Source: a virus
Lineage: Duplodnaviria; Caudoviricetes
Reading direction: 5' to 3' (one strand)
Virus record (IMG/VR): IMGVR_UViG_3300036760_000108
Coordinates: 1 to 58,802 of that record
Length of the DNA stretch: 58,802 nucleotides
Under the pieces are notes generated by a model that ran no database searches, was not told the origin of the DNA, and saw only the letters and a program-made list of their open reading frames with translations. A program made the position numbers and the translations under genes. This document shows positions 1 through 58,802 of this stretch, in pieces; position 1 is the stretch's first letter, and every line of letters starts with the position of its first letter.

Positions 1-428
1 CCGAGAATCCGGTATAACTGCCTGATTTGATTTTCCAAAATTGTTATCTCCATTCAGTTCCTCTAAAGTATAGCACGAGAGTGCTGATTTATCAAGGCTT
101 AAAGCTTAACCCAAGGAATCGTCTCTAGAATCTGCATCAAATGACGCGTCTGAGCTTTTGCGTCATCCAAGGCATTATGCTTTGTTCCCTCGAAGGCCGG
201 CACAGGTGCATTGGACAACTTGCACATGGTACGATAGCAAACGTCATACTTGTAGCTGACTGGATATTTCTGGTTAATAGCTTTGTACGCATTGTGCAAC
301 ACCACGTTGTCATAGGCCGCGCCGTTCCCAAAGATGTACGTCTCTTTGTTCGGCACGAATCGACTGAAAGCACCCAGAGCACTGGCTAATGAAACTGGAT
401 TTCTAAACGCTTCTCTGGCTTCCGGCTT
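1..428. repeat. Terminal direct repeat, left copy (circular overlap; imperfect)
   Basis: 1-428 aligns without gaps to 58375-58802; first 78 nt identical, about 31 substitutions by manual count. Confidence 0.95.
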
Positions 429-650
429 CTGCGAGAGCCACCACATGACCGTATCTGCTTTGATGTGGAGTCCGGCTTGCTGACTGCTATCCAAGCTCAC
501 GGCTGTGTAGAATAGCTGATCCTGTGTGAACTCAGTCTGCTTCACATTCAACCAGAACTTGACAGCGCCGATTGAGATGATCGAAGCATTGCTATCGGTT
601 GACATGCACTCAAGGTCGAGCATTATAGCATTATATGGAGTTACTTTCAT
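99..650 (-). CDS. 3'-5' exonuclease, DEDDh (Rv2179c/DUF5051-like)
   Basis: MLDLEC, SIGAV, GNGAAYDNVVL, HNALDDA motifs; ATG at 650 forms an ATGA overlap with the upstream stop. Confidence 0.85.
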   Translation of the reverse strand: MKVTPYNAIMLDLECMSTDSNASIISIGAVKFWLNVKQTEFTQDQLFYTAVSLDSSQQAGLHIKADTVMWWLSQKPEAREAFRNPVSLASALGAFSRFVPNKETYIFGNGAAYDNVVLHNAYKAINQKYPVSYKYDVCYRTMCKLSNAPVPAFEGTKHNALDDAKAQTRHLMQILETIPWVKL

Positions 651-1099
651 AATGTAGTTCGTCTGTTGTTCGCTTGTTGTTTTGCAGTTGCCCAACGACA
701 GTTACTATAGGTATACCATCCATCATTATCGAAACGGTCTAAGCTGGTTTTATCTGCTGGTCTACGTCCCATGTCTGCTAGAAAGTTTTCATACTTATGC
801 CAACGAATAGCAACTCCAATCCCGCGCCCACCATAATTCGGATACTTTTCTGCATGAGGGTTATAACATCGGTACATCATGTTCGCCCATGTGCGATACT
901 CAATACTCTTTGTATCACCATGCGTTCTATCTCTGAATTTCATGATCTTACGCCTAAGACAACCACAAGACTTTGTAGTGCCTGAGTTAAGATTAGTGCG
1001 CCAAGTACGGAACACATTTCCACATGAGCATAAGGCCAACACATATGCGTGTCCTTTAATAACTTCACAAATACGAATTATTTTTGGTATATGATTCAT
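647..1099 (-). CDS. HNH homing endonuclease
   Basis: CSCG, TKSCGC, YGGRGI, SLDRFDNDGWY..NCRWAT; start at ATGA overlap. Confidence 0.85.
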   Translation of the reverse strand: MNHIPKIIRICEVIKGHAYVLALCSCGNVFRTWRTNLNSGTTKSCGCLRRKIMKFRDRTHGDTKSIEYRTWANMMYRCYNPHAEKYPNYGGRGIGVAIRWHKYENFLADMGRRPADKTSLDRFDNDGWYTYSNCRWATAKQQANNRRTTL

Positions 1100-1326
1100 G
1101 GTTTTGGGTTCCACCAAATCATTGCTATTTTTAATGAATATTTAAGATCGTGCCCACATACGTGAGTCCAACATCCTGCATCCAAACCATTCACAAAAGA
1201 ATTAAGCCAACCTTTTAAGCACCGATTTGGTTCAGTATAACGATGTGTCCGTCTATAAATCCAATAAGCTATTGGTGAAGTAATCCACCATAATTTCCTC
1301 TTGAATTGAATAGCTAGATTACTCAC
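1096..1326 (-). CDS. Hypothetical protein
   Basis: ORF packed between neighbours; GTG start overlapping upstream stop (start uncertain). Confidence 0.45.
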   Translation of the reverse strand: MSNLAIQFKRKLWWITSPIAYWIYRRTHRYTEPNRCLKGWLNSFVNGLDAGCWTHVCGHDLKYSLKIAMIWWNPKP

Positions 1327-1978
1327 GATGGTCCCAAGCCCCCGTCTGCGTGTGAAACTCATAGGCATGGATCAGATGCTTGAAGACTTGGAAGTAATGC
1401 TGCAATCCGGTGTATTCTTTCGTGTAGACCTTGGCCGTTTTCTTGTCAACTCTTACGGCAAGCCCGTTAGGTATTTTCGTAAAGATTTCGTTGTCGTCCC
1501 ACCCTTGTGATTCTCCGAATAAGTGTGCGTAAGCCGAGAGCTGTAAACCAACCGTCTCATAGAGTTGGTTCGACGTTTTCCAGTCGGCTGCGAGCATGAC
1601 TCCATTTTTCTTTCCGATGAAGTCCCAAGTGCCTTGGAAATTATATCGTTTGCTATAGACTGCATCTTCTGGTTCAGCATTGATAACCTCCAATCCCGAT
1701 GTGTCATACCATTCTGCGAAGTTCTTTGCACATTCTTTGGCTTTGTCCTGATCCACAGACTCAGGGTACTCAATAGGCCTAGACTTTTTTGTTATGTACT
1801 GCTCAATCAAGTCATGGACAGCCGTCCCGAATAAAGCACTTTCCGTCTTGATCCGGTTACACTCCTCACTACCATATTTTCCGTACCACGCATATAAACC
1901 GGGTTTATCTAAACAACCAATTATCTGGGTAACCGAAGGTATGTTTATTCCTCCACGTACTACGGTTTTATGCGCCAT
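1319..1978 (-). CDS. PD-(D/E)XK exonuclease (Cas4/RecB-like)
   Basis: PSVTQI, GTAVHD, FQGTWD, DWKTS, QLSAY motifs. Confidence 0.85.
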   Translation of the reverse strand: MAHKTVVRGGINIPSVTQIIGCLDKPGLYAWYGKYGSEECNRIKTESALFGTAVHDLIEQYITKKSRPIEYPESVDQDKAKECAKNFAEWYDTSGLEVINAEPEDAVYSKRYNFQGTWDFIGKKNGVMLAADWKTSNQLYETVGLQLSAYAHLFGESQGWDDNEIFTKIPNGLAVRVDKKTAKVYTKEYTGLQHYFQVFKHLIHAYEFHTQTGAWDHRE

Positions 1979-2276
1979 TGAGAACTCTCCTTGCTTGTTG
2001 AATTTTATACTGGGACTTCATATGAGGTAATAGTAGTCTTAAAAACTTTTCAGCTCTCTTACCTACTAATCGCCACGAATGATGACCTAACTTTGAACGA
2101 AAGATACTCCCATGCTTTACACATTTCAGAATGAAGTCTAAAGGCGTTCGATCTTTTTGTCCGATATCAACAGCTACTCGTTTATAATGATAGCCATCAC
2201 TGTGATGATTCGCATTCCAACAAGACCCCTCACCTTCATAAAATCCTACGATCCAAGCTAATTGTTTCTTAGTCAC
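1968..2276 (-). CDS. LAGLIDADG homing endonuclease (single motif)
   Basis: LAWIVGFYEGEGS motif, IGQKD, LLPHM. Confidence 0.8.
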   Translation of the reverse strand: MTKKQLAWIVGFYEGEGSCWNANHHSDGYHYKRVAVDIGQKDRTPLDFILKCVKHGSIFRSKLGHHSWRLVGKRAEKFLRLLLPHMKSQYKIQQARRVLNGA

Positions 2277-2482
2277 TTTAATCCTTCAATCTTTTTTAAT
2301 GTTTCTTGAGCCCAACTATGCTCATCATGACGCAAGTGAAAATCGCAACTGTTTCTATTTCCTTGAGGGTCATAATCAGAGAACTCTTGAAGAGTATCCC
2401 AAGCCAGAGATAATGCTTTCTCAAGTTTAGCAATATACTTTTCATCTGTCTCGCTTTCATCAAGCCACGTTGGTCCGTTCAT
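2273..2482 (-). CDS. Hypothetical protein
   Basis: ORF with ATGA overlaps, GGAG RBS. Confidence 0.6.
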   Translation of the reverse strand: MNGPTWLDESETDEKYIAKLEKALSLAWDTLQEFSDYDPQGNRNSCDFHLRHDEHSWAQETLKKIEGLK

Positions 2483-2745
2483 TTCTCCTCCACTATCTTC
2501 TTGGAGTCGTGAAAGGCTGGTCCATGCTCACAGGCATGTGGATCTCCACATTCCTCGACGATAGACTCAATCCCCACTTCTGGTTCTTCACCTGATCTAC
2601 CGGCCTTGTAGCCTCCGATATATGCTTGACGAATTGTTTCAGTGATGCACGGACAAAATTCATGCCCACCAACATACTTCAACGGAGGTTTTGTGTAGAC
2701 ACAAGGCCGTTGAAGAATAGACTTGCACAATTCGTTGACAGTCAT
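2479..2745 (-). CDS. Hypothetical protein
   Basis: ORF in operon, GGAG RBS. Confidence 0.6.
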   Translation of the reverse strand: MTVNELCKSILQRPCVYTKPPLKYVGGHEFCPCITETIRQAYIGGYKAGRSGEEPEVGIESIVEECGDPHACEHGPAFHDSKKIVEEK

Positions 2746-2746
2746 T

Positions 2747-3262
2747 TTATTCTCCGATGTACTTCACACCAGCGTCAGCAACTTTACGAACCAAGGCCAG
2801 ATACTCCTCGACGTTCATAGACCACTGAGCAAGGGCCGGGGAATTCAAGGCCGCTTGATAGATACCAGCGCGACTGATCTGACGTTGAATCTGCACATCA
2901 TAGTCAGTTAAGGGCTGACCGAATCCAGCGCGAGTAGGATTCTTGGCTGAGGTTGTGACCGGAGCAGACACAGGAGCTTCTGCTTTAGGCGTTGCCGGGG
3001 CAGCGGGTGCAGCAACCGGGACAGGAGCGGCAGCCGGAGCTGCGGCAACTTCCTGACCAAGGATTTCACTGATGTACTTCTTGCCTGTCTTGCTCACAAC
3101 CACAGAAACTTTGTAGCCTTCATTCGGCACAAAGTGTGAAGGAGTGAGAGGTTCATTGACTCCGAACCAAGTCTTCTCATCAACGCGAACTCCATACTTA
3201 CCGACCTGCAACACCTGAATGTTTTCTACGACGACGGGACGTTCAGCAGCTTTGTAAGCCAT
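2747..3262 (-). CDS. Putative ssDNA-binding protein
   Basis: OB-like beta N-terminus, Ala/Pro linker, C-terminal QISRAGIYQAA helix; strong AGGAGGAG RBS; replication context (inference). Confidence 0.45.
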   Translation of the reverse strand: MAYKAAERPVVVENIQVLQVGKYGVRVDEKTWFGVNEPLTPSHFVPNEGYKVSVVVSKTGKKYISEILGQEVAAAPAAAPVPVAAPAAPATPKAEAPVSAPVTTSAKNPTRAGFGQPLTDYDVQIQRQISRAGIYQAALNSPALAQWSMNVEEYLALVRKVADAGVKYIGE

Positions 3263-3351
3263 TTTACTCCTCCTAATTTAATTTAGCGACAGGTAAGCTA
3301 GAGGCTCTTACCATTGTGGACCGAGTTCCCTTCTAACACCTGCCACATCGA

Positions 3352-3456
3352 ATGTCCTATTGGACTCACACCAATTTCCCACTACTGAGGGACCAGCATA
3401 CCCTCTTGTTCGTGGCCCTTATTGTCTTCGGCGCTCGATTCTTTGCGTTAGGACAA
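3352..3456 (-). ncRNA. Candidate structured ncRNA with tRNA-like closure
   Basis: TGTCCT/AGGACA closing stem, ATTGG-TGTGAGT-CCAAT T-arm-like hairpin, CCAC/GTGG stem with GAA/AGTA internal loop, GAGGG/CCCTC hairpin. Confidence 0.4.
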
Positions 3457-3459
3457 ATC

Positions 3460-3555
3460 TTACAATAACAAAGCAACGATTGCAACGAGGACACCTGTGA
3501 TAACTCCAAGCTTGATGGCCTCGTGAATAATATACCCTATCTGGGATAAATCCAT
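3460..3555 (-). CDS. Small membrane peptide (31 aa)
   Basis: MDLSQIGYIIHEAIKLGVITGVLVAIVALLL read manually; AAGGA RBS. Confidence 0.55.
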   Translation of the reverse strand: MDLSQIGYIIHEAIKLGVITGVLVAIVALLL

Positions 3556-3608
3556 GTTATCCTTTTACTGGGATATTCGCCGCATAAAATCCGCATGATC
3601 TGCGGAGA

Positions 3609-4136
3609 TTAGAAGCGAACCCTCAGTCCTCCTATCGGACTCTTGTCCAACTGCATCCCCACAAAGACTGACGTGTTCGAGAACTTATCGAACGGAGTGT
3701 ACGTAAGAGCACCATAAGGCTTCACAATGTTGCTCAAGGACACACCAGAACCTGCAGCAAAGGCCAGCCCTGCGTTCAAACCGAACCTTTTGAAGTAGAC
3801 CACTCTGGCATCGAGATCGACCCTTAAACGGTCACTACAGCTCACTCCAATGCCCGGCTGGAAGCCTACACCGAACTGTCTGATGTGATAGGTCACATCC
3901 CCATGAGTGTCAATTGTGACAGTTGTGGAGTTAGGATCAGGCTGGTAAATATGCACCGGAGGTTGAGCTGGTTGACCGGGCTTAACATGAGGTGTCACAA
4001 TCAGTGTGTCACCATGCGTTGTAATGTCAGTGGTGCCCGGATTCGTAATTGTCACCGGCTTATTGCACCTCTGTAGAATTAACGTACATCCAAGAACGCT
4101 AACAATGAAGAAGCCAATCTTAGCTCTGAGAGTCAT
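3609..4136 (-). CDS. Envelope protein, possible spanin (N-terminal TM/signal, C-terminal amphipathic beta strands ending in Phe)
   Basis: Hydrophobic N-terminus with QRC; alternating strands; ends GLRVRF; downstream of holin-like gene. Confidence 0.45.
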   Translation of the reverse strand: MTLRAKIGFFIVSVLGCTLILQRCNKPVTITNPGTTDITTHGDTLIVTPHVKPGQPAQPPVHIYQPDPNSTTVTIDTHGDVTYHIRQFGVGFQPGIGVSCSDRLRVDLDARVVYFKRFGLNAGLAFAAGSGVSLSNIVKPYGALTYTPFDKFSNTSVFVGMQLDKSPIGGLRVRF

Positions 4137-4353
4137 CTTTCACTCCTTTTATAACTTTTGCTACTGCGTGTGTAGCGAATGTAGATAACACAGCGATGTA
4201 GACATCACGAACTGTCGTTGGTAGATTTTGTCCCTTTACTGCGTAAAATGCGATAATCGCCAGCATCTCAAGCGAGAAGAGACCCATGATGGCCCCACCC
4301 CGGATGTCCAAGAACTTTTGAATCACCAGCCACTTCCGATACAAGCATTTCAT
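4120..4353 (-). CDS. Putative holin (2 TM)
   Basis: Two hydrophobic segments, basic N-terminus, charged C-terminus; GGGGG RBS before ATG 4353. Confidence 0.45.
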   Translation of the reverse strand: MKCLYRKWLVIQKFLDIRGGAIMGLFSLEMLAIIAFYAVKGQNLPTTVRDVYIAVLSTFATHAVAKVIKGVKDDSQS

Positions 4354-4461
4354 AAGTGTAACCCCCACACTATAACACACAAGAATTGCATGAATTATTC
4401 ATTAAAAGACTTACAATTCGCATCATTTCGTGTGTTTCTCCTCATCACTGCGCGTCTACAA

Positions 4462-4827
4462 TTAAAGATGAATCGACGCTAGAATACGCAGTTTCTTCGC
4501 TGCCCTAATTACGAGCTGTTGCACGGCTCCTCTAGGTAACCTCATCTTCTTGCCCGCTGTCGGGAAGTTGTAGCCCATCCTCACGACCAGATGAAAGGCC
4601 TTGCGTTCCTTGGCCGTCATCAAATCCTCGGCGCCATTGTTCAAAGCTTCGAGCACCGAATCCAACTGTGCGTTGTACGCCGGGTCTTCTGGCGCTGGGA
4701 TGTCATCCACTTCTTTGGCCGCTGTCATTTCCATCCACGACCAGTACGGACTCTTCTCTCCACAAGGTTTGGCTCTGACTTCTTTGACGTTCTGCCAGAT
4801 CACGAGTTTGTCTTTTCGTTTAGCCAT
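4462..4827 (-). CDS. Sigma-70 region 4-like HTH regulator
   Basis: MTAKERKAF...GYNFPTAGKKMRLPRGAVQQLVIRAAKKLR fits the sigma4 HTH pattern. Confidence 0.7.
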   Translation of the reverse strand: MAKRKDKLVIWQNVKEVRAKPCGEKSPYWSWMEMTAAKEVDDIPAPEDPAYNAQLDSVLEALNNGAEDLMTAKERKAFHLVVRMGYNFPTAGKKMRLPRGAVQQLVIRAAKKLRILASIHL

Positions 4828-4980
4828 TGTCTTGTTCTCGTTGCGCCCGACGTTCACGATTCACTTTTGCACGAAGTGATTTATTATACCTAAAAGTTGT
4901 ATTACGATCACCCTTCCTTGTTCTACGGTTTGGTGTTGTCTTGCTATTTGAATATGCTTTATACTGCATTATGATATCTC

Positions 4981-5196
4981 CTATTTATGTTTTTTCTTCT
5001 TTAGTGTATTAATCTCAGATTGAAGTCCAAAACAATTCCCTTGATCCTCTGGTATTTGGGAAATATCTTGATAGACTTTAGCTTGTCCTTCAAGGAATCC
5101 TACTTGGTATGCTTTTCGATTTAATAGAATTGAAAGAATAATGACTAGCCCAAGAAGAGAAAAAGTAACAGTTGTATGATACTTATTAGTGGGCAT
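4981..5196 (-). CDS. Small membrane protein
   Basis: Single N-terminal TM segment. Confidence 0.55.
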   Translation of the reverse strand: MPTNKYHTTVTFSLLGLVIILSILLNRKAYQVGFLEGQAKVYQDISQIPEDQGNCFGLQSEINTLKKKKHK

Positions 5197-5502
5197 TTAT
5201 TCTTCAACCTCGTAATCCTCATCACCATAATCTTCGTCATCAGCATAATCTTTTTCTGCTGCATACCAATAATCTGATTTAGCCGCTTCTATTAATGCAT
5301 GTCCCGCAAGAAACCCTGGGTCTTCAATGAACTGTGCTTCGGTTGAATTACTCTCTAGAATCCATAATACACGATCATCACTATTAAAACGTAACCCTTT
5401 CAAAGCGTCAGTTGGTAATAAAATTCTATCTCGTAATGCATGAAACAAGTGGATAGCATGAGATTTCATAAACGGCGAATATTTCACAGCATTAATATTC
5501 AT
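5197..5502 (-). CDS. Hypothetical protein with acidic tail
   Basis: ORF in operon; DDEDYGDEDYEVEE C-terminus. Confidence 0.6.
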   Translation of the reverse strand: MNINAVKYSPFMKSHAIHLFHALRDRILLPTDALKGLRFNSDDRVLWILESNSTEAQFIEDPGFLAGHALIEAAKSDYWYAAEKDYADDEDYGDEDYEVEE

Positions 5503-5627
5503 TATTCCCCCGCCTCTTCACGACATTGTGTTGAACAATAAAGCTGCCAGTCTGGATGTGTCGAACATTCTTGACAATACCAGACGTTGCAATTCAAACA
5601 TTGGACAACGCTTTGATTGTTCATCAT
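5502..5627 (-). CDS. Small Cys-rich (Zn-finger-like) protein
   Basis: Read manually: CLNC..CQEC..YCSTQC; coupled to both neighbours. Confidence 0.5.
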   Translation of the reverse strand: MMNNQSVVQCLNCNVWYCQECSTHPDWQLYCSTQCREEAGE

Positions 5628-5803
5628 ACCCTCTCGATTGTAATATGCCGTTGTTTCCACACTCTCGTCTCATCAATGGCTCTGTCTCTCACAATCCCAT
5701 ATGCAATCTTCCACATCTTCCTCGACACTGGACAGCCGGGGTTGACCATCTTTTTACTTTCCTTCAACACTTCTGCTGGAACGCCTTCGTGTGTTGTCAT
5801 CAT
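5624..5803 (-). CDS. Hypothetical protein
   Basis: AGGAGG RBS directly after consensus promoter. Confidence 0.6.
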   Translation of the reverse strand: MMTTHEGVPAEVLKESKKMVNPGCPVSRKMWKIAYGIVRDRAIDETRVWKQRHITIERV

Positions 5804-5822
5804 AATTTCTTTCCTCCTGATA

Positions 5823-5851
5823 AGTATAACATATAAGGTCCAATTTGTCAA
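5823..5851 (-). promoter_or_regulatory. Sigma70-type promoter
   Basis: TTGACA-17 nt-TATACT with TG extended -10. Confidence 0.8.
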
Positions 5852-6133
5852 GGCCTAATTTTATCTGGTCCGCCGGACACCCATAGTGTTTCCGTCTCAG
5901 ATCGTAAACACTGTATCGACGTTTTTTGACCTCCATTTCCGAATTGACTTGCGTAGGGCCGAATTTCTGTAAAGTTCTAGCGGGACGGTCAAAAGGCCGT
6001 CCAACCGTCAACGCTTATCACACAATCCCTCAATATTCCTTAACTATAGTGTAAGGTCTTCTTATGTCTAGTATTGTGGACATTACACCCCTTAGCACTA
6101 ATGTTTAAAGGCGTTATGCCTAGCCTTGCCCGC

Positions 6134-6394
6134 TTAGCTATTCGCTACCTCTGCTAGTACGTCACCATGACACGCAAGAGGAGAGCACCAACACGCTAAG
6201 ACCTTGCCGCCTAGCTCTGCTTTAGCTTTAGCAATCAAGGCTGGCCGTGCTTCCAACCATGCGCGATACTTGCTTACCACGTCAGCGCGTGACCCATCAC
6301 GGCCTATAACAAAACAATTTCCCCATACTGTAGGCCTTCCTATGTAAACATCATAAGGTTTTCCAGACTTACAGTGAACTATCCATTTACTCAT
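6134..6394 (-). CDS. DUF4326 family protein
   Basis: YDVYIGRPTVWGNCF...LGGKVLACWCSPLACHGDVL signature. Confidence 0.9.
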   Translation of the reverse strand: MSKWIVHCKSGKPYDVYIGRPTVWGNCFVIGRDGSRADVVSKYRAWLEARPALIAKAKAELGGKVLACWCSPLACHGDVLAEVANS

Positions 6395-6695
6395 TGTCTC
6401 ACCTCTTGTGTGGAATACACCATAGATTCTTTTCCCTCAATCATTCTGTATACAGCAAAAAGACCTTGGCGCGTATCACGCCAAAGTCTCTAAGCAACAC
6501 ACAGCTATGAAATTACGAAATGTTTTTAGATTTCTTTCCTAAGGTACGCTTGATGCTTCAAGTCTTCAAATAATTCTGTAGCAAGCTTGAGACGTTCACG
6601 CCATTCTCTATCTGTTAGCTTTTCCTTCGTATCAGTCATAATTCTCCTTGTACGATTAGATTATGAGCGCTAATAATTTTCTTTTGACACCTTGA

Positions 6696-6974
6696 CTAGG
6701 CCGTGACAAGACCTCGTAAGTTTTGGATTGCGACTTTAGCTTCACTCTTCAAGAGGTACGCATGACGCACCCCTACTAATTTAATCCGTCCACTAGGTAA
6801 CACTTCACGCACACTGTACCGCTTGCCGTTGCGCGTCACGTCTGAGCTAATGAAATACCTATCTCCATAAACAGTGGGTAAAACTTTCGCTTTAAAGCGT
6901 GCAATAGTCCTACCTTCAAAGAAAGACCCGCCCGCTAATTCGTTTTCGTCTCTAATCTTTTCAATTTTAAGCAT
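6696..6974 (-). CDS. Conserved phage early hypothetical protein
   Basis: SFFEGRTIARF...YFISSD...RYSVR; AGGGG RBS before ATG 6974. Confidence 0.55.
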   Translation of the reverse strand: MLKIEKIRDENELAGGSFFEGRTIARFKAKVLPTVYGDRYFISSDVTRNGKRYSVREVLPSGRIKLVGVRHAYLLKSEAKVAIQNLRGLVTA

Positions 6975-7355
6975 GTTTGTTATCCCCTTTAGTTTGATTG
7001 TTGTATCCTCGTGCATACGTTCTTTGCCTATGGCAATTTGCACAAACTACGTCACACTTATTAATTTCCTCTTTTAATCGTTTCAATGAAGTTTTTACGA
7101 TTCCGATACTGAAAAGTTTTTGACCCCTTGTATGGTCAAAGTCCATTTGCCATGAGTTATACTTGATTCCACAATCCGCACATGGTTTATCTTTCTCTTT
7201 GATAATCAAGTCTTTACGCGCTTGATCCATGCTTCATTCCTACATGGATGGCCTAAGCGATACTGTTTATGATAGTCTGGATTCTTAGCAATCCATCGTT
7301 GATTCTTTTCTGTTTGTGTTAACGGCCTATCACCTAAAATAAAAGGTCTAGACAT
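6967..7355 (-). pseudogene. HNH endonuclease split by an apparent frameshift near 7210-7225
   Basis: 49-aa N-terminal ORF 7355-7206 (MSRPF...NEAWIKRVKT*) overlaps the frame carrying PCADCG...MDFDH...CDVVCANCH. Confidence 0.55.
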
Positions 7356-7357
7356 TG

Positions 7358-7489
7358 TTACCGCCCGCATGTGGCATCATTGTATTGTGATAACCACTCT
7401 CCACAATCTAAGCAAACGTAATGAATCTCTCCGGCCTTTTCCTCTCTAAACTCTAGCCTATGTTCCGTCAACGTCCTTTGACAAATCAT
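7358..7489 (-). CDS. Small Zn-ribbon protein
   Basis: MICQR...H...YVCLDCGE; start at ATGA overlap with GATase stop. Confidence 0.45.
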   Translation of the reverse strand: MICQRTLTEHRLEFREEKAGEIHYVCLDCGEWLSQYNDATCGR

Positions 7490-8433
7490 CGGTGCACCTC
7501 TAGAGCCGCTGGCGGCATGTCTTTTGTCTCGGCCTCTTTTAGCCACATCAAACAGTCTAAACAATAGCCCTCTGATAATTCCCCTAGTCCCCCGCACATG
7601 TCGCAATAGTCCGTTGTGGCGTGCGCCTTGTCTCTGTCATCCTTCCATGTGCTAAAGTCTTCCTTGTGCTCATCCTCATCTACTAGATTGCCGTGCGCTT
7701 GTGGCATCCTCGGCGCGTCTAGCTTATATCCACCACCATATGAGGCATAATCATAATCGGCAAGTGAAGAGCCTAGACCGCTAGAGGCATAGCCCGCCGT
7801 AAAGCTGTATGACTTATTCCGTGGTACGCGCTCATTCGTTAAGCGTGTAGCATCATGGAAAGTATAAATCATACCCTCGGCTAATTGCCGTACATGCGTA
7901 CATCCGATAGCCTTTAGCTGTTCCGCTTCACTCGCTAAGTATGTGCCGCCGTTATGACGGCCTCTGTATAGAGGATTGCCGCAACGGTACGCTTTAAGCT
8001 TGCCGCCTTCAATCCACACAAGAGCTATACAGCCCTCATACTTGCTAAAGTCTTTAGCCTTGATCCCATGTATCAAGCTCTGAGAGTCTACGGCATAGGT
8101 GCCGAAATCCTCATCATTGATAATGATACCGTTATGCGCGAACGCGATACCATCATCTAAGAAAGGATGAGCATTAGCGCTAGTAACGTCACCTTGTGTA
8201 GCGGCTCTAGTGTGACCGATAAACATACCAGATATTGCCGCTTCAGTTACTTCCTTGCGTAGTGTGGTATTCAATGCCACACAAGGCCTATCAGCTACTT
8301 TAGCTATGCGTACCTCATTGTTAGAGACGTAAGCAAGGCCTACGCTATCCGTGCCTCTATCCTCATTCATAGACCCTAGCGCAATCATCCGGTTACTGCT
8401 AAGCTTGCCTATCCCTGCAAATAATCCACACAT
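7486..8433 (-). CDS. Class II (Ntn) glutamine amidotransferase
   Basis: N-terminal MCG, RGTDSVG, GHTRAATQG, NAHPF, AHNGII, VDS; C-terminal CxxC..CxxC. Confidence 0.92.
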   Translation of the reverse strand: MCGLFAGIGKLSSNRMIALGSMNEDRGTDSVGLAYVSNNEVRIAKVADRPCVALNTTLRKEVTEAAISGMFIGHTRAATQGDVTSANAHPFLDDGIAFAHNGIIINDEDFGTYAVDSQSLIHGIKAKDFSKYEGCIALVWIEGGKLKAYRCGNPLYRGRHNGGTYLASEAEQLKAIGCTHVRQLAEGMIYTFHDATRLTNERVPRNKSYSFTAGYASSGLGSSLADYDYASYGGGYKLDAPRMPQAHGNLVDEDEHKEDFSTWKDDRDKAHATTDYCDMCGGLGELSEGYCLDCLMWLKEAETKDMPPAALEVHR

Positions 8434-8434
8434 G

Positions 8435-10060
8435 TTAACGATCACCCCCATTAGTATTATGAAACGCTTCACGGTCTAGGCTCATGGTACGCTCATCATC
8501 TGTCATCGGCAATTGTGCTATGCGCTCTTGCGCGTTACGCTCTGCTCTTTGTGCCGCCATTCCGTCATCTGGCCTTTGCCCGCTTGTATCTACAGGATAC
8601 CCGCCGATTGTTTCCGCAATTGACCACCCATAAAATTCAGGCGTGCCCGTCATCATCTGATAGGCCGTAACTTGGAGAGTAGCATTATCAATTCTAATGT
8701 TTTGTACGTCTCTCATCTCGTCATAGTGCGTAACCGTTAAAGTTTGCCCGCGCAATGTTTCAACGGCGGCCCGCATTGATTCGGCGGTAAGCACTCCGGC
8801 CCTCGGCTCTATGTTATTTGTCCTATGTATCACCACGTTAGACGGTGAGGCCGTGACAGCCTCGGCGGGCTCTTCCTCATCTGATACAGCCCATGGCCCT
8901 CTATGGTTACGCTCACAGTCTCGGCACACTCTCCCCCCGCAATACTCCCCCTCATCGTGCCTATTGTCTCGGCATGTGTAACAGTCCGGCGCATCTCCAC
9001 AATTGCCGCCCTCGTGACAATATTCACACTCGTTAGGCTCACAGTCACCGTCATCATGCGTTTGTGAATTACAACGGCCTTCCTCACCACATCCACAAGG
9101 GCACGAGTCATCATTGCTATCATCATCCTCTGAGCGGTTCGGCTCTGTAGCTTGATTATCGGAATAGAATTTCTTTAGCCGTCCTTTCAATTCACATTCC
9201 GCATTGTGCAAGGCAATCAATGGCCTATCAAACGCGCTCCATTCAATGCCTAAGCTTTTCAATTGACTATAGACCCATGCGGGTATAGGTTCATGCCGTT
9301 TATCTAAAGGCTTTACGTCTTCAATGATAGCTTTCAGCACATCAGAGAGCATATCAATAGAGGCCTTGCGGCTTTCAAACGGTCTATGCGCTATCTTCCA
9401 TCCTTCACGGCCTAAAAGCATACAGAAGGTAGACCATGCTAATACATATTTCCATCGATGAGTATTCCCTAGCAAGCGTACCTCTACCGTGCGTATGCCA
9501 CTAGGCCGGAATATCTCTACAGTGTTTAGCCAATGATACCGCCGTGAGTTATTGTACTTTGTAGACTCAAAACGTGTGCCCGCTTTCGTCTCTTCAATCT
9601 TTCGACAATAGCTATTAGATTTCCTTGCATCTGGTACGGCCTGAAATGCAAGGTCTTCTATATCCTTAGCTAGTGACTCGGTAGCAATGGCCCATTGCCG
9701 CAAGCGTGCCATTGACGCGCCTTGTATTCCCATATGCACATGATACCCGCATGACTTATCAGTATTAAGGCTAGGCGCGTGTACCAAATCTTTCAAGAGG
9801 CCTAGTACAAACTTAGGCGAACGTGTGACGGCGGGCAATACAACATATTCCGTACCGTCACCGTTTACGCTTCCATCACTGATTACATTTACTCCGGCTG
9901 GTACTCGTGCCGCACTATGGTTAGCCTCTAATTCCCAACCTAGCGAAAATTTAAACTTAGGGACGGGCGGCTCATAGGTGTACGTGTTGCGTGTGGAGCT
10001 ATACCGCACAATATTAGCCGGATGGTTCGGGCTAAGTATGCTTTCATTATTGGAAGGCAT
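8435..10060 (-). CDS. Putative amidoligase (COOH-NH2 ligase, Amidoligase_2) with Cys-rich extension
   Basis: GWELE, DGSV, SCGYHVH, RYHWLN, TVEVR motifs; adjacent to GATase-II. Confidence 0.85.
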   Translation of the reverse strand: MPSNNESILSPNHPANIVRYSSTRNTYTYEPPVPKFKFSLGWELEANHSAARVPAGVNVISDGSVNGDGTEYVVLPAVTRSPKFVLGLLKDLVHAPSLNTDKSCGYHVHMGIQGASMARLRQWAIATESLAKDIEDLAFQAVPDARKSNSYCRKIEETKAGTRFESTKYNNSRRYHWLNTVEIFRPSGIRTVEVRLLGNTHRWKYVLAWSTFCMLLGREGWKIAHRPFESRKASIDMLSDVLKAIIEDVKPLDKRHEPIPAWVYSQLKSLGIEWSAFDRPLIALHNAECELKGRLKKFYSDNQATEPNRSEDDDSNDDSCPCGCGEEGRCNSQTHDDGDCEPNECEYCHEGGNCGDAPDCYTCRDNRHDEGEYCGGRVCRDCERNHRGPWAVSDEEEPAEAVTASPSNVVIHRTNNIEPRAGVLTAESMRAAVETLRGQTLTVTHYDEMRDVQNIRIDNATLQVTAYQMMTGTPEFYGWSIAETIGGYPVDTSGQRPDDGMAAQRAERNAQERIAQLPMTDDERTMSLDREAFHNTNGGDR

Positions 10061-10062
10061 GA

Positions 10063-10320
10063 TTATTTTACCCCCACAATTTGAAGGTTAGAGGCAAGCG
10101 CATCAAACCATTCTTGAGCCTTGGTACCCGTTGCCGTCGGCATCCATTTATTGACATGGCGGCTAGTGGTAACGCTCCATTGTTTCTCTGTTTTGAAGTG
10201 TTGCCATTTTCCATCTAGCACCACGCTACACGCTACAGGTGTACGATAGCTAAAGAGTATCACAAGCTCGTCATTGATTGTGACCTCTGTTTGATTCGCG
10301 CCTAGTGGTCTGAGAGTCAT
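10063..10320 (-). CDS. Conserved phage early hypothetical protein
   Basis: LFSYRTPVA...WSVTTSRHVNKW pattern. Confidence 0.65.
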   Translation of the reverse strand: MTLRPLGANQTEVTINDELVILFSYRTPVACSVVLDGKWQHFKTEKQWSVTTSRHVNKWMPTATGTKAQEWFDALASNLQIVGVK

Positions 10321-10493
10321 TTAGTCCCCCTTTTGTTTATCGGCAAGATCGCGCCACATCCACACAAGCGCGTCTTTCGTATTGCCTATTTCTATGTACA
10401 TCTCTATGACGCGCTCACGAATACGCGCCGTGCGCTCTTCGGTGCTCATCGTCTCAAGCTCTTTGATACTTACTTTTCCCATGAGTTAGTCTA

Positions 10494-10808
10494 TCAGGAG
10501 TTTTGCAAACTTTCAAGGCTTTTTCCTGAATTTGTCACAAGCTCATCTAATTTCTTTTGAAAACAAGCGTTACATCTACAGGCCGCTAAATGCTCTGCAT
10601 TATTCGCTATGATAGGTGTATCAATTCCTATCAGGTGAGGCTTTAACCATCCGGCCTCGGCCTCTTTGACAATCTGGGCCGCCGTCCTGCCCGTCACTTT
10701 CTCCGGCCTCACGATTGATTTAAGACCGTGAAACATTCGCTTGTGCTCCTCGTACTCGTGAAATGTTTTAAAGACAATCCGCCCGCATAAGGCGCAATGA
10801 TGAGGCAT
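10494..10808 (-). CDS. C2H2/Cys-containing hypothetical protein
   Basis: CALC...H...H plus CRCNAC; GGGG RBS. Confidence 0.55.
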   Translation of the reverse strand: MPHHCALCGRIVFKTFHEYEEHKRMFHGLKSIVRPEKVTGRTAAQIVKEAEAGWLKPHLIGIDTPIIANNAEHLAACRCNACFQKKLDELVTNSGKSLESLQNS

Positions 10809-10986
10809 CCTATCCCCCTTAATCGTTTGTAAGCAATTCAACGGCAAACGCTAACAGCACAAGACCCGCAATGCCGCCTATGATCCACGTTGTAAGAGTC
10901 TCGGCAAGGTTCATAGCAATCTATCCCCCTTTGTTATGACTATCCAACAAATCAAAAGGCCCAACAATCCCCACATATTCAACATG

Positions 10987-11205
10987 TTAAAACCATTTGA
11001 TAACGCCTAGCTCTTTCAATCCCTCTACCGTGCGCGTGCTATGATTGAAGGGCCGCAAGGCGTGACCGTCCGGCGCGTGTACATTCCACATTCTACCATC
11101 TATGCCGTGCTCTAAAGCCCATGCCATTTTTTCTTTTGATCCCTTGAGATATTCCAGCTTCACACGCTGTAAAGGTATCTCGGTATCGAATCTAGGAAGT
11201 AGCAT
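10987..11205 (-). CDS. Hypothetical protein
   Basis: ORF, GGGGG RBS. Confidence 0.55.
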   Translation of the reverse strand: MLLPRFDTEIPLQRVKLEYLKGSKEKMAWALEHGIDGRMWNVHAPDGHALRPFNHSTRTVEGLKELGVIKWF

Positions 11206-11400
11206 TTAGTTTTCCCCCGTTTCCATTTTACAAAGGCGGTACCATTTCCAGCGTATCACCTCACCGTCACCTATGCCCGCTAAGGCGTCTATTGTCTTAC
11301 CAAGGATATGATAGCTCATCTCCTCGTGAGACATGCCCGCCATCTCTCCGGCCTTGTAGGGAATGAGGCTATAATCTCCGGCTCTCTTTTCCATACTCAT
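11206..11400 (-). CDS. Hypothetical protein
   Basis: ORF, GGGGG RBS before ATG 11400. Confidence 0.5.
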   Translation of the reverse strand: MSMEKRAGDYSLIPYKAGEMAGMSHEEMSYHILGKTIDALAGIGDGEVIRWKWYRLCKMETGEN

Positions 11401-11611
11401 ATCTACCCCCAAAACTCCAAGAGTGCAAGGCCTATTTTTCCTTGTTAAGTAATGTTTCCGTGCGTGCTAGGTATGCTCCGGCTATTTCTATCATCATTTT
11501 TTCATACCTAGGCATGTAATGAGCCACTTTATTTTTCCTGCTATTAGCGTTATACCATGCTACCGCTTCCATGCAATCATTGAAGGCGTCAAGCTCTCTA
11601 TCATTCATGAT

Positions 11612-11893
11612 CTAGACTCCTCTCCTCTCATCGTCTGATTGCTCACGGTTACAACATGCCTCGGCCTCATCCTCGTTATCATACTCGGTATCACACTCAC
11701 CACATAACCAGTTACTATCTTGCGTGCCCTCATAGTCACTCTTGCCACATCTAAAGGCCGTAGGGTCTAACTCTTTGAGTACCCGCCCGCTACTAAAGGT
11801 ATACCCGCATATCTCTACCTCTCCAAAGATTTCATCTAGCATGTCCTCGTATTCCTGCTCTGTCATCTCGTATTCTACCTCTCGTGCTTTCAT
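11612..11893 (-). CDS. Acidic early protein (possible DNA mimic)
   Basis: Very D/E rich; VLKELDPTAFRCG motif; GAGG RBS. Confidence 0.6.
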   Translation of the reverse strand: MKAREVEYEMTEQEYEDMLDEIFGEVEICGYTFSSGRVLKELDPTAFRCGKSDYEGTQDSNWLCGECDTEYDNEDEAEACCNREQSDDERRGV

Positions 11894-12097
11894 TTCATCA
11901 CCTCATCAAAGAAGGTTAGAAGAAAATACCATAGCTTGTCTATCAAGCTCATTCTGTCACCTCACTATCGACGGTGCCCACACAATACAAAGAGCCTTTG
12001 AAGTCTTTCACAATCAGGTTACCTAGTAATTGCGTAGAGGTACGCTTGAATTGATACCGCCATATCATGTCTTTGATCCGTGCCACAAGATAGCCAA

Positions 12098-12352
12098 TCA
12101 TTGCAAGGCCTCATCAAGTGTATTCTCAATGCGGGCTAAGTCTTCTAACCATCTCTCATCCTCTCCGGCCTCTATCTCCGGCCCTAGCTCACCACTACGC
12201 ACGGCTAAGGCCTTGCTACTCAAGGCCTCTCTAACCTCGTCCCAGTCATCACGGCTCAAGGTGACAGAGACAAAAAGGCTATTGACCTCATCACATCGGC
12301 ACAATTGCCCGACGTACTCACCGCACATGGTACATATTCCCGTCACGCTCAT
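12098..12352 (-). CDS. Hypothetical acidic protein
   Basis: ORF with CxxC..CxC N-terminus. Confidence 0.55.
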   Translation of the reverse strand: MSVTGICTMCGEYVGQLCRCDEVNSLFVSVTLSRDDWDEVREALSSKALAVRSGELGPEIEAGEDERWLEDLARIENTLDEALQ

Positions 12353-12570
12353 TTATTCCCCCTCTCTAGTTTGTAGTCCGGCACATGCTCTAGATACCAT
12401 CCAAAGTCGTACAGCGGCTTTCTCGTCTGAGCCTTTAGAATCTCTACCCATGCCGTCATCTGCTCTTGATAGGATGGTACATCAATCCTATACTCTTGTC
12501 GCTCTGCTCCATTGTGATAGGTCATCGGCACACAACCCGCCGATACTCTTTCTTTTCTCTCAATCGTCAT
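12349..12570 (-). CDS. Hypothetical protein, first gene of early operon
   Basis: ATG 5 nt after TATAAT. Confidence 0.55.
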   Translation of the reverse strand: MTIERKERVSAGCVPMTYHNGAERQEYRIDVPSYQEQMTAWVEILKAQTRKPLYDFGWYLEHVPDYKLERGNK

Positions 12571-12575
12571 GCTCC

Positions 12576-12603
12576 ATTATAACAGGATGCGGCTATTTGT
12601 CAA
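12576..12603 (-). promoter_or_regulatory. Consensus sigma70 early promoter
   Basis: TTGACA-16 nt-TATAAT, TG extended. Confidence 0.8.
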
Positions 12604-12776
12604 TGAGTCAAAAGACTCATTCTCTCAGGCATTAGCATACCTTCGACAAGGCCCATAATTTTATTTGCTTATTTGACGGCATGATTATAATGTATCTGTA
12701 GACATTCTATTTTGTGGTGTTTCTCGTAGATCATATCTATAACATGCGTTGATTCGCGGATAAAAGCATGATAACA

Positions 12777-13145
12777 GGGACCTATATAGTGTATGAGTAA
12801 CTATAAAGGCTACCATCTTGACCGTAAGGGCAAGCCTCAAGGTGAGAGGTGATAACACCTCGAACGTGAGACGGCGGGGGTGGAACCCCTCAAGCCGTCG
12901 CAACCGTAACAGCCTGACTAATAGCCATTGAGGGGGTTTAAGGGGGATTCATAAGCTTGTGAGGTAACATGCACGCGCTAAGCTACACGTTGCCGCCCGT
13001 CTGATCGAAATGAAATCATAGCGTATTGTAGCGTTGTTTCATTCACTTTGTAGACATTCATATGTCACTATTAAATGATCTTTCATACCTAAAAGACAAT
13101 ACGTTTTATGTATTTAAATGCATAAAGAGGGACCTATATAGTGTA
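12777..13145 (+). repeat. Two copies of GGGACCTATATAGTGTA (12777-12793, 13129-13145)
   Basis: Exact 17-mers with further upstream similarity (TAAAwGCAT). Confidence 0.8.
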
Positions 13146-13435
13146 CAGTATGTGCCTATGGTACGCCTGTACTTGATATCTCAAGGTTTTAGATGGTCTT
13201 CCATGATTGCCGCCTTTGAGCGCAATAATCTAACCTATTAGGCCATACCTAACCTTATCGGTATCCTTTCTTATAGCGTCATGCTGTATGTGGTGTTCAT
13301 GGCCTAAACGTCGTTATCAATTCACCACGTTATCACGCATTGATTAATAGGAGATTAAATGATTCTATGCCGATTAACGCGCTGTATGCGCTCATCGGTA
13401 TGAAGGTATTTCATTGAATTTAAACAGGAGTATTC

Positions 13436-13834
13436 ATGCCATTTGTCAAAGGTAATCAGCTAGGCAAGGCGAACCTAGGCCGCAAGAAAGAATCAAAGAA
13501 AACCATCTGGCTAATGGAGAGCTTGCAAGAGCACGGTTACAACTATGAGGCAATGCTTGTAGGATTCCTACAGAAGGCCGCTAAGGGGGATAGGTTAGCC
13601 TTAGACATGGCGCACCTGCTCGTTAAGATGGTGCCACATATGGCGAACGCACCGAAGCAGGACGTAGGCCAGACCATGATAGAGACGCTAGTGATTAACC
13701 GATTTGATAGTTCTGGTACACCAAGACTATATCAGACTGGTACACCGTCTGATGAAGCAGGGAAAGCAGTAGAGAGCATTGAGCCGCCCGCCGTCGATGC
13801 TGAAATCATTCAGGATGAGGAACACAACGCTTAA
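13436..13834 (+). CDS. terS: Terminase small subunit (putative)
   Basis: MPFVKGNQLG...GRKK N-terminus typical of TerS; upstream of TerL. Confidence 0.6.
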   Translation: MPFVKGNQLGKANLGRKKESKKTIWLMESLQEHGYNYEAMLVGFLQKAAKGDRLALDMAHLLVKMVPHMANAPKQDVGQTMIETLVINRFDSSGTPRLYQTGTPSDEAGKAVESIEPPAVDAEIIQDEEHNA

Positions 13835-14154
13835 CAAGTGAGCCGTCGTTAACAGTCCTTGTTGTTACGTTGAGACGGTAAGTCTAGTTAACTTAACACA
13901 TCCTCGACGGTAGATTGATCGTCATGGGAGGGGGAGCCCCTTCGGAAGGGATGCATGTACTGTACGTGAACAAGCCTATAGCTAAAAATCACCAAATTGA
14001 CCCCATGTGAGAACAGATTTAAAAATCAATACGATTTGATGTCATTACATTTGATATGTAGCAGATACCATCAGAGGGAAGTTACCGCACATAGAATATA
14101 ACGACAGGAGCCTACTCGTGGAGTCAGGTCACCATTCGTTAACGAGGAGCTAAT

Positions 14155-14304
14155 ATGACTGATGAAATCGTCAACGCCAAGAGACACACTCTTGAAGTCA
14201 AGTCTTCATTCGTCAATCCCAGTAACGTGAATCCACACTTTGAGCATCCCGAAGCTTATGGACTCCATGAGCCGCGACCACACCCGGAAACACTCACTCG
14301 ATAA
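14155..14304 (+). CDS. Hypothetical protein (49 aa)
   Basis: GAGGAG RBS; TAATG coupling to next gene. Confidence 0.55.
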   Translation: MTDEIVNAKRHTLEVKSSFVNPSNVNPHFEHPEAYGLHEPRPHPETLTR

Positions 14305-14552
14305 TGTTTAGCTTCAAGAAGAAACCGGCGGGGCCTCCGGCCCTCACTAGCTTGGATGTCAAAGTCTACGAATTAGAGATGCGAATCCTTGGTATGGAAC
14401 AAGCAATTGTGGAGCTGTGTCACCATCTTAAAGACCACCTGGACCGGATAGACCACAACACTGTGATGCTTGACAAGAATATGCACAATTTAGCCTCGAT
14501 GACTTTGAGGTCCCCAAAGGATCTCTTGGATGGAGGCCAGGAGATCAACTAA
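14304..14552 (+). CDS. Hypothetical coiled-coil protein
   Basis: ORF with heptad pattern. Confidence 0.55.
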   Translation: MFSFKKKPAGPPALTSLDVKVYELEMRILGMEQAIVELCHHLKDHLDRIDHNTVMLDKNMHNLASMTLRSPKDLLDGGQEIN

Positions 14553-15909
14553 CATGGTGGAGGAAGCGAATCAAAAACAGATTACTTTCACCCCTCACAG
14601 GCATCAACAGCAAGTTCTAGATTCAGAAGCAGAACAGATGTTAGTTGTTGCCGGTCACCGAAGTGGTAAAACCACAGTAGGTGCAATTTGGTTGATCCGC
14701 GAAATCGCAAACGATATTAAAAATGGAGTCAAAGCTGATTACCTGATCCTTGGCCCGACGTACCGAGTGTTGAACCAGTCCACTTTACGTACTCTTTTTA
14801 ATTACTGGCCTAAAGGCTTAGGCACATATAAGAAACAAGACAGCATAATCCAGTTGGTAAATGGCGGCGTTGTGTGGGTACGGTCTGCAGACAAACCGGA
14901 CGCCGTAGAAGGTTTGACGGCCCGCAGATGTTGGATGGACGAAGCTGCGCTCTGTAACGAAACGACCTACGATAAGGTCTGTCAGCGCTTGGTTCAGAAA
15001 GCCGGAGAACCTAAAGGCCGGCTCTTGATGACGACCACGCCTTATGGTAGCCCGTCATCGTGGATGAACCTCCGCCTGATCCAGTTGAGAAATCAACTCA
15101 ATTGGTTGTTCTACGTGAACTTCTCGATGGCCGACAATCCGTACATCGACCGGGCAGTGTATGACCGGGCGAAAGCCACCATGAATGAAAGTGTGTTCAT
15201 GCGGGATTTTCAAGGTATTTTCGTCAAGATCGAAGGACTCATTTACCCAGAGTTTAGCCGGCTCGATCACGTTGTGGAACCGTTTGAGATTCCAAGTCAC
15301 TGGCCGAAGTGGTCAGGGCTCGATTATGGATGGTCAGACCCCACGTCGATTCTAGGAATCACTTTTGATCCAGAAAGCAAGCAGTTTTATGTGTTCACTC
15401 AATTTTACAAAAATCGCCAATTAGCTGAAAAGATCGGCATGTTTCTGAATGAGAAGAAATTCAGTTTCACAATCTGGGACCCAGCAGCCGTGGCTGTTAT
15501 GAATGAAGTACGGTCGGTATGTAAGCTACGTATGGAACAGGCTGATAACTCAGTCGATATTGGGATTCAGCGTATCACAAAATTACTGAAAGAGAATCGG
15601 ATTAAGGTATTTGACACATGTGAGGATTTTATACGAGAAATAGAAGGTTATTGCTATGAAAAGAATGGCTCTTCTAAACCTGGTCATGACTGCAGCCATA
15701 GTCCTGACGCTTTACGGTACGGTTTCTCTAGGAGCTTGGCAGGGGTTTACGACCTTGTGCGGGTGGGTGGCATTGCGAGAAAAAGAACGAATTCAGGATA
15801 TGATCCGTTAGATCTTCATAAAAAACAAACGGCGGCAAAAGCAGAACGTGATATAACAGAACTTATGCCTTATAAATCATTTACAAGTCTCACCAATGAG
15901 GAAGTTTAA
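14530..15909 (+). CDS. terL: Terminase large subunit
   Basis: Walker A GHRSGKT, Walker B WMDEA, TTTP, nuclease GLDYGWSDP, HSPDALRY; start may be 14554. Confidence 0.95.
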   Translation: MEARRSTNMVEEANQKQITFTPHRHQQQVLDSEAEQMLVVAGHRSGKTTVGAIWLIREIANDIKNGVKADYLILGPTYRVLNQSTLRTLFNYWPKGLGTYKKQDSIIQLVNGGVVWVRSADKPDAVEGLTARRCWMDEAALCNETTYDKVCQRLVQKAGEPKGRLLMTTTPYGSPSSWMNLRLIQLRNQLNWLFYVNFSMADNPYIDRAVYDRAKATMNESVFMRDFQGIFVKIEGLIYPEFSRLDHVVEPFEIPSHWPKWSGLDYGWSDPTSILGITFDPESKQFYVFTQFYKNRQLAEKIGMFLNEKKFSFTIWDPAAVAVMNEVRSVCKLRMEQADNSVDIGIQRITKLLKENRIKVFDTCEDFIREIEGYCYEKNGSSKPGHDCSHSPDALRYGFSRSLAGVYDLVRVGGIARKRTNSGYDPLDLHKKQTAAKAERDITELMPYKSFTSLTNEEV

Positions 15910-15914
15910 AACCT

Positions 15915-18023
15915 ATGGATTTTGAAGAGCAAGACGATAAGCTTCAAGAAATTGAAGATCAAGAGGGTGAAGAACAGCTTGATCAAATTTCTGGCGATAG
16001 CCCTATTCAAATCGAAGTTCCTGAAGATTATGTAAAGCCTGATAGTGATTCCGAAGATGCATATGCAATGGGCGTTCAGAAAGACATGACTTCCAAATTC
16101 ATTGGTGATTTGATTGAACGTGAGAACTGGCGCAGAGCTTATGAGTTACTATGGTGGCAGATTTACGTGGCCTACATGTCAGGAAACGTGGCTACACGCA
16201 CTCCTACGCGCAGTAAGGTATTCATCCCCCTAATCTTCCAGATCATTGAAACCGCCACACCGAAGTTAATCAGTTTCACATCCGGAAATGAATCTCTTTT
16301 TGATGTTGTGGCTAATGATATCAATGAAGCTGAAATTGCCAAAAATATCAAACGTCTCTTGGCTGACCAATTTGACAAAACTGAATTTGACGATAAATAC
16401 GAGACGTTTTTGAAGCAACTCCTCATGTATGGCACCAGTTACTTCTGGGTGGATTGGGAAGTGGAATGGCAGTGGAAAGTCAACCGCACCCCAAAAGTGA
16501 TGCGATTTGTAGATGAAAATGGCGTCAACCAAGAGAAGACGACCTATGAAACAAACAAGCGGTATGAGATTGTTGGTCGGAAACCGAAGTTGACTGTGCT
16601 CGACGTTTTGGATGTTTTCCCATCTCAGGACCATGCCGAGGTAAATAATCAGCCTTCCGTCATGATACGACGTTTCATTAATCGTGACGAATTTGCGCGT
16701 ATTTGTGACTCTCCGCAACCTTACTTTGGAAATAAAGATGCTGCTTTAGCTACTGGTGCTTCTATCAAATACCAGGAAACACGGCAGTGGAGAAAGACAG
16801 CTCGTGGTGAAATTACAACGGTTTCTCCGAAGGATATTGAATTAATTGAAGTTTGGGGATATTGGGATCTCGATGGGGATGACAAACCAGAACCATGTCA
16901 AGTTGTTATTGCAAATCGACAAGTTGTAGTTCGTGCTGTTCCTAATCCATTTGACCATCAAGAGATTCCATTAGTTAAAGTTAATTTCTGCAAGGTCCCA
17001 TTTGAATGGTTTGGTATTGGGCTTGTGGAACCTGTTTTGACGCTACAAAATGAAACGAATCTTGTTCGAAGACAACGACTGGACAATGTAAATATTTTGA
17101 TCAATCAGATGTATAAAGTGCTGGCCACAGATACTAGTATTGATGTGGACAAAGTAGCATCTAGTCCCTCTGGCGTGATCCTTGTAGATGCTATGGAAAA
17201 TCTACAACCAATTACGCGTACAGATGTTACCACAAGTGCTTATCAGGATGCACAAGCCATTCAGCAAGATATGTTCAATGCAACGGTTCCCTCGTCATTG
17301 ACCGGCAGTATTGATGATATGCAAGGTGACAAGAAAGGCATTGGGCTTGGTGTGGCCAAAGTTGCTGTGTCACAAGCTATGGAGAAGTTTGCTACAGCAG
17401 CCAAAGCTATTGAGACGAAAGGAATCAAACATGTCCTTCGTCTTTTCTACATGCTTGATTTGCAGTATCTAACGAATTCTGAAGTGATTCGAGCGTTCTA
17501 CGGCCATCTGTTCCCGGCTCCGGCCATTGTCACGCCGGCCATGATCCGTACAGCAGCTGGGGTAAACTTCAAGATGACTGTGCTCTCAGAAATGGTGAAT
17601 CGAGATCAGAAAGTTAATCAGATGTCTACATACTTCACATTAGCACAGCAGCAGTTGGCACCAGAGTCTATCGACATCATTTTAAAGCAAATCTGGGAAC
17701 TAATGGGTTTTGACTCAAAAGATATTCGTGCAGCGGCATTGAATCCGAAACCGCAGATTCCTGATGTAGGTGGAGCTGGCATTCCAGGTTTGACAACGTC
17801 CGGTGCACCCCCCATTAATCTGCCGGCCCCAGGCGTAGCGGGTGCAGGTATGCCGAGTCCGACAGCAGCAGCTGGCAAAGCAATTTTACAAGCGCATACA
17901 GCTTCAACTCCTGTACCTAGATTGCCTATTAGTCCATTAGCAAAGAGTATTGTACCACAAATGAACAGTGGGGTTGGACATGTTAATTTGCCAGGAATCC
18001 CATCTGGACCTGGTGGACTATAA
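15915..18023 (+). CDS. Portal protein (P22-like podovirus type)
   Basis: 702 aa after TerL; SKVFIP, WFGIGLVE, RQRLDN; Pro-rich tail. Confidence 0.85.
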   Translation: MDFEEQDDKLQEIEDQEGEEQLDQISGDSPIQIEVPEDYVKPDSDSEDAYAMGVQKDMTSKFIGDLIERENWRRAYELLWWQIYVAYMSGNVATRTPTRSKVFIPLIFQIIETATPKLISFTSGNESLFDVVANDINEAEIAKNIKRLLADQFDKTEFDDKYETFLKQLLMYGTSYFWVDWEVEWQWKVNRTPKVMRFVDENGVNQEKTTYETNKRYEIVGRKPKLTVLDVLDVFPSQDHAEVNNQPSVMIRRFINRDEFARICDSPQPYFGNKDAALATGASIKYQETRQWRKTARGEITTVSPKDIELIEVWGYWDLDGDDKPEPCQVVIANRQVVVRAVPNPFDHQEIPLVKVNFCKVPFEWFGIGLVEPVLTLQNETNLVRRQRLDNVNILINQMYKVLATDTSIDVDKVASSPSGVILVDAMENLQPITRTDVTTSAYQDAQAIQQDMFNATVPSSLTGSIDDMQGDKKGIGLGVAKVAVSQAMEKFATAAKAIETKGIKHVLRLFYMLDLQYLTNSEVIRAFYGHLFPAPAIVTPAMIRTAAGVNFKMTVLSEMVNRDQKVNQMSTYFTLAQQQLAPESIDIILKQIWELMGFDSKDIRAAALNPKPQIPDVGGAGIPGLTTSGAPPINLPAPGVAGAGMPSPTAAAGKAILQAHTASTPVPRLPISPLAKSIVPQMNSGVGHVNLPGIPSGPGGL

Positions 18024-18024
18024 T

Positions 18025-18201
18025 ATGCCTTTTCGTAGTGAAGCACAAAGACGTTATCTTTGGATGAAAGAACCAAAAGTTGCAAAAGAATTTGCTGCGG
18101 CTACACCGAAAGGAACCAAGTTGCCCAAGTATGTAAAGAAGGTCGAAGCTAAGAGTCGCGCATACTCTGGTTTTATGAAAGGATTATCTAAGGGGAAATA
18201 A
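18025..18201 (+). CDS. Small basic virion-region protein
   Basis: MPFRSEAQRRYLW...KLPKYV conserved phage peptide pattern. Confidence 0.7.
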   Translation: MPFRSEAQRRYLWMKEPKVAKEFAAATPKGTKLPKYVKKVEAKSRAYSGFMKGLSKGK

Positions 18202-18372
18202 ATGGAGATGTCTTTAGCGGAGAGGATCATTAGGGCTGAGAAGACAGAAGAATTGCAACGACTTCGGAATGGATTGATTGAGACATTTAAGAATCTTCCC
18301 AATGCAGAAGAGATTGTGGATCGAGATTATAACGTCCTTCGGGATGAATTAACAAAGAGAGGGGCTCTTTAA
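18202..18372 (+). CDS. Hypothetical protein (56 aa)
   Basis: Read manually; coupled to both neighbours. Confidence 0.55.
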   Translation: MEMSLAERIIRAEKTEELQRLRNGLIETFKNLPNAEEIVDRDYNVLRDELTKRGAL

Positions 18373-18734
18373 TGGATTTTGAGGCTGCAGCTAAAGATGA
18401 ATACAATCTTCCAGAAGAAACAAAGATTTTGGAACAATTAGCTAATCTAGAGAAGCAAACTCATGCAGGAGCGTTATTTGAAGATTTACGCCGGCATCCC
18501 GCATGGCAGAAGATTGAAGAGTATATGAAAAACTATATTGAAGAATCACAGAAGAAAATCTTCTCAGATCCTGATGGTGATCATCGAAAGGCTATCTTTC
18601 AAGTGCAGGGAATGATCCTTCTTAGGAATTGGATTCATGGTCAGAGTTTAGCAGGACAGATTGCGTCACGCGCCATTCAAGAACACTTTAAAGCAGTGCA
18701 AGAAGAGAAACAGCAGTTAGGAATTACAGAGTAG
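18372..18734 (+). CDS. Conserved pre-scaffold protein
   Basis: HPAWQKIEE...FQVQG; usual position between portal and scaffold. Confidence 0.6.
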   Translation: MDFEAAAKDEYNLPEETKILEQLANLEKQTHAGALFEDLRRHPAWQKIEEYMKNYIEESQKKIFSDPDGDHRKAIFQVQGMILLRNWIHGQSLAGQIASRAIQEHFKAVQEEKQQLGITE

Positions 18735-18799
18735 TTGGGGGAACTTCGTAGCCAACGCCTGACCCCGAAAGGGACAATCAACAAGCAAAGGAGCATCAA

Positions 18800-19804
18800 A
18801 TGGCACAGGGTGAGTCAATTGTTAGTCCGGCCTCGATCAATGCGAGAGCTGAGGCCTTAGAGAAAGCTGAGAAAGAAGCAGCGGCAAAAGGATCAGAAGC
18901 GAACGCCGGTGATGAAGCTGCTAAAGTTGCAGCGGAAAAAGCAGCTGCCGATAAAGCAGCGGCTGATAAAGTTGAAGCAGATAAGAAAGCTGCGGAAGCT
19001 AAAACCAGTGAAGGCAAGACCGGAACGGAAGATGTGAATAAACCTCCGGTAAAGAAAGCGCCGAATGATCCTGATGAGTTGCGAAAGTGGAATACGCGTG
19101 TCAGTCAGGAAAACAAAAAGCTTCGTGATGAGATGTCTGCGCTAAAAGAAGCGCAGGAGAAAACCTTTAAGCTGTTGTCTAAGATTTCTAAGACACCAGT
19201 CGATTACAAAGAATTAGCCAAAGATCCTGAGAAGTTGCAGAAGTTTATTGAAGAAGAGCGTGAGAATGCCACTTCTGAATTGAGAGTTCAACTTGATCAA
19301 GCATCGGCTGATGCGAAAGCAAAAGACACGATGGTTGAACGAATGAAACGTGAGCATGACACTGAGAACTACCCTGAGTGGAAAAGATTGTATCCCAGTA
19401 TTGTGAAAATTGCGATGGGACCCACTGGGCAGGGTGATCCTCGTGTTGACTTTACGAAGCCGTCTGGTGAAGTATTGGATGCATTGTATGAGTTGGCTCT
19501 TTCTGAGAATCCAGCTCCTGCAGCGCCAGTGGTTCCTGTAGTTCCGGTTGAGAAAGTTTATAAAGAATCAGAAATGAAAGTTCTGTTAGCAGAAATGTTA
19601 GCGAAAGAGAAAGATGCGATTGCTAAGTCTGCAAAAGAAGAAGCAATAAAAGAAGCACAGCAAGCATTGTCAGAAGAAGCAAAAGGTGGAACAGTTGCTA
19701 GTGCCGGAAAAGGTGCAGGTAGAGTTCCTTCTGATCATCTTGCTGCTTTCAAGAAGATGTCACTCAATGAACAACGTGAGTGGCTTATTTCACAGCAACA
19801 GTAA
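18800..19804 (+). CDS. Capsid scaffolding protein
   Basis: Charged helical low-complexity protein upstream of MCP; C-terminal KMSLNEQREWL helix. Confidence 0.75.
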   Translation: MAQGESIVSPASINARAEALEKAEKEAAAKGSEANAGDEAAKVAAEKAAADKAAADKVEADKKAAEAKTSEGKTGTEDVNKPPVKKAPNDPDELRKWNTRVSQENKKLRDEMSALKEAQEKTFKLLSKISKTPVDYKELAKDPEKLQKFIEEERENATSELRVQLDQASADAKAKDTMVERMKREHDTENYPEWKRLYPSIVKIAMGPTGQGDPRVDFTKPSGEVLDALYELALSENPAPAAPVVPVVPVEKVYKESEMKVLLAEMLAKEKDAIAKSAKEEAIKEAQQALSEEAKGGTVASAGKGAGRVPSDHLAAFKKMSLNEQREWLISQQQ

Positions 19805-19850
19805 AATTAAATAATAAAAAGACCAGGGGTTAAAATCCCTGGCACAATTT

Positions 19851-19924
19851 TAGCAACTAGGTCGCGGGTTCGAATCCCGCCTGACTCCTTGAGTCAGTAG
19901 CTCAGTGGGCAGAGCAGTCGCTTT
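19851..19924 (+). ncRNA. Circularly permuted tRNA(-Lys)-like RNA / YrlA-like tRNA mimic
   Basis: 3' half (AGGTC GCGGG TTCGAAT CCCGC CTGACTC) precedes 5' half (GAGTCAG TA GCTC AGTGGGCA GAGC AGTCG CTTT), joined by CTT. Confidence 0.8.
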
Positions 19925-20000
19925 CGCGGGTGGAGGGTAGAGTTATCCTATCGGCCTCATACGCCGATTAACCAAGTGCGACTCTTGGACTCCGCAACCA
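19925..20000 (+). tRNA. tRNA-Met(CAT), initiator-like, atypical
   Basis: 76 nt; TCGGC-CTCATAC-GCCGA anticodon arm; C1:A72; encoded CCA; T-loop TGCGACT. Confidence 0.75.
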
Positions 20001-20011
20001 TTTGTCTTAGT

Positions 20012-20088
20012 GGGCTTATAGCTCAGCTAGGGAGAGCAGCACATTTGCAATGTGAAGGTCATAGGTTCAATTCCTATTAGGTCCACCA
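20012..20088 (+). tRNA. tRNA-Ala(TGC)
   Basis: Cloverleaf, G3:U70, A73, TTCAATT T-loop, CCA. Confidence 0.92.
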
Positions 20089-20330
20089 AGACAAACTAAT
20101 TTTAAGTTACCAAACAGACCCTTATATTAGGATAACCTGTTAGGTAACTCAGCAAGGCCCCTCGGTGTACGAGATAAGGCATGTGTCCATTAGTAACGGA
20201 CAAGCGTGAAGTACGGACGCCCCAGTGAAAATGAATGCGGTAACGGCTAAACGGTTACTAACCTTGGAACTTGTACCAACGTGCTTGAGATATTGCGCTC
20301 ACACGTATTAAACTCAAAAAGGTAAACAAA

Positions 20331-21275
20331 ATGGCTCTTAATGTTAATATTACCTCTACGGGTGGGCTTAATGACGCTTCTGCGATTTTCTATGATCGCA
20401 AACTCTTGACCCGCCTTATGTTCTCTTTGTTTTTCCAAGAGAATGCTGAAAAGCGCACACTGCCGAAAGCCAGTGGTACGCAGATTCAGTTCCTGCGTCC
20501 TGTGAATCAGGCTGCAGTTACTTCACCCCTCGGTGAAGGCGCAAACCCCAATGGTCAGGTCTGGCAGTCCACGAAGATTCTGGCTACGCCTCTGCAATAT
20601 GGCGCGTTCGTTTCGTATTCTGATCGCCTCATGTTGGAAGCGTATGACAACATCACGGAAGCTATCCATGACGTTCTTGGGTATCAGGCCGGATTGTCGC
20701 TGGATACTATTTGCCGAAATGCTCTTTCTGGCAACATGACCATCCAGTATACCGGATCAGCTGTCTCTGAAATCACGACTTCTGTGGTTGCAGCCGGCGT
20801 TGACTTCCGACGTGCTTCAGCGCATCTCCGGGCTCTCTCGGTTATGCCGTTTGAAGATGGGACGTATCACGGAATTGTGCATCCTAACACCTCATTCGAT
20901 CTGCAAAGCGACAGCGCAGTGAGTGGTTGGATCGAGCTGAATAAGTACATCAGCATCGACAAAGTGCATGAAAAAGCTCTCGCTGGCGAACTTGGGAAGT
21001 TGTACAACATTCGTTTCCAAGAATCGCAGAACGTCCTCACTGGGACCGGGGCGGCTTCGGCTGTCACGTATCACAGCTGGGTGTTTGGAAAGGAATCCTT
21101 TGGTGCGGTCGATGTGGCCAATCAAGGAATCCAGAAGATCGTGCATCAGCCGGGTGATTCAGGCGTTGCTGATCCGTTGAACCTCAACGGCAGCATTGGC
21201 TGGAAAGCTTATGCGGTGTTCCCTGTTCTGGACTCGAATCGTGCTATTGAAGTTATTGGTACGAGCGCGGCCTAA
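20331..21275 (+). CDS. Major capsid protein (N4-gp56 family)
   Basis: FYDRKLL, LGEGANP, QYGAF, GIVHP, GELGKLYNIRF, DPLNLNGSIGWK. Confidence 0.92.
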   Translation: MALNVNITSTGGLNDASAIFYDRKLLTRLMFSLFFQENAEKRTLPKASGTQIQFLRPVNQAAVTSPLGEGANPNGQVWQSTKILATPLQYGAFVSYSDRLMLEAYDNITEAIHDVLGYQAGLSLDTICRNALSGNMTIQYTGSAVSEITTSVVAAGVDFRRASAHLRALSVMPFEDGTYHGIVHPNTSFDLQSDSAVSGWIELNKYISIDKVHEKALAGELGKLYNIRFQESQNVLTGTGAASAVTYHSWVFGKESFGAVDVANQGIQKIVHQPGDSGVADPLNLNGSIGWKAYAVFPVLDSNRAIEVIGTSAA

Positions 21276-21295
21276 GCAGTAGTTTTAAAGTTAGC

Positions 21296-21331
21296 CATGG
21301 CGGGGTTTATAAATCCCGCCATGCACAATTT
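21296..21331 (+). terminator. Hairpin after MCP (terminator or processing site)
   Basis: CATGGCGGG/CCCGCCATG stem; weak U-tract. Confidence 0.55.
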
Positions 21332-21393
21332 AGACGGGATAGAGCAGAGCGTCTTAAAATAAATAACTGCTCGACGTTTTAAGGAGATATAAA

Positions 21394-21597
21394 ATGGACA
21401 TGTCTATGAAAGAAGAAAAGAATCCTACCTTCAAATGCCCTAGTTGTGGAATGATGCTTTCTGTTGAGCCTAAAGAAGAGGCTGAAATGGAACATAAGAA
21501 GCTTGGGAAGAAGGTAAATGCTGGAAATATGCCTATGACCTCACTCAAAGATAAGATTAGCTCATCTCCCAGTTCTCCAAATCTTAATTCGTACTAA
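21394..21597 (+). CDS. Small protein with CxxC and scaffold-like C-terminal motif
   Basis: CPSCG; NMPMTSLKDKI; AAGGAG RBS. Confidence 0.65.
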   Translation: MDMSMKEEKNPTFKCPSCGMMLSVEPKEEAEMEHKKLGKKVNAGNMPMTSLKDKISSSPSSPNLNSY

Positions 21598-21600
21598 AAT

Positions 21601-21936
21601 ATGGATACTTCTGGATTTGGGACACTAACTGGATTTGCTAATTTGCTGAAAGGTGCCAATAATGTTCCTGCAGCTGATGCAGGTACTGCCAAAGTGCCTC
21701 TTTCCCTGCTTCCAGCTGGTGCACAGCCCGGTCAACGCATTAGTTTGACTGTGACAGGCATTGATGCCGTCTCTGGGATGGCTACTGTGGTGCCAGATGC
21801 AGTACAAGAAGCCGTACCGCCCGCTCCGGCAGCTGCTGGTGGCCTGAAACAGGACGCGGTAGACAAAGCTATTACAATGGGACCGATGGACGACCTTCGT
21901 ACCTATCTCTTCCAGAAGACCCAAGAACAGGAGTAA
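21601..21936 (+). CDS. Small head-region protein
   Basis: PGQRISLTVTG; C-terminal GPMDDLRTYL. Confidence 0.65.
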   Translation: MDTSGFGTLTGFANLLKGANNVPAADAGTAKVPLSLLPAGAQPGQRISLTVTGIDAVSGMATVVPDAVQEAVPPAPAAAGGLKQDAVDKAITMGPMDDLRTYLFQKTQEQE

Positions 21937-21940
21937 TTCT

Positions 21941-22276
21941 ATGGAAAAAGTAACGTCTGCTGATCCAGTGATGGGTCCGACCGAGAACAAGATGCCCACG
22001 ACCATGTATGTGAAGCACGATGACATGCCGGGATTGGATGAAGCGGCTCTTGGTGATCGAGTAAAATTTATTGTGACCGGCAAAGTCATTGCCAATCGTG
22101 CTGGTGACAAATATAGTAATGGTGAAGGCAACATTGAAGTGATAAGTATTGAGAATGCCGATCCTGTCAAGAAAGAGAATGCTGCTACGATGCACCTTGA
22201 CAAACTGAAATCAAAATTACCGAAGGCTGATGAGACGGAAGAGAAGGACGACGAAGCTGAAGAAGAAAAGGAGTAA
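21941..22276 (+). CDS. Small head-region protein
   Basis: LGDRVKFIVTG; TMHLDKLKSKL. Confidence 0.65.
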   Translation: MEKVTSADPVMGPTENKMPTTMYVKHDDMPGLDEAALGDRVKFIVTGKVIANRAGDKYSNGEGNIEVISIENADPVKKENAATMHLDKLKSKLPKADETEEKDDEAEEEKE

Positions 22277-22279
22277 TCC

Positions 22280-22819
22280 ATGGGCCGCGCACTTGTGGGG
22301 TTGCAAACAGGAGATTTTTATAGGTGCATGAAGCAGTTGAATCATAATCTGCGAATCTGCAGCATTGATGGAAGTGGTCATGCAGCTGGATTATATTATA
22401 TTGATGACCGAGAAGGCTACACTGCTATTTGTGGTGTTGACAAAGGCTATGTGCCAGTCACAACGATGGTTGATGAAGTGGGGCACATCCTAAAAAGCGG
22501 GTGGGTCCGGGTTGTTCGATTGCTTTTAGCGCGGGGGCTCACCTCCGTTGCTCAGGTTCAGAAGGTTTGGCCTAATTTCTTTCTTTCACGTATTCCGAAA
22601 ACAGAGTTTCAGAATATTGATCCAATCTTGAAGAAAGTTGGCAAGTTTGTTTTTGAAGAAGAAGATAAACGTGGTAAGCAGGGAATGACGGCTGATCAAA
22701 TCATGGAAGTAGCAGAAGAGATTCATTCTAAGGATTCAGAAGCAAAGAAAGAAGCAGATGACCGTCACAAATGGGAACTAAAGAAAGCGTTAGACTTAGA
22801 TCAGACGCTTTACATCTAA
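22280..22819 (+). CDS. Hypothetical virion-region protein
   Basis: ORF with AGGAG RBS. Confidence 0.65.
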   Translation: MGRALVGLQTGDFYRCMKQLNHNLRICSIDGSGHAAGLYYIDDREGYTAICGVDKGYVPVTTMVDEVGHILKSGWVRVVRLLLARGLTSVAQVQKVWPNFFLSRIPKTEFQNIDPILKKVGKFVFEEEDKRGKQGMTADQIMEVAEEIHSKDSEAKKEADDRHKWELKKALDLDQTLYI

Positions 22820-22838
22820 TTTATTGGAGCTATCAAAC

Positions 22839-24053
22839 ATGAGCACATACACGTACCCTTCTGTAGCTATTGAAACATATCTTACTTTCACTGCCAAAAG
22901 AGTTGGACAAGCACCGACTATCACTTTTACTAACGGGGCAGTAGCCGGAAGTGAAGTAGTGTCTGTTGATTCTAGCAACAACATCTCTGTCCAGATCGCT
23001 TCTGGTACTTCTACCAACGCGCAGATCAAAGCCGCTATTGAAGCACATGCTGTAACAAGTGGCTTCAGCGCTAGTGACCTTGTTACAGTATCTATTACCA
23101 CAGGGCATACGACCGATACACAAGTATCATGCGTCAATGCAACTCTCGCAAGTGGACTTACAACCGCAGTTAAAGCGTCTTTGACCCTGGCTGGTTTAAA
23201 GTATACAGCGCAGACTGCAGGAACGGCGGGAAATAGTATACGAGTTAAATATACCTCTGGTGCATCTCTTACTGTTTCTGTTTCTACGAATGACATTACT
23301 GTGCAGCTTAATAATGATGGTACTTCTACTAATGCTCTCATTGCAGCTGCAGTATTAGCTTCTGGCCCAGCTGCTGCTCTTGTTTCTACAGCCAGTTCTG
23401 GTGAAGCTACATCAAGAGTTCCTACTACAGATGCGGCATTAGCTTTCACGAATTTATCAGGTGGTTTGAGTGCAGCTGTTGCTACTCTTACTGTGCAAGA
23501 TCTTACGTTTGCTAGTGACAGTTCTACAACTGGAACAGTGGATAATGGAAGAACCATTTCTTATACGACTGGTGCAACGGCAGGTGCAGAAGTTGTTTCT
23601 GGAACGAGCAACATTAGTGTCCAGATTGAGAATGGAGTATCCACAGCTACTCAGATCAAAGCTGCATTGGATGCGTATTCTCCGTTTCAAACTGGATTAG
23701 CTTGTACGATTTCAGGGACTGGATCAACAGCTCAGAAGACTGTTAATGTTGCTCCGATGACTGGAGCAGTGGCTCCTAATATTCTTGGGTTCTTTGTTGA
23801 CAATTCTATTACTGCTCTTACTTCGTCTTATGTGTATTTTCCCTTCGCTGTGAGATATAACACGATTGTTCTGCATAATGATGAAACAACAGGCGCGAAA
23901 CAAGTAATCTTTAGTTGGGACGGAATTAATAATCACGGAATTCTTGATCCCGGTGAAAGCGTTACTTTAGATAATGCTAATATGGCTGCAGTATTCTTAA
24001 AGTATGGAAATGGGGCCCCTGTGTACCGGGTGTTTGCCGGCGGCTCATTTTAA
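22839..24053 (+). CDS. Structural protein with three internal beta-domain repeats
   Basis: ISVQIASGTSTNAQI / ITVQLNNDGTSTNALI / ISVQIENGVSTATQI. Confidence 0.7.
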   Translation: MSTYTYPSVAIETYLTFTAKRVGQAPTITFTNGAVAGSEVVSVDSSNNISVQIASGTSTNAQIKAAIEAHAVTSGFSASDLVTVSITTGHTTDTQVSCVNATLASGLTTAVKASLTLAGLKYTAQTAGTAGNSIRVKYTSGASLTVSVSTNDITVQLNNDGTSTNALIAAAVLASGPAAALVSTASSGEATSRVPTTDAALAFTNLSGGLSAAVATLTVQDLTFASDSSTTGTVDNGRTISYTTGATAGAEVVSGTSNISVQIENGVSTATQIKAALDAYSPFQTGLACTISGTGSTAQKTVNVAPMTGAVAPNILGFFVDNSITALTSSYVYFPFAVRYNTIVLHNDETTGAKQVIFSWDGINNHGILDPGESVTLDNANMAAVFLKYGNGAPVYRVFAGGSF

Positions 24054-24056
24054 CCG

Positions 24057-25355
24057 ATGAGTGATTTTGACTCTGGAAGGGTAGAAGTAGACGGAGTAGT
24101 AACTACTTCACCAACAGGGACACAGAATGTAGCTCTTGTCAGTACATATGTTGTACAGCCTGTTAGTGGAACGTTTACTTACACACCCCCCTCTAGTTCT
24201 TTAGACTTATTTGGAAGAAATCGAGTATCAATTCCAGAAAGTCTATTTTCGGCTCAGTTCTTAATAGACAAGGCTCCTTTACTTTGGGATGAATTATTAG
24301 TCAGTGGTGGTACATCAACATTTGTAGCCAACACATCTTCCATTGCTCTAGCTGTTACTACAGCAAGTGGCGATAGAGTCGTTCGTCAGACAAAAGAGTA
24401 CTTTGCGTATGAACCAGATAGGGCACAACAGTTTGCGTTTACGTTTCTATTTGGAACTGCCACTACAAATTGTGTGCAACGTATAGGAGCTTTTGATGAT
24501 AATGACGGAGTATTCATTCAATTAAGTGGTAGTTCATTTAGTACTGTAATCCGGTCTAGCTCAAGTGGAAGCCCAGTTAATAATGTTATTTCACAGTCTA
24601 GTTTTAATATTGATAAACTAGATGGAACGGGACCTAGTGGGATGACTCTTGATGTCACAAAAGTGCAGCTTATATTTATTGAGTATCAATGGTTTGGAGT
24701 TGGAACAGTAAGATTTGGAATCTTTTGGAATGGTCAGATTTTTTACTTTCATCAAGTACACCATGCGAATATCAGTACACAAGTGTACATGAAAAGAGGA
24801 AGTTTACCTGCTAGGTATGAGATAGTGAATACAGGGACCCTTGCTAATGCTGTTACACTGGAACAGATATGCTGCGCTGTTCAATCAGAAGCTGGTTATA
24901 AACCTACAGGAATAAAACGTGCGATAGACACAGGCACTACAGCGATAACTGTAACTTCTACCAATTCAAGACCGCTACTATCTATTAGATTGAAGTCAAC
25001 AGCTATTCGTGCATCAGTAATTCCTGAATTTTTTAGCATATTAACTGATGCGGCTAACAATTACAGATTTCAAATTGTCTTGAACGGATCATTAACAGGT
25101 GCAAGTTTTTCATCAGTAGCTACCGCGTCAGTAGTAGAATTTGACACGGCTGCGACAGCTATGACGGGAGGTACGCTTTTATCTGCGGGATATATTTCTA
25201 GTAGTGTTCGTCAGGCTATTGGAATTGACTTAGCGTCTCTTTTAAAAATTGTAAGTAACATTAGTGGAACATCAGACACCTTAACTTTGTACGTATCTAA
25301 TATCAGCTCTAACGTAGCTTATCATGGTGCGCTAGAATGGAAGGAGTTTTCTTAA
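24057..25355 (+). CDS. Structural protein (lectin/jelly-roll-like)
   Basis: DLFGRNRVS, RQTKEYFAY, QWFGVGTVRFG conserved virion-protein motifs. Confidence 0.65.
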   Translation: MSDFDSGRVEVDGVVTTSPTGTQNVALVSTYVVQPVSGTFTYTPPSSSLDLFGRNRVSIPESLFSAQFLIDKAPLLWDELLVSGGTSTFVANTSSIALAVTTASGDRVVRQTKEYFAYEPDRAQQFAFTFLFGTATTNCVQRIGAFDDNDGVFIQLSGSSFSTVIRSSSSGSPVNNVISQSSFNIDKLDGTGPSGMTLDVTKVQLIFIEYQWFGVGTVRFGIFWNGQIFYFHQVHHANISTQVYMKRGSLPARYEIVNTGTLANAVTLEQICCAVQSEAGYKPTGIKRAIDTGTTAITVTSTNSRPLLSIRLKSTAIRASVIPEFFSILTDAANNYRFQIVLNGSLTGASFSSVATASVVEFDTAATAMTGGTLLSAGYISSSVRQAIGIDLASLLKIVSNISGTSDTLTLYVSNISSNVAYHGALEWKEFS

Positions 25356-25595
25356 ATGGAAGATTTTGGAAGATTGCGTAACGGAGATTTGAAAGACAAT
25401 GAAGAAGTGCGTTTTGACACGCCTACGGTAGCATCAAGTTCTTTTTCATATGTAGGCTCTGCTGTGCACGGGAGTGCAACATCAGATACTGCTTGGAGTA
25501 TTATTCGTGTTACTTTTGATAATCGAGGCAGAAAAGTAAGAGAACAATTTCGTACCAACGTTAGCTGGGATGACAGAACGATAGGTTGGCTGTAA
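25356..25595 (+). CDS. Small structural protein
   Basis: YVGSA..GSATSDTAWSIIRV...WDDR motif. Confidence 0.65.
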   Translation: MEDFGRLRNGDLKDNEEVRFDTPTVASSSFSYVGSAVHGSATSDTAWSIIRVTFDNRGRKVREQFRTNVSWDDRTIGWL

Positions 25596-25606
25596 AGGAG
25601 ATTTAA

Positions 25607-26299
25607 ATGTCCATCTTTAGTCCAGAAGTTATTGTTGATAATACAGTATTAGTTGATGGTTCAGCTGTCACACAACCAGTTTCTGCTGCTAGTTTGCCAT
25701 TACCATCAGGAGCAGCTACAGAGGCTTCAGTTGCAGCTTTGACTAAGCCTTCTGATATCCAATTGGTTGACGGTTCTGCCACCATTCAACCTGTGAGCGG
25801 GACTGTTACTGCTTCTGTGAGCAACTTTCCGGCTACTCAGCCTGTTTCTGGAACCATCACTGTTGCAAATCCAGGTTTGACAGACACTCAGTTAAGAGCC
25901 TCTGCTGTTCCTGTTTCTGGTACTGTGGCCGTTTCTTCTGTGTCTGGTTCAGTTGCTGTTACAGGGCCACTTACAGACACGCAACTTCGAGCTACTCCTG
26001 TTCCTATCAGTGGAACAGTGTCTATTGGAGCGGCTTCAGCCATTGCAACGGTTACATCGGTAACTGTTAGTCCGGTTGTCGCAACCCTGTCGGTATCCAA
26101 CGTGGCTAAAACTAAAGTTATTGTGCATAATGAAACTGGTACTCTTTTTGTGAAATTGGGAAGTGGTGCATCTTCATCTAGTTATTCATACAGATTAACT
26201 GCTAATACTGTATTAGAAATTTCTGGGTACACTGGTATTGTGACAGCTACAAAAGTATCAGGAACTACTGATGCGCTTGTTACCGAGGTTGGAATTTAA
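25607..26299 (+). CDS. Fibre-like protein with PVSGT repeats
   Basis: Repeated PVSGT(V/I) and LTDTQLRA. Confidence 0.7.
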   Translation: MSIFSPEVIVDNTVLVDGSAVTQPVSAASLPLPSGAATEASVAALTKPSDIQLVDGSATIQPVSGTVTASVSNFPATQPVSGTITVANPGLTDTQLRASAVPVSGTVAVSSVSGSVAVTGPLTDTQLRATPVPISGTVSIGAASAIATVTSVTVSPVVATLSVSNVAKTKVIVHNETGTLFVKLGSGASSSSYSYRLTANTVLEISGYTGIVTATKVSGTTDALVTEVGI

Positions 26300-26433
26300 T
26301 GAATATTGTTACGATAAATGTAACAAATAAGCTAGATCCAGTTGAAGTACAAAGCTGGCTAGATAGCCATGCAGAAGTAACAGTCATTGCCGTAGATGTT
26401 TATGACGATAGATTCTATATCGTATACAAATAA
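26299..26433 (+). CDS. Hypothetical protein (44 aa)
   Basis: Read manually; TAATG coupling, GAGG RBS. Confidence 0.5.
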   Translation: MNIVTINVTNKLDPVEVQSWLDSHAEVTVIAVDVYDDRFYIVYK

Positions 26434-26454
26434 AATAATTAAGGAGCTATTACC

Positions 26455-27606
26455 ATGGCATCATTGCCACTTGCAGAGTTGTTAAGTATTTCAGAAACTA
26501 CCGCTACGGTTACAGGAACTATTCTTAATGCGTCTGGACCTGGTGTTCTTACGATTGAGAGTGAACAAATTAGTTATACAGGAAACTCTGATAATCAGTT
26601 TTTTGGCTTAGTTAGAGGTTATAATAGCACTGTTGCTGCAGCACATGCAGCCAATAAATTCGTTACGTATGTCCCAGATGTTGTGCCTGGAACTGTCATT
26701 ACGATTTCCACAACTGCCCCTCTTACTGGTGGTGGAGATATTAGTGCGAATAGAACGTTTGCCATGCCAGTGGCTACTGATGCTGTGGATGGCTATATGT
26801 CTGCCGCTGCTCATACAGCGCTTACTGCAGCTGTTCCTAATACTCGCACTGTTAATGGACATGCTCTTTCTAGTAATGTGACTGTGACAACGACTGATAT
26901 TGGTGCTGCAACTGCTGCAAGTCCAGCTATTACTGGACAAGCAACTATTGTTAATACCACAGCGGATACAGATGGCCTCACCATTACTAACACCACAGCT
27001 TCTCGTGGGTTGTTAGTTAACGGTAAAGTTATTGCGCGAAGAGATAATGGTTCTTCTCTTGTTGTTCGTGGACTTCAATCTCCAACAGAAGGAGTTGCTG
27101 TTGTTTCATCTTATTCAGGTATTTTTACTGATCCTAGCTATAGTGATACTGGAACATTAGATACTCGTTTCATTATGGGTGGAAATAACGAAATGGATGT
27201 GGATGTTCAAAGTCCCCATCAACTTCGATTAACTGCCGGTGCAAACGATACGTCCGATGGCGGTGTTCGTGTTAGCGCTGTTACTGACATTAAATTAATG
27301 GCTAGAGGTGCGAATGAAGTAAATGCTCCGAAGTATCTTGTCATTGACCGCGTTGATACGACGATTCATGCTGATCCTTTGACCAACAACAGTTCAGATG
27401 TTGTGGTTAAAGTTAATACTGGTTCTTTACTATTGAACTATGGTGTTACGACAGGAGCAGTTGGACTTCCTGTTCTTACTAATACACAGCGTGATGCTAT
27501 CTCAGCCCCTTCACAGGGAATGGTCATTGCTAATTCCGATACTAGTCTTTTGAATTGGTATAATGGATCAGCTTGGAGAGCAGTTAACGACTCAGCGGTA
27601 TCATAA
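26455..27606 (+). CDS. Tail fibre protein
   Basis: EQISYTG..RGYNST.AAAH anchor; LTGGGDISANRT; VNGHALSSNVT; LTNTQRDAI..P..G. Confidence 0.75.
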   Translation: MASLPLAELLSISETTATVTGTILNASGPGVLTIESEQISYTGNSDNQFFGLVRGYNSTVAAAHAANKFVTYVPDVVPGTVITISTTAPLTGGGDISANRTFAMPVATDAVDGYMSAAAHTALTAAVPNTRTVNGHALSSNVTVTTTDIGAATAASPAITGQATIVNTTADTDGLTITNTTASRGLLVNGKVIARRDNGSSLVVRGLQSPTEGVAVVSSYSGIFTDPSYSDTGTLDTRFIMGGNNEMDVDVQSPHQLRLTAGANDTSDGGVRVSAVTDIKLMARGANEVNAPKYLVIDRVDTTIHADPLTNNSSDVVVKVNTGSLLLNYGVTTGAVGLPVLTNTQRDAISAPSQGMVIANSDTSLLNWYNGSAWRAVNDSAVS

Positions 27607-27677
27607 AGTAGATTAAATAGAGGCTGGGGTAGACAACCTCTTTAAAAACCCCTAAATTTTGAATAGGAGAAGATAAT

Positions 27678-28403
27678 TTGGCTACCTCAGGAAATGATTT
27701 AGTAAATGACGTTAGGGCCGAAGTTCTAGAACCCTCTCCTACATTCTTTTCTAGTCCTAGAATGCTGGCTTTAATCAATCTTGCACAGAAAGAGTATGTT
27801 CGCAAAACCAGGTGTCTTCAGAACTTTGCTTGGACCTCTACTGTGCAAGCAATTGGAACATATCCTATGCCGGCTGATTGGTTAGGAAGTGAATGCATAT
27901 TCTGGAAAGATGAAACGGCAAGTCAAGAGATATGGCGTAGACTACGACCCACCACACTTGAAAAAATGGCTCAAGAAAGTCCTAATTTTCTATCTAATGA
28001 CAGTCGCATGTTAGGCAAGCCTTTAAAATATTTTATTGTTGGTACTGTGCTCTACATCTATCCAAAACCAATGGTATCAGGAACAAATGATATTTTTATG
28101 TATTATCAATCTAGAGAAATTCCTTTAACTGCTTTAACGGAATTACTTTCTATTGATGATTCATTAACGCCTGGTGTTCGTGCGTATGTCCTGTGGAAAA
28201 TGTGGTCCCAAGACCAGGAAAAAGATTTGGCACAAGAACAAAAAGATATCTTTAAAGAAGAGATTGGACAAGGTATTAAATGGCGTAACCAACGTATTTT
28301 AGATTTGAAGCGTAAAATTGACATCGAGTCGTATCAACCCTTTACCAATTCAGGAATGGGCAATAGTGCAAACGGTTCAATGAACCCTCTTGACTTGAGC
28401 TAA
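27678..28403 (+). CDS. Head-tail adaptor / tail tubular protein A-like
   Basis: LINLAQKE, YPMPADW, GKP.KY, LYIYPKP; TTG start with AGGAG RBS. Confidence 0.7.
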   Translation: MATSGNDLVNDVRAEVLEPSPTFFSSPRMLALINLAQKEYVRKTRCLQNFAWTSTVQAIGTYPMPADWLGSECIFWKDETASQEIWRRLRPTTLEKMAQESPNFLSNDSRMLGKPLKYFIVGTVLYIYPKPMVSGTNDIFMYYQSREIPLTALTELLSIDDSLTPGVRAYVLWKMWSQDQEKDLAQEQKDIFKEEIGQGIKWRNQRILDLKRKIDIESYQPFTNSGMGNSANGSMNPLDLS

Positions 28404-28420
28404 TAATTATAGGAGCTATC

Positions 28421-28885
28421 ATGGAAAAACTAAATGAACAAATCAAATTAAATGGAAATGTTAGTATCACACTTATTGGTTCTGACGGTAAGGTTAAGCA
28501 ACAGCATTCAGATCATAACCTCGTTGTGACTGTAGGTAAGAGTTATCTTGCGGCATGGTTAGCGGCTGCTACTCAGTCAACTGAATTTATGACCTTTATC
28601 GGACTTGGTACTGATACTGCTGGTCCAGTGAGCGGTGATACCACTCTTGGATCTGAATTTTCAGGTGGTGGTTATTCTCGCAGTGATGGAACACTTTCTA
28701 GTGCGTCAAATGTATGGACGAATACTGCTACCTTTGCTCCTGGTAATGGAACAGGTGCTATAACTGAAGCTGGACTTTTTTCTGCTTCGACAAGCGGCAC
28801 GATGTTTGCACGTCAAGTATTTCCTGTGTACAATAAACAAGCTGGTGATACTCTTACTGTCGTGTGGAACGTAACTTTCGCGTAA
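28421..28885 (+). CDS. Tail structural protein
   Basis: HNLVVTVG, IGLGT, ITEAGLF, MFAR motifs. Confidence 0.7.
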   Translation: MEKLNEQIKLNGNVSITLIGSDGKVKQQHSDHNLVVTVGKSYLAAWLAAATQSTEFMTFIGLGTDTAGPVSGDTTLGSEFSGGGYSRSDGTLSSASNVWTNTATFAPGNGTGAITEAGLFSASTSGTMFARQVFPVYNKQAGDTLTVVWNVTFA

Positions 28886-28909
28886 TTGATCTTTTAAGAG
28901 GATTCTAAT

Positions 28910-31246
28910 ATGGCAAACTTTCCTACTAGCATTTCCACTAACGCCAATCTTTATGTGGCAGTCAATGGACTACAGACTACACTCGCTGTTGGATGTACAG
29001 ATAGTGATACTACTCTAACATTAACTTCTACCACTGGATTCCCGACAACTGGTTTTGTTACTATTGATAATTCTGAAATTGTGGCTTATACTGGAATTTT
29101 GGGATCTACTATTACAGGATGTACGAGAGGAGCTGATGGAACAACTGCTGCTTCTCATTTAACTGGTGTTACTGTTGGACTTACGATTGTAGCGGCTCAT
29201 CACAATCTATTAAAAGATGAAGTTATTGCTTTAGAAACTTCTTTAGGTGCTGGATTTGCCAAAGGAAATTTAACGTCTACTGTTGGAACTGACGGGATTA
29301 CTGTAACTGGCGGCACAGGAGCTGTAATTGGTTCTGGTACATCCATTTCTCAGCAAGCATCAACAGATTCTCTCCCTGGGTATTTAACATCAGCTGATCA
29401 TACTTCCTTTGCTGGTGCCGTAACAACTGCAAATAATGCTCTTCCTAAGTCGGGTGGCACCATGACTGGTGACATCACGATGGACAATAATAAATCTCTT
29501 ATCCTCAAAGAGACTACTGGAAACGGTACAGATGCCATCACTGTGAAGGCACCTGCATCTGTTACTTCAAGTTATACTATTACTCTCCCTCCTGCTGTCG
29601 CTTCTGCCGGCCAATCATTAAAAGATGTAGCAGGTAATGGTATTTTATCTTGGGCATCTACTACTTCAGCTCTAGTAGTTTCTGTGAAAGACTATGGTGC
29701 TGTTGGAGATGATACTACAGATGATACTGCAGCTATTCAAGCCGCAATTAATGCTGCTGGTGAAGGAATGGTATTTTTTCCTGCAGGATCGTATAAAATT
29801 TCATCTCAATTGAATATGACTGAAGGTGTTGTTCTTCAAGGATGTTATACATCAGGATTTACTACTGGGTCATCTATTCGTCAAACTGGAAGTGCTCCTG
29901 TTATCTATATGGCTAATAGAGACAGCACAGGTCAGGAACAGCAGAGATCAGCTATCCGAGGACTTTTGTTACGTGGTGGAACGAGAGGTATTTATGCAGA
30001 AAATGGAGGTGTAGGAGTAACGATACGTGATGTTTTAATTTATACTCCTTCCGCTGAGTGTATCCTACTTCGTGGTTTTAACCAGGAATGGTATTTTGAA
30101 GATGTGGAATTGATTGGTGGAACCTACGGGATAAAGATGGATGCTACAGGACTCCAAACTGATCATTCTACTTTGGGTACAGCAGCATTATTTGATAAGA
30201 ATCATTTTTACTCTGTTTATATTCATGGACAGTCAGAGAATGGATTATTTATCTACCCCCCTTCACCTGGAACAGGAAATCACAATACGTTCATTGATTT
30301 AAGACTTGTTGGTATTCAGAAAGATGGAGCTATACTTAAGGGTGCGATGACAGGTACGCAAATTATTGGTTTAAGTACTGAACTAGTAGGGGTTGGAAGT
30401 CCAACATTTGCTCAGTCCACTGCTACGACCAGTTCTGGAAGTGCAAATGTCACTATTGCAGCTGCATCAAACTTTGTGGATGGTCAAGTTGTTACAATTG
30501 CCGGAGCTGGTACTAATGGAACAGATTGGTATCCCACGATCTCTAGTGGTGGTGGTACAACTTCTCTTGTTATGACGACAACTGCTCCTGCTACTGTCAC
30601 CACTGCAGACATCGTCAATGCTTTGTATTCGGAACTTGTCATAGGCGGGGGTGCAGCGGCAACTCAAACCTTTATTATCCAGAATTTCTTAACGACGAGC
30701 GCGACCACACGCTATGCCGTCGATGCGGGTTCGGCTGGTAGTGGTGTGACTGTGATTGACATGAAGAATTCGCGTCCTGTTTATGATCCGACTAGCGTCG
30801 TCGTATTTTTAGGAACTGCATTTACTGTTGTACGTCCAACTTCAGACATTGTAGGTTCTTACATTGAATCTGTATTTGGAAACGTAGCTAGTGGGTCTTC
30901 AGGTGTATTTTCAGATTCTGGAAGTATTGTTATTACACCTGGAAGTTGGGATATTACGTTTGTTGCTGTACTGTCTGCAAATGTGGCTGGAACAATGACA
31001 GTATGGAGTACTGGTATTTCTACCACCAGCGGAAATTCAACTTCTGGTTTAGTCAGTGGTAGCAACTATCTAAATTTAATGCCAGCTATTGCTAATTCAG
31101 CTGTAACAAACGATGGAAGAACAATCGCTAATTGGAGAAAGACAGTTAGTGTTCCTACTACCATATATGCTAAGACGAGCCTTAATTTTACAACTGGTAC
31201 TTGGGTTTGGTTCGGTCGATTATCTGCAGTAAAAATAACTGTATAA
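28910..31246 (+). CDS. Tailspike with beta-helix (pectate lyase 3-like) domain
   Basis: VSVKDYGAVGDDTTDDTAAIQAAINA..VFFPAGSY followed by beta-helix-like sequence. Confidence 0.85.
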   Translation: MANFPTSISTNANLYVAVNGLQTTLAVGCTDSDTTLTLTSTTGFPTTGFVTIDNSEIVAYTGILGSTITGCTRGADGTTAASHLTGVTVGLTIVAAHHNLLKDEVIALETSLGAGFAKGNLTSTVGTDGITVTGGTGAVIGSGTSISQQASTDSLPGYLTSADHTSFAGAVTTANNALPKSGGTMTGDITMDNNKSLILKETTGNGTDAITVKAPASVTSSYTITLPPAVASAGQSLKDVAGNGILSWASTTSALVVSVKDYGAVGDDTTDDTAAIQAAINAAGEGMVFFPAGSYKISSQLNMTEGVVLQGCYTSGFTTGSSIRQTGSAPVIYMANRDSTGQEQQRSAIRGLLLRGGTRGIYAENGGVGVTIRDVLIYTPSAECILLRGFNQEWYFEDVELIGGTYGIKMDATGLQTDHSTLGTAALFDKNHFYSVYIHGQSENGLFIYPPSPGTGNHNTFIDLRLVGIQKDGAILKGAMTGTQIIGLSTELVGVGSPTFAQSTATTSSGSANVTIAAASNFVDGQVVTIAGAGTNGTDWYPTISSGGGTTSLVMTTTAPATVTTADIVNALYSELVIGGGAAATQTFIIQNFLTTSATTRYAVDAGSAGSGVTVIDMKNSRPVYDPTSVVVFLGTAFTVVRPTSDIVGSYIESVFGNVASGSSGVFSDSGSIVITPGSWDITFVAVLSANVAGTMTVWSTGISTTSGNSTSGLVSGSNYLNLMPAIANSAVTNDGRTIANWRKTVSVPTTIYAKTSLNFTTGTWVWFGRLSAVKITV

Positions 31247-31255
31247 GAGGACTTT

Positions 31256-31432
31256 ATGATTATACGAAAAGAGCCGATTACATTCTATATACAGACAAGT
31301 GATGGAGCTTATCGTTCTTATGTAGGTATGGATATTTCTACTGTGAATGCTATGCTAACAGCTCAAAAACTAAGTTATACACTTATGACCGAAGAACAAT
31401 ATAATATTACTGTTCAGTCATTAAAAAGTTAA
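31256..31432 (+). CDS. Small protein, possible fibre chaperone (58 aa)
   Basis: Read manually; GAGG RBS; follows tailspike. Confidence 0.5.
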   Translation: MIIRKEPITFYIQTSDGAYRSYVGMDISTVNAMLTAQKLSYTLMTEEQYNITVQSLKS

Positions 31433-31440
31433 ATTCTAAA

Positions 31441-32145
31441 ATGTCACAGTTAACGCCGGTTCTTTATGGGAACCGTCTCTATGGACAGGAAACCTATAGC
31501 GAAAATGCTGATCCTGTCACTACAGTTCTTACTATATCTGATAGTGTCAGTTCTGCTGATGCGTTTAATGACACGGTAAATAAACTTCTTGAGGAAGTTA
31601 TAACTGCTACAGAAGTAGCTTTAAATAATATCAATAAGCCCTTAACTGATACTACTACGGTTACAGATGCATTTACTGCTACACTTGCTCAATTACTGAG
31701 TGAAACAATTACACCATCTGATTCTGCTATTACTACAACCGGAACTAAACCAGTAATAGACGGGATTGCACTTTCAGAATCATTTGTTTCTACTTTTGTG
31801 AAGATCCTATCAGACTCTGTAACGATGACAGACTTAGATCAAAAATTTGTTACAAGAATAGTTTATGATTCTTTAACTGTATTTGATAGTAATATTACTG
31901 TTACGATTACCAAAGCATTAACTGATATTCTTTTGCTACAGGATTGGTTGAGTCTTCGATTATCAAAACCAAATAATTGGATTGTCAATACTACTCCTAT
32001 TCCTGTTTCTACACTATACGGAAGAGTCTTATTTGGACGCTCTTTATATGGTCAGTCAAATAACCGTACACCCTGGAATACTACAAAACCAACACTGATA
32101 AATCCTGGGTGGAGAAATTATAACCAGTTAGAGGAGATGCCGTGA
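31441..32145 (+). CDS. Tail protein with ~18-aa L(S/T)(D/E) repeats
   Basis: ISDSV/LTDTT/LSETI/LSDSV repeats; LYG motifs at both ends. Confidence 0.65.
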   Translation: MSQLTPVLYGNRLYGQETYSENADPVTTVLTISDSVSSADAFNDTVNKLLEEVITATEVALNNINKPLTDTTTVTDAFTATLAQLLSETITPSDSAITTTGTKPVIDGIALSESFVSTFVKILSDSVTMTDLDQKFVTRIVYDSLTVFDSNITVTITKALTDILLLQDWLSLRLSKPNNWIVNTTPIPVSTLYGRVLFGRSLYGQSNNRTPWNTTKPTLINPGWRNYNQLEEMP

Positions 32146-35100
32146 ATAAGCAATCTGTTTCGCTGCCAGGGCCTCAAGGTGAGTGGGGTTCTTATGTCAG
32201 CAAGTATCAACCTGATTCCAGCAAGGTCTTGGATAGCATGTTCACTGCGAACTCCAAAAATTTTATTACAGATCAAACAGGCATGATTCAGAAACGACAG
32301 GGTGGAGTGCAGTGGAATCGTACCTCATTTTCCGAAGCGGCTAAAGATACATATGAAGCTGTATTCGAGAGTGGTGCTCGTCACTTCCTACGTATAGGGG
32401 GTGGAGTACTTTCAGCTTCGACTGGCACTGGACTGTTTGATGTCATTACATCTGGCTATTCAACAATAGGTAATTTTGAATGGGCTACATATCAGAATCG
32501 TACTTATGGGTGTAATGGTGTTAATGCCCCTCAAACATATGATATTGCCACATCTTATGGTGGTGTTACTTATACATTCACAACGGGAAAGACTAAAGAT
32601 ATGGGTGCCCAAGCCCCTTCTTCAGCCCCTACTTCAGGTGCGTATACTGCAGGTGGCTCCGTTCCTGATGGTAGCCATCGTTACAAAATTACGTTCGTTT
32701 ATTATGAATCAGAAGAAAGTAATGGGTCTACTGCATCATCTATTCAAACGGCTGGCGCTGGTAACAATACTGGACATCTATCAGCAATTCCTATAGGTGG
32801 ATATGGAGTTACAGCTAGAAATATTTATCGTGATAACAATGATGGTGTCTATCTACTCTTGGATACAATTTCTAATAATACAGCTACTACGTATACTGAT
32901 ACCCTTTTAATTGGGTCAACTCCAACACCAATTCCTACATTCAATGATGTTCCTCCCACATTTAGTAAGATTGCTCTGTGGTTAGACAGTATATTTATTG
33001 CACCTTCAGGTGAAACCAATCTCATCCGTTATAGCAATACAGGAACACCTGATATCTTTGATCCTAGTAATTTTATTATTTGTCAGAGTGATGATGTGAT
33101 TACGGCTCTCTATGTGTACAATGGTAAACTCTACGTCTTTGGACTTCACTCCTTTGGTAGTATTGAAGGGAATACCCCAGATACATTCTATTATCATAAT
33201 ATCAGCAATCTCATTGGCTGTGTTGATAATCGCTCTATCCAAGTACGGTCTATTGTTTCTGTGCCTACTCTCTGGTGGTTAAGTGACAAAGGACTTTATT
33301 ATTCCAATGGCAATACTGTGGAATATGGATCAGATTATATTCAGGATTTGGTGAATCTTAATATTGCACAAGTTAACTATTCGACTAATAAAAATACGCA
33401 GACTAGCTTTGCTGATTTTTCGGGAGATACTTCTACATCGGGGATTGACATCACTTCTCAACCAGGATCAGTAACAACTTTGAATCCTACAAAGGTATAT
33501 AGTACAACTGCAGATTGGTTAGGTGGGTCGAGTCTGACAAACATACGTACTTCTGACGGAACTTTTGCTGAGATTCCCACGAAACAAGAAAGGTCTTTAG
33601 CTTCAGGAGTACTTTCAGGAAGTGCTATAATTTCAGGAGTTAATTTAACTTTACCTTCCACGATTGATTTTATGGGAGAAACACATGCCGAAGAGGGAGT
33701 AACGACAGGACGAGCAAATACTAATATTGCAACATCAGTAAATGAAATGGCCCAGCCCTTTTTTCCTGACAGAAGTTGTACCCTTACTGATGTTACTATC
33801 CCATTTTTCCATACTGGAACACAAACATCTTGGCGATTTACTTTATATGCTGATTCGCTTGGGGCTCCTGGTTCTCCAATATATACACAAGGATTTGTTG
33901 TTACTGTTTCTAACCCTAACCTAGATATTTCATTTGTACTAAATTTATCGGGATTATCTATCGCTTTGACAGGTGGAACACGGTATTGGTTAGCTGTTGG
34001 GGGTATTGACATTAACGGAAATATAGGAAAAGTAAGATTTTCCTCTGGATGGAGTTCTGGATCAAGTGCATATGCAAGGCGTGGAAATGCGTTTACCGGA
34101 ACCTGGGATCGGTTATCTGACTCAAGTTCAAGTTTCTTTTATCAAATTGCTGCATCATACGCAGTAGTATCAGATCCAATCGCATCTAACGGTACTTGGA
34201 CTGCTCCTATATTTGATAATGGAAATAGTTCTGCTGTTGGTCAGTATGTAGCTGTTGTTAGTAGTATTCCTGCAGATACTGCTGGAAGTATTATTGTATA
34301 TGCATCTCAAAATGCAGATATGTCATTTAGTGCTACTCAAAGTTTCCCACTTCCTATAGGATTGGGAAGTGTTACCTTATCTGGATATCGTTATTGGAGA
34401 TTAGTTGTTTCTTTAAGTACAACTAATAATATTCGTGTTCCTGTAATAGGAGTACCTTTTCTTACATTTAGCGAGACTGCAGAATGGATATCCCAACCTA
34501 TTGATACAACTACAGATAACACAGGATGGGGAACACTAAGTTATACCGGCAATGTTCCTTTTGGAACATCTTCGACTCTTACAATTGCTACTTCGTCAAA
34601 TAATATTACCTATTCCTCATATGGTCCTATTGGAAGTGCTTTAGTAGAACGGTGGGCTAAAGTACGACTAGTACTTACATCTAGTATTGGAAATGATGTA
34701 AGTCCTTCTATTATCAGTATTACTCTTAATTGGTCCCTGTCTTCATCCATTACAAGTAGTATTATTGATACCGGAATAACCCCAGCCGGTTTTGGTGTAG
34801 CTCAATGGGAACAAATTAGTCTTACAGCAGGAACAGTTACATTCTATATTCGTACAGCTGCAACATCAGGGGCAATTCCAGCAGCCTCTTTTGTATCTGT
34901 TGCTAATGGTGCTTTCCCAAATTTGTCTGCATTACGGTTTGTGCAATGGAAAATAATTCTAACCTCCACGGCGAATAATTCACCGGTCATAACTTCAGTT
35001 ACTGTTAATTGGTATACAAGTTCAGGAGCAGTATCTGTTCGTTGTGCTAGCTTATTTTATAATAAAACCTATTATCTATCTGTGGCTACTCTTGGTTCGA

Positions 35101-35621
35101 CCGCCAATAATACGATTATTCAGCTTGATCAGTTTGGGAAATGGCGAATTCAGAAAGATACAAGTGTTGGTTGCTTCTTGTCTTACTTCAATACGCTCTA
35201 TTTTACAGATGGTACCTCTGGTTTAATCTTCAATGGATTTATTGCAGATACGGATAACGGTACTGCCATCACAATGGATGTTCGCACAAAAGCTTGGAAT
35301 GCTGAGAATGATTTATTCTTGAAAGTTCCTAGAGCTTTTAAAGTGACGGGACTTCATACTGGCACTACTCTTCATGCTTACTATTCCCCTGACCGTGGAA
35401 CTACATGGATTGAGATGCTTAATGAGAATGGACAAACAAGTTTTATTACAAATACAGGTGGAACTGAATTCATTGTCCTTTTTGTGCCTGATGGCGCTAC
35501 CTTGAACTCTGGCCGTACACTAATGTATCGACTTGTGTCTAGTGATGTATTTCCTTGCTCCATTATCAATTATGTGCCTTCATTCTACTCACGAAAGGGT
35601 CGGTACCTGAGCAATGGCTAA
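32142..35621 (+). CDS. Tail nozzle / tubular protein B-like with large insertion
   Basis: 1159 aa; IRYSN..PD.F, IGCVDNRSI, WLSDKGLY propeller motifs. Confidence 0.7.
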   Translation: MNKQSVSLPGPQGEWGSYVSKYQPDSSKVLDSMFTANSKNFITDQTGMIQKRQGGVQWNRTSFSEAAKDTYEAVFESGARHFLRIGGGVLSASTGTGLFDVITSGYSTIGNFEWATYQNRTYGCNGVNAPQTYDIATSYGGVTYTFTTGKTKDMGAQAPSSAPTSGAYTAGGSVPDGSHRYKITFVYYESEESNGSTASSIQTAGAGNNTGHLSAIPIGGYGVTARNIYRDNNDGVYLLLDTISNNTATTYTDTLLIGSTPTPIPTFNDVPPTFSKIALWLDSIFIAPSGETNLIRYSNTGTPDIFDPSNFIICQSDDVITALYVYNGKLYVFGLHSFGSIEGNTPDTFYYHNISNLIGCVDNRSIQVRSIVSVPTLWWLSDKGLYYSNGNTVEYGSDYIQDLVNLNIAQVNYSTNKNTQTSFADFSGDTSTSGIDITSQPGSVTTLNPTKVYSTTADWLGGSSLTNIRTSDGTFAEIPTKQERSLASGVLSGSAIISGVNLTLPSTIDFMGETHAEEGVTTGRANTNIATSVNEMAQPFFPDRSCTLTDVTIPFFHTGTQTSWRFTLYADSLGAPGSPIYTQGFVVTVSNPNLDISFVLNLSGLSIALTGGTRYWLAVGGIDINGNIGKVRFSSGWSSGSSAYARRGNAFTGTWDRLSDSSSSFFYQIAASYAVVSDPIASNGTWTAPIFDNGNSSAVGQYVAVVSSIPADTAGSIIVYASQNADMSFSATQSFPLPIGLGSVTLSGYRYWRLVVSLSTTNNIRVPVIGVPFLTFSETAEWISQPIDTTTDNTGWGTLSYTGNVPFGTSSTLTIATSSNNITYSSYGPIGSALVERWAKVRLVLTSSIGNDVSPSIISITLNWSLSSSITSSIIDTGITPAGFGVAQWEQISLTAGTVTFYIRTAATSGAIPAASFVSVANGAFPNLSALRFVQWKIILTSTANNSPVITSVTVNWYTSSGAVSVRCASLFYNKTYYLSVATLGSTANNTIIQLDQFGKWRIQKDTSVGCFLSYFNTLYFTDGTSGLIFNGFIADTDNGTAITMDVRTKAWNAENDLFLKVPRAFKVTGLHTGTTLHAYYSPDRGTTWIEMLNENGQTSFITNTGGTEFIVLFVPDGATLNSGRTLMYRLVSSDVFPCSIINYVPSFYSRKGRYLSNG

Positions 35622-35877
35622 AACACAGAAACGTAATATTAACCCTCCAGGGGATAGTGATAAAGATTTACTTACGGACTATTCTTCAACTATCCAGTTA
35701 ACATTTGATGATTTATTTCAAGCAGCTCATGATCACTTAATTCTGAAAAGCAATCCAAAAGCAGCTGATGGTGCAATTCAAACCATCTCTGTGGTGGATG
35801 ATGGGACAAATGTATATATGGTTGTAAAGACAGGTCGTGGGTGGTTTAAGAGCACAAATTTCACAGCAGTAGTGTAA
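35614..35877 (+). CDS. Small tail-associated protein
   Basis: Overlaps nozzle stop. Confidence 0.6.
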   Translation: MAKTQKRNINPPGDSDKDLLTDYSSTIQLTFDDLFQAAHDHLILKSNPKAADGAIQTISVVDDGTNVYMVVKTGRGWFKSTNFTAVV

Positions 35878-35889
35878 GGGAGAATTACT

Positions 35890-36759
35890 ATGGGACTTGG
35901 AAGCGTCATTAGTGGTTTAATTAATAGTGGCAGAAGTTTACCTACAATAGATGTAGCTGCATTATTTGACTCTATTGCTAAGGCGGGAACTGATCAACGT
36001 AGAATGATCAATGAGCTACCTGCAGAATTACAACCACTGTATGCTCAGTATCAAGCTTCTTTAGGCAAAGCAGGAACTACGCTTCAAGATACTACTAAAC
36101 AGATTGGTCAAGATTTACTTACACAGACCAAAGCCAATTATGATCCTAATTCTGCCGCAGTTCAAGCTACACTTGCTGCTCTTAAACAACAGGACTATTC
36201 CACCCTCCCTGGAACTCTTAATAGTTTGAAAGCGAATCTAGCTGCAACTGGTGGACTATCTACTGGTGGTGCAGGTCGGGCCTTAACATCAGCTATTCTT
36301 GCACCAGCGGCACAATATTCTCAACAAGCGGCTAATACACAAGCTCAACAGCTTAATATGCAGCAACAGAATGTGCAACAAGCTTTAAATAAGATTGCTT
36401 CATTAGATGATGCAACAGCTCAACAGCTATTTGGTATGAGTACAGCAGAAGCAGCCAATATTCTTCAATATGGCCGTAGTGACCTTCAAGGTCAGCTATC
36501 CCAACTTATTAATCAGAGTGTCAATGAAACAAATCAGACATTATCTGTACAAGGCATTCAAGCTAATAATGCATATCAGAATGCCGTGACGCGTAATGCA
36601 CAGCAAAATGCTCTCACAAATGATATTGTAGGTACTGGGGTAGGTGCCATTCAATCGGGACTGACAAGCGGAATTACAGGTGGGACAGGTTTACCTGCAG
36701 GTGCTGATGTTGGGTCTGCTGATTACATGCGTAATGCTTTAGCAAATTCACCACTATAA
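35890..36759 (+). CDS. Putative ejection (internal virion) protein
   Basis: Q/A/G-rich helical; podovirus position. Confidence 0.6.
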   Translation: MGLGSVISGLINSGRSLPTIDVAALFDSIAKAGTDQRRMINELPAELQPLYAQYQASLGKAGTTLQDTTKQIGQDLLTQTKANYDPNSAAVQATLAALKQQDYSTLPGTLNSLKANLAATGGLSTGGAGRALTSAILAPAAQYSQQAANTQAQQLNMQQQNVQQALNKIASLDDATAQQLFGMSTAEAANILQYGRSDLQGQLSQLINQSVNETNQTLSVQGIQANNAYQNAVTRNAQQNALTNDIVGTGVGAIQSGLTSGITGGTGLPAGADVGSADYMRNALANSPL

Positions 36760-36772
36760 AGAGGAGAAGACC

Positions 36773-38005
36773 ATGGCTGATAATTACAATATAAATACGA
36801 CACAAGAACAGTCTTTTGAAGCTGGTGGATTAGATAAAAATAATCCAGCAATGACTTATGTAGATTTTGCTACTAAGATGGCTGAAAATGCCATGAATCA
36901 AAAACGACAAGAACAAATGATTCAACAAGCTATTGAACTTACTAAACAACAGAAACTATCCACTAAACAAGGCCAGGAAGCTGCTGATCTTGGAGTGAAT
37001 CCTAACTTAAAGGATGTCTTTACGATTCCCGAAGCTGTGGCTTATTTAAAAGCTGCTGATGTTGATGAAGCTCAGATTAATGCGTTTGTGACTGCTATTG
37101 GTGATCAAAAGACTGTAAGCAAAGCAGCTGTGGATACGATTATCCGCAAGAAAGAAATGGCTATTAAACCTGGCACACCTTTCATTGCTTCAGAAGCCGA
37201 CGCCAAGAATGGATCCATGGTGACCAAAGAAGGGGATCAGTTAGTTGCTGGACAGTCCTATTATGACACAGGTGAGAAAGATAATGATGGCAATGCTATC
37301 TATGCACACGGTGGAAAAGAACCTGTGGATCAGGAAGGTAAGTTGGCTCTTAAAGATCAGCAACTTGCTCAAAAACAATGGATTGACTTGAACAAGGAAC
37401 TGAATAAGTTCATCAGGTCGTCTCGTGGAAATGCTCTTACACAAGCTGCTCAACGTGCTGTCCGGGCGTTGAACGAACTTGGAGAAGGTCAGCCTTTGAC
37501 TGCACAGATGTTATCCTTCATCCAAAAAGATATTTCAGGTATCTTCCAAGGCGGCGTTCCTCCGATTTCTGGTATGGAATCAGAAGACTTTACAAACGCA
37601 CTACAACGTATCAATCAACTCATTGCCAAATATACCGGGGTGCAGGGCTATTTGCATCATGACCTTGGAGATCAGAGACAGTACTTGCTTGGACTTCTAA
37701 TGCGCTTACGTGATAGTACCAATGGAATGTTAAAAGCGGGATTGGCTTCAAATGCAGAAGGCTATCGTACTATCATTGACAGTAATCCTGAACAATGGCA
37801 AAAACTTGTTGCTGATAAAATGACAGCTGTGGAAGCTGGACTCTCAGAAAATGCCAAGACTACGATGGGTGCAATGAGTGAGGATAAACAAGGCCAGCTT
37901 GGTCCGGCTATGACACCTAAAGCTACAGGCGGGGCTGACCTTGATGCCAAGAAAGCAGCTCTTCGTGAAAAGTTAACTGGAATGCTTAAATCACAAGGTA
38001 AATAA
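36773..38005 (+). CDS. Putative ejection protein
   Basis: Helical; position. Confidence 0.55.
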   Translation: MADNYNINTTQEQSFEAGGLDKNNPAMTYVDFATKMAENAMNQKRQEQMIQQAIELTKQQKLSTKQGQEAADLGVNPNLKDVFTIPEAVAYLKAADVDEAQINAFVTAIGDQKTVSKAAVDTIIRKKEMAIKPGTPFIASEADAKNGSMVTKEGDQLVAGQSYYDTGEKDNDGNAIYAHGGKEPVDQEGKLALKDQQLAQKQWIDLNKELNKFIRSSRGNALTQAAQRAVRALNELGEGQPLTAQMLSFIQKDISGIFQGGVPPISGMESEDFTNALQRINQLIAKYTGVQGYLHHDLGDQRQYLLGLLMRLRDSTNGMLKAGLASNAEGYRTIIDSNPEQWQKLVADKMTAVEAGLSENAKTTMGAMSEDKQGQLGPAMTPKATGGADLDAKKAALREKLTGMLKSQGK

Positions 38006-38007
38006 CC

Positions 38008-39444
38008 ATGACTCTAGATGAAGCAATTAATAATCTCTCTGAAGAAGAAGTAGACCTTTTGACTAATGATCCTCAGATGCTTGAGGAATTCAAACAAAAG
38101 TTTTCTGCTCATGCGCCTCAAAGTGTGATGGGAACTGTTGGTGAAGCTACCAAACGCCTACTTCCTACTAGAGAAATGTTAGAAGCTCCACTAAAAGCTA
38201 GTGACAAACTAGGAACAATGGTGGAAGCTGGTGGTGCTGGGATTGCGGATATTGATGCCAATCTTCTACCTCATGCAGCTAACCTCATTCCTGGTGTGAA
38301 CATGAAGACGGAGCCCTTCCTTCCTGCTGTTCAGCAAGCCGGACAGGATGTTCAGAATGTTATGGCAGGCCTTGCTCCTGAAACGACTGCTGGCAAAGCT
38401 GGTAAGTTCATAGGGTCCTTTTTAACGCCCAATCAAATTGCTCTTCAAGCTACTGGTGAAGCAGCTGCAAAACCAATCATTAAAGGATTAGGATATGGAA
38501 TTAATAAGATTGGTTCTCTCTTGGCTCCTGCCAGTGAAGAAGCGCTACCTGGTGCGGCCAAAGCTGTAGGAAATGTTTTGTCTACTGTGAGTGGTGTTGG
38601 TACACCTGAACTTGAAACTGTGATGACCAATCCACAAGCAGTTGCGGCTGCTAAATCCTTTCCTCAAGTGGCAGAAGATGTGGCTGGCTCAATGAACAAG
38701 ATGACAGAGCATTTAAGCAACCTAGAGAAAGCAGCCACTGCGACCTTGGATGCAACTAAAACCATTCCTGTTAGTACAATAACTGATGCTATTGAAGCAG
38801 AAATTAAAGCTCTTAAATCATCAGCTATTCCTCCTCATGGAATGCATAGTCCAATTGACGTTTTAGAAAGTATGCTTGAAAAAGTAAAAAGTCAAGGACC
38901 AAAGACTCAACCAGAAGCGGCAAAATGGATTAAACAGGTCCAAGGAAAGATTAACTGGAACGATCCTCTAGGTAGTGAGCTTAACGAAGCCCTGACGCAT
39001 GTGCAAAGTACGGTTAATGATGCATTGAAAGCATCTAATCCTGGTTATGCTACCGCCACGGAGAACTTCTCCAATGCTGTGAACCTCAAAAATGACCTCT
39101 CAAAGGCCATGGGCATGAGTAAAGAGGCAGGTTTGGCTGGTAAATTCAGCCCAGAGAACGTTTCTGTCGCTAAATTAAAGGGATTATTGAATCCAGATTC
39201 AGCTTTAGCCACTAAAAAGATGCTTGGACAATTTGCTGAGGTACCGGGAGTACCTAATTACATGGACATTGCCAAGCAAGCGGCAGCGAAAGCGGCATTG
39301 GGACAGGGTGCAAGAGCTAGACTGGCTGGTTTCTTGGCCGGAATGGTGCCGGGAGCTGGGCGGGCGGCTGGAACAGCGGTTTCTGGAGGCATTAAGAGCC
39401 TTCCTGCAGCTGGAAATGCTGTATACCAAGGATTGATTCAATAA
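38008..39444 (+). CDS. Putative ejection protein
   Basis: A/G-rich helical; position. Confidence 0.55.
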   Translation: MTLDEAINNLSEEEVDLLTNDPQMLEEFKQKFSAHAPQSVMGTVGEATKRLLPTREMLEAPLKASDKLGTMVEAGGAGIADIDANLLPHAANLIPGVNMKTEPFLPAVQQAGQDVQNVMAGLAPETTAGKAGKFIGSFLTPNQIALQATGEAAAKPIIKGLGYGINKIGSLLAPASEEALPGAAKAVGNVLSTVSGVGTPELETVMTNPQAVAAAKSFPQVAEDVAGSMNKMTEHLSNLEKAATATLDATKTIPVSTITDAIEAEIKALKSSAIPPHGMHSPIDVLESMLEKVKSQGPKTQPEAAKWIKQVQGKINWNDPLGSELNEALTHVQSTVNDALKASNPGYATATENFSNAVNLKNDLSKAMGMSKEAGLAGKFSPENVSVAKLKGLLNPDSALATKKMLGQFAEVPGVPNYMDIAKQAAAKAALGQGARARLAGFLAGMVPGAGRAAGTAVSGGIKSLPAAGNAVYQGLIQ

Positions 39445-39445
39445 A

Positions 39446-40042
39446 ATGACTGCACAAGATGAATTTCCGGGTAATGGGTTTCAAGGGGATATTGATTATC
39501 TCAATTCTGACTATAATGCTGGGGAACCTGCTGAAATACGCTTTCTAAAGGCTCTTATGGCTGCTGGTGGAGGGGCCGGCATGGCCCAATTAGCGGCCTC
39601 TACCCCGGTTTTGGCTAAAGGAGCCTATGCGACATTAAAAGGCCTCGGAAACGCAGGGGAAATGGCCTTGGGTGGCACTCCTGAAGCTCTTGCTGGCGCC
39701 AAAGCTGTACAATCAGGATTAGAAGCGCCACAATCGGGAATAACAGTATTCATAAAAGGTATTCAAAAAGGCGTAAATGGAGAGCAAATACCGATTTACG
39801 GTGTAAAAGGTCCAGCAAACGAATTAAAAGCTTTATTTGGTGATGAAGCGCCTGGATCTATACCAGAAAGTATATTACGTACTAAAGGTCTTATTCCAGA
39901 ACAAGTTCCAGAGTCTCAAAATCGTCTTGCCCCTTTTGCTCAGGATTTAAGAGAATTGTGGGGGAATTTAGCTTTAGAACAAAGCGGAACACCATTAAAG
40001 ATACGGGCTCCTTATATGCGGCCCGATGCAATTAATAAATAA
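39446..40042 (+). CDS. Hypothetical (virion-associated) protein
   Basis: ORF in operon. Confidence 0.55.
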   Translation: MTAQDEFPGNGFQGDIDYLNSDYNAGEPAEIRFLKALMAAGGGAGMAQLAASTPVLAKGAYATLKGLGNAGEMALGGTPEALAGAKAVQSGLEAPQSGITVFIKGIQKGVNGEQIPIYGVKGPANELKALFGDEAPGSIPESILRTKGLIPEQVPESQNRLAPFAQDLRELWGNLALEQSGTPLKIRAPYMRPDAINK

Positions 40043-40058
40043 GATATGGGGTATTAAA

Positions 40059-40226
40059 ATGCCGAGTAAAACTGTTGATGCAGTAATCAAAGCTGTAGCT
40101 AGTCTTCATGACTCTGTTATTGAAATTAAAACAGATATGCGATGGATTAAAAGAGGTATGATAGGTCTTTATAGCGCTGTTGGTATTGCTTGTATTGGCG
40201 CTTTAGTTGAGGCACTACTTCACTAA
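40059..40226 (+). CDS. XhlA-like coiled-coil + TM lysis protein
   Basis: IEIKTDMRWIKR followed by C-terminal TM. Confidence 0.55.
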   Translation: MPSKTVDAVIKAVASLHDSVIEIKTDMRWIKRGMIGLYSAVGIACIGALVEALLH

Positions 40227-40382
40227 CTTGTTTGTAGGGAGGTGGACAATGCAATGGTTGTTAATAATTGCTTATGCCATCGTGTATCACCCATCCGTCT
40301 AGTTTGGAATGAACCTCTAGGAAAAATGTATATTTGTTTGATTTGCAGTGGTTGGATCACAATCTACTGGGGGAGTTGAAAA

Positions 40383-40598
40383 ATGAAAATATGTCCTCAA
40401 TGCAAAATGTCAACTAAAGCCTCAGAGAGAATTGGAACTGATCATAAAACCAAAAAGAATTGGCTTATCACATTCTGTGCGAAATGTGGATATAATTATG
40501 ATTTAGAGGATTATAAAGGAAAGGTTTTGTCACCAGAAGAAGAGATGAATAAATATCCTTGGCCGGATACACCTCAGAAATATTGGCCAACACTTTAA
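40383..40598 (+). CDS. Zn-ribbon protein
   Basis: CPQC...CAKC; GGGGAG RBS. Confidence 0.65.
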   Translation: MKICPQCKMSTKASERIGTDHKTKKNWLITFCAKCGYNYDLEDYKGKVLSPEEEMNKYPWPDTPQKYWPTL

Positions 40599-40655
40599 AG
40601 CCTGATGCGCGTCAGGCAATTAGGACGTTCAGGGCCTCCTCCCCTTGAATGTCCG

Positions 40656-40690
40656 GGCCGTGGGCTTCGTGCTCACGGCCTTTTCTATTT
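40656..40690 (+). terminator. Intrinsic terminator
   Basis: GGCCGTGGGC-TTCGT-GCTCACGGCC followed by TTTTCTATTT. Confidence 0.8.
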
Positions 40691-40784
40691 ACATCCACAA
40701 AGGTGAGTGATTCAGTAACATTGGTGTAGATAAGTCGAATCGCAGATTGCAATATGAAATAATAATGAAACGAAAGGAGAGAGT

Positions 40785-41195
40785 ATGATATTGCGCGTCA
40801 ATAGGTTCAAACAGACGGAGAAGGCTACCCTAGGTAGGCTGTTTATTGATGGGATTGTGGAATGCTATACCTTAGAGGATGTGGTGAGGCCTGATGGAGT
40901 AAAGGTGGATGGACAGACGGCGATTCCTGCTGGTACGTACAATGTTATAATCGACGCCTCAACTCGGTTTAAGCGTGACATGCCCCACGTACTTGACGTA
41001 CCGATGTTTACTGGCATACGTATCCATTCTGGTAACACTGACGCGGATACGGAGGGGTGCATTCTTCTTGGAGGGAAACTTGAGAATGATGATTTCATCT
41101 CCGGGTCCAAAGATGCGTTCGCTGCTTTCTTCAAGAAACTGAAAGCGGCCCTTGATGCGGGCGAGGATGCAACACTGTTGATTCATAACGGCTAA
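40785..41195 (+). CDS. DUF5675 family putative endolysin
   Basis: TLGRL, CYTLED, TAIPAGTY, GIRIHSGN, DTEGCILLG. Confidence 0.88.
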   Translation: MILRVNRFKQTEKATLGRLFIDGIVECYTLEDVVRPDGVKVDGQTAIPAGTYNVIIDASTRFKRDMPHVLDVPMFTGIRIHSGNTDADTEGCILLGGKLENDDFISGSKDAFAAFFKKLKAALDAGEDATLLIHNG

Positions 41196-41441
41196 TACCC
41201 CCTCTCGCAGTCACAAGTACATGATCCCTTCTCACACTTCTTGTGGAGGGCAGCACGACACATGGAACAGACAGGCATGTTCGGTTGCATTTCCTCAGTA
41301 GCCATTACAGACTCCTCATGTAGGCAACAAGAATGGTAGACACGGCCAATGCAACGAAGCACCAAGGCTTAGGCGCGATGTATGCGGCTGAATAGGATGC
41401 TCCTGCGAGTACAGCAATCACTGTAACCATTGACAGTCTCC

Positions 41442-41786
41442 TTATGCTTCCGTCACGAAGACGGATAGCTCATATTTGGTGGCAGTCTTGATCATGTTCA
41501 ACGTCCCACGACTCTCTCCATCCCAGATAGCGATAAGCGCATCAGCATACTCGGCCATCTGTTTGTTCCTCTTAGGGCCGGCACTCAAGCCATAAGCTTG
41601 CCATGCGGCAGTGAAGCGCGAGACAGGAAGCTTGTGCGCCAATGCCCACTTCTCTCCAAGCAGGTCCACGTTGCCCGACCCACCACTCACTACCTCAGTA
41701 ATAGGAAATCCTGCCATCTGAATAATCTCCATCAGTCTGGACATGGTGATGTCTGCATGACGACTCCCTGCAATAATGGTTCTCAT
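41442..41786 (-). CDS. SLOG/YspA (DUF2493-like) protein
   Basis: IIAGSR, VVSGG, AGPKRNKQMA, WDGESRGT. Confidence 0.85.
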   Translation of the reverse strand: MRTIIAGSRHADITMSRLMEIIQMAGFPITEVVSGGSGNVDLLGEKWALAHKLPVSRFTAAWQAYGLSAGPKRNKQMAEYADALIAIWDGESRGTLNMIKTATKYELSVFVTEA

Positions 41787-42001
41787 GGTACCATCTCCAC
41801 ATATCTCCATGTTCTTGGTCCTAATTGTTCAGCTATTTGATACCTACGTTTACCATTTATAGTATGCATGGACTCAGTTACGTAAGGTTCTAACCAACAA
41901 GGACGAAAAAGAACTGTAACAATAACCCACGGTTTATCACTTCGATAGACTTTTCTTTCTAATCCATCTGCCGAAGTCAAGACAGCAATAATTCCTTTCA
42001 T
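41783..42001 (-). CDS. Hypothetical protein
   Basis: ATGA-coupled ORF. Confidence 0.5.
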   Translation of the reverse strand: MKGIIAVLTSADGLERKVYRSDKPWVIVTVLFRPCWLEPYVTESMHTINGKRRYQIAEQLGPRTWRYVEMVP

Positions 42002-42077
42002 CGGATCACCAAGTACATCAGGACAGCAATGGCAGCGAACCATCCTAAGATTCCACCAATCAATACGTGTTCAAATT

Positions 42078-43241
42078 TCATTGGAAGTACCCTAACCGAT
42101 TGGCCAGCCAGCCACAGATCAGAAAGTCTAATCCACTGTGGTAGACCCCTCCCCATGTATTGCCCACCCATTCGTCCTTGCTGAACATTGACCGTTGCCA
42201 GAAGAACTCTTGACTCCCACGTTTGTAGAAGGGAAGGGCATATTTGCATCTGACATTGCTTCCCCACTTCACACTTGGCACATCAGGATTCAAACTCTCC
42301 AAGGTGCCTAGCTGTCGGCGGTTGAAATCAAAGGTAGACAAGGCGCGCCGTATGAATGAGCCATCTGGCTTCTCCATGGCAGACGCACATAGCGTATAAA
42401 CCCACGCATTTTGCGTTTTCTCAACGATGCGCCAGATGCGCCTAAGTCCACGAGCGTAGACTTCATCCTTTGTCATCCAATACAGGACATGCAGATGAAT
42501 AGCTGCCCGATGCGTGTCATAGTCCGTGTCCCACCACAAGAGTTTGACCTTGGGATATGCCAAGATAGGCCGATACCGATTATAGAGATCAGCGTAGTCT
42601 TGGTTAAAACTCGGATCATAAGCCATCGCAACGCTCAAGATAGCAAGCAATAGCGTCATCCTGAGTGGATCAGTCTTGATCCCGTCTTCTAATTGTCCGT
42701 ACTTCGTGGGATTTCCATGTAAGTTAACCAATGCCCAAGCATGTGCACGTAAGTTGTTAACCCACGTTCGTAATAGAGCCCCAGCTTTGCCACGAACATC
42801 ATCTGATCCCCAGCGCAGGGCCACATAGAAGAAGAATAACATACCTGTCGCTGAGTCATTCGATGTGGTGTCATTTGGGTCCCCTATCTGATCTGCGTAG
42901 TAGCCACGTATCAAAGTTCCATTCAGAAACAACTGTTTGAGAAAGTCTACCTGCTTTGTGACATCAGCCCCTTTAAGGATTTTCATTCCCGTTACGAGTC
43001 CCTGAAAGAGAGCCGTATCCCCTGCGTCAGTGGGTCTAGGAATCTGATAAAAGAACTCCCCAGACGACTGCATGAACCTTGCTTCCAGATCAGCATAGAA
43101 CAAGGGTTCTAAGGTAGCTGGATAACTGATCGGGTCATATGCCGGTGGCAACTCAAAAGGATCATAGACCTTATTGATCAGGTCTGTCCCACAGATTGCT
43201 CCAACCTTTATCCAATTGACGACGGGCATGAAAAAGTTCAT
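42078..43241 (-). CDS. Uncharacterised all-alpha protein (possible alpha/alpha-barrel enzyme)
   Basis: 387 aa, W/Y-rich helices, GDTALFQG, SNDSATG, SGLDFL motifs. Confidence 0.5.
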   Translation of the reverse strand: MNFFMPVVNWIKVGAICGTDLINKVYDPFELPPAYDPISYPATLEPLFYADLEARFMQSSGEFFYQIPRPTDAGDTALFQGLVTGMKILKGADVTKQVDFLKQLFLNGTLIRGYYADQIGDPNDTTSNDSATGMLFFFYVALRWGSDDVRGKAGALLRTWVNNLRAHAWALVNLHGNPTKYGQLEDGIKTDPLRMTLLLAILSVAMAYDPSFNQDYADLYNRYRPILAYPKVKLLWWDTDYDTHRAAIHLHVLYWMTKDEVYARGLRRIWRIVEKTQNAWVYTLCASAMEKPDGSFIRRALSTFDFNRRQLGTLESLNPDVPSVKWGSNVRCKYALPFYKRGSQEFFWQRSMFSKDEWVGNTWGGVYHSGLDFLICGWLANRLGYFQ

Positions 43242-43296
43242 CTTGTGATCTCCATCAGCGCAAGGTATAGCCAGTAAGCTATTTTATCAAGGAGTC

Positions 43297-43629
43297 TCAT
43301 TCCACAATCTCAGTCGCTACCGAATTATCTTCTCCATCTAGTAGTTTGTATTCAGAGTCCGGGGCATAGAGATACCGTTTGTTCTTCGGCTCACCTGCTG
43401 GTTTGCGGTCACGAAGTTTCAGGTCCAAACCAATGATGTCTCGTGTCATCGACTCCAAGAGCTGCTGCAATCTCAGAATCTCTGCACGGATGTAGTCCTT
43501 CACGACCTGTCGGGCTTCAATCTGCCGACGAAGGTCATAAATATCCAAGTCATCTGTCCTGATAGGCTCAGTGACCACCTTCACGTCATTACTGATCTTG
43601 TTGACGTTCAAACTAAATTCAGAATCCAT
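43297..43629 (-). CDS. Hypothetical coiled-coil protein
   Basis: ORF; GGAGG RBS before MDSEF. Confidence 0.55.
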   Translation of the reverse strand: MDSEFSLNVNKISNDVKVVTEPIRTDDLDIYDLRRQIEARQVVKDYIRAEILRLQQLLESMTRDIIGLDLKLRDRKPAGEPKNKRYLYAPDSEYKLLDGEDNSVATEIVE

Positions 43630-44113
43630 TGTGGTGTGCCTCCTTCTCAAGTCGTTGTACTTCCTGATAAGCTGCCATCTGCTTTCGTAGCCGGGACTGA
43701 ATGATGCTCTTCACATGAAAGAGTTGTGAATAAGTCAATCCAAGAACCTCTTGAATCTTTTCATCCTTCACTCCCTCTTTCACCCAAGCTGTATAGACCT
43801 GTTGCTCAAGAGGTAGAAACTTTGGTAAGCCGACGATACGCTGCATGTCTCGAACGTCACAACGTAATTCGACATATTCTTCCTTCTTCCCTTTGAGATT
43901 GACGGTATCCGCGTCCGTCTGTTCGAGCTGTCCCACCCATTCCATATATCCGGCAGTGTTATCCCAGATATGCTTGAGTGGCCTTGATTCCGTTATCACT
44001 CCACGGAAACCAGCCATCATTTGCTTGACCTGTCGTTGGCAGGGGCCACAGGCTTTATTCAGTAGCCGAATGCTGTCATACGTCAGTTTCTCTGGACAGA
44101 GTGGACAAGACAT
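43619..44113 (-). CDS. Zn-finger + sigma4-like HTH regulator
   Basis: CPLC..CGPC; LPLEQQVY...EGVKDEKIQEVLGLT. Confidence 0.55.
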   Translation of the reverse strand: MSCPLCPEKLTYDSIRLLNKACGPCQRQVKQMMAGFRGVITESRPLKHIWDNTAGYMEWVGQLEQTDADTVNLKGKKEEYVELRCDVRDMQRIVGLPKFLPLEQQVYTAWVKEGVKDEKIQEVLGLTYSQLFHVKSIIQSRLRKQMAAYQEVQRLEKEAHHNGF

Positions 44114-44502
44114 TATTTTGTCTCCTCGGTAGGCACGATAGTATCCGTCACAGGCACGACTGCCGGCGTCGGAGTTGCATCAAGGTTGCTCTCTGCTTTC
44201 ACAGTGTTGGGCACCAAGATTTCGACTTTCGCCTGTTTCTCAGCTTCCACAGCCTCGGCTTGTTTCTTCAAGTCTTCCTTGGCTTCGCTGATCATGGTTT
44301 CAAGCGCCGTCTTGAGCTCATCATCTGTGAACATACCTTTGTCCATGAGTACTTTGTGCAGGGCTTGATTCCGCATCAGTTCCTTGCCTACAATCTCTTT
44401 CAAGACGTGACTGAGGGACATGAGCTGATTGTCCATTGCATCCATACGACCGAAGATAGCTTTAAACGCTGACGTAGCTTGCTGATAGAATGAGGCTCCC
44501 AT
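44113..44502 (-). CDS. Hypothetical helical protein
   Basis: ORF; LMDKGMFTDDEL. Confidence 0.6.
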   Translation of the reverse strand: MGASFYQQATSAFKAIFGRMDAMDNQLMSLSHVLKEIVGKELMRNQALHKVLMDKGMFTDDELKTALETMISEAKEDLKKQAEAVEAEKQAKVEILVPNTVKAESNLDATPTPAVVPVTDTIVPTEETK

Positions 44503-44503
44503 G

Positions 44504-45202
44504 TTATTTATCTCCTTTGGTTAGAAACGATTCGACGCGCTCTTTGACAACCCGGATTTCCTCAGCTTCACGAAAGTTAGAGACTGGAAGCTCGTAGATA
44601 GCCTCTAAAGTTTTTTCGAGCATGACATTGAGAACGTTGGGGTTTTTCTTCAACTCTTCCATCGACATCTCAATCTTCACACTGTTAGGTGTTTTCACTA
44701 TCGTTCTCCTTGGTCCTGCAGTAGCCATTTCTTCTTTCGTCCTTCGTGTCCTCTTTGGTTTCGCTACAAGCACAGCTTGAGCTTTGGCATTGATCAATGG
44801 ATCACTTTGTAAACCACATTCTTCCAATTCCTTTTGTGAGAGCCGAATCATCGAGCTATTTATGACCTTGGGATTAGCATTAGGATCTTTGATCCGGTCA
44901 CAGCTTGAGCACCCACGAGTACTGGTCGTAAGATTATTTACCATCATAGATAAGCAATGCCGTTGATTCGGAGTCCCTTTCTCAAGGACACGGATACATC
45001 GGTCAATACCTTGAAATTGATGAGACTTCTTACCAAAGGCCAGCATACTCAGCAAGTCCTGATTTAATCCAGTCTGCATATCATTCACAGGGGCTTTCAT
45101 TCGAGTATTGCCACCCGTTGCTTCGACACCTTGCTTCCTAAGACTCAAAACATCTTCGTCCGACGCTTCGAGAGTCTTTTCAATATCGTTTTCAGTAGCC
45201 AT
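44504..45202 (-). CDS. Hypothetical protein
   Basis: AGGAGG RBS before ATG 45202; RTRRTKEEM motif. Confidence 0.6.
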   Translation of the reverse strand: MATENDIEKTLEASDEDVLSLRKQGVEATGGNTRMKAPVNDMQTGLNQDLLSMLAFGKKSHQFQGIDRCIRVLEKGTPNQRHCLSMMVNNLTTSTRGCSSCDRIKDPNANPKVINSSMIRLSQKELEECGLQSDPLINAKAQAVLVAKPKRTRRTKEEMATAGPRRTIVKTPNSVKIEMSMEELKKNPNVLNVMLEKTLEAIYELPVSNFREAEEIRVVKERVESFLTKGDK

Positions 45203-45210
45203 GTGTCCTC

Positions 45211-45528
45211 CTATTGCATCCGTGTGAATGGATGTCCGACTGGATTCCGACGAATTAATTGCCAAAATGCTTTACCCTTCGACGGTGATAACATCAACTG
45301 TTCAAACTCGATAGGAGAGATACCCTCATAGAGATATATCCGACCGTTGGTAAATTGAATCTGCATCTGTGCAGTCAATGGTTTGTAACCCCACGCGGCA
45401 ATGTCGCTCGAATTGACAGCCACCATAGAAATCTCACCAAAGAGATTCCCGGCAGCATTGGCCGCTGCTTGAAGCGTTGGTTCAAGAACCGGCTGGTCTT
45501 CGTTATCTTGTGGAAAAATATCATCCAT
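45211..45528 (-). CDS. KTSC domain protein
   Basis: VNSSDIAAWGY...IQFTNGRIYLYEGI...SPSKGKAF. Confidence 0.9.
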   Translation of the reverse strand: MDDIFPQDNEDQPVLEPTLQAAANAAGNLFGEISMVAVNSSDIAAWGYKPLTAQMQIQFTNGRIYLYEGISPIEFEQLMLSPSKGKAFWQLIRRNPVGHPFTRMQ

Positions 45529-45796
45529 GGAGTTTTACCCATTCATCAACAAGCTTCTGGACATTGCGTGCTCGTGGTTTGAAACCATTACACATGCAAT
45601 ACTTCTTTTCACCTCGGTTATAAAAATACTCTCCATTGACTTGATTGTGTTCACACTCTTGTGCAATAAGACCTTGAATATTTAAAGGATAGTCATTATA
45701 TTGCATATTCATTACGACGCCATGATGGTGCTCATCCCAAGTATGGCGACAAGTACATAAAAGATTCTCGTCAAGTTTATAGATAGTGGTTCCCAT
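45521..45796 (-). CDS. Cys/His-rich hypothetical protein
   Basis: CTCRH..EH...C...CMC. Confidence 0.55.
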   Translation of the reverse strand: MGTTIYKLDENLLCTCRHTWDEHHHGVVMNMQYNDYPLNIQGLIAQECEHNQVNGEYFYNRGEKKYCMCNGFKPRARNVQKLVDEWVKLHG

Positions 45797-46021
45797 TTAT
45801 TTCTCCTTCTCTTTCACGACCAAGACTTTCTTGCCAGCCATCAGCTCACGAAGGTCTTCAATCGACATTTCCTTACCAAGCTGCATAGAGACAAGGAGGT
45901 GTTCACGCTCTTCCCGGTTCAAAGGCTGACCAAGTGCTTTCTCTGCTTCTTGGCAACGGGTCCAGAACTTTATGGCGTCATCCAACGTCAACATGTATCC
46001 AGCCTTCGCACGCTTATCCAT
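45797..46021 (-). CDS. Hypothetical protein
   Basis: ORF in operon. Confidence 0.55.
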   Translation of the reverse strand: MDKRAKAGYMLTLDDAIKFWTRCQEAEKALGQPLNREEREHLLVSMQLGKEMSIEDLRELMAGKKVLVVKEKEK

Positions 46022-46115
46022 TATTCTTCATCCTCCACAGTCGAAATCTCTTCTTTCAGGTCGATAATCGTATCATTTTGATACGCTTCATCGAGTTTGC
46101 AGTACAGGCCGTCCA

Positions 46116-46295
46116 TTATAGCCCCCAATTCCTCATCTGTGCGTAGACCTGTTGAGACATGTTCTTGGATTCAAAGTAGTTTTCAAGTTCTTCGATTCCA
46201 GTGTTACTTTCGACTACCGTTTTTAGAAACTTGTCACCAATGACGCCTTCTAAGCCACGGAGCACGATCAATTGCCACAACTCTTGACCTTTCAT
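46116..46295 (-). CDS. Hypothetical protein (59 aa)
   Basis: Read manually; AGGAG RBS, ATGA overlap. Confidence 0.5.
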   Translation of the reverse strand: MKGQELWQLIVLRGLEGVIGDKFLKTVVESNTGIEELENYFESKNMSQQVYAQMRNWGL

Positions 46296-46759
46296 GTCCG
46301 TCTCCTTTTATTGCTATTTTGCTCAGACGAAGTAGCCCACCGACAGTTAAGAGGAGTATAATTTCCGTCATTATCTATTCGATCAAGGCTCATTCCTGTA
46401 GGTTTTGATCCCATATCCTTTAAGAAGTTTTCAAACGATTCCCGCCAAGGACCACAAACCGTAATGCCTCGACCTCCCCAGTGCTTATAATCTCGCCAAT
46501 TTTTACGATAGCATCGTTCATTCATTGAAGTCCACGTTTTATATTCTTTTGTCATACAACCGTCTCTTGCTTGTCCATGCTTTGTATTTAATTTTCCAAC
46601 TTGACTACAATTACTCTTAACTAAGCAACCACAAGATTTCGTATGACCACTACGAATTTCAGTTCGCTTTGCTACAAATACTTTTCCGCAGAAACACTCA
46701 TAAGTCCAGCGAGCATTTCCCCATTTGTCTCTGCGAACAAAGCCTAATTCTCTTAACAT
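46292..46759 (-). CDS. HNH homing endonuclease
   Basis: TKSCGC, WGGRGI, SLDRIDNDGNY..NCRWAT; same family as 647-1099. Confidence 0.88.
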   Translation of the reverse strand: MLRELGFVRRDKWGNARWTYECFCGKVFVAKRTEIRSGHTKSCGCLVKSNCSQVGKLNTKHGQARDGCMTKEYKTWTSMNERCYRKNWRDYKHWGGRGITVCGPWRESFENFLKDMGSKPTGMSLDRIDNDGNYTPLNCRWATSSEQNSNKRRRT

Positions 46760-47049
46760 TAGGCTAGTTTATTCCCATGTCTATAAGATCGAGTCTTATT
46801 GTAGGCCATTTTATCTGTGACAGCTCTCGCAAGATCCCAACCGCGACGACCGCATAGATCAAACACACGAATGAGAACATCAGCCAGCTCTTCCACTGCA
46901 TGTGTATCATCTCCTTTTCGTAAAGATTCCACAGCCTCACTCAATTCACAGTGCATGAGCACAATACACTCAAGATTGGAACGGTCATCCCGCCACCAGC
47001 CTTTTTCTACGGCTGTCTCATGAGCTTCTTTCACTAATTCGTTAATCAT
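46759..47049 (-). CDS. MazG-like nucleotide pyrophosphohydrolase
   Basis: EKGWW, ELSEAVE, EELADVLIR, KMAYNKTR.YRHG. Confidence 0.85.
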   Translation of the reverse strand: MINELVKEAHETAVEKGWWRDDRSNLECIVLMHCELSEAVESLRKGDDTHAVEELADVLIRVFDLCGRRGWDLARAVTDKMAYNKTRSYRHGNKLA

Positions 47050-47321
47050 TATAAAAGACTCCATTTTTTCGGTTTATACTTACAAATAACAATGAGCGAT
47101 ACAATATATACGCTCAACATGACCAATTCCATAACAAATCCCGCATAATTAGCAAATGTTGCTAGTCCTATAGCAGCAATAATCGCTTTAGCGATTTTAA
47201 GGATATAAGATGACGATGATACATCCTTGCTACGTTTTGTGTGTAGTATCTTGGTAATCTGCTTCCAATAACTAGCAGAATCAAGAAGAAGAGCTAATGT
47301 AACACAGATAGTCCCGATCAT
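47049..47321 (-). CDS. PQ-loop / SemiSWEET-like membrane protein
   Basis: 3 TM; QITKILHTKRSKDVS. Confidence 0.7.
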   Translation of the reverse strand: MIGTICVTLALLLDSASYWKQITKILHTKRSKDVSSSSYILKIAKAIIAAIGLATFANYAGFVMELVMLSVYIVSLIVICKYKPKKWSLL

Positions 47322-47536
47322 TTCCCTTCTCCTTCAGTCAAGTTTTGTTCTGGCAACTGAAACACTTTCTTTTGCTTAAACCGCTTTTTTGGAATCAAAT
47401 ACTCTTCATTAAACCATTTATCATATTTATATTCTTTCTCTAGTGTAAACCAATTGCGAACTCCAATACAAAGCTCTGCAAATAAAATTATGAAAAGCCA
47501 TATTGGTTCATAGTGACTAAACCATTCAAGGAACAT
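47318..47536 (-). CDS. Small membrane protein
   Basis: N-terminal TM. Confidence 0.55.
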   Translation of the reverse strand: MFLEWFSHYEPIWLFIILFAELCIGVRNWFTLEKEYKYDKWFNEEYLIPKKRFKQKKVFQLPEQNLTEGEGK

Positions 47537-48288
47537 TAGAACCCCCTATATTTCTCTATTAGTGCTTGGATAGCCTGTAATGATGTCAAACCACTAAAAC
47601 CTTGGTATGTCGGAATTGATAACGGTCCTGTCATGAATCGTGCCAATCCTATGATCCTACCCTTCGAATCAAAAACTCCTCCACCTGAGTTACCCGGAGC
47701 AATCACCAGGTCAGAGTAAATATCTCCTCCTAGTGATCCAGATACTATACCTGCAGTAACATACTTGTTGAAGGGTCCAGGGAAGCCTATTGTGAGCACA
47801 GATAAGCCCTTCCTGACACTTTTCCCTATTGTGGCAGCTCTGAACACCTGATCAGGGTTTATGACCCTTAAAAGGGCAATATCTCGCTTCTCATCGCGTC
47901 CTACCACGTATGCCAAGAGTTTTCCCTGTAATTTGTACCCTTTAATAGGTAATTTGCGTGTATCCCCATCCAGTGAGATCTCAGTCAAGGATGTTCCTTC
48001 GACCACATGAGCACATGTCACAATCAAGCCGTCTTTTGAGATAAAAACACCACTGCCATGCCCCATCCGACCAAAACCCACTCGTTTGGGATGGAAAGTG
48101 ATCTCAATTTCGCTTGTCATCTCAGGCACCATAGCATAGAGTGGACCAATAGGCATGACCTTTACGACACTCTGCAAAGTGGCACTTACAAGGTGCACTT
48201 GCCGATTATCATAATACGCTTTCAATACGTAAAATGAGATCATATTGATGAGAACGATACATGCACTTTGTAGGATTAGTTTTCTCAT
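47536..48288 (-). CDS. Trypsin-like (HtrA-type, no PDZ) serine protease
   Basis: GSGVFI, TCAHVV, DIALL, PGNSGG triad; N-terminal TM. Confidence 0.9.
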   Translation of the reverse strand: MRKLILQSACIVLINMISFYVLKAYYDNRQVHLVSATLQSVVKVMPIGPLYAMVPEMTSEIEITFHPKRVGFGRMGHGSGVFISKDGLIVTCAHVVEGTSLTEISLDGDTRKLPIKGYKLQGKLLAYVVGRDEKRDIALLRVINPDQVFRAATIGKSVRKGLSVLTIGFPGPFNKYVTAGIVSGSLGGDIYSDLVIAPGNSGGGVFDSKGRIIGLARFMTGPLSIPTYQGFSGLTSLQAIQALIEKYRGF

Positions 48289-48289
48289 T

Positions 48290-48547
48290 TTATTCACCCT
48301 CCGGTGGCACATAACTCCCACCTGTCGTAAAGGTACCAGGTTCACTAGGGAACCATTGCATGCCATCAGCAGTCCAACCTTCCACACTCGTTCCAACCGT
48401 CGTTATAACGAATGCCCGTCCACGCGCCAATCGAAGCATCTGCAAAGCCATGGCATCTCGCGCTGATACCAATCTATTATATAGCATGTCCGATAGGTCT
48501 TTGTCAAGGCTCAATTTAACCGCATCTACAAATTGAGGGGTTTCCAT
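48290..48547 (-). CDS. Hypothetical protein
   Basis: ORF in operon. Confidence 0.55.
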   Translation of the reverse strand: METPQFVDAVKLSLDKDLSDMLYNRLVSARDAMALQMLRLARGRAFVITTVGTSVEGWTADGMQWFPSEPGTFTTGGSYVPPEGE

Positions 48548-49017
48548 TATTTTGCCTCCCTGAACAACTTCGCTATAGCCTTAGCTTGTTTAAACAAAAG
48601 CCCATCTTCGGGAGTCGTTTGAAAGAAATGACCGATTCCTGGTTTAACTGCGATAGCAGCAGATTCATCATCGTCTATGATGACATATTTCGTAATCCCT
48701 GGATTATCTTCAAGCCACAAATTAATTTCATGTCCTCGATCTCCACTAAAAACAGCAGGGGTTTTACCAATAATCCTAGAAGCTGTCACACCATAGCTAT
48801 TTAGGATATTTCCCAATTCCACGTTTGTATGCAGTTTACGCCAAGTTGAAGAAATTACAATTTTAACAGAAGAATCCAGGTCAAGTATATATTGCAGATT
48901 GGAACAGGACACAGGATTAAGCGTATCGCTCACCTTGCTGTTCTTTCGACGAACCTCCATACGGAAACTAGCTTCCGAATTTAGGACACCATCAAAGTCT
49001 AGAAAAATTACTTTCAT
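48547..49017 (-). CDS. HAD phosphatase (Swiss Army Knife RNA-repair-like)
   Basis: FLDFDGVLN, IVISSTWR, RGHEI, YVIIDDD, DGL. Confidence 0.9.
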   Translation of the reverse strand: MKVIFLDFDGVLNSEASFRMEVRRKNSKVSDTLNPVSCSNLQYILDLDSSVKIVISSTWRKLHTNVELGNILNSYGVTASRIIGKTPAVFSGDRGHEINLWLEDNPGITKYVIIDDDESAAIAVKPGIGHFFQTTPEDGLLFKQAKAIAKLFREAK

Positions 49018-49952
49018 AAAATCTCCTGAGAGAATTGAGTAACGGTTTCTTTTTCAAATTGCTTCTCAAGCAGCATCTTCTTATAGTACTCTGGGAAACC
49101 ACCTGTGATAATACGTGCAATCTTAGGCCATGCTTGTTTGAAAAGCTCTTCTTTGATCTCCGCTTCACATTCCTTTAACACATCTACGTTGATCTCTTTA
49201 AGGAGTTTACCAATGTCAGTTGGAGAATCTTCGAGCTGTCCGGCTTCTTTAAGATGCTGAATGCTCTTATTCCATCGAGCTGGGGTCTTGTAGCTCAATG
49301 CCACTTTCTCAACAATCTCATTATGCGTTGGGTTGCTGGATTTCCAGTTCCCACCATGCACTTCTTTGAAGACCTCTGAGACATATTTACCAAATAGGAC
49401 CTTTTTGTCGATACCAAAAAGTCCATAGCCAACGGGTTTCACCACGACACCTTCAATTTTCTGGCCACCTAAGAAGCTCACCGTTTCTAAGAAAGCTTTG
49501 AGCTGTTCAGCGGATTCTACCATTCCTGTAAAAAGAAGAGGTACAACTTCTAAATCCAGTCGTTCTGCTTCTTTCACAACCTCTTCATAATGCAGGTAGC
49601 ACTCTTCTCCGTTATTCACGTCAAAAATCACGACATTGTGACGCGGTACACGGTCATAAGCCAACGTGTTGTGTTTAGGCCGGCACAGAACCTCTCCACG
49701 ATATGTGTAGCCGGGAGTCAATTGGTCTTTCAACGAATTGACATAGGTCACAGCATCTTTGAACAGCTTATCCGCCGTTTCCATGTACACAATAGCACCT
49801 TTTGACTTGGTGATGACTGTTCCATCTTCATCCAAACCAAATGAGAACTGTGAACCATCAACTTTCTCCTGCACATAGACTGGACCCACTAAAAGGCCAG
49901 CTACACATCTATGACCAAATGAATAGATGTGGGGATATCCATGAAGTTTCAT
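49014..49952 (-). CDS. ATP-dependent RNA ligase (Rnl2-like)
   Basis: EKVDGS, YRGE, IFDV, VPLL, EGVVVK, KYVSEVFKE. Confidence 0.85.
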   Translation of the reverse strand: MKLHGYPHIYSFGHRCVAGLLVGPVYVQEKVDGSQFSFGLDEDGTVITKSKGAIVYMETADKLFKDAVTYVNSLKDQLTPGYTYRGEVLCRPKHNTLAYDRVPRHNVVIFDVNNGEECYLHYEEVVKEAERLDLEVVPLLFTGMVESAEQLKAFLETVSFLGGQKIEGVVVKPVGYGLFGIDKKVLFGKYVSEVFKEVHGGNWKSSNPTHNEIVEKVALSYKTPARWNKSIQHLKEAGQLEDSPTDIGKLLKEINVDVLKECEAEIKEELFKQAWPKIARIITGGFPEYYKKMLLEKQFEKETVTQFSQEIL

Positions 49953-50747
49953 TTATTGTACCTCTCTAAGACGGTTCACACGATGTTCTTTTGTGAGTAT
50001 ATTAATGGGACTTCGAGGCCATTTACCACAGTCCAGACAACGATAGACTTGATACTTCCCAACCTCAGTGTGTGCATAACCTTTCTTAATGAGGCGAATA
50101 CTTCCGCAGCGGCACTGCATCTTCCCACCATTCCCAATCGGTGAGATATTCTGAGTCCTGATCCATCCTCGGACTTGATGATAATGCTCTTCCGTCGATA
50201 AAACATCATGTTTACAGTACGTTTCCATCTCTTTCCACGCATCGAGTTTATTAGCCATACATGCTTTCCATAGTTCAAAGCCCGGATACTTCTCATGCTT
50301 GAGCTTCTTGTATTTACTATCAACCAAATCCGTCTTATACGCAAGTTTGTGCGATGTGAAAGCAAACACTCGACGCTCTTCCGTCAAGATATCAGTGATC
50401 TTCACAGGTTTAAAAGGGGGCAGTCCATGAATCATAGCTCTAGCAGCTAATTTTCTGATATCAAAGGCTTTTACATTCTGTCCAATAATAACATCAGCTT
50501 CATCCATCAAGGAAGCAAGACCTTTGATAAGTGCTTTATCATCATAGATATCTCTTTTACCCCGATTGTCCATGTAGATAATCTCATTGGCTGGTCTTCC
50601 ATACCAATGAGCGGCCCAGGCACATACAGACCAGTCTCGTTTTAAAAATTCTAACGGAATGTGCACTTCACCGAGTGTCCATGAATAGACCTCGCAAGGG
50701 AAGTTTTCTATATCGAGCGTAAGAACTTTCAATGGCTCATTATACAT
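49953..50747 (-). CDS. RNase H-like/DnaQ-type exonuclease with Zn finger
   Basis: LDIE, GQNVKAFD, YCKHDV, CRCG..CLDC. Confidence 0.85.
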   Translation of the reverse strand: MYNEPLKVLTLDIENFPCEVYSWTLGEVHIPLEFLKRDWSVCAWAAHWYGRPANEIIYMDNRGKRDIYDDKALIKGLASLMDEADVIIGQNVKAFDIRKLAARAMIHGLPPFKPVKITDILTEERRVFAFTSHKLAYKTDLVDSKYKKLKHEKYPGFELWKACMANKLDAWKEMETYCKHDVLSTEEHYHQVRGWIRTQNISPIGNGGKMQCRCGSIRLIKKGYAHTEVGKYQVYRCLDCGKWPRSPINILTKEHRVNRLREVQ

Positions 50748-50758
50748 AAAATCTCCCT

Positions 50759-51043
50759 TTAATCCCAGTACGTTTGTTTACCATTTCGGATGAAATCAAT
50801 ACCACGTATAACATCATGTGTGTAGTTGATAACTCCCAACTTGTCATCTAACATACATGTTTGTCCATCCATCCAATCACCAAACTTATCAAACTCCGAC
50901 GGTGGCAAGCTCTGTTCGAGTAACGATGTCGAAAACCCATAAGCGTGATCAGGTTCCGGCAGCTTCAAGCGCTTAATGTCATTCAGGGTACTCATCTGCC
51001 ACTTTTTCTTCAAGTCCTTCATTCCCATCGGTGTTTTCTTCAT
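50759..51043 (-). CDS. Hypothetical protein
   Basis: FGDWMDGQT motif; start may be 50995. Confidence 0.55.
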   Translation of the reverse strand: MKKTPMGMKDLKKKWQMSTLNDIKRLKLPEPDHAYGFSTSLLEQSLPPSEFDKFGDWMDGQTCMLDDKLGVINYTHDVIRGIDFIRNGKQTYWD

Positions 51044-51443
51044 CAGGTTTGCTCCTTTTTAAATCTTGTTGTGCACCTTCGTGAAATATGCCGTCTGGTT
51101 GTAGGATAAATACCCTGAAACTACGTTTTCCATCAAGACGGAGCCATAATTCCACGGACTCATACTCTAAAGTCCAAGGAAAGACTAAAACTTGTTTCTG
51201 TTTGGCTGATTTCTGGGTCAGTGTGCTGACCTGAATCCATCGAGTCTTCTGACCAATCTTTTTTGCAATCAAATCAACACCAAAGATATCTCTTCCTGCC
51301 ATTATCATCTTCATGGCTCCGGTGTACTTGTCCCTGATCCACATCACCTTACGATGTTGGCCTTCTACCTGCCATCCGTTTGCTTCAAGAATGGTCTTGC
51401 ACTCCTTTTCATATTGGTTGCCCTTCTGAGTCGATTTCATCAT
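50979..51443 (-). CDS. Holliday junction resolvase (Hjc-type PD-(D/E)XK)
   Basis: KGNQYE...GWQV...DIFGVDLIA...IQV. Confidence 0.75.
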   Translation of the reverse strand: MMKSTQKGNQYEKECKTILEANGWQVEGQHRKVMWIRDKYTGAMKMIMAGRDIFGVDLIAKKIGQKTRWIQVSTLTQKSAKQKQVLVFPWTLEYESVELWLRLDGKRSFRVFILQPDGIFHEGAQQDLKRSKPDEENTDGNEGLEEKVADEYPE

Positions 51444-51592
51444 TTTTCTAACTCCACAGGTACTTCAATCACGATATGGGACTTGTCTTCGGCCCACCGG
51501 ATATAGATTTTTCTTCCTGACGGCGCTATCAACTGCATAGAGTCTGCAGGATAGACCCTATAGAACACATAAGACTCAGCATCTTTATTCAT
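51440..51592 (-). CDS. Hypothetical protein (50 aa)
   Basis: Read manually; coupled to polA and resolvase. Confidence 0.45.
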   Translation of the reverse strand: MNKDAESYVFYRVYPADSMQLIAPSGRKIYIRWAEDKSHIVIEVPVELEK

Positions 51593-53382
51593 TATTTAGC
51601 CTCAAACCAGTTGCGCCCGAATCCACCATTGGCGGTCAAAGGCACATCCAGTTTCACAATGTTATCAAGAATCTGTTTGATCTCCACCATAGCCTTTTCT
51701 GTCTGGTCTGGGGCTGTCTCGAAGTGCAATTCATCATGCACCTGCAAAAGAGGCATGTATCCCTTCGCCGTCGTTTGCAGCATTCCCAATTTGATGATAT
51801 CAGCCTCACTACCTTGAATGATATAGTTCACAGCTGTACGTTCTGCATGCATTCGCTCAAATATATTTCGACTATCAATGTCAGGTAACGGGATAACTCG
51901 GCCAAAGATAGTCTTCACACTCTTATGCACATGCGCTAGATTCTTAGTCCTAAAAACCCATCGTGCGACTCCTGGTAACCTAACCCAGTAAAGCTTGTAG
52001 AACTTTTCAGCATCCTCAAGGCTACATTTGGCAATCTCTGCAATCTTCTCAGGCATCGAACCAAATACGGCGCCAAAGTTTAGACATTTTCCTAGACTAC
52101 GTTCTTTCTTGGTGATAATCTCTTTCCCTAAGAGGATGCGGGCTGTCTCTTCGTGAACGTCTTTCCCATTTCGGAAGGCATTGAGAAGGACTGGCTCTTT
52201 TGTATAGTGTGCCAGAATACGGTATTGCATCTGGTCAAAATCGAAAACGACCAAATCCTTCCCTGCACTAGGAATGAATCCCGACCTAAGCGCTTTACCG
52301 GTAGTTTCCTCATCAGAATCTCCCGCCTTACTGATCTGCTGTAGATTCGGCTCTTTGGATGACAGCCGGCCCGTCCGAATACCCTTCCAATCACCTGACT
52401 GTTCATCCAGAGACACCTGACTGAACGTGGTGTGAATTTTAGGCATTGTCGGCAGCGCCAACCAGTTTTCGAGGAACGTACCAACCACTTTATTGATCTT
52501 TCGATATTCCAAGAGCAAGTTCACAAATTCGTCACTGCGGTATGGCTCCAAGGCTGCCTTATCAGCATTTTGAAGCTGATAACCGAAGGTATTCAGGGCT
52601 TCTTTTACTTGAATAGGACTTGCGGGGTTAAACTCATGCATATGAGCTTTCTTAGGACAGCTTTTCTTACATTTGATAACGTAATTTCTATCTGCCACAA
52701 GAGTACGTAGGTCCAGCAATAGAGTCGCAGCTTCACCACTGAATTCCTCCTTCAAAGCACGGAAATAATCCATGTCAACTGTTACACCACGCATTTCCAT
52801 TGCAAAGAGCAACTGCATGGTCGGCAATTCGATATTGTTGTAGTAGCCCCTCTGAGCCGGATTCATCATCTTGTCAAAATATTGATTCAACCTGAATGTG
52901 GCCACACAGTCATCTCCACAATAAGCAGCCACCTTATCAAGGTCCTGCTTGTCCAATGTGAGCTTGGCCCGCCCTTCACCAACCATTTCTTTGTATGTCG
53001 GCCATTCCATTCCCAGATACTCTTTGGCAAGGTCTTTTAAGCCGTGACTTTCCTTGGTGCTATTACGCACATAAGATTTCAACATCGTGTCATGAATCAA
53101 CTTTGACTGGTGGATTTCCACACCCCAAGAGCATAGTTGACGCGCATCAAACTTAATATTGTGCCCAATGAGACTAACAGAAGACAGAAAAGCACGCACG
53201 TCAGGACGAAGATCGGAATAATAGCTAACAGAACTGGAATCGCACATAATGCCGATACCAGTGAAATCACAACCCTCATTAGTTTCAACATCAATAACCG
53301 CAACCTTTCCTGTAGGTATTGTGGGTGGGTTAATAAGTAATTCAATACCATATTTATTTGGCCCCCAATTATAATTAGTCAT
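51592..53382 (-). CDS. polA: DNA polymerase family A with 3'-5' exonuclease
   Basis: DVET, HNIKFD, YCGDD; RTGRLSS..PNLQ, motifs A/B/C (DFDQMQYR, RSLGKCLNFG, QVHDEL). Confidence 0.95.
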   Translation of the reverse strand: MTNYNWGPNKYGIELLINPPTIPTGKVAVIDVETNEGCDFTGIGIMCDSSSVSYYSDLRPDVRAFLSSVSLIGHNIKFDARQLCSWGVEIHQSKLIHDTMLKSYVRNSTKESHGLKDLAKEYLGMEWPTYKEMVGEGRAKLTLDKQDLDKVAAYCGDDCVATFRLNQYFDKMMNPAQRGYYNNIELPTMQLLFAMEMRGVTVDMDYFRALKEEFSGEAATLLLDLRTLVADRNYVIKCKKSCPKKAHMHEFNPASPIQVKEALNTFGYQLQNADKAALEPYRSDEFVNLLLEYRKINKVVGTFLENWLALPTMPKIHTTFSQVSLDEQSGDWKGIRTGRLSSKEPNLQQISKAGDSDEETTGKALRSGFIPSAGKDLVVFDFDQMQYRILAHYTKEPVLLNAFRNGKDVHEETARILLGKEIITKKERSLGKCLNFGAVFGSMPEKIAEIAKCSLEDAEKFYKLYWVRLPGVARWVFRTKNLAHVHKSVKTIFGRVIPLPDIDSRNIFERMHAERTAVNYIIQGSEADIIKLGMLQTTAKGYMPLLQVHDELHFETAPDQTEKAMVEIKQILDNIVKLDVPLTANGGFGRNWFEAK

Positions 53383-53911
53383 AGTGAGGGCACACTCCTT
53401 TATTTTGTGCTTTTCCAAAATTACAATTCATACACAATATTTGAAAACGGTCTTTAGGCCAACCTTGTGCTTTTAAATCTTTTAATAAGCGTAAGCCCGT
53501 CACTTTTTTCCGATGTAAGTTTCCATCATTGTTCACATGATCTAGTGTCAAAAACTTGAAATTATTTTCTTTACAGCAATTACAGATAGTTCCGTAAACA
53601 CTAAACATTTCCCTTCTTAACTCTTTGAGTTTTTCTGATATCACACTATACCGTACTTTGTTGTAGTACTCTTTGTGCTTTTGTCGCTCTCGTACTGTGT
53701 TCTCTTTATAAAACTGTTTATTATAAGCTCGCTTTGGTTCAGGATTTTGTTTATTCTTTTCCTTCATTCTACTTAAAATACTGTTACGATGATTTAAATA
53801 ATATTTTTTATAATAGTTATGCCGTTTTAATTTCTTTTCAACACCGAACTTATCAGGACCGAATGTAATACGATTCGGTTCCGCAATAGTAATTTGTTCG
53901 TCTAAAGACAT
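53375..53911 (-). CDS. HNH endonuclease
   Basis: CNCC, LTLDHVNNDG, QILCMNCN. Confidence 0.85.
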   Translation of the reverse strand: MSLDEQITIAEPNRITFGPDKFGVEKKLKRHNYYKKYYLNHRNSILSRMKEKNKQNPEPKRAYNKQFYKENTVRERQKHKEYYNKVRYSVISEKLKELRREMFSVYGTICNCCKENNFKFLTLDHVNNDGNLHRKKVTGLRLLKDLKAQGWPKDRFQILCMNCNFGKAQNKGVCPHYD

Positions 53912-53959
53912 TATTAGCTCCTGAGTAAGTATACCATGAAAAGCTTGAAAAAGCAAGGC

Positions 53960-54487
53960 CTATTTATCCTTTTTTGTGAACTTATCAATGAGACGGGCAG
54001 CGGCTCCCGGCTTCGGACGGTTGTCAATCAGGTGTCCCGTCTCTAAAGCGTCAATAATGATCCCTACACAAGCTTTTGCATGGGCTAAATGTGGAAGCCA
54101 TGAATGTCCATTTTTGCAAGCCACTTTCGGATTAGCCAAACGCTCTTTGCAGCCTTCACAATTCTCTAAATCCTGATCCAAGTCAGCCCCGTCTTGGAAT
54201 TCCAGCAAGTGTCTCATGGCCGCTTCAAGGTAGATCATGACCTGCACACTCTTATCCCGCCAGTTGTACGGACCATACTTTTCAGCACCATTCCCCATTG
54301 CCAAGGCTTCATAAATCATCCCAGCCGGAGACACCAATGACAAACGAGGTTTCTTTGATCCAATCAAGTCCTTGGGATTTGTGTCATCTTTCACAGGGTC
54401 TAAAGGCATCGTTACACTCCTTGGATTATCAGTCGGAATTACACCAAATGGCTTGAACGTCACAATACAGCCTTCCATCTCGTTCAT
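53960..54487 (-). CDS. dATP/dGTP diphosphohydrolase (DUF5664)
   Basis: NPKD..G.KK..L, GAEKYGPYNWR, AAMRHL, HLAHA, DNRP. Confidence 0.88.
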   Translation of the reverse strand: MNEMEGCIVTFKPFGVIPTDNPRSVTMPLDPVKDDTNPKDLIGSKKPRLSLVSPAGMIYEALAMGNGAEKYGPYNWRDKSVQVMIYLEAAMRHLLEFQDGADLDQDLENCEGCKERLANPKVACKNGHSWLPHLAHAKACVGIIIDALETGHLIDNRPKPGAAARLIDKFTKKDK

Positions 54488-54684
54488 ATTACGTCGAATC
54501 CAGCCTTGCCCGGACCACGCTTCGGCGTCATACCGCTCAGAATCTCAAATGAGGTACTTGACAGAGAGTATGCTTTGCCATCGGTCATAATTACCTCGCA
54601 ATACTTTTCTTTCTCCTCAAGGAATAAAATGTTGTCAGGGTTAATAAATGCTTCTTTTCCATCCCATCGAAATATACGTACCAT
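54484..54684 (-). CDS. FlbD-like small protein
   Basis: FINPDNILFLEE...IMTDGK; AGGAG RBS. Confidence 0.55.
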   Translation of the reverse strand: MVRIFRWDGKEAFINPDNILFLEEKEKYCEVIMTDGKAYSLSSTSFEILSGMTPKRGPGKAGFDVI

Positions 54685-54813
54685 TTTAATCTCCTTTTGC
54701 CTCACCCGTCCCACCACAATCCGTACAATCTACGATTTCGGGACGGTTAATGATCCAAATTATGACACTTCCAGTCCCTTTACACCGATAACAGACCTTT
54801 TTAAGCATTTTAG

Positions 54814-55287
54814 TTAGTCCCACAGATTGAAGAAATACTCAATAAAATCTCCGCGCAGTTCATGTTTGAACTGAGTATAAAGTTTTCGACTATTTTTGTC
54901 ATAATCTTGAATTCTTTGACCAATCTCAAAAGTTTTTGCCATCTTCTCAAGCTTCTTATCCCAGCGTTTCACCCCAACACCTACCGGTGCCCCATGAGTC
55001 GTCTTTTTGAGTTGACGAAGCATCGGTGGCAAGATTGTGGTCAAAAACCGGTCAATACTCCATACATCCCTATCGGAATATCCTCGGTATCCACGTTGAA
55101 TGAACCATTTGGTATTATCGAATAGTTCAATAAAATACATATGAGGATGAACGAAGTAGTATGCATAATTGTAGCTACCACCTGGCAAGCTGTGAGCCGT
55201 CATGAACTTAGGCATCAATGCATAGTACAATTTGTGCCAGTATATACTCCCATCCTTTAAAAGGTATTTCTTAGGAACGGTCATCAT
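54814..55287 (-). CDS. Conserved phage hypothetical protein
   Basis: FIQRGYRGYSDRDVWSID...HGAP...FFNLWD. Confidence 0.7.
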   Translation of the reverse strand: MMTVPKKYLLKDGSIYWHKLYYALMPKFMTAHSLPGGSYNYAYYFVHPHMYFIELFDNTKWFIQRGYRGYSDRDVWSIDRFLTTILPPMLRQLKKTTHGAPVGVGVKRWDKKLEKMAKTFEIGQRIQDYDKNSRKLYTQFKHELRGDFIEYFFNLWD

Positions 55288-55531
55288 CAAGCTCCACCAA
55301 CTTTTCAAGTGACGTTGCAATCCGCTCCAAAAGCAAGAGAAGATGTGCATGAAACGGGTCCATATTCTTGACTACTTCAACGTTCATTTGTTCTCCGTTC
55401 CGCCTCTTTCATAATCTTTTCCATATCTACTGGGACTGTGAGACGTGCATTAATGGCGTCAATCGCAAGAGCTACCGCGATTTGACCAACAGATTCTGGC
55501 GCTCGACCAATAATGAGATTACTGAGACGGT

Positions 55532-55807
55532 TCATATATCTCCATTCTCTTTCCGCTTAACTTGTTCATAATCCATGACATAAATATTGAAGAAAACTTG
55601 CCATGCCAATTGCATTGCACAAATATGGTCCTGACTCATTGGCTTTGCAAAGTCATCAAACACCATTTTCTTGAACAGATTATGAGCTGTCGTCCATCGA
55701 GGTGTAGCCTTCCACGAGTCCACAAGGTACTTATAGTAGATGAAGCACAAATCACCTGGAATTGACTGATCCGGTGCTACACGATGGTCCTGCGTCACGA
55801 ATGGCAT
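55532..55807 (-). CDS. Conserved hypothetical protein (DUF6899-like)
   Basis: MPFV...R...GDL.F...YE..KRKENGDI. Confidence 0.6.
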   Translation of the reverse strand: MPFVTQDHRVAPDQSIPGDLCFIYYKYLVDSWKATPRWTTAHNLFKKMVFDDFAKPMSQDHICAMQLAWQVFFNIYVMDYEQVKRKENGDI

Positions 55808-56338
55808 CTAAATGACTTCCTTCATTCCATATCGGGTCTGCAGACTCCGTTGGTAGGCCACCCATTTAGGATAGCTCTTCTCAAGCATCTCTGTGCGCCA
55901 CTTGGCCAGCTTATCATAGGTGCCCCAGCGCTCCTGAATGATGTCAAAGGCCAGTTCAAGTGACCCAACCACAAGATCATCTTCAACCCGGCTAATCAGT
56001 CCACCCTTACCAGACCACACCCTGACCGTAGGCTTCCAGAGGCACCATCGAGAATACCCAACCTCATTAACTGACCCATCGGACATATTCTGGGTATGGA
56101 AGTCTAAGGTAATGTCAGCTTCTCGAATCATCTCTTTGTCTCTTTTCCAATACTCTTCAAGTGTATGTTGAAGAGTCATAGGAAGTATTTCATGTACCAT
56201 AGGCACCTTTTCTTCAAGCACAGGATTAAGAACTTTAAAATCTCGCTCTGCTCCCATTCTCACTAACATCTGTGCTTCAACAACCATTTCATCCATCATT
56301 CTGCCTGTCATCCTCTGGCACGTATAGATACTGATCAT
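55808..56338 (-). CDS. Nucleoside 2-deoxyribosyltransferase-like protein
   Basis: IY...MTG, VLNP, RDKEMIREAD, SDGSVNEVGY. Confidence 0.7.
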   Translation of the reverse strand: MISIYTCQRMTGRMMDEMVVEAQMLVRMGAERDFKVLNPVLEEKVPMVHEILPMTLQHTLEEYWKRDKEMIREADITLDFHTQNMSDGSVNEVGYSRWCLWKPTVRVWSGKGGLISRVEDDLVVGSLELAFDIIQERWGTYDKLAKWRTEMLEKSYPKWVAYQRSLQTRYGMKEVI

Positions 56339-56604
56339 TTTAACGCCTCCGCGCAAATGCGCCCTACCTCTTTCGCCAATTTCTCCTCTTTGGCGTCACT
56401 CATTTGCTTGTCCTTGCCATGAAAGGCAAAAAACACATGAGCCATTTCGTGAAAGAATGTATCAGACAGATTTTTACTCTTTCGGTGCATATCCACATTG
56501 ACAAAGATCGTGGCTGTATCTGTTGCCACATTGGAGAGTGCATACACGGTCTTTTCTTCCTTCGTGTGTGGCTTCCGATAGTCAAGGTGAATATATTTTA
56601 TCAT
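56335..56604 (-). CDS. Small HExxH metallopeptidase-like protein
   Basis: TFFHEMAH...EEKLA. Confidence 0.7.
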   Translation of the reverse strand: MIKYIHLDYRKPHTKEEKTVYALSNVATDTATIFVNVDMHRKSKNLSDTFFHEMAHVFFAFHGKDKQMSDAKEEKLAKEVGRICAEALK

Positions 56605-58427
56605 ACCAGACCCTCTGCCTCCAAGTCTTTGAAATGGGCTGTGAACTTGTCGAACTCTACTCCAACGACTGTAATTGGGCCATACCTGTTCTTGGCAAGG
56701 TCAGAATATAAACATCGTATGGGACTATCGGGTTCCTCTGACAGTATGCTAAGGAGAAGTACAGCTCCACTTTCTTCTTCAATCGTTCCACTCTCTTTAA
56801 GATCGCTGAGCGTTGGGCGGATTTCTTTCCCAGTTTTTGTGTCCTTAAATAAGCGCCTAATCTGACTAAGCGCAAGAATGGCACAATTAAGCTCCCGCGC
56901 AATGTCTTTGAGTCCACGGACAAATTTTGAGACATTTGCTTTCGCTCCATCTGATTCTCCTCCAATGTGCTGGATGTGGTCGTAGATCAATAGGTCCGGC
57001 ATTACTCTGTTGGCAACTCGACGGACTTGTATGATATCGGGAGAACACGCATCACAGAGAGCAAGTCGTTCTCCAAATCCTTTAAGTTCCCCATAAGCTG
57101 CGTCAAGTCTAATTCGGTCTTCATCCGTAAAATGGCCAGTTGTGAACTTATCACCTGATAACCCCGATAGAACTTGTAGGAGTCTATCGTAGGTTGAGTC
57201 AACAGACATTTCGGAAGTGAAGAATAATACTCTCTTACCTTCCCTTGCCATTCGAGCAGCGATTGAGACAGCAATCGAAGTTTTTCCAATTCCCGGTCGA
57301 GCGGCGATTGTGAAGATTTCTCCTCGGCGCAAACCCCAAGTGTGCTTGTCGATGACGGACAGGCCGATGGACATTTCGGGAACTGTGAAGTTTTTCCTGT
57401 CGAGCAATCGTGCTTTGTGTTCATCGAGTTTATCTCCGGGGGTAGAATATTCAAGTTCTGATACAGACTGATCTGCTGGTTTAAGAGTCTCTTGGCCTTG
57501 GTCATAGACTTTCTCCACGATTCGCAAGTGGTCGTCCACTCTGTCGTTTCTGCCGAGCGCATGAGTTTTGAGAGCTGCAAGGGCATCCTCTTTGCTAAGT
57601 CCTGCTTTCTTATAGTGAACTGCCAACGCGAAGTCTGATTCTGATCGTGAGGCATAGACCGTATTTTTAAGTGCTTTTGCTTTTTCACTTTTAGGAGCCA
57701 TTCCACAAGAATTAATTCGCTCAAGAATGTTATTCTTAACGTAGGGCATAAGCGGAAAGTCAAGGAATCTGGCGTGACGCCACTGAGCTCTATCACCTTT
57801 GGTTGAAATTGTGCCCAGAAGCTTAACCATTCGTGCAGTGTCAAACGTAGCGTCAAGGGTTACTCCTTCCCCATGAACTTTACGCATCTCGTCTTCAAAA
57901 GCGCGAAAGCGTTGTTCAAAGGCTTTAAAATCTGTCGTAATAGGACTTTGCAATCGGTAAATAATAAGGGCACCGTTGCCACTGGCGGCAAGGTAACCCC
58001 CCGGATAATGCTGCAGTACTCTCCTAGCTGCTTGTATAGAGAGGGAAGTCTGTTCAGGCGTTGCTGCTGTACCGCGATTTCGATTCGGGTCAATATCTGC
58101 AGTGATCGTTCTAAATTCGTGCAGAGTACCATCGGGTTTCCGGGCGGTCCGTCCAATATAACAATTTCCATGCCCATTATACTTTTTGGCCCATTCGACG
58201 ACATTCTGCTCTCCTTTGATGATCGAGCGGTTTACAACCTTGATCCGCTTGATCTCTTCATCATCTGGTGCTCGTCCACCATGTGAGGTCTTGAACTTCT
58301 CAATAGCTTCATCGAGAAGAGAACCATCAGCTATGATGCACCGCACGTCACTGGACCCATCACCTTCTGCGTGACCGAGAATCCGGTATAACTGCCTGAT
58401 TTGATTTTCCAAAATTGTTATCTCCAT
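56601..58427 (-). CDS. AEP-type primase fused to DnaB-like helicase
   Basis: ADID, SGNG, D..R..KL.GT, SRSESDF; AARPGIGKTS, SEMS, DHIQ, LSQ, DLKESG, KNRYG. Confidence 0.88.
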   Translation of the reverse strand: MEITILENQIRQLYRILGHAEGDGSSDVRCIIADGSLLDEAIEKFKTSHGGRAPDDEEIKRIKVVNRSIIKGEQNVVEWAKKYNGHGNCYIGRTARKPDGTLHEFRTITADIDPNRNRGTAATPEQTSLSIQAARRVLQHYPGGYLAASGNGALIIYRLQSPITTDFKAFEQRFRAFEDEMRKVHGEGVTLDATFDTARMVKLLGTISTKGDRAQWRHARFLDFPLMPYVKNNILERINSCGMAPKSEKAKALKNTVYASRSESDFALAVHYKKAGLSKEDALAALKTHALGRNDRVDDHLRIVEKVYDQGQETLKPADQSVSELEYSTPGDKLDEHKARLLDRKNFTVPEMSIGLSVIDKHTWGLRRGEIFTIAARPGIGKTSIAVSIAARMAREGKRVLFFTSEMSVDSTYDRLLQVLSGLSGDKFTTGHFTDEDRIRLDAAYGELKGFGERLALCDACSPDIIQVRRVANRVMPDLLIYDHIQHIGGESDGAKANVSKFVRGLKDIARELNCAILALSQIRRLFKDTKTGKEIRPTLSDLKESGTIEEESGAVLLLSILSEEPDSPIRCLYSDLAKNRYGPITVVGVEFDKFTAHFKDLEAEGLV

Positions 58428-58802
58428 TCAGTTCCTCTAAAGTATAGCACGAAAGTGCTGAAATGTCAAGGCCTAAAGCTTAACCCAAGGAATCGTCTCT
58501 AGAATCTGCATCAAATGACGCGTCTGAGCTTTTGCGTCATCCAAGGCATTATGCTTTGTTCCCTCGAAGGCCGGCACAGGTGCATTGGACAACTTGCACA
58601 TGGTACGGTAACAGACATCATATTTGTAGCTAACTGGATACTTTTGATTGACAGCTTTGTACGCATTGTGAAGCACCACGTTATCATAGGCCGCCCCATT
58701 CCCAAAGATGTACGTCTCTTTGTTTGGAATGAACCGACTGAAAGCTCCAAGTGCGCTGGCCAATGAAACTGGATTTCTAAATGCTTCTCTGGCTTCCGGC
58801 TT
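58375..58802. repeat. Terminal direct repeat, right copy, containing variant 3' part of exonuclease gene (58473-58802)
   Basis: Same protein apart from two I/V changes. Confidence 0.95.
58441..58469 (-). promoter_or_regulatory. Sigma70 promoter of primase-helicase operon with palindromic spacer
   Basis: TTGACA-17-TATACT; AGCAC-N4-GTGCT inverted repeat in spacer; left copy (67-95) has TTGATA. Confidence 0.8.

Follow-up and report, generated by a model that had tools for sequence, protein, structure and literature searches.

A phage family A DNA polymerase with glutamine and phenylalanine at the steric-gate pair and a glutamate on helix Q

A family A DNA polymerase (PolA) encoded by an uncultured phage has glutamine in place of the steric-gate glutamate (Klenow E710), phenylalanine in place of its tyrosine partner (Y766) and a glutamate at position 852 in helix Q. 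The gene lies in a stretch of 58,802 nucleotides, referred to here as the window, that comprises the whole of IMG/VR record IMGVR_UViG_3300036760_000108 (Duplodnaviria; Caudoviricetes). Gln710 and Phe766 mark a monophyletic clade of uncultured phages, and the triad recurs convergently in unrelated PolA lineages, each time with Glu852. On balance, it is somewhat probable that the gene encodes the replicative, proofreading family A DNA polymerase of the phage, built with an alternative steric-gate network whose function is preserved through a relocated carboxylate.

E710 and Y766 are described, in the sections of PMC3715850 and PMC4882331 cited here, as a universally conserved, hydrogen-bonded pair that lines the nascent base-pair pocket, with E710 serving as the steric gate against ribonucleotides. 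An earlier note, made from the letters of the window, had pointed out the changes at both positions and had described E710 as contacting Y766 and both residues as highly conserved, in agreement with PMC3715850.

Results

An intact family A polymerase core

The coordinates of the polymerase gene and of its motifs are collected in Table 1. The database copy of the protein (P0002, 596 aa) starts at Met13 of the window open reading frame. Both expected domains are recognized by Pfam, DNA_pol_A at 1.7e-79 and DNA_pol_A_exo1 at 2.7e-12; the PF00476 profile scores 268 bits, above its curated cut-off of 34.3. Among solved structures, the closest are Klenow fragment entries (1D8Y and others; HMMER, E 5e-67). 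The gene adjoins that of a DnaB-like helicase, and the window record is rated 100% complete by CheckV.

The catalytic carboxylates are kept as D393 (D705), D562 (D882) and E563 (E883). Residues R440, K444, F448, R351, N531 and Q535 are the equivalents of R754, K758, F762, Arg668 of the TGR motif, N845 and Q849, and an H881 equivalent is also present. The proofreading exonuclease (PF01612) retains Exo I DxE, Exo II D and Exo III YxxxD. The impression given in the earlier note that the exonuclease and motif C are intact was therefore correct, as the Exo I–III residues and the H881, D882 and E883 equivalents are all in place. The universally conserved Glu gate hydrogen-bonded to Tyr766 is lacking, with Gln398 and Phe452 at these positions. 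The pair is a conserved feature and does not delimit the family, so the window polymerase is still a member of family A. An AF2 model of the polymerase has a pLDDT of 81.6, with residues 330–372 below 50.

Table 1. Positions in the window of the polymerase gene and its active-site features
Feature	Coordinates	Strand	Remarks
Family A DNA polymerase gene with N-terminal 3'-5' exonuclease domain	51592..53418	-	608 aa from TTG 53418; 596 aa from ATG 53382
Exo I (D43, E45), Exo II (D91) and Exo III (Y166, D170) of the proofreading domain	52909..53292	-	Present; invariant in the clade
Loop SKAGDSDEET where other PolAs have IPxR (no Arg682 equivalent; Lys and acidic insertion)	52303..52332	-	AF2 pLDDT below 50 here
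Motif A, DFDQMQYR, residues 393–400	52219..52242	-	D393 (D705) present
Gln398 codon CAA, Klenow E710 steric-gate position	52225..52227	-	Invariant in 55/55 clade members
Tyr405 (Pol I position 717)	52204..52206	-	Tyr in 51/55 clade members; Phe in most sisters
Motif B (helix O), RSLGKCLNFGAVFG, residues 440–453	52060..52101	-	R754, K758 and F762 equivalents present
Phe452 codon TTT, Klenow Y766 position	52063..52065	-	Invariant in 55/55 clade members
Motif 6 (helix Q), NYIIQGSEADIIK, residues 531–543	51790..51828	-	N845 and Q849 equivalents present
Glu538 codon GAG, Pol I position A852, third member of the triad	51805..51807	-	Glu in 54/54 clade members that reach the position
Motif C, His-Asp-Glu (H881, D882 and E883 equivalents)	51730..51738	-	Intact

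Gln710 and Phe766 mark one clade

Positions were numbered by alignment of the window polymerase to the 928-aa Salmonella Pol I, with E. coli numbering. Gln398 falls on E710 and Phe452 on Y766, and HMMER likewise pairs DFDQMQYR of the window with DYSQIELR of Klenow, and RSLGKCLNFGAVFG with RRSAKAINFGLIYG. The two substitutions had thus been read correctly in the earlier note, which placed them between 52060 and 52250, an interval that contains both codons.

The 120 relatives found among 5.8 billion proteins gave, with the window polymerase, an alignment of 121. Every protein at least 56% identical to the window polymerase has Gln and Phe (53/53), and every one at or below 52% has Glu and Tyr (68/68). 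An exhaustive HMMER search contributed 145 further representatives and brought the alignment to 266 proteins, in which residues 710 and 766 are E/Y in 192, Q/F in 55, D/Y in 8, E/F in 5, D/N in 4, and E/L and E/N in one each. Gln without Phe never occurs among these 266 PolAs. A FastTree phylogeny of 144 rows unites the 51 full-length Q/F proteins in one clade with an SH-like support of 100, nested among sister lineages that are E/Y/A at positions 710, 766 and 852. The immediate sister is P0054–56 (E/Y, support 89), followed outward by P0057, P0060, P0063, P0066 and P0122 (support 98). The alignment with other PolAs proposed in the earlier note therefore places Q/F, among these 266 proteins, in a single clade, with E/Y in its sisters.

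The codons of the gate pair vary synonymously among four related DNA sequences, Gln being encoded by CAA or CAG and Phe by TTT or TTC. Relatives from three other sequencing runs span both codons, and none of the 40 differences listed lies there; as that list leaves out a further 285, this is no proof of either codon. No near-identical DNA was found in cultured phages, and a search for hosts and prophages with one genome per species returned only cellular Pol I, at 31–33% identity.

A third residue, Glu538, changes with the gate pair

Alignment columns that are fixed in the Q/F clade and different elsewhere were sought, and position 852 was recovered together with 710 and 766. Outside the clade, 67 of 68 near E/Y relatives and 118 of the remaining 143 proteins have Ala here. 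Glu852 is found in all 54 readable members of the Q/F clade; of 211 proteins whose gate is Glu or Asp, one has it. That single protein, P0242, is a cellular-type Pol I of 912 aa that combines Glu710 with Glu852; it is the sole exception to the rule of one carboxylate only, indicating that two carboxylates are tolerated. What the earlier note regarded as a paired change is accordingly real for both of its members and incomplete as a description, since the change is a triad whose third member, Glu538, lies outside the interval that the note considered.

The Glu538 codon is GAA in relatives and GCN (Ala) in sisters. Motif 6 of the window clade differs from that of the sisters solely at the Ala-to-Glu position. 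Acquisition by recombination from the other subfamily with the triad (below) was rejected on this basis, and the substitution was judged to be a point change.

Two other features of the clade were considered and set apart from the triad. Tyr405 is specific to the clade and was rejected as part of the recurrent pattern. The Lys-acidic loop that replaces Arg682 is shared by the nearest E/Y sisters (P0054–57, P0060, P0063 and P0066); it is therefore older than the Gln/Phe change, and loss of Arg682 was rejected as a component of the triad. Arg682 is kept in two unrelated PolAs that have the triad (L044 and L051, below).

Recurrence of the triad outside the window clade

A scan of 2.9 million viral contigs with degenerate DNA patterns for a Gln-gate motif A yielded 12 stretches, plus one from a second pattern. 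Three of these 13 belong to the window clade, seven are one repeated out-of-frame sequence, and three (L044, L049 and L051) are unrelated PolAs from a subfamily that is encoded beside a beta-clamp gene in cultured phages. All three are Gln710/Phe766/Glu852 (Q/F/E).

An alignment of 134 rows was built from 120 database relatives of L044 and 14 reference rows. Glu852 occurs in none of its 101 Glu-gate rows (E/Y/A 79, E/Y/S 8, E/Y/G 7, E/Y/N 1, E/F/G 3, E/F/A 3) and in all 33 rows with a Gln or His gate (Q/F/E 22, Q/M/E 4, H/Y/E 6, H/N/E 1). The H/Y/E form is present in the cultured Paracoccus phage vB_PmaS-R3 and Sphingomonas phage Birtae, showing that polymerases lacking the gate Glu belong to viable phages. 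Q/F/E itself was not seen among the best cultured matches to three Q/F/E queries; these matches are at most about 50% identical, and those inspected are E/Y/A or H/Y/E.

The same partition holds in the contigs. The motif A pattern with a Glu gate matched at least 119 stretches and that with a His gate 30. Among the readable ORFs of the matches listed, Glu852 was present in 0 of 92 with a Glu gate, 24 of 24 with a His gate and 5 of 5 with a Gln gate. Residue 766 was called in these scans by regular expressions, with a few mis-hits, such as that in L051, settled by alignment. Among 241 million metagenome records, a further scan picked out 32 stretches, 20 of them chance matches and 12 PolAs, of which 11 belong to the window clade and one to the other subfamily. 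All 10 metagenome PolAs that reach motif 6 have Glu852.

Gate loss and Glu852 are gained together

On a FastTree phylogeny with 144 rows, loss of the gate Glu requires eight changes and gain of Glu852 also eight. In all seven independent pairs on supported branches the two change together (sign test, p = 0.0156), the rows having been picked to represent each non-Glu group and its neighbours in single-gene trees whose support is moderate in places. Position 766 changes in the same direction in about six of the seven pairs and never in the opposite one. A quick IQ-TREE search (LG+G4, 76 rows), with the three trait columns removed, gave the same numbers. That E/F/A, E/F/G and E/Y/E states occur suggests that accessible intermediates lie between the canonical network and the triad.

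Discussion

Possible relocation of an active-site carboxylate

In the canonical enzyme the carboxylate of Glu710 sits beneath the sugar of the incoming dNTP, where the Tyr766 hydroxyl donates a hydrogen bond to it. The pattern described above would be consistent with movement of this carboxylate from motif A to helix Q, Glu710 becoming Gln398 and Glu538 being gained. Gln398 retains the shape of Glu710 but not its charge, and its aliphatic bulk would stay under C2' and continue to exclude a 2'-OH. Glu538, three residues past the Gln849 equivalent, may supply the lost carboxylate and pair with the Gln398 amide. The Tyr766 hydroxyl would then be redundant, with no partner left, and could be lost to Phe or sometimes Met; with a His gate, Tyr766 is kept.

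The geometry of the active site makes such a contact plausible. Along helix Q, position 852 follows Q849 by three residues (i+3) and N845 by seven (i+7), and it should share their helical face, next to the gate residue. In Taq, according to the part of PMC6125688 cited here, E615, N750 and Q754 share one water at the minor groove of the incoming nucleotide, which would put the gate Glu beside the face of helix Q where residue 852 should lie. The proximity of Gln398 and Glu538, and the preservation of function, are both predictions. Klenow E710Q alone is a mutator with a low kpol and a Kd2 for A-dTTP of 230 uM versus 0.83 uM, and Y766F is near wild type, as reported in the sections of PMC3715850 cited here. 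On this reading, the window enzyme probably remains an ordinary replicase that would still make ordinary DNA from dNTPs, possibly with modest kinetic or fidelity shifts.

Selection, decay and altered substrate choice

The earlier note favoured selection over decay, which the broader comparison supports, and named sequencing error as an objection. Because the residues are clade-wide, their codons vary synonymously, the combination recurs convergently and the other motifs are intact, the change is better regarded as selected than as decay. It is very improbable that the three substitutions are uncoupled lineage markers that drifted together, or that gene decay or a faulty assembly produced them. 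Within the window clade all three map to a single branch, as drift would allow, and the clade by itself cannot show coupling. Independent lineages nevertheless repeat the combination in every one of the seven pairs, and synonymous variation extends to all three sites. The ORF is intact, with invariant catalytic residues in a clade that diverges to 56% identity, and dozens of independent assemblies share the combination. On these grounds both sequencing error and decay of the gene were excluded, the former already by the clade-wide residues and by the synonymous codons in related contigs.

It is unlikely, though not remote, that the triad adaptively alters substrate choice or fidelity, with similar pressures favouring it several times over in separate phages. 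Sugar discrimination could be relaxed or sharpened, modified dNTPs tolerated, host-made nucleotide analogues resisted or the mutation rate tuned. Residues 710 and 766 are positioned against the sugar and base of the incoming dNTP, and Klenow E710Q alters dNTP binding and fidelity in the sections of PMC3715850 cited here. Some eight independent origins are easier to explain by a selective advantage and could equally reflect positive selection for a changed property, not for a neutral equivalent, and Phe766 is the only substitution common to the two DpoZ clades in the cited parts of PMC8599892 and PMC10201439. Against this, the strict co-gain of Glu852 looks like a carboxylate restored, not lost. 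Gln is isosteric with Glu, and Klenow E710Q closes no better on rUTP in Table 1 of PMC3715850. No accessory gene tracks the triad when the window clade is compared with independent Q/F/E records, and neither the window nor any of five other Q/F/E records encodes PurZ. An RNA ligase and an Rv2179c-like exonuclease, considered as partners of ribonucleotide tolerance, were rejected: they occur in genomes of the window clade, but neither is found in G001 or G003, two Q/F/E records of independent origin that are each rated 100% complete. HAD_SAK_2, also present in genomes of the window clade, was a third candidate of this kind. A stronger version, that Gln(His)710/Phe766/Glu852 defines a distinct functional class with altered sugar or analogue selectivity, gained some eight times convergently under host nucleotide-based defence or an unusual nucleotide pool, is more doubtful still; such a class may, for example, tolerate ribo- or 2'-modified nucleotides or be insensitive to a chain-terminating nucleotide made by the host. 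The perfect association of Glu852 with loss of the gate Glu points to function-preserving compensation and not to a new selectivity for sugar or base, and given the compensating Glu a new selectivity seems less likely than function-preserving rewiring.

The earlier note had also raised DpoZ, the polymerase of phages with modified DNA, as a lead. A DpoZ-like enzyme in a phage whose genome contains 2-aminoadenine or another modification would account for the Phe at position B4 of motif B, which DpoZ also has (PMC8599892 and PMC10201439, in the parts cited), and a neighbouring gene (53960–54487) matches PF18909, the N-terminal domain of a dATP/dGTP diphosphohydrolase (9e-19; phrog_801). This lead did not hold up. 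The DpoZ of phiVC8 is E/F/A and 23% identical to the window polymerase, and apart from PolA no window protein matches phiVC8. No match to Adenylsucc_synt (PF00709, PurZ) at E <= 1 was obtained in the complete window record, with controls recovered in 14 of 14 cases; the absence of PurZ from the five further Q/F/E records bears on this reading as well. Phe766 alone is fairly common in viral PolAs. The PF18909 neighbour, two ORFs upstream, was rejected as a MazZ-like partner; it matches the N-terminal domain only and has no solved relative, and its homologues also stand beside E/Y polymerases of the sister lineages, in L005 and L020. The DpoZ-like reading is thus largely refuted and is left with hardly any probability.

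Implications

The natural loss of both residues held to be invariant, together with a new helix Q Glu, represents a second, repeatedly found active-site solution for family A polymerases. A search of openly accessible article texts yielded no description of a natural PolA with a Gln or His gate or of Glu852. A 2023 reclassification of PolA presents the catalytic residues as strictly conserved and Phe at B4 as unique to DpoZ, in the sections of PMC10201439 cited here. Surveys that take Phe766 to be diagnostic of DpoZ, or that select metagenomic PolAs by residues held to be invariant, call for caution. Polymerases with the triad could also offer a new scaffold for the engineering of enzymes that accept modified sugars, as mutation of the steric gate usually cripples the enzyme.

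Comparison with known polymerases

The window polymerase resembles the Klenow fragment and Pol I in domain order, a 3'-5' exonuclease followed by the polymerase, and in the conserved residues that bind metals, the triphosphate and the minor groove. It differs from them in the triad, where Gln replaces E710, Phe replaces Y766 and Glu replaces A852, and in the Lys-acidic loop that takes the place of Arg682. Identity is about 30%, and the window enzyme is a phage replicase next to a DnaB-like helicase gene. The Klenow mutants E710Q and Y766F of Hohlbein et al. (2013; PMC3715850) carry the same substitutions at the same positions. However, as presented in the sections of that paper cited here, they were made singly and in an Ala852 background, where E710Q is crippled and mutagenic, whereas the natural enzymes that have lost the gate Glu always add Glu852.

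DpoZ, of both the phiVC8-like and Wayne-like types, is likewise a proofreading family A polymerase with Phe at the Y766 position. The phiVC8 enzyme keeps the gate Glu and Ala852. The window phage lacks a PurZ or DatZ cluster, and the window polymerase is no closer to DpoZ of the phiVC8 type, with which it was compared, than to Pol I. The PolAs of vB_PmaS-R3 and Birtae, like that of the window, are without the gate Glu and with Glu852. They differ in having a His gate with Tyr766 kept, in being encoded beside a beta-clamp gene and in belonging to another subfamily, at about 25% identity to the window polymerase.

Genome context of the polymerase

The window is an entire phage record, with a CheckV completeness of 100%, no end repeats and a GC content of 43.6%. 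Compared with the related contig that carries locus L001, its sequence is circularly permuted. Structural genes occupy the plus strand from approximately 14.5 to 40 kb, and the replication and early genes, including that for the family A DNA polymerase (PolA), lie on the minus strand (see table). Contigs 80-95% similar to the polymerase gene were found in three more sediment metagenome runs from three studies.

Features of the window discussed in this section
Feature	Position	Strand	Remark
RNA ligase (PF09414), HAD_SAK_2 phosphatase-like domain, Rv2179c-like 3'-5' exoribonuclease	48547-49952 and 99-695	-	
HNH endonuclease gene 1	647-1117	-	
Class-II glutamine amidotransferase and Amidoligase_2 genes	7486-10060	-	adjoining
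HNH endonuclease gene 2	46292-46759	-	
phrog_403 protein	49953-50747	-	264 aa; annotated 'DNA polymerase exonuclease subunit' (4.6e-80)
PolA	51592-53418	-	
Lys and acidic loop of PolA	52303-52332	-	
HNH endonuclease gene 3	53375-53956	-	directly upstream of polA
PF18909 protein	53960-54487	-	175 aa; N-terminal domain of dATP/dGTP diphosphohydrolases only

Two neighbors have homologues beside PolA both in phages with Gln710 and Phe766 (Q/F) and in those with Glu710 and Tyr766 (E/Y). One is the PF18909 protein, which lacks the catalytic half and for which a solved relative was not found. The other is the phrog_403 protein, which has Cys pairs close to its C-terminus; this separate protein, annotated as an exonuclease subunit, is conserved there even though PolA contains an exonuclease domain itself. 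HNH genes 1 and 2 are paralogues, and in related loci each of them has its matches at identical positions. The RNA ligase, HAD_SAK_2 and Rv2179c-like genes form an RNA-repair-like set that is present in genomes of the window clade; the set was not seen at the loci of the E/Y sister polymerases within the flanks examined.

Active-site states of related polymerases

A Lys and an acidic loop of 5-6 residues replace the conserved NIPxR motif that contains Arg682 (Pol I numbering), both in the window clade and in the E/Y sisters closest to it. The AF2 model has a confidence under 50 in this segment. In Taq, Arg682 is described as a contact to the primer terminus (PMC6125688).

Other combinations of residues at positions 710 (the steric gate), 766 and 852 occur among the relatives. 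Four viral PolAs outside the window (P0149, P0166, P0170 and P0194) have Asp710, Asn766 and Thr or Ser852, mostly with Leu762, which is a further co-varying active-site state. P0242, a cellular-type Pol I of 912 aa with the motif QGSEGD, has Glu710 and Glu852 together and is the only one of 211 proteins with Glu852 beside a Glu or Asp gate; this double-Glu arrangement could be an intermediate state.

Phe766 with the Glu gate retained and Ala or Gly at 852 was found in 5 of the 266 aligned relatives of PolA, in six of the 134 rows of the second-subfamily alignment, and in 15 of 119 Glu-gate ORFs among the matches listed in a regular-expression scan of viral contigs. DpoZ is not the sole carrier of the Tyr766-to-Phe change with the Glu gate kept.
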